Notes: generated by a model from the sequence alone, not told the origin. DNA of 10,579 nt from Candidatus Brocadiia bacterium (GCA_046538485.1 JBKHIT010000101.1:1-10579), one strand, 5' to 3'. Counted from the stretch's first letter, positions 1 to 10,579 are shown. Numbers and translations: made by a program.

Positions 1-6
1 AGCATT

Positions 7-155
7 GCACCGTTTACGACTCGGTGCTCTATCACGACAATTCACGCCATAGCCCGGGGTGCGCCCGTGGTTCGGGCAAGCCCTGGGACTCCAGGACGTC
101 ACATAATTTCCGAACCCCGAAGGGGTGGTGCAGAAGGTCCGGAGTCGAATACTCC
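7..155. repeat. Cluster of short GC-rich palindromes/hairpins (REP-like intergenic element)
   Basis: GCACCG/CGGTGC (7-27); nested CCCGGGG..GCCC-loop-GGGC..CCCTGGG (53-87); ACCCC-GAA-GGGGT (114-126); GGAGT/ACTCC (141-155). No convincing ORF here. REP identity is inferred from the architecture only. Confidence 0.45.
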
Positions 156-304
156 TACGCGTTTGTTTTCATGTTGGGTTCAATGTTCCCCCGGCTTCAT
201 TGCTTTGCGTGTGCTTTGCCTTTTTGACAAAGAGGATCCACACCGATAGAGTTCTTTTGGACCACGTCCCGGCAGTTACCCCGGCGTAATTTTGGAGCGA
301 AACC

Positions 305-1432
305 ATGACGGATTTGAGAGACAGAAGCGGTTGTGAAAAAACGGTCGTGGAGGATCCGGAGACCGGACGGGAAATCTGGCGAATGACGAATTTCCGCTCG
401 CACGATCTCCATACCTACTACGATGCGTGTTCCTGGAACCCCAACGGAACCAAAATCGCCTTTACATCGATCCGTCCCGACGACGTCGTTCGGGATAAAT
501 CGAAAACCATTCCGAAGGGCGCTCTGTTCGTGATGGATGCCGATGGCTCCAATATCCGGTGTCTGGCGGAAACAGTGGATTTCAAACTGCATACCGGCTG
601 TTTCCCGATCTGGAAAGATAACGACACCATTATCTACCGCGGCAACGGCCATACCTGTATCATCGACATACAGACCGGAGAAATCCAGCAGATCAAGGGC
701 CTTTTCAGCCGATTCCTCAGCCCCGACGGGTCCAGGCTTGTCTGCCAGTGGTCGGATCCGGGCAAATCCGAGGAACGGGCCGCGTTTATCGTTGACCTTG
801 ACAGTTTCAGCCGGGAAAAAATCGTTTCGTCCGATGACCTGACTGAGGTCCTGCTCGATACCTTCAACCGGGCGAGCAGAATGCCGGATATTGATGAGCA
901 GAAGATGGGAACCCCCCAGCTGGCCAATATCAAATGGAGCCCGGACGGTTCGAGATTGATGCTGCGATTCAATTACGCCCCGGATGGATACTTGAAGTCA
1001 CTTTTCGTTCTGAACCCTGATGGTACGGGACTTAAACGCTTAAACATGGTCTCCCCGCGTTTTGGACACCATTCCTGGCATCCTGATGGGGAGCGAATTC
1101 TGTACTGTGATCGTAATGAAACCGGCCCCGGCCACCTGTACTATCTCATCGACAGGGATGGTTTCAATCGTCAGGTGCTGCACAAGGAACAACTGGGAAG
1201 CCACCCCCTCTTCAATCCCGCGGGCACCGAGATTGTGGATTTCGGCAATGGTGTCATCTGGCACCTTGACGTGGAAACCGGCAAAGTCCAGAAACTCGCC
1301 TCCTACACCAACGATCTGCACGGCGGGCTCCACGCCCATCCGTCCTGGAGCCCGGACGGTTCGCAGATCATTTACCACTCGGACCACACCGGGACGAGCC
1401 AGATTTATGTCATTCCGTTGAAAAAGAAATGA
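305..1432 (+). CDS. TolB/PD40-type beta-propeller protein, oligogalacturonate lyase (Ogl/PL22)-like
   Basis: 375 aa; GGAG RBS upstream of ATG. Repeated W/S-x-P-D-G blades (SWNPNG, LSPDG, WSPDG, WHPDG, WSPDG). N-terminal DPETGREIWRMT and C-terminal HAHPSWSPDGSQIIYHSD resemble the Ogl termini. No signal peptide. Confidence 0.8.
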   Translation: MTDLRDRSGCEKTVVEDPETGREIWRMTNFRSHDLHTYYDACSWNPNGTKIAFTSIRPDDVVRDKSKTIPKGALFVMDADGSNIRCLAETVDFKLHTGCFPIWKDNDTIIYRGNGHTCIIDIQTGEIQQIKGLFSRFLSPDGSRLVCQWSDPGKSEERAAFIVDLDSFSREKIVSSDDLTEVLLDTFNRASRMPDIDEQKMGTPQLANIKWSPDGSRLMLRFNYAPDGYLKSLFVLNPDGTGLKRLNMVSPRFGHHSWHPDGERILYCDRNETGPGHLYYLIDRDGFNRQVLHKEQLGSHPLFNPAGTEIVDFGNGVIWHLDVETGKVQKLASYTNDLHGGLHAHPSWSPDGSQIIYHSDHTGTSQIYVIPLKKK

Positions 1433-1459
1433 TAGTGTTTTGATGGAGAAACAGTCGCG

Positions 1460-2818
1460 ATGAAACCGAACATTCTGTTCATCATGCTGGACGATCTGGG
1501 AAAAGAATGGGTCGATGTCTACGGTGCGGAATGTATCGAACTGCCGAACGTCACAGAACTCGCCCGAACGGGCATGCAGTTTAAGAACGCCTATTCCATG
1601 CCGCAATGCACGCCGAGCCGGGTGGCGCTGATGACGGGACAGTATCCGTTCCGGAACGGCTGGATCAACCACTGGGACGTGCCGCGATGGGGGGCGGGTT
1701 GCCATTTCGATTGGCGCCGAAATCCCTGTGTCGCAAGGATTTTGAAAGAAGCGGGATACAGGACCGCGGCCGCCGGGAAATGGCAGGTGAACGATTTCCG
1801 CGTCCACCCCGACGCCATGACGAAACACGGATTCGATGATTACTGCATGTGGACGGGCTATGAGACCGGCAACGATCCCAGCGCCAACCGTTACTGGGAT
1901 CCCTACATCCATACGAAAGACGGTTCGAAAACCTATGAAGGCCAGTTCGGGGAGGACATTTTTTCCGATTTCCTGATCGAATTCATGCGGGAGAATCAAG
2001 ATGATCCGATGTTCCTCTACTATCCGATGTGCCTACCGCACACGCCCTTCACGACAACCCCACTCCAGCCGGAGGTCGAAGGAAAATACGAGCGACACAA
2101 AGCGATGGTCCGTTACATCGATCATATCCTGGGCAAAATGATCGACGCACTGGAAGAACTCGGACTCAGAGAGAACACCATCGTCATCTGGACCACGGAC
2201 AACGGGACGACGGGCCAGCTCAGCAATCGGCTCAACGGACGGGAGGTCCAGGGAGGCAAACAGAAGACGACCGAAAACGGCATTTGTGCGCCGTTCATCG
2301 TCAATTGCCCCGGTCTGGTTCCGGAAGGTGTTGTGAGTGACGCTCTTGTCGATTTCTCCGATATGTTGCCGACCTTCGCGGACATGGCGGACGCGGAACT
2401 CCCGGTGGAATACGGCTTCGATGGTGTTTCGGTGGCCGATGTCTTCCTGGGAGAAGCCGGGGATTCGGTGCGGGAATACATTCTGGGCATGGGGGGGCAG
2501 AACCGCGCCAAAGTTAGTGATGTGGGAGTCGAAAACGAGTGGCGATTTCGCGACCGCGTTATCCGGGACAAACAGTATAAGTTGTTCATCGACACCGACC
2601 GCCAGCCGGAGAAACTGGTGGATATCATCAATGATCCCGACGAAGAGGTGGATATCTCGGACAGTGAAGATCCCGAGGTTCAAGCTGCACGGCAGAAGCT
2701 GGAAGCACAGATCCCGCTTTTCCCGCGGTGGGACAACGACCCTCAATATGTCCCCCAACCTCCGCAGGAGTGGGATGTGCCGGTTACGGTTGAGAGTAAA
2801 GTTTGGAAGAAGAAGTAG
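1460..2818 (+). CDS. Formylglycine-dependent (type I, Cys-type) sulfatase
   Basis: 452 aa; KPNILFIMLDDLG N-terminus, CTPSRVALMTG (CxPxR) signature, GKWQ, PH, TDNG motifs; GGAG RBS; starts 27 bp after the upstream gene. Confidence 0.95.
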   Translation: MKPNILFIMLDDLGKEWVDVYGAECIELPNVTELARTGMQFKNAYSMPQCTPSRVALMTGQYPFRNGWINHWDVPRWGAGCHFDWRRNPCVARILKEAGYRTAAAGKWQVNDFRVHPDAMTKHGFDDYCMWTGYETGNDPSANRYWDPYIHTKDGSKTYEGQFGEDIFSDFLIEFMRENQDDPMFLYYPMCLPHTPFTTTPLQPEVEGKYERHKAMVRYIDHILGKMIDALEELGLRENTIVIWTTDNGTTGQLSNRLNGREVQGGKQKTTENGICAPFIVNCPGLVPEGVVSDALVDFSDMLPTFADMADAELPVEYGFDGVSVADVFLGEAGDSVREYILGMGGQNRAKVSDVGVENEWRFRDRVIRDKQYKLFIDTDRQPEKLVDIINDPDEEVDISDSEDPEVQAARQKLEAQIPLFPRWDNDPQYVPQPPQEWDVPVTVESKVWKKK

Positions 2819-2828
2819 GGGGGCGAAT

Positions 2829-2945
2829 ATGGAGATGTCCGCCCACATGGCGGTGGTTTGGATTGCAAGTATAGTCTCACTTGTCGTAGTTGTGCCGATC
2901 CGCCAGGGAAACGAAGAAACTTGCGAAGACGAGGAGGATAGTTAA
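2829..2945 (+). CDS. Putative small single-pass membrane peptide (38 aa)
   Basis: MEMSAHMAVVWIASIVSLVVVVPIRQGNEETCEDEEDS: hydrophobic run followed by an acidic tail. Starts 10 bp after the sulfatase stop behind a G-rich RBS-like tract and fills the intergenic gap. Confidence 0.35.
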   Translation: MEMSAHMAVVWIASIVSLVVVVPIRQGNEETCEDEEDS

Positions 2946-3016
2946 TTTGTACGTTTTCGAACAGTCAACCAATGGCGTCCAGTTTTACGACGTTTGATCG
3001 GAAAGGAGAATTTGCA

Positions 3017-3712
3017 GTGGCGAAGAAAACTCCCGAATCGAGTGGCGAGTGCAGGTTGTGCGGGGAGACTTTCAAATCTTCCGGAATGACATCGCACCTC
3101 AAGAGCTGTGTGAAGAAGAACCGGGAATCGAACGACCAGGAGGAAGTTGGTCTATACCACATGGTGGCGCGGGGTGGCGGGGGTCTTTTCTGGTTGCATT
3201 TTGAAGTGGTGGGCGAGGCCCCGCTGGAGGTTGTTGACGATTTTCTCCGGTCCATCTGGGTCGAATGCTGCGGGCATCTAAGCGCTTTTACGATCAACAA
3301 CCAGCGTTACTCGCCCCAGCCCATGGATTCAATGATGGCGAGAAATCCGGAGAAACCCACCGATGTTCCGATTTGCGAGGTGCTCAGCAACAATGACGAA
3401 TTCCATTATGAGTATGATTACGGGAGCACCACCCATCTTGAGATGCGGGTTGTGGACGTGCGTGAGGGTCCCCGGCCAGAACGGGCGGTTCGGGTCCTGG
3501 CCCGCAATCAGATGCCCGAGTTTGAATGCGCCGAATGTGGGGCAACCGCCACACAGATCTGCCCCACCTGCTGGGAGGATAATCTTTTTTGCGATGAGTG
3601 CGCGCCGGAGCATCCCTGCTATGATGATTACGGTGGTCTTTTGCCGTTGGTGAATTCGCCCCGGGCTGGGGTATGCGGATACACCGGCCGCTTCGGCGAC
3701 CAGGAATGGTGA
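3017..3712 (+). CDS. pRiA4b ORF3-like domain protein with N-terminal C2H-type Zn finger and C-terminal Cys-rich domain
   Basis: GTG at 3017 follows AAGGAG (3003-3008) and is preferred over ATG 2972. Motifs: CRLC..HLKSC; ECCGHLSAF and FHYEYDYGS (pRiA4b ORF3-like HL-x-x-F / YxYDF/YG); CAEC..CPTC..CDEC..H; terminal NSPRAGVCGY. Confidence 0.7.
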   Translation: MAKKTPESSGECRLCGETFKSSGMTSHLKSCVKKNRESNDQEEVGLYHMVARGGGGLFWLHFEVVGEAPLEVVDDFLRSIWVECCGHLSAFTINNQRYSPQPMDSMMARNPEKPTDVPICEVLSNNDEFHYEYDYGSTTHLEMRVVDVREGPRPERAVRVLARNQMPEFECAECGATATQICPTCWEDNLFCDECAPEHPCYDDYGGLLPLVNSPRAGVCGYTGRFGDQEW

Positions 3713-3785
3713 TAAATGCAACTCTTCATACACTCTGCTATAGGTGGGCCGCCGTACGTCTGTGGAGCTTGAAGTGTAGTTTGCA

Positions 3786-3817
3786 TTGCTGCATCTTACG
3801 GATGCAGGCTATATAAA
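3786..3817 (+). promoter_or_regulatory. Candidate promoter with operator-like palindrome upstream of the oxidoreductase
   Basis: TTGCTG (3786-3791) and TATATAAA (3810-3817) bracket the inverted repeat CTGCATC-N5-GATGCAG (3789-3807) in an AT-rich intergenic gap. Confidence 0.3.
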
Positions 3818-3980
3818 ACGGCGCATGCCGTTCGGGCGTAAGAATTTACAACAACAAAAAGTGTTCACAATTTCCGGCCAGTGCTACTGTGCCGGAAGAT
3901 GTCTGTATCTTCTTTATGAAATAGGCGGTTCAACCAGCGGGAGAGCTTTGAATTTAGAGTGACTGGAGTGGAGAGAATTT

Positions 3981-4985
3981 ATGAGCGAGCAGATTGCGGT
4001 TGGCGTGGTCGGTTGTGGCAATATGGGCGGTTCGCTGGCGGCCGGGGTTGATGCTTCGGAAGCCGGACGACTCGTGGCATTTTGCGATCCGGTGCAGGAA
4101 AATCGCGCGGGTATGGTAGAGAAATACGGCGGACGAGACTACGCTGAAATCGAAGAGTTTCTGAAGGACGAAAAGGTAGAGGCAGTTGTGGTCGCAACCC
4201 CGCCGGCTCTGCATGCGGACTACACCGTGGCGGCTGCCAGAGCGGGCCGACATGTCTTTACCGAAAAGCCCATGGCACTGAGCACGCAGGAATGCGCTCG
4301 GATGGTGGAAACGGCTCGCGACGCTGGGGTTGCGCTGATGGTGGGACAGGTGCTGCGGTTCTACGAGCCCTTCCAGTCTATCATTCGCTGGACGCGGGAA
4401 GGCCGGTTCGGCCGGCCGATGCATGCCGAAATCCGGCGGCTCAGCGGCGGTTGGTTTCGTCGCACCGGATGGCGTCAGCGGCTGGAGACCTGCGGCGGGA
4501 CGTTGTTCGAGGTCGGGGCGCATGAGCTTGATTTCATGCGTTGTATCCTTGGCGATCCCACGCAGGTCTACGGGGTTCGGGAGAAGATGCGGGAGGTCGA
4601 ACATGAGATCGAGGACGTCATCTCGCTGCTGGTGCGTTTCGAAGAGGGAGGAAGCGGGCATTACGCGAACGGCACCGCATGGGGCCGGGGCCGATATGAC
4701 ATGAATCTGTGTTTTGAGGAGGCGAACCTGATAAGCGAGAGCGCATTTGATTCCTCACAGCTCATGGCGCTTCGGGCGGGGTGCAAAGAGGAGGAAAAGA
4801 TCGCGCTCGAAGGTTTCGAGGAGGGTTCCGGGGTGGAACGACAGATGGACGCATGGCTCAGAGCACTACGGGACGGACGGCCTGTACCCGTCCCTGGCGA
4901 GGAGGGTATGAAAACGGTTGAGCTGGCGGAAGCCGCCTACCGCAGCGCGGAGACCGGTGAAGTGGTGCCGTTGGATGGAAGCTGA
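3981..4985 (+). CDS. Gfo/Idh/MocA family NAD(P)-dependent oxidoreductase
   Basis: 334 aa; Rossmann GVVGCGNMG, VVATPPALH, HVFTEKPMA, GQVLRF, GGTLFEVGAHELD; GGAG RBS. Confidence 0.95.
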   Translation: MSEQIAVGVVGCGNMGGSLAAGVDASEAGRLVAFCDPVQENRAGMVEKYGGRDYAEIEEFLKDEKVEAVVVATPPALHADYTVAAARAGRHVFTEKPMALSTQECARMVETARDAGVALMVGQVLRFYEPFQSIIRWTREGRFGRPMHAEIRRLSGGWFRRTGWRQRLETCGGTLFEVGAHELDFMRCILGDPTQVYGVREKMREVEHEIEDVISLLVRFEEGGSGHYANGTAWGRGRYDMNLCFEEANLISESAFDSSQLMALRAGCKEEEKIALEGFEEGSGVERQMDAWLRALRDGRPVPVPGEEGMKTVELAEAAYRSAETGEVVPLDGS

Positions 4986-5279
4986 GGGCCGCGCGCGATT
5001 TTGGCTGCGAAATGGGTCTTGTTGAATCTTGACTCTGCTTTCTGCTGAGGCCGGGGCTTTTCTCCGGGGCGGCAAACTTTCTAACCCACGGAGTCTTACG
5101 GTGGCCAGCCGGCCAGCCGATCTATCATGACCCAGAAGGGCCGACCTTTCAGGGCGCCATTGAGCGGGTGGGTGTGTGCTGCTCGGCGAGGCAGGTCGAT
5201 TTTGTGATGGGGATTGGTCTGGATCCACTCGACTGCCCAGTTCCGGCGTCGCCCGTTATCATCGCCTTTAAGCGGTCTC

Positions 5280-5432
5280 CCACCACCCGTTGTCCCCGGA
5301 AAATCATCTCCGCCGACCTGGCACCAGATGTTTAATCCTCTGCCATCTTGTCTGTTCTCCCGCAGTAATTCTTTAAAATCCCCCCTTCAGACGGTAAAAT
5401 GTCCCTATGATTTCTGCCATGAGAGAGGCCGG
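5280..5432 (+). repeat. Dispersed repeat copy 1 (block A 5280-5309 plus core 5354-5432) containing a sigma70-like promoter
   Basis: Block A matches 9867-9896 at 28/30. The last 70 nt of the core match copy 2 at 62/70 and copy 3 at 56/70 (hand alignment). TTTAAA 5372-5377, 17-nt spacer, TAAAAT 5395-5400, ATG 5407. Confidence 0.9.
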
Positions 5433-5550
5433 CTCGGTCGGCGGCGCATTGAACTCGCCCCGGTGGAGAAGGACGAGGAGAGCACATGGCGCGCACAGGA
5501 GGTATCGCCGCCTTTACAGTTGATTTAAGGAGGGTGAAAATCGCTTCTAA

Positions 5551-7537
5551 CCTGACTTTCCTACTTAGGATAGTGCAAATGTTGTAAACTGTTTACTGTA
5601 TATGGTTTCGGATGAGCAATGGCGTATTACCCCCAGGCCATTACTTCCCCTATCTCCAGCGCCTTGGCCAGGCGAAGCTGACGCTTGGACATACGGCTGT
5701 TGGTCAGGCGCCCTGCCCCGCGTTTTTTGTAGTGCTCCGGATAAATCAGCGCTACCTCTTTGATCCCGCTCAGTTCCTCAAGGAGCTTCGGCACCGACAG
5801 CTCCTCTCCAGCCTCATGGGCGACTTTCCGCATCAGCCGCACCAGCGTCAGTGCCAGCACACAGTAAAGCCCATGCACCCTCAGCTTCTGGTCGGTCCAG
5901 TGCCAGGCCGGCTGCCAGCGTAAAAAATCGGTGCCTTTCATGTTCTTGAAAGTCTCCTCGATGCGCGCCAGCTGCCGGTAGGTGCGCACCACCTCCTGAG
6001 GCTCCCACTCCAGCTGATCGGTCACCAAAACCGTCCGCCCCAGCCTGCGCCTGCCCAGCTTCGCCAGGCGTTGGTGATTCACCTGGTAGTGAAGCGTGGG
6101 GATCTTTCCTTTCTTGCCCTTCACATCGGTCTGAATCACCTCTGAGAGATACTGCCCGGACAGTATTTTCCTGACCTTCCCCTTCGTCGACTCCGCCGTC
6201 GGACGTTTTCCCCGGCCACCTCCCTGAGCCCTGTTCTGGAGGCTCCTCTGGAGCTGCGCCAGGTCCTTCTGGCATTTGACCATCTGACGGGTGATGCTGT
6301 CGAGCTGCTGAGTGTAGAGGCTCTCGCTGTAGGTGAGCACCACCTGGCAGTCCTTTGACCACAGCTGCACCGGGAAGCTCTGTGCCCGCGTTCCGGGCAC
6401 CCCCTCCAGGGAAGCCAGATCCTCCACCGGTGTGGCGAAGATCTCCGGAAAGTAGTTTGAGGGCACTGAGCACACGAACTGCACCTGGCTTGCCGCCAGC
6501 TGTTCCATCACATCCTCGGCCATGCATCCCCTGTCGCATACCAGGGTGGCGGGTGTCTGATCGCCCAGCAGCGCCCTGTAACGTCTTGTGAGATTGCGCA
6601 CGGCCTCCGGGAAGACCGTCAGATCGTTCAGGTTGCCCGCATAGACTCTGTGCAGCAGCGGCACCTGGAAGGCGCGGCTGGCCATAAGGGACAGACCGAC
6701 CTGACGCAGGTCGCTCCTTTTCTGCTTGTTGCGCCCACGCTGAGCCAAGTGGTTACGCGCATTTGTGGAGGCGATGAAGGTGAAAAAATTCGTGGTGTCG
6801 AAAAGCAAAACGTCGGTCTGGACGCCAAACTCCTCCCCGATCCCCTCCAGCAGCCGCTCCTGGATCTGCATTATGTGCTCCTGGTCGATCCTGTCCATAT
6901 GATCCCAGAACCGCTGGCTGCTGAACGCCTTCTTTTTGAAGCCCCAGAGCCGGCGCAGGATGGTGGACTCATACCACTGCCCGATCTCCACCTTGCTGCA
7001 TGGGGCGAGGGCCCGGTTGAGGGCGGCCAGGACCATGTAGTGGCCCACGCTGGGACCCTGGTTGCGTTTGGGAACAATCTCATCGATCAGCTCCAGGAGC
7101 CCCAGACGCCGCGCGATACCCAGCAGCGCAGCGACCCCTCCGGCCTCAAAAAGGACCGTCTCCTTTGGGGTGGCCGGTTCGGTGGCCTCCATTCTCTCAA
7201 TGATGCGATCAACGGTGCCGAGGTATTTCTGATAGACCACTCGGGGTTTTCCGTCCACGCGTTTGCACTGAGAGATGTAGTAGTAGGGGCGTCCCTTTTT
7301 GAATTTCTTGGTGACAGAAGCCATATGTGTCTCCTTTCTGGCTCAGAGGGTAATACATATGGCAGGCCAAAGTCCAGCAGAATCTTTAGACTGCTTTTCA
7401 ACGCGCCTATAGGCGCTTTGATCTGAAGCGAGCATGCATCTGGTAGGGTAATACAACTACAGAAAACGTATCCCCAAGGCAGCCAATCAGTTACAATTCA
7501 GAAGCCCCCTGAATTTGCGCTAAGTCGTAAAGTCAGG
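5551..7537 (-). mobile_element. Complete IS1634-family insertion sequence, 1987 bp
   Basis: Terminal IRs CCTGACTTTCCTACTTAG (5551-5568) and the reverse complement of 7520-7537, CCTGACTTTACGACTTAG (16/18). Flanking direct repeat CTAA at 5547-5550 and 7538-7541. Single intact transposase ORF. Confidence 0.92.
5627..7324 (-). CDS. IS1634-family DDE transposase
   Basis: 565 aa; N-terminal GRPYYYISQCKRVDGKPR..KYLG typical of the family; DDE triad LLFDTTN / LVCDRG / YRQLARIEETFKNMK; QKLRVHGLYCVLA; AAGGAG RBS 6 nt before ATG. Confidence 0.93.
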   Translation of the reverse strand: MASVTKKFKKGRPYYYISQCKRVDGKPRVVYQKYLGTVDRIIERMEATEPATPKETVLFEAGGVAALLGIARRLGLLELIDEIVPKRNQGPSVGHYMVLAALNRALAPCSKVEIGQWYESTILRRLWGFKKKAFSSQRFWDHMDRIDQEHIMQIQERLLEGIGEEFGVQTDVLLFDTTNFFTFIASTNARNHLAQRGRNKQKRSDLRQVGLSLMASRAFQVPLLHRVYAGNLNDLTVFPEAVRNLTRRYRALLGDQTPATLVCDRGCMAEDVMEQLAASQVQFVCSVPSNYFPEIFATPVEDLASLEGVPGTRAQSFPVQLWSKDCQVVLTYSESLYTQQLDSITRQMVKCQKDLAQLQRSLQNRAQGGGRGKRPTAESTKGKVRKILSGQYLSEVIQTDVKGKKGKIPTLHYQVNHQRLAKLGRRRLGRTVLVTDQLEWEPQEVVRTYRQLARIEETFKNMKGTDFLRWQPAWHWTDQKLRVHGLYCVLALTLVRLMRKVAHEAGEELSVPKLLEELSGIKEVALIYPEHYKKRGAGRLTNSRMSKRQLRLAKALEIGEVMAWG

Positions 7538-7749
7538 CTAAGTAGTTTTTATGGTCCTTCTCTATTAAATTGGTCGCAGCCCCTTATGCCTTTAAAAAAT
7601 CCGCCGTTGTGTTTGTCGTTTTGTTGCTTAAGTCGAAGAGCGATTTGTCCAATTCACGCTGAACCAGTACATTTTTTGGAGGGTAAACTACATACTAATT
7701 CCCGAAGAGGAAATGTCCAATTCCGTCTGAAGCATAACAGTATTCGCGC

Positions 7750-9324
7750 CTATTCAACGCGTTTGAGTAGGTTCCGGGCATACCGAGCCTTTTCGAGCTC
7801 TTTCTCAAGTGCGCCCATCTTTTCCTGGTAAGTTGCGATATATTGTTGCGTCAAAGGGCCAATTGCGTGCATTTTTTCTCTGCATTCGTTGACCTTCCTC
7901 TTAGCGGCGGCGTTATTCCTCTCAGCCATTGGCTTATACATTCGCAATGTTTTTTCGGCCTCAACGTATTCGTCCACAGGGACCTGTTCGGCTTGTCTTA
8001 TTTTGCGTTTTAGGTTACCCACTCGTTGCACAGCAGCATTAAGGAATCGACTCCCAATTCCGAGCTTGTAGTGCCTGACTGTCCGCTGGGCACCAAGCAC
8101 ATTTTCATATTTAACTGTCCCCTCGTAAGTGGCTAATCTTGGAACTGAGATCTTTTGGCCGTCTGCGAGCCCGTTTGTTTGCAACCCAGAAACGAGAATA
8201 GTTTTATCAGCAAATCCATGAGAGTCAAGATGAGAAAGCAACATCTTGTCAGCGTCAAGAATCTGCAACACCCGGAAAGTACCGGGTAATATTCCTACAT
8301 CACAGTTGGCGTCCGTCACTTCTGGCATATCACCCTGGCGCCGACACCCCGATACAAACAAGGTGGCCTTTCTCCATTCAAAGCTCCCAGCAGGGATTTG
8401 CATAGTTTTGTTCAATGTCTCGCTTAACTTCTTTCTATGCTCCTTGTTGCGCCGTTCCTTGTTTTCCCTTTTTACCTCTGCCACCAAGCTCAACGCCAAT
8501 TCCGTCCCCTGTTGATTCAAAACTGTGTACCCGAATTGCAATACTCTCGGTGTTAAGTTGCCTTTTTGAAAAGCATCCAACTCCTCCCGATCTAAACCTT
8601 GCAGGGCCTTGCGAATGAAAGATGGGTCACGCGCATGGCGGATTTTGCGCCGCAAATTGCGAGCGGGTTGGAGTTTTGTGGCGTTTTTCGTTTTCAGGGC
8701 TAGCTCAAGCTTTTCACCGGCGGCATCAATGTCACCCGCTTTTAAACTTTGGCGTGCTTCTCCAACCAATCCGGCAACCTTTGAATTAGCTTTTTCCTCC
8801 AGTTTTTCTTGCTTGGCTTTTTGTACTGCATCAACTTTTTCCCGGACTTGGCGAAGGAGCGAGCGTGCCGGTTCAAGATCCGTTGCGCCTTCGACCTTTA
8901 GCGCACTCCCTAATTTTTCTTGAGCCTCTTGGAGGTTCCCTTTTCGGTACCGCTTCCGGGCCTGCTCCACCAATGAGGAGACTTTTGCATTTGCCCTCTG
9001 TCGCTGTTCTCGGAGTGCAGCCCTGGTAGAAAAACCTATTGCAGCAGAGAACATGAGCAAGATGGCGACCATTCCGAAACCTGCAATCTTGATTCCCGTC
9101 CAGATTGGTTTGTCGGGATTAAAACGCAACATTTTGCGAGGAAAGCTGTTCACAAAGGGTACGGGAACCAGGAGACAAAGTATCAAGAGGAAGAGCCCAG
9201 ATATGAGTGGAAGTACCGGGAAATAACCGGCACATATCAATAAGGCCAAAATAGCGAAAGGAATCCAATATCTCGGGCTGTGCTTCTTTTTAGAGTTCTG
9301 TGTGCAGTCGATTTTATTCTCCAT
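7750..9324 (-). CDS. Hypothetical membrane-anchored protein: ~3 N-terminal TM segments, two TPR-like helical repeats, coiled coils and a beta-rich C-terminal domain
   Basis: Long uninterrupted ORF (524 aa from ATG 9324; 530 aa from GTG 9342). Hydrophobic stretches at about aa 26-64 and 81-104 (530-aa numbering); visible 51-aa duplication; K/E/R-rich helices. More AT-rich than the left-hand genes by eye. Confidence 0.85.
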   Translation of the reverse strand: MENKIDCTQNSKKKHSPRYWIPFAILALLICAGYFPVLPLISGLFLLILCLLVPVPFVNSFPRKMLRFNPDKPIWTGIKIAGFGMVAILLMFSAAIGFSTRAALREQRQRANAKVSSLVEQARKRYRKGNLQEAQEKLGSALKVEGATDLEPARSLLRQVREKVDAVQKAKQEKLEEKANSKVAGLVGEARQSLKAGDIDAAGEKLELALKTKNATKLQPARNLRRKIRHARDPSFIRKALQGLDREELDAFQKGNLTPRVLQFGYTVLNQQGTELALSLVAEVKRENKERRNKEHRKKLSETLNKTMQIPAGSFEWRKATLFVSGCRRQGDMPEVTDANCDVGILPGTFRVLQILDADKMLLSHLDSHGFADKTILVSGLQTNGLADGQKISVPRLATYEGTVKYENVLGAQRTVRHYKLGIGSRFLNAAVQRVGNLKRKIRQAEQVPVDEYVEAEKTLRMYKPMAERNNAAAKRKVNECREKMHAIGPLTQQYIATYQEKMGALEKELEKARYARNLLKRVE

Positions 9325-9513
9325 AGGCGGACCTTTTCTCACCTCTCGTTATTTGGCTTCCTGAATGAATCGCTGCAATGTGCCGTCAGGGGATAAATGG
9401 CTCCATCTACTATGATCCTAACCAAGAATCAATACCTGAGTCAAAAAAGCGAGGCAATTAGCGGGCCGAACACTACGGAAAGTGCTTCCCCGCAATTCCC
9501 TAAAAGCCGTGAA

Positions 9514-9772
9514 GGGGACGTACCATCGCATTTTCTTATTCAGGCAGTTGATACAAAGGCTAAGTGGCCTTCCAGAGGATGTTGTTGTCGTATCCCGTTC
9601 GCTGACAAGCACTTGCTATGGCACGCTACCAGCACTGCCGTTCCCCCCAGTAATCCTTTAAAATCCGCCCCCCAGCCGGTAAAATGCCCCTATGATTTCT
9701 ACCATGAGAGAGACCGGGGGCGGTAGAATGCGAGCAGGAGTTTATTGGGCTAAGGGGGACGTACCATCGCAT
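9514..9772 (+). repeat. Perfect 18-bp direct repeat GGGGACGTACCATCGCAT (9514-9531 and 9755-9772)
   Basis: Exact match read from the sequence; both copies are preceded by AA(G); starts are 241 bp apart. Confidence 0.9.
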
Positions 9773-9812
9773 GTCGCTGCAAAATAACAGGATACGACAA
9801 TAAACACCCTCT
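9574..9812. repeat. Imperfect ~26-bp inverted repeat pair (9574-9599 and 9786-9812)
   Basis: AGAGGATGTTG-TTGTCGTATCCCGTT versus the reverse complement of the right arm, AGAGGGTGTTTATTGTCGTATCCTGTT; exact 11-bp core TTGTCGTATCC. Confidence 0.8.
9640..9717 (+). repeat. Dispersed repeat copy 2 (core only) containing a sigma70-like promoter
   Basis: TTTAAA 9657-9662, 17-nt spacer, TAAAAT 9680-9685, ATG 9692; 62/70 to copy 1 and 56/70 to copy 3. Confidence 0.9.
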
Positions 9813-9866
9813 CAGAGGGGCTTACACGCGATTTTCGGGGGGTGTTTTCGGCCTGTAACCAATTCT

Positions 9867-10031
9867 CCACCACCCGTTGCCGCCGGAAAATCATCTTCCA
9901 CTCGCTATCAGGTCGCGTGATCCCAGAAGTTCATTGCCATGTCATATTGTCCGTTCTCCCGCAGTAATTCTTTAAAACCCGCCCCCCAGCCGGTAAACTA
10001 TTTCCATGCTTTCTGCCACCAGACAGGCCGG
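9867..10031 (+). repeat. Dispersed repeat copy 3 (block A 9867-9896 plus core 9953-10031) containing a sigma70-like promoter
   Basis: TTTAAA 9971-9976, 17-nt spacer, TAAACT 9994-9999, ATG 10006 in frame with the downstream long ORF. Confidence 0.9.
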
Positions 10032-10579
10032 GGTTGGAGTGGATTTTGGCATGGAGGCTGTTCGGACCGACACCACCTCGACAGACGGCAGTTGCGGAAC
10101 CTGCGGCTCCTCCCCGGATGCCGACTACGAGCCACCCTCCCTCGGCAGCACCCGGGCGATATCGGCTTCAGAAGCTGGAAACATCCACAAAACCATCGAG
10201 CGCACATTCACAGTCATCCAGGACCGCATCGAAGCGACCGTCGAGGGCGAAAATGAATGGCAGGCTCTGGGCGATATGACCTTCTACCCGGGCGTTGAGT
10301 ATGAGTTCCGGCTGGTGGTCGAGGCCGGAGCGGAGGGCGAGCTTCAGCCCGATTCCCGCCAGTGGTATGTGGACAGGTGGGTGCGGGAGCGAGAGAGCGA
10401 CCCCGGCGATGCGCCGACGTTCTCAGAGCCTCAGAAGAAACTCTGCCTCGCGCTCGGCGAGACGGGCGATACTTTCACTAATGCCTTCGAGAAAGCCGGT
10501 GATTACAACCTCCGCTGTCGTTATACCCACGAGGAGCAGAGTTTTGATATGGATGTGGAGGTGGAGGTGAGCGGAATTG
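10006..10579 (+). CDS. Partial (3'-truncated by window) acidic protein with an Ig/PKD-like beta-sandwich motif
   Basis: Absent from the ORF track because there is no stop before the window end. Open for 191 codons from ATG 10006 (176 from the alternative ATG 10051): ..MEAVRTDTTSTDGSCGTCGSS..FYPGVEYEFRLVVEAG..QWYVD..GDTFTNAFEKAGDYNLRCRYTHEEQSFDMDVEVEVSGI. Codon third positions are GC-biased. Confidence 0.75.
   Translation, partial: MLSATRQAGVGVDFGMEAVRTDTTSTDGSCGTCGSSPDADYEPPSLGSTRAISASEAGNIHKTIERTFTVIQDRIEATVEGENEWQALGDMTFYPGVEYEFRLVVEAGAEGELQPDSRQWYVDRWVRERESDPGDAPTFSEPQKKLCLALGETGDTFTNAFEKAGDYNLRCRYTHEEQSFDMDVEVEVSGI

Follow-up and report, generated by a model that had tools for sequence, protein, structure and literature searches.

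The window analyzed here is one entire 10.6-kb contig (10,579 nt) of a draft genome, and it contains three copies of a promoter-like element of ~155 nt with a start codon, which we call P. With a probability of roughly 60%, P is the 5' block that members of a lineage-specific multigene family have in common, copy 3 being a live gene start and copies 1 and 2 leftovers. Because P mostly fronts one family of large, rapidly diversifying genes, the copies in the window would represent one live start and two leftovers, and no new switch. The draft genome is metagenome-derived and totals 5.19 Mb; since it is 88% complete with 4% contamination, the number of P copies given below is a lower bound, and some P junctions could reflect choices made by the assembler. 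The host bacterium is uncultured and rich in sulfatase, and its DUF1559 pseudopilin genes point towards the Planctomycetes-Verrucomicrobia group. The features of the window are as follows.

5279-5432, + strand: P copy 1 (B-type), ending at GGCCGG, with a -35-like hexamer at 5372-5377, a -10-like hexamer at 5395-5400 and ATG at 5407-5409 (nhmmer E 2.3e-44, pattern match, alignments)
5433-5550, + strand: segment B, ~115 nt, with a 1-nt insertion near 5513 in this copy (blastn)
5551-7537, - strand: insertion sequence, with a 565-aa DDE transposase ORF at 5627-7324 (-) (inverted repeat I4; Pfam)
7750-9342, - strand: 530-aa ORF with predicted membrane segments and a coiled-coil-like repeat (ORF call; Pfam)
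9571-9717, + strand: P copy 2, a probable solo remnant, with a -35-like hexamer at 9657-9662, a -10-like hexamer at 9680-9685 and ATG at 9692-9694 (nhmmer E 5e-27, alignments)
9582-9625, no strand assigned: left arm (U-like, reversed) of inverted repeat I1 around copy 2 (44 nt, 70% complementary)
9750-9866, + strand: repeat U, a structured intergenic repeat of ~100 nt that starts GGGGACGTACCATCGCA (blastn, alignment, fold)
9865-10031, + strand: P copy 3 (A-type), upstream block of a family gene, with a -35-like hexamer at 9971-9976, the -10-like hexamer TAAACT at 9994-9999 and ATG at 10006-10008 (nhmmer E 3.8e-40, pattern match)
10006-10578, + strand: 5' part of a family gene, 191 codons, running off the contig end (ORF call; paralog comparison)

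The preliminary description of this DNA reported three direct copies that keep TTTAAA-N17-TAAA(A/C)T-N6-ATG, and both a pattern search and a repeat search of the window bear this out. Exact matches to TTTAAA-N17-TAAAMT-N6-ATG (n=3, all on the + strand) lie at 5372-5409, 9657-9694 and 9971-10008, and 0/200 dinucleotide-preserving shuffles of the window contain even one. The repeat search groups the copies as family D1 (5324-5432, 9609-9717 and 9923-10031), and through a second family, D2 (5264-5309 and 9851-9896, 80%), the likeness of copies 1 and 3 extends further upstream. The cores are as alike as had been described (blastn identities of 87% for copies 1 and 2 and 82% for copies 1 and 3, both over 79 nt, and 81% over 83 nt for copies 2 and 3), and the open reading frames have the lengths then given: 38 aa from 5407, 31 aa from 9692 and at least 191 aa from 10006, the last running off the contig. 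In copy 2, the core at 9640-9717 is well preserved, the upstream half is diverged, and repeat U follows after ~33 nt.

Beyond the window, BLASTN of the core against the genome finds 16 copies on 11 contigs (E <= 2.2e-08), and a profile search (nhmmer) recovers the same 16 (E <= 5e-27). The spacing TTTAAA-N17-TAAA(A/C)T-N6 is kept in every one, with zero indels. The -10 hexamer is TAAAAT in 15/16 copies, and 15/16 have ATG, the exception being an ATT in a truncated copy on contig C83. The sigma70 promoter consensus is TTGACA and TATAAT with a spacing of 17 +/- 1 nt; the hexamers of P are near this consensus and are spaced accordingly. In a consensus scan, TTTAAA-N17-TAAAAT scores 9/12 for copies 1 and 2, and copy 3, with its TAAACT, is absent from the scan list. 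Downstream, 11 of the 16 copies enter a family gene (A-type), four are followed by segment B (B-type) and one by nothing. In a check that was set beforehand, the ATG proved to be in frame with the family ORF, free of indels, in 11/11 A-type copies. Tandem arrays are found on C1 (three copies within 7 kb), on C139 (two) and in the window (three). The homology had been said to end at or near CCGG, which is correct for the three window copies, where it stops at or just after GGCCGG, but not genome-wide, where 11/16 copies run past this point. CCGG is not a general recombination point either: the break is confined to the four B copies and copy 2, and other truncated copies break elsewhere.

The A-type copies lead into a single family of paralogous ORFs of up to 1291 aa. 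Six of the 11 ORFs measure 1291, 1001, at least 891, 529, at least 191 and at least 30 aa, and the other five are short and truncated. Over 188 aa, the fragment in the window has 88% identity with the 1291-aa paralog on C12, and the conserved domain occupies its residues ~58 to 190 in the alignment. Among paralogs, the N-terminal 190-280 aa are 64-88% identical and the remainder is unrelated or ~35-45% identical (tblastn, blastp), an arrangement of unrelated C-termini on a conserved N-terminal region that is expected of polymorphic toxins. In a small sample, the downstream genes co-vary with C-terminal type. A metzincin-type C-terminus is followed by a HEAT-like gene with a signal peptide in 3/3 cases (C12, a remnant on C1, and C139), and a membrane-anchored 475-aa gene type occurs directly after the 529-aa member on C1 and after an unrelated large ORF on C115. 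The C12 member scores 21.6 bits against Pfam Reprolysin_4 (cut-off 22) and contains HEIGHCFGLLH, which resembles the metzincin motif HExxHxxGxxH. Pfam finds 0 families in C115, the window fragment, the C1 529-aa member, C58 and P0005-P0007, and no delivery domain in the scanned family members and relatives. The AlphaFold model of the 191-aa fragment is poor (pLDDT 44). On C33, the conserved domain is found far into a signal-peptide protein, at residues 1202-1332; this protein is at least 1338 aa long and is cut off by the contig end. In the 11 A-type genes, P and a leader of ~57-69 codons occupy the place of this long N-terminal part. In combining a conserved N-terminal domain with C-termini that vary and with downstream genes that vary along with them, the family resembles polymorphic toxin/immunity arrays, and its sequences weakly suggest that the proteins are effector-like.

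Outside the source genome, the searches recover no P and few relatives of the family. A P pattern with 25 specified bases matches 0 stretches in each of two collections, one of metagenome contigs and one of genome contigs, and a DNA search for P matches 1/41 genomes, the source genome itself. Likewise, the gene family has no relative among the metagenome contigs searched, and in the phylum 1/401 genomes matches, again the source genome. A word-indexed protein search for proteins of near-equal length returns two matches, both paralogs from the same genome, and a search of 1.84 billion representative proteins returns a handful of family relatives.

Under the favored explanation, P would be tripartite: first a region holding the upstream motif, then sigma70-like -35 and -10 hexamers set 17 nt apart, and last an ATG at the expected transcription start. 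Every family gene would bear its own copy of P and encode a large protein that opens with a short leader of variable sequence, continues with a conserved beta-rich domain (~58-190) and ends in a highly different C-terminal part, each C-terminal type having its own exported or membrane partner gene downstream. Duplication, internal deletion and recombination among paralogs may have produced truncated genes and promoter remnants without genes. In the window, copy 3 would be the live gene start, and copy 2 a remnant from which nearly the whole gene has been deleted. Copy 1 would belong to a four-member subclass that has the same promoter and first nine codons, followed by the 115-nt B, here cut by the insertion sequence. 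It counts against this explanation that 5/16 P copies are not attached to a family gene.

The conservation profile of P bears on how it might function. Diversity among the copies is lowest from -36 to +26: pi is 0.21-0.24 in the upstream half, 0.09-0.20 in the core, 0.07-0.13 over the first 26 nt of the putative transcript and 0.24-0.29 over codons 13-30. Upstream of the ATG the diversity lacks a 3-nt (codon) periodicity, and the two observations together fit a promoter plus a constrained transcript start. In codons 2-9, third positions vary ~2x as much as the first two. The most invariant columns are those of the -35, the -10 and the ATG, the spacer is variable, and an in-frame TAA within the -10 hexamer closes the upstream reading frame. 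As a matter of geometry, the A of the start codon comes seven bases after the -10 in 16/16 copies (ATT in one). From this arrangement we infer a working promoter with +1 at the A of the ATG, and leaderless translation from that ATG is possible. Across 3775 long ORFs of the genome, with start codons taken crudely as the first ATG of ORFs of at least 200 aa, a Shine-Dalgarno 4-mer peaks at 10-12% at 7-8 nt, compared with a background of ~1%. In the same set, TANNNT stands 5-8 nt before the ATG in 0.7-0.9%, compared with ~1% background, and thus shows no enrichment that would mark a general leaderless habit.

Two other functions for the block were considered and rejected. Phase variation via the C-run of the spacer would require length changes, but the run is at most 6 nt and the 17-nt spacing is kept in 16/16 copies; no length variants occur in contigs of four metagenome runs, although contigs can hide rare variants. 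As for coding on the opposite strand or out of phase, P is crossed by short reverse ORFs and by an ORF in the +2 frame, but the upstream part is aperiodic; judged by eye, the reverse frames contain stops in most copies. In Rfam, P, B and U of the window have no match at E <= 1, and P, P2, B and U have none at E <= 0.1 across seven related loci; the matches obtained are a tRNA, a group II intron piece elsewhere and a 21-nt tmRNA-end match at the last bases of the window.

Segment B gives four full-length blastn hits in the genome (C103, C121, C8 and C99) and one partial hit of 43 nt. Full-length B occurs solely behind four P copies, window copy 1 included, and in each the switch to B falls just after GGCCGG. 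Among these four, B is 96-100% identical, compared with 87-91% for the core and 47-84% for the upstream half. That B is better conserved than its promoter is unexplained, and is not predicted by simple decay of a gene remnant. The B units share no common downstream gene. In the window, the tail of the unit is interrupted by the insertion sequence, whose transposase matches Pfam DDE_Tnp_1 (E 4.9e-08) and whose terminal inverted repeats start CCTGACTTT, with CTAA at both flanks (5547-5550 and 7538-7541); the other three B copies go on as ...CTAAGCCCTCTGAGAGG. Run X3 has zero depth across the insertion sequence and seems to come from a strain that lacks it, together with much of 7767-9531, and the base at 5513 is absent from other contigs (those of the sequencing runs). 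Several identities for B were rejected. A structured sRNA is disfavored because the 211 nt that run from immediately behind the ATG up to the inverted U fold no more stably than shuffled sequences (z = +1.26). A CsrA sponge is suggested by several GGA motifs, but a CsrA gene was not found in the 88%-complete genome. If B were the end of an element inserted at CCGG, displaced family sequence would be expected downstream, and tblastn finds none on C99, C121 or C8.

Repeat U has at least 17 full or partial genomic copies, many of them distant from P, and its hairpin is maintained in the alignment despite changed sequences (fold z = -1.9). On C99 and C121, U and an inverted U stand on either side of the P-B unit, and the right arm of the inverted repeat around copy 2 (9760-9803) lies within U. 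The 530-aa ORF upstream of copy 2 is oriented convergently to copy 1 and matches no Pfam family. Elsewhere in the genome, short unrelated units on C131, C84 and C91 have diverged P-like blocks in front of them, a convergent gene faces two of these three units, and pieces of the upstream motif occur ahead of other genes. P may thus belong to a wider family of cis-elements; the presence of diverged blocks ahead of other short units is unexplained.

An unlikely, if credible, alternative is that P is a 5' untranslated leader or a regulatory RNA or DNA site, with transcription starting upstream and translation beginning at a second in-frame ATG (codon 13 or 16). Such an ATG is present at codon 13 in 9/10 A-type copies compared and at codon 16 in copy 3, and the genome-wide Shine-Dalgarno peak, the lack of TANNNT enrichment and the conservation of the upstream half, whose motif recurs elsewhere, are all in keeping with it. 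However, by eye, GGAG, GAGG or AGGA lies 5-10 nt before the second ATG in just 3/10 A-type copies, and this alternative sits poorly with the invariance of the -35, -10 and ATG around a variable spacer, with the excess third-position change in codons 2-9 and with the TAA that closes the frame upstream. It is clearly unlikely that P is a mobile promoter-carrying miniature element (MITE- or cassette-like) that spreads itself and donates a promoter and start codon. The U and inverted U around the P-B units and the inverted U-like arms around copy 2 could be taken as its ends, one block is joined to three downstream kinds, P-like blocks precede unrelated units, and the long N-terminal part on C33 stands where A-type genes have P and a leader. 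Yet U also lies behind other genes that lack P; as an independent repeat, it need not define an element by flanking it. The ends of P are inconstant, its left homology limit differs between copies, its only inverted repeats are separate copies of U, no target-site duplications were seen by eye, no transposase is consistently close, and the P pattern is absent from the metagenome and genome contig collections. The proposal of a reusable module joined to different sequences stands insofar as there is more than one downstream kind, but in the main P forms the 5' end of a single family of paralogous genes. Promoter donation, which had also been suggested, is not supported for most copies, since 11/16 copies share descent with the gene behind them.

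A still less likely reading makes P the expression cassette (upstream motif, promoter and +1 AUG) of a small regulon comprising the effector-like family, an RNA from B and a diverged hairpin RNA. The cassette would drive a highly conserved 115-nt RNA (four copies) and a short RNA hairpin (three copies). The family mRNAs and the B transcripts would have the same initial 26 nt, and the B transcripts might act as decoys or regulators of 5'-end recognition, for instance of leaderless initiation or of a 5'-binding factor. This is compatible with the conservation of B above that of its promoter, with the lack of a common downstream gene and with the convergent gene facing two of the three diverged units. 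We consider it very improbable that P is a recombination site for phase or antigenic variation, of the Mycoplasma vpma/vsp/vsa type or a shufflon, at which a recombinase moves genes to and from an expression site. A conserved 5' block common to a variable multigene family, tandem arrays (C1, C139 and the window) and inverted U arms close to some copies would suit such a system, but all 16 copies carry promoter-like hexamers, so that there is no single expression site, and P always has the same direction as its family ORF where the ORF continues. The cassette-swapping or recombination module of the preliminary description fares no better: none of the 11 P-bearing contigs encodes a tyrosine or serine recombinase. 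The tyrosine recombinases (PF00589) are on C86, C84 (at 113 kb) and C101, and the one serine recombinase (PF00239) of this 88%-complete draft is on C23. Joints between P copies in contigs of four metagenome DNA runs contain additional letters or have short sides, which makes them look like paralogs mapped across one another; neither an inverted nor a swapped form was seen. Finally, many P copies lie near contig ends and the Logan contigs of one run break at P copies, as might be expected if the repeats and junctions were chimeric joins made by a metagenome assembler. This is extremely improbable, because the copies differ mutually by 10-20% and are thus not one collapsed repeat, three lie inside one contig, and a contig of an independent run (X2) reads without mismatch from unique upstream DNA through P copy 1 into the beginning of B.

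Known systems offer partial parallels. In the Mycoplasma vpma/vsp/vsa families, members share a highly conserved 5' UTR and N-terminal coding part, are otherwise divergent and are arrayed, with a single promoter per locus, recombination sites at -1 to -72 and DNA inversion by a tyrosine recombinase encoded alongside (Xer1, Mbr or HvsR) (PMC2268961). The P family also has a conserved 5' block and N-terminus, a divergent remainder and arrays. It differs in having hexamers at every P copy, no recombinase on P-bearing contigs and a conserved N-terminus that is not a lipoprotein signal peptide. Rhs, CDI CdiA-CT/CdiI and Neisseria MafB are polymorphic toxin loci with orphan modules (10.1101/2025.05.08.652813, PMC3967940, PMC4287609). 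Such loci share with the P family a conserved N-terminal and a hypervariable C-terminal region, a cognate gene immediately downstream, tandem modules and truncated copies. Unlike them, the P family has no Rhs/YD, PAAR, TPS, LXG or other delivery domain by Pfam, its partners are large (~400-475 aa), and its toxicity is putative. Orphan modules of polymorphic toxin loci usually come without promoter or start codon of their own; in the P family, every module has a P block to itself.

Leaderless mRNAs include those of lambda cI and Tn1721 tetR and are common in Actinobacteria, Deinococcus and archaea. P resembles them in that its ATG lies 6 nt after the -10-like hexamer with the A at the would-be +1, that no Shine-Dalgarno site can precede this ATG, and that the codon is AUG rather than GUG or UUG in 15/16 copies. 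The likeness is one of geometry; the source genome has clear Shine-Dalgarno use and no general leaderless signature. A limited literature search on leaderless transcripts and transcription start sites in Planctomycetes found only an unrelated Sinorhizobium study. Small repeats that bear promoters include the Correia elements of Neisseria, and insertion sequence ends can have outward promoters. P is similarly short and dispersed, is a possible supply of promoters and in some copies is bracketed by inverted repeats; in contrast, it has no terminal inverted repeats of its own or visible target duplications, is confined to one genome and is mostly fixed to one gene family.

If P is largely the 5' end of a gene family, no mobile or recombination system of a new type has come to light. 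The explanation accounts for the assembly breaks at P loci, a modest practical gain, and it flags a previously undescribed family of large proteins arranged like toxin/immunity modules. To our knowledge, very little is known of promoters and translation starts in such uncultured organisms. Should P be a working promoter, the genome would provide sixteen natural variants of one promoter/start-codon unit in an uncultured bacterium.

The window is a complete contig (C103, 10,579 bp) of a draft genome of 5.19 Mb in 143 contigs, with 54% G+C, 88% completeness and 4% contamination; C1, C12 and similar handles denote other contigs of this genome, and L006 to L025 loci on them. The features of the window that matter most here are a repeated promoter-like block of ~155 nt, called P, and its neighbours:

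5279..5432, plus strand: P, copy 1
5433..5550: segment B, directly behind copy 1
5551..7537, minus strand: insertion sequence (IS)
9571..9717, plus strand: P, copy 2
9750..9866: repeat U, ~100 nt, beginning GGGGACGTACCATCGCA, present in the genome at least 17 times, in full or in part
9865..10031, plus strand: P, copy 3

A repeat search recovers the three copies as a direct repeat family, D1 (5324-5432, 9609-9717 and 9923-10031), and copies 1 and 3 are alike further upstream, in a second repeat pair (5264-5309 and 9851-9896). The geometry given in the preliminary description is borne out: TTTAAA-N17-TAAAMT-N6-ATG has three exact matches in the window, at 5372, 9657 and 9971, all on the plus strand, versus none in 200 shuffles, and the three ATGs open ORFs of 38, 31 and at least 191 codons, as described. 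A genome-wide blastn search, which that description had proposed, was made with the 79-nt core of P and finds 16 copies (E <= 2.2e-08) on 11 contigs: three each on C103 and C1, two on C139, and one each on C99, C121, C8, C12, C83, C58, C115 and C44. Nine additional matches at E >= 0.25 were counted as noise. A profile of the ~155-nt block returns the same 16 copies at E <= 5e-27, followed by 12 far weaker matches. TTTAAA, the 17-nt spacer, TAAA(A/C)T and the following 6 nt are kept in all 16 copies, with TAAAAT as the -10 hexamer in 15 and an ATG in 15, the sole other start being the ATT of a truncated C83 copy. No copy has an indel from the -35 hexamer to GGCCGG; the upstream half of P has several.

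When all 16 copies are aligned, the columns that vary least are TTCTTTAAAA, CGGTAAA, the ATG and the codons that follow; the spacer and the 6 nt ahead of the ATG are variable. The upstream half has a nucleotide diversity of 0.21-0.24. Values are 0.09-0.20 across the core and 0.07-0.13 over the first 26 putatively transcribed nt, and reach 0.24-0.29 in codons 13-30. The upstream half lacks 3-nt periodicity and is therefore taken to be non-coding; in codons 2-9 the third position is about twice as variable as the first two, over few sites. The A of the ATG is the seventh base past the -10 hexamer, the usual +1, and leaderless genes have a promoter-to-ATG geometry like that of P. On this sequence evidence P likely acts as a promoter, transcription plausibly begins at the ATG, and leaderless translation from it is possible. 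Such starts are not this organism's habit, since among 3775 ORFs of at least 200 aa (first ATG taken as start) a Shine-Dalgarno peak of 10-12% at 7-8 nt stands over a background of ~1%, and TANNNT 5-8 nt upstream of the ATG is not enriched (0.7-0.9%). A second in-frame ATG occurs at codon 13 in nine of the ten gene-bearing copies compared, and at codon 16 in copy 3; by eye, a Shine-Dalgarno-like 4-mer precedes it by 5-10 nt in 3 of 10.

Three classes of sequence follow P. In 11 copies, including copy 3 (A-type), homology continues into a family of ORFs starting M(I/L)SATRQAGVG; in four (B-type: copy 1, C99, C121 and C8) it switches immediately past GGCCGG to a 115-nt segment B; copy 2 stands alone, with ~33 nt between it and repeat U, and then copy 3. 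Copy 2 is a promoter-like block with its gene gone. The end of homology at CCGG reported earlier stands among the three window copies, at or just past GGCCGG, but it is not a general rule: it describes the B junction plus copy 2, and a truncated copy on C139 breaks 14 nt further on. The A-type ORFs encode 1291 aa (C12), 1001 aa (C115), at least 891 aa (C58, running off the contig end) and 529 aa (C1); those of the window (at least 191 aa) and of a C1 contig end (at least 30 aa) are incomplete, and five short ones (97, 82, 64, 56 and 54 aa) are evidently truncated.

The paralogs are 64-88% identical over their first 190-280 residues and beyond that are unrelated or ~35-45% identical. Pfam has no family for them; the C12 member, in which HEIGHCFGLLH occurs, has a Reprolysin-type match just below cut-off (21.6 bits versus 22) at its C-terminus. 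The 191 window residues find eight proteins at E <= 0.001 among 1.84 billion representative proteins: the query, two paralogs from the same genome, an 81%-identical fragment, two foreign proteins at 48-50% identity and two weak, repeat-rich ones. Neither foreign relative covers residues 1-57, and one of them ends in an HExxHxxGxxH motif. A near-length word-indexed protein search gives two matches only, both paralogs from this genome. Searches of 40 relatives by DNA, of 400 genomes drawn from the phylum by profile and of JGI metagenome contigs did not find the family. An AlphaFold model of the window fragment (pLDDT 44) is too poor for use.

The type of gene downstream goes with the C-terminal type of the family protein. 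C-termini of the metzincin type occur on C12, on C139 and in a C1 deletion derivative, and all three are followed by a HEAT-like signal-peptide protein; a membrane-anchored protein of ~475 aa comes after the 529-aa C1 member and after a large, unrelated C115 ORF. On C33 (L025 620-4634), a signal-peptide protein of at least 1338 aa, running off the contig end, has the conserved domain of the family at residues 1202-1332; A-type genes have P and a leader of ~57-69 codons in place of its long N-terminal part. The C33 contig and the window stop at the same point of the domain (…EVEVSGI), a sign that the assembly may break at the onset of variable parts. The layout resembles polymorphic toxin/immunity arrays; Pfam scans turned up no delivery domain and, as a candidate toxin domain, only the below-cut-off Reprolysin-type match.

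Segment B occurs at full length only behind the four B-type copies, with one 43-nt partial match elsewhere in the genome (C92, blastn). Identity rises along the unit, from 47-84% in the upstream half through 87-91% in the core to 96-100% in B. The sequence past B differs among the four, as do the next genes in the same direction where present: a small metalloprotease-like ORF on C121 and a DUF1559 pseudopilin gene on C99, with small ORFs on C8 and, in the window, the IS and then a convergent gene. The C121 ORF (L006 4004-4648, minus strand), just downstream of the P-B unit, is a stand-alone ORF of 215 aa with a HEISHALGI motif and weak Matrixin/Reprolysin matches, and may be an orphan metalloprotease module. 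B matches no Rfam family and is not unusually structured against shuffles (z = +1.26). It contains a 13-codon ORF preceded, by eye, by a strong Shine-Dalgarno-like run, with too few differences for a coding test.

Three P-like loci, on C131 (L019), C84 (L020 187-350) and C91 (L021 about 1000-1220), have in order a U-like repeat, the P upstream half and a diverged core (TTAAAA / TATAAT, the ATG standing 4 nt further on). Behind the core come 50-125 conserved nt that include a hairpin (UCGCCCGGAGG...CCGGCGA). Two of these loci have a convergent gene next to them, so the unit may be a small RNA gene. A motif of the upstream half is also found ahead of other, unrelated sequences, so P may belong to a wider set of cis-elements. 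On C20 (L023 1844-2039), a partial match to group II intron D1-D4 (39 bits versus a gathering score of 49) adjoins a fragment of this motif.

Repeat U is often directly 3' of a stop codon, as behind two successive Fic-like genes on C95 (L024 2007-2108 and 3684-3786). Its hairpin is kept across sequence changes that look compensatory, and Rfam has no match. U lies upstream of P in several copies, inverted past B on C99 and C121, and as an inverted U-like piece ahead of copy 2; it could be a terminator, an insulator or a cassette-boundary element. The IS, in the tail of the window B unit, encodes a 565-aa DDE transposase (PF01609) and has CTAA on either side. In one metagenome run (X3) depth is 0-0.32 over the IS and none over 8473-9531, with patches only between, and the stretch from the IS to 9531 therefore looks strain-variable.

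Other features of the window include a 62-nt dispersed repeat (3789-3850) that has two small hairpins (CTGCATC..GATGCAG and ACGGCGCATGCCGT) and 45 further blastn matches on many contigs. All four runs give it very high summed depth and many differing loose ends at either side, and it resembles an intergenic repeat of the REP or MITE kind. The ORF at 2972-3712 (246 aa) has cysteine clusters and a PRiA4_ORF3 domain (plasmid pRiA4b ORF-3-like); its neighbours are a sulfatase gene on one side and a gene for a Gfo/Idh/MocA oxidoreductase on the other. The last 21 nt of the window (10559-10579) match, on the minus strand, the 3' terminus of the tmRNA model (15 bits, E 0.008, gathering score 47). This match falls within the family ORF where the contig ends and is almost certainly chance.

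The idea of a reusable expression module holds insofar as P is promoter-like and joined to more than one kind of downstream sequence. The further proposal of a cassette-swapping system is not supported: no constant ends or target duplications were seen for P, and the recombinase genes found in the draft genome, three tyrosine-type (C86, C84 at 113 kb, and C101) and one serine-type (C23), all lie outside the 11 P-bearing contigs. Simple paralog decay, in turn, does not explain the identity gradient of the B-type units, the varied sequence past B and the diverged P-like loci. The closest analogue in form is the Mycoplasma vpma/vsp/vsa systems, in which otherwise different genes have the same conserved 5' UTR and start of the coding region, with one promoter and an adjacent recombinase (PMC2268961); in the P family every copy has its own promoter-like hexamers, and no recombinase was found on the P-bearing contigs. 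In gene layout, polymorphic toxin loci with orphan modules are nearest, but the P family is without known delivery domains and has a promoter-like block per module. The P pattern (25 specified bases) matches nothing in the JGI metagenome contigs or the GTDB species genomes, sets that may leave out records of this genome or very near ones. The conserved segment B is the one piece that could hide something new. P itself is best read as the 5' block common to the members of a new, lineage-restricted multigene family, represented in the window by one live start and two remnants.
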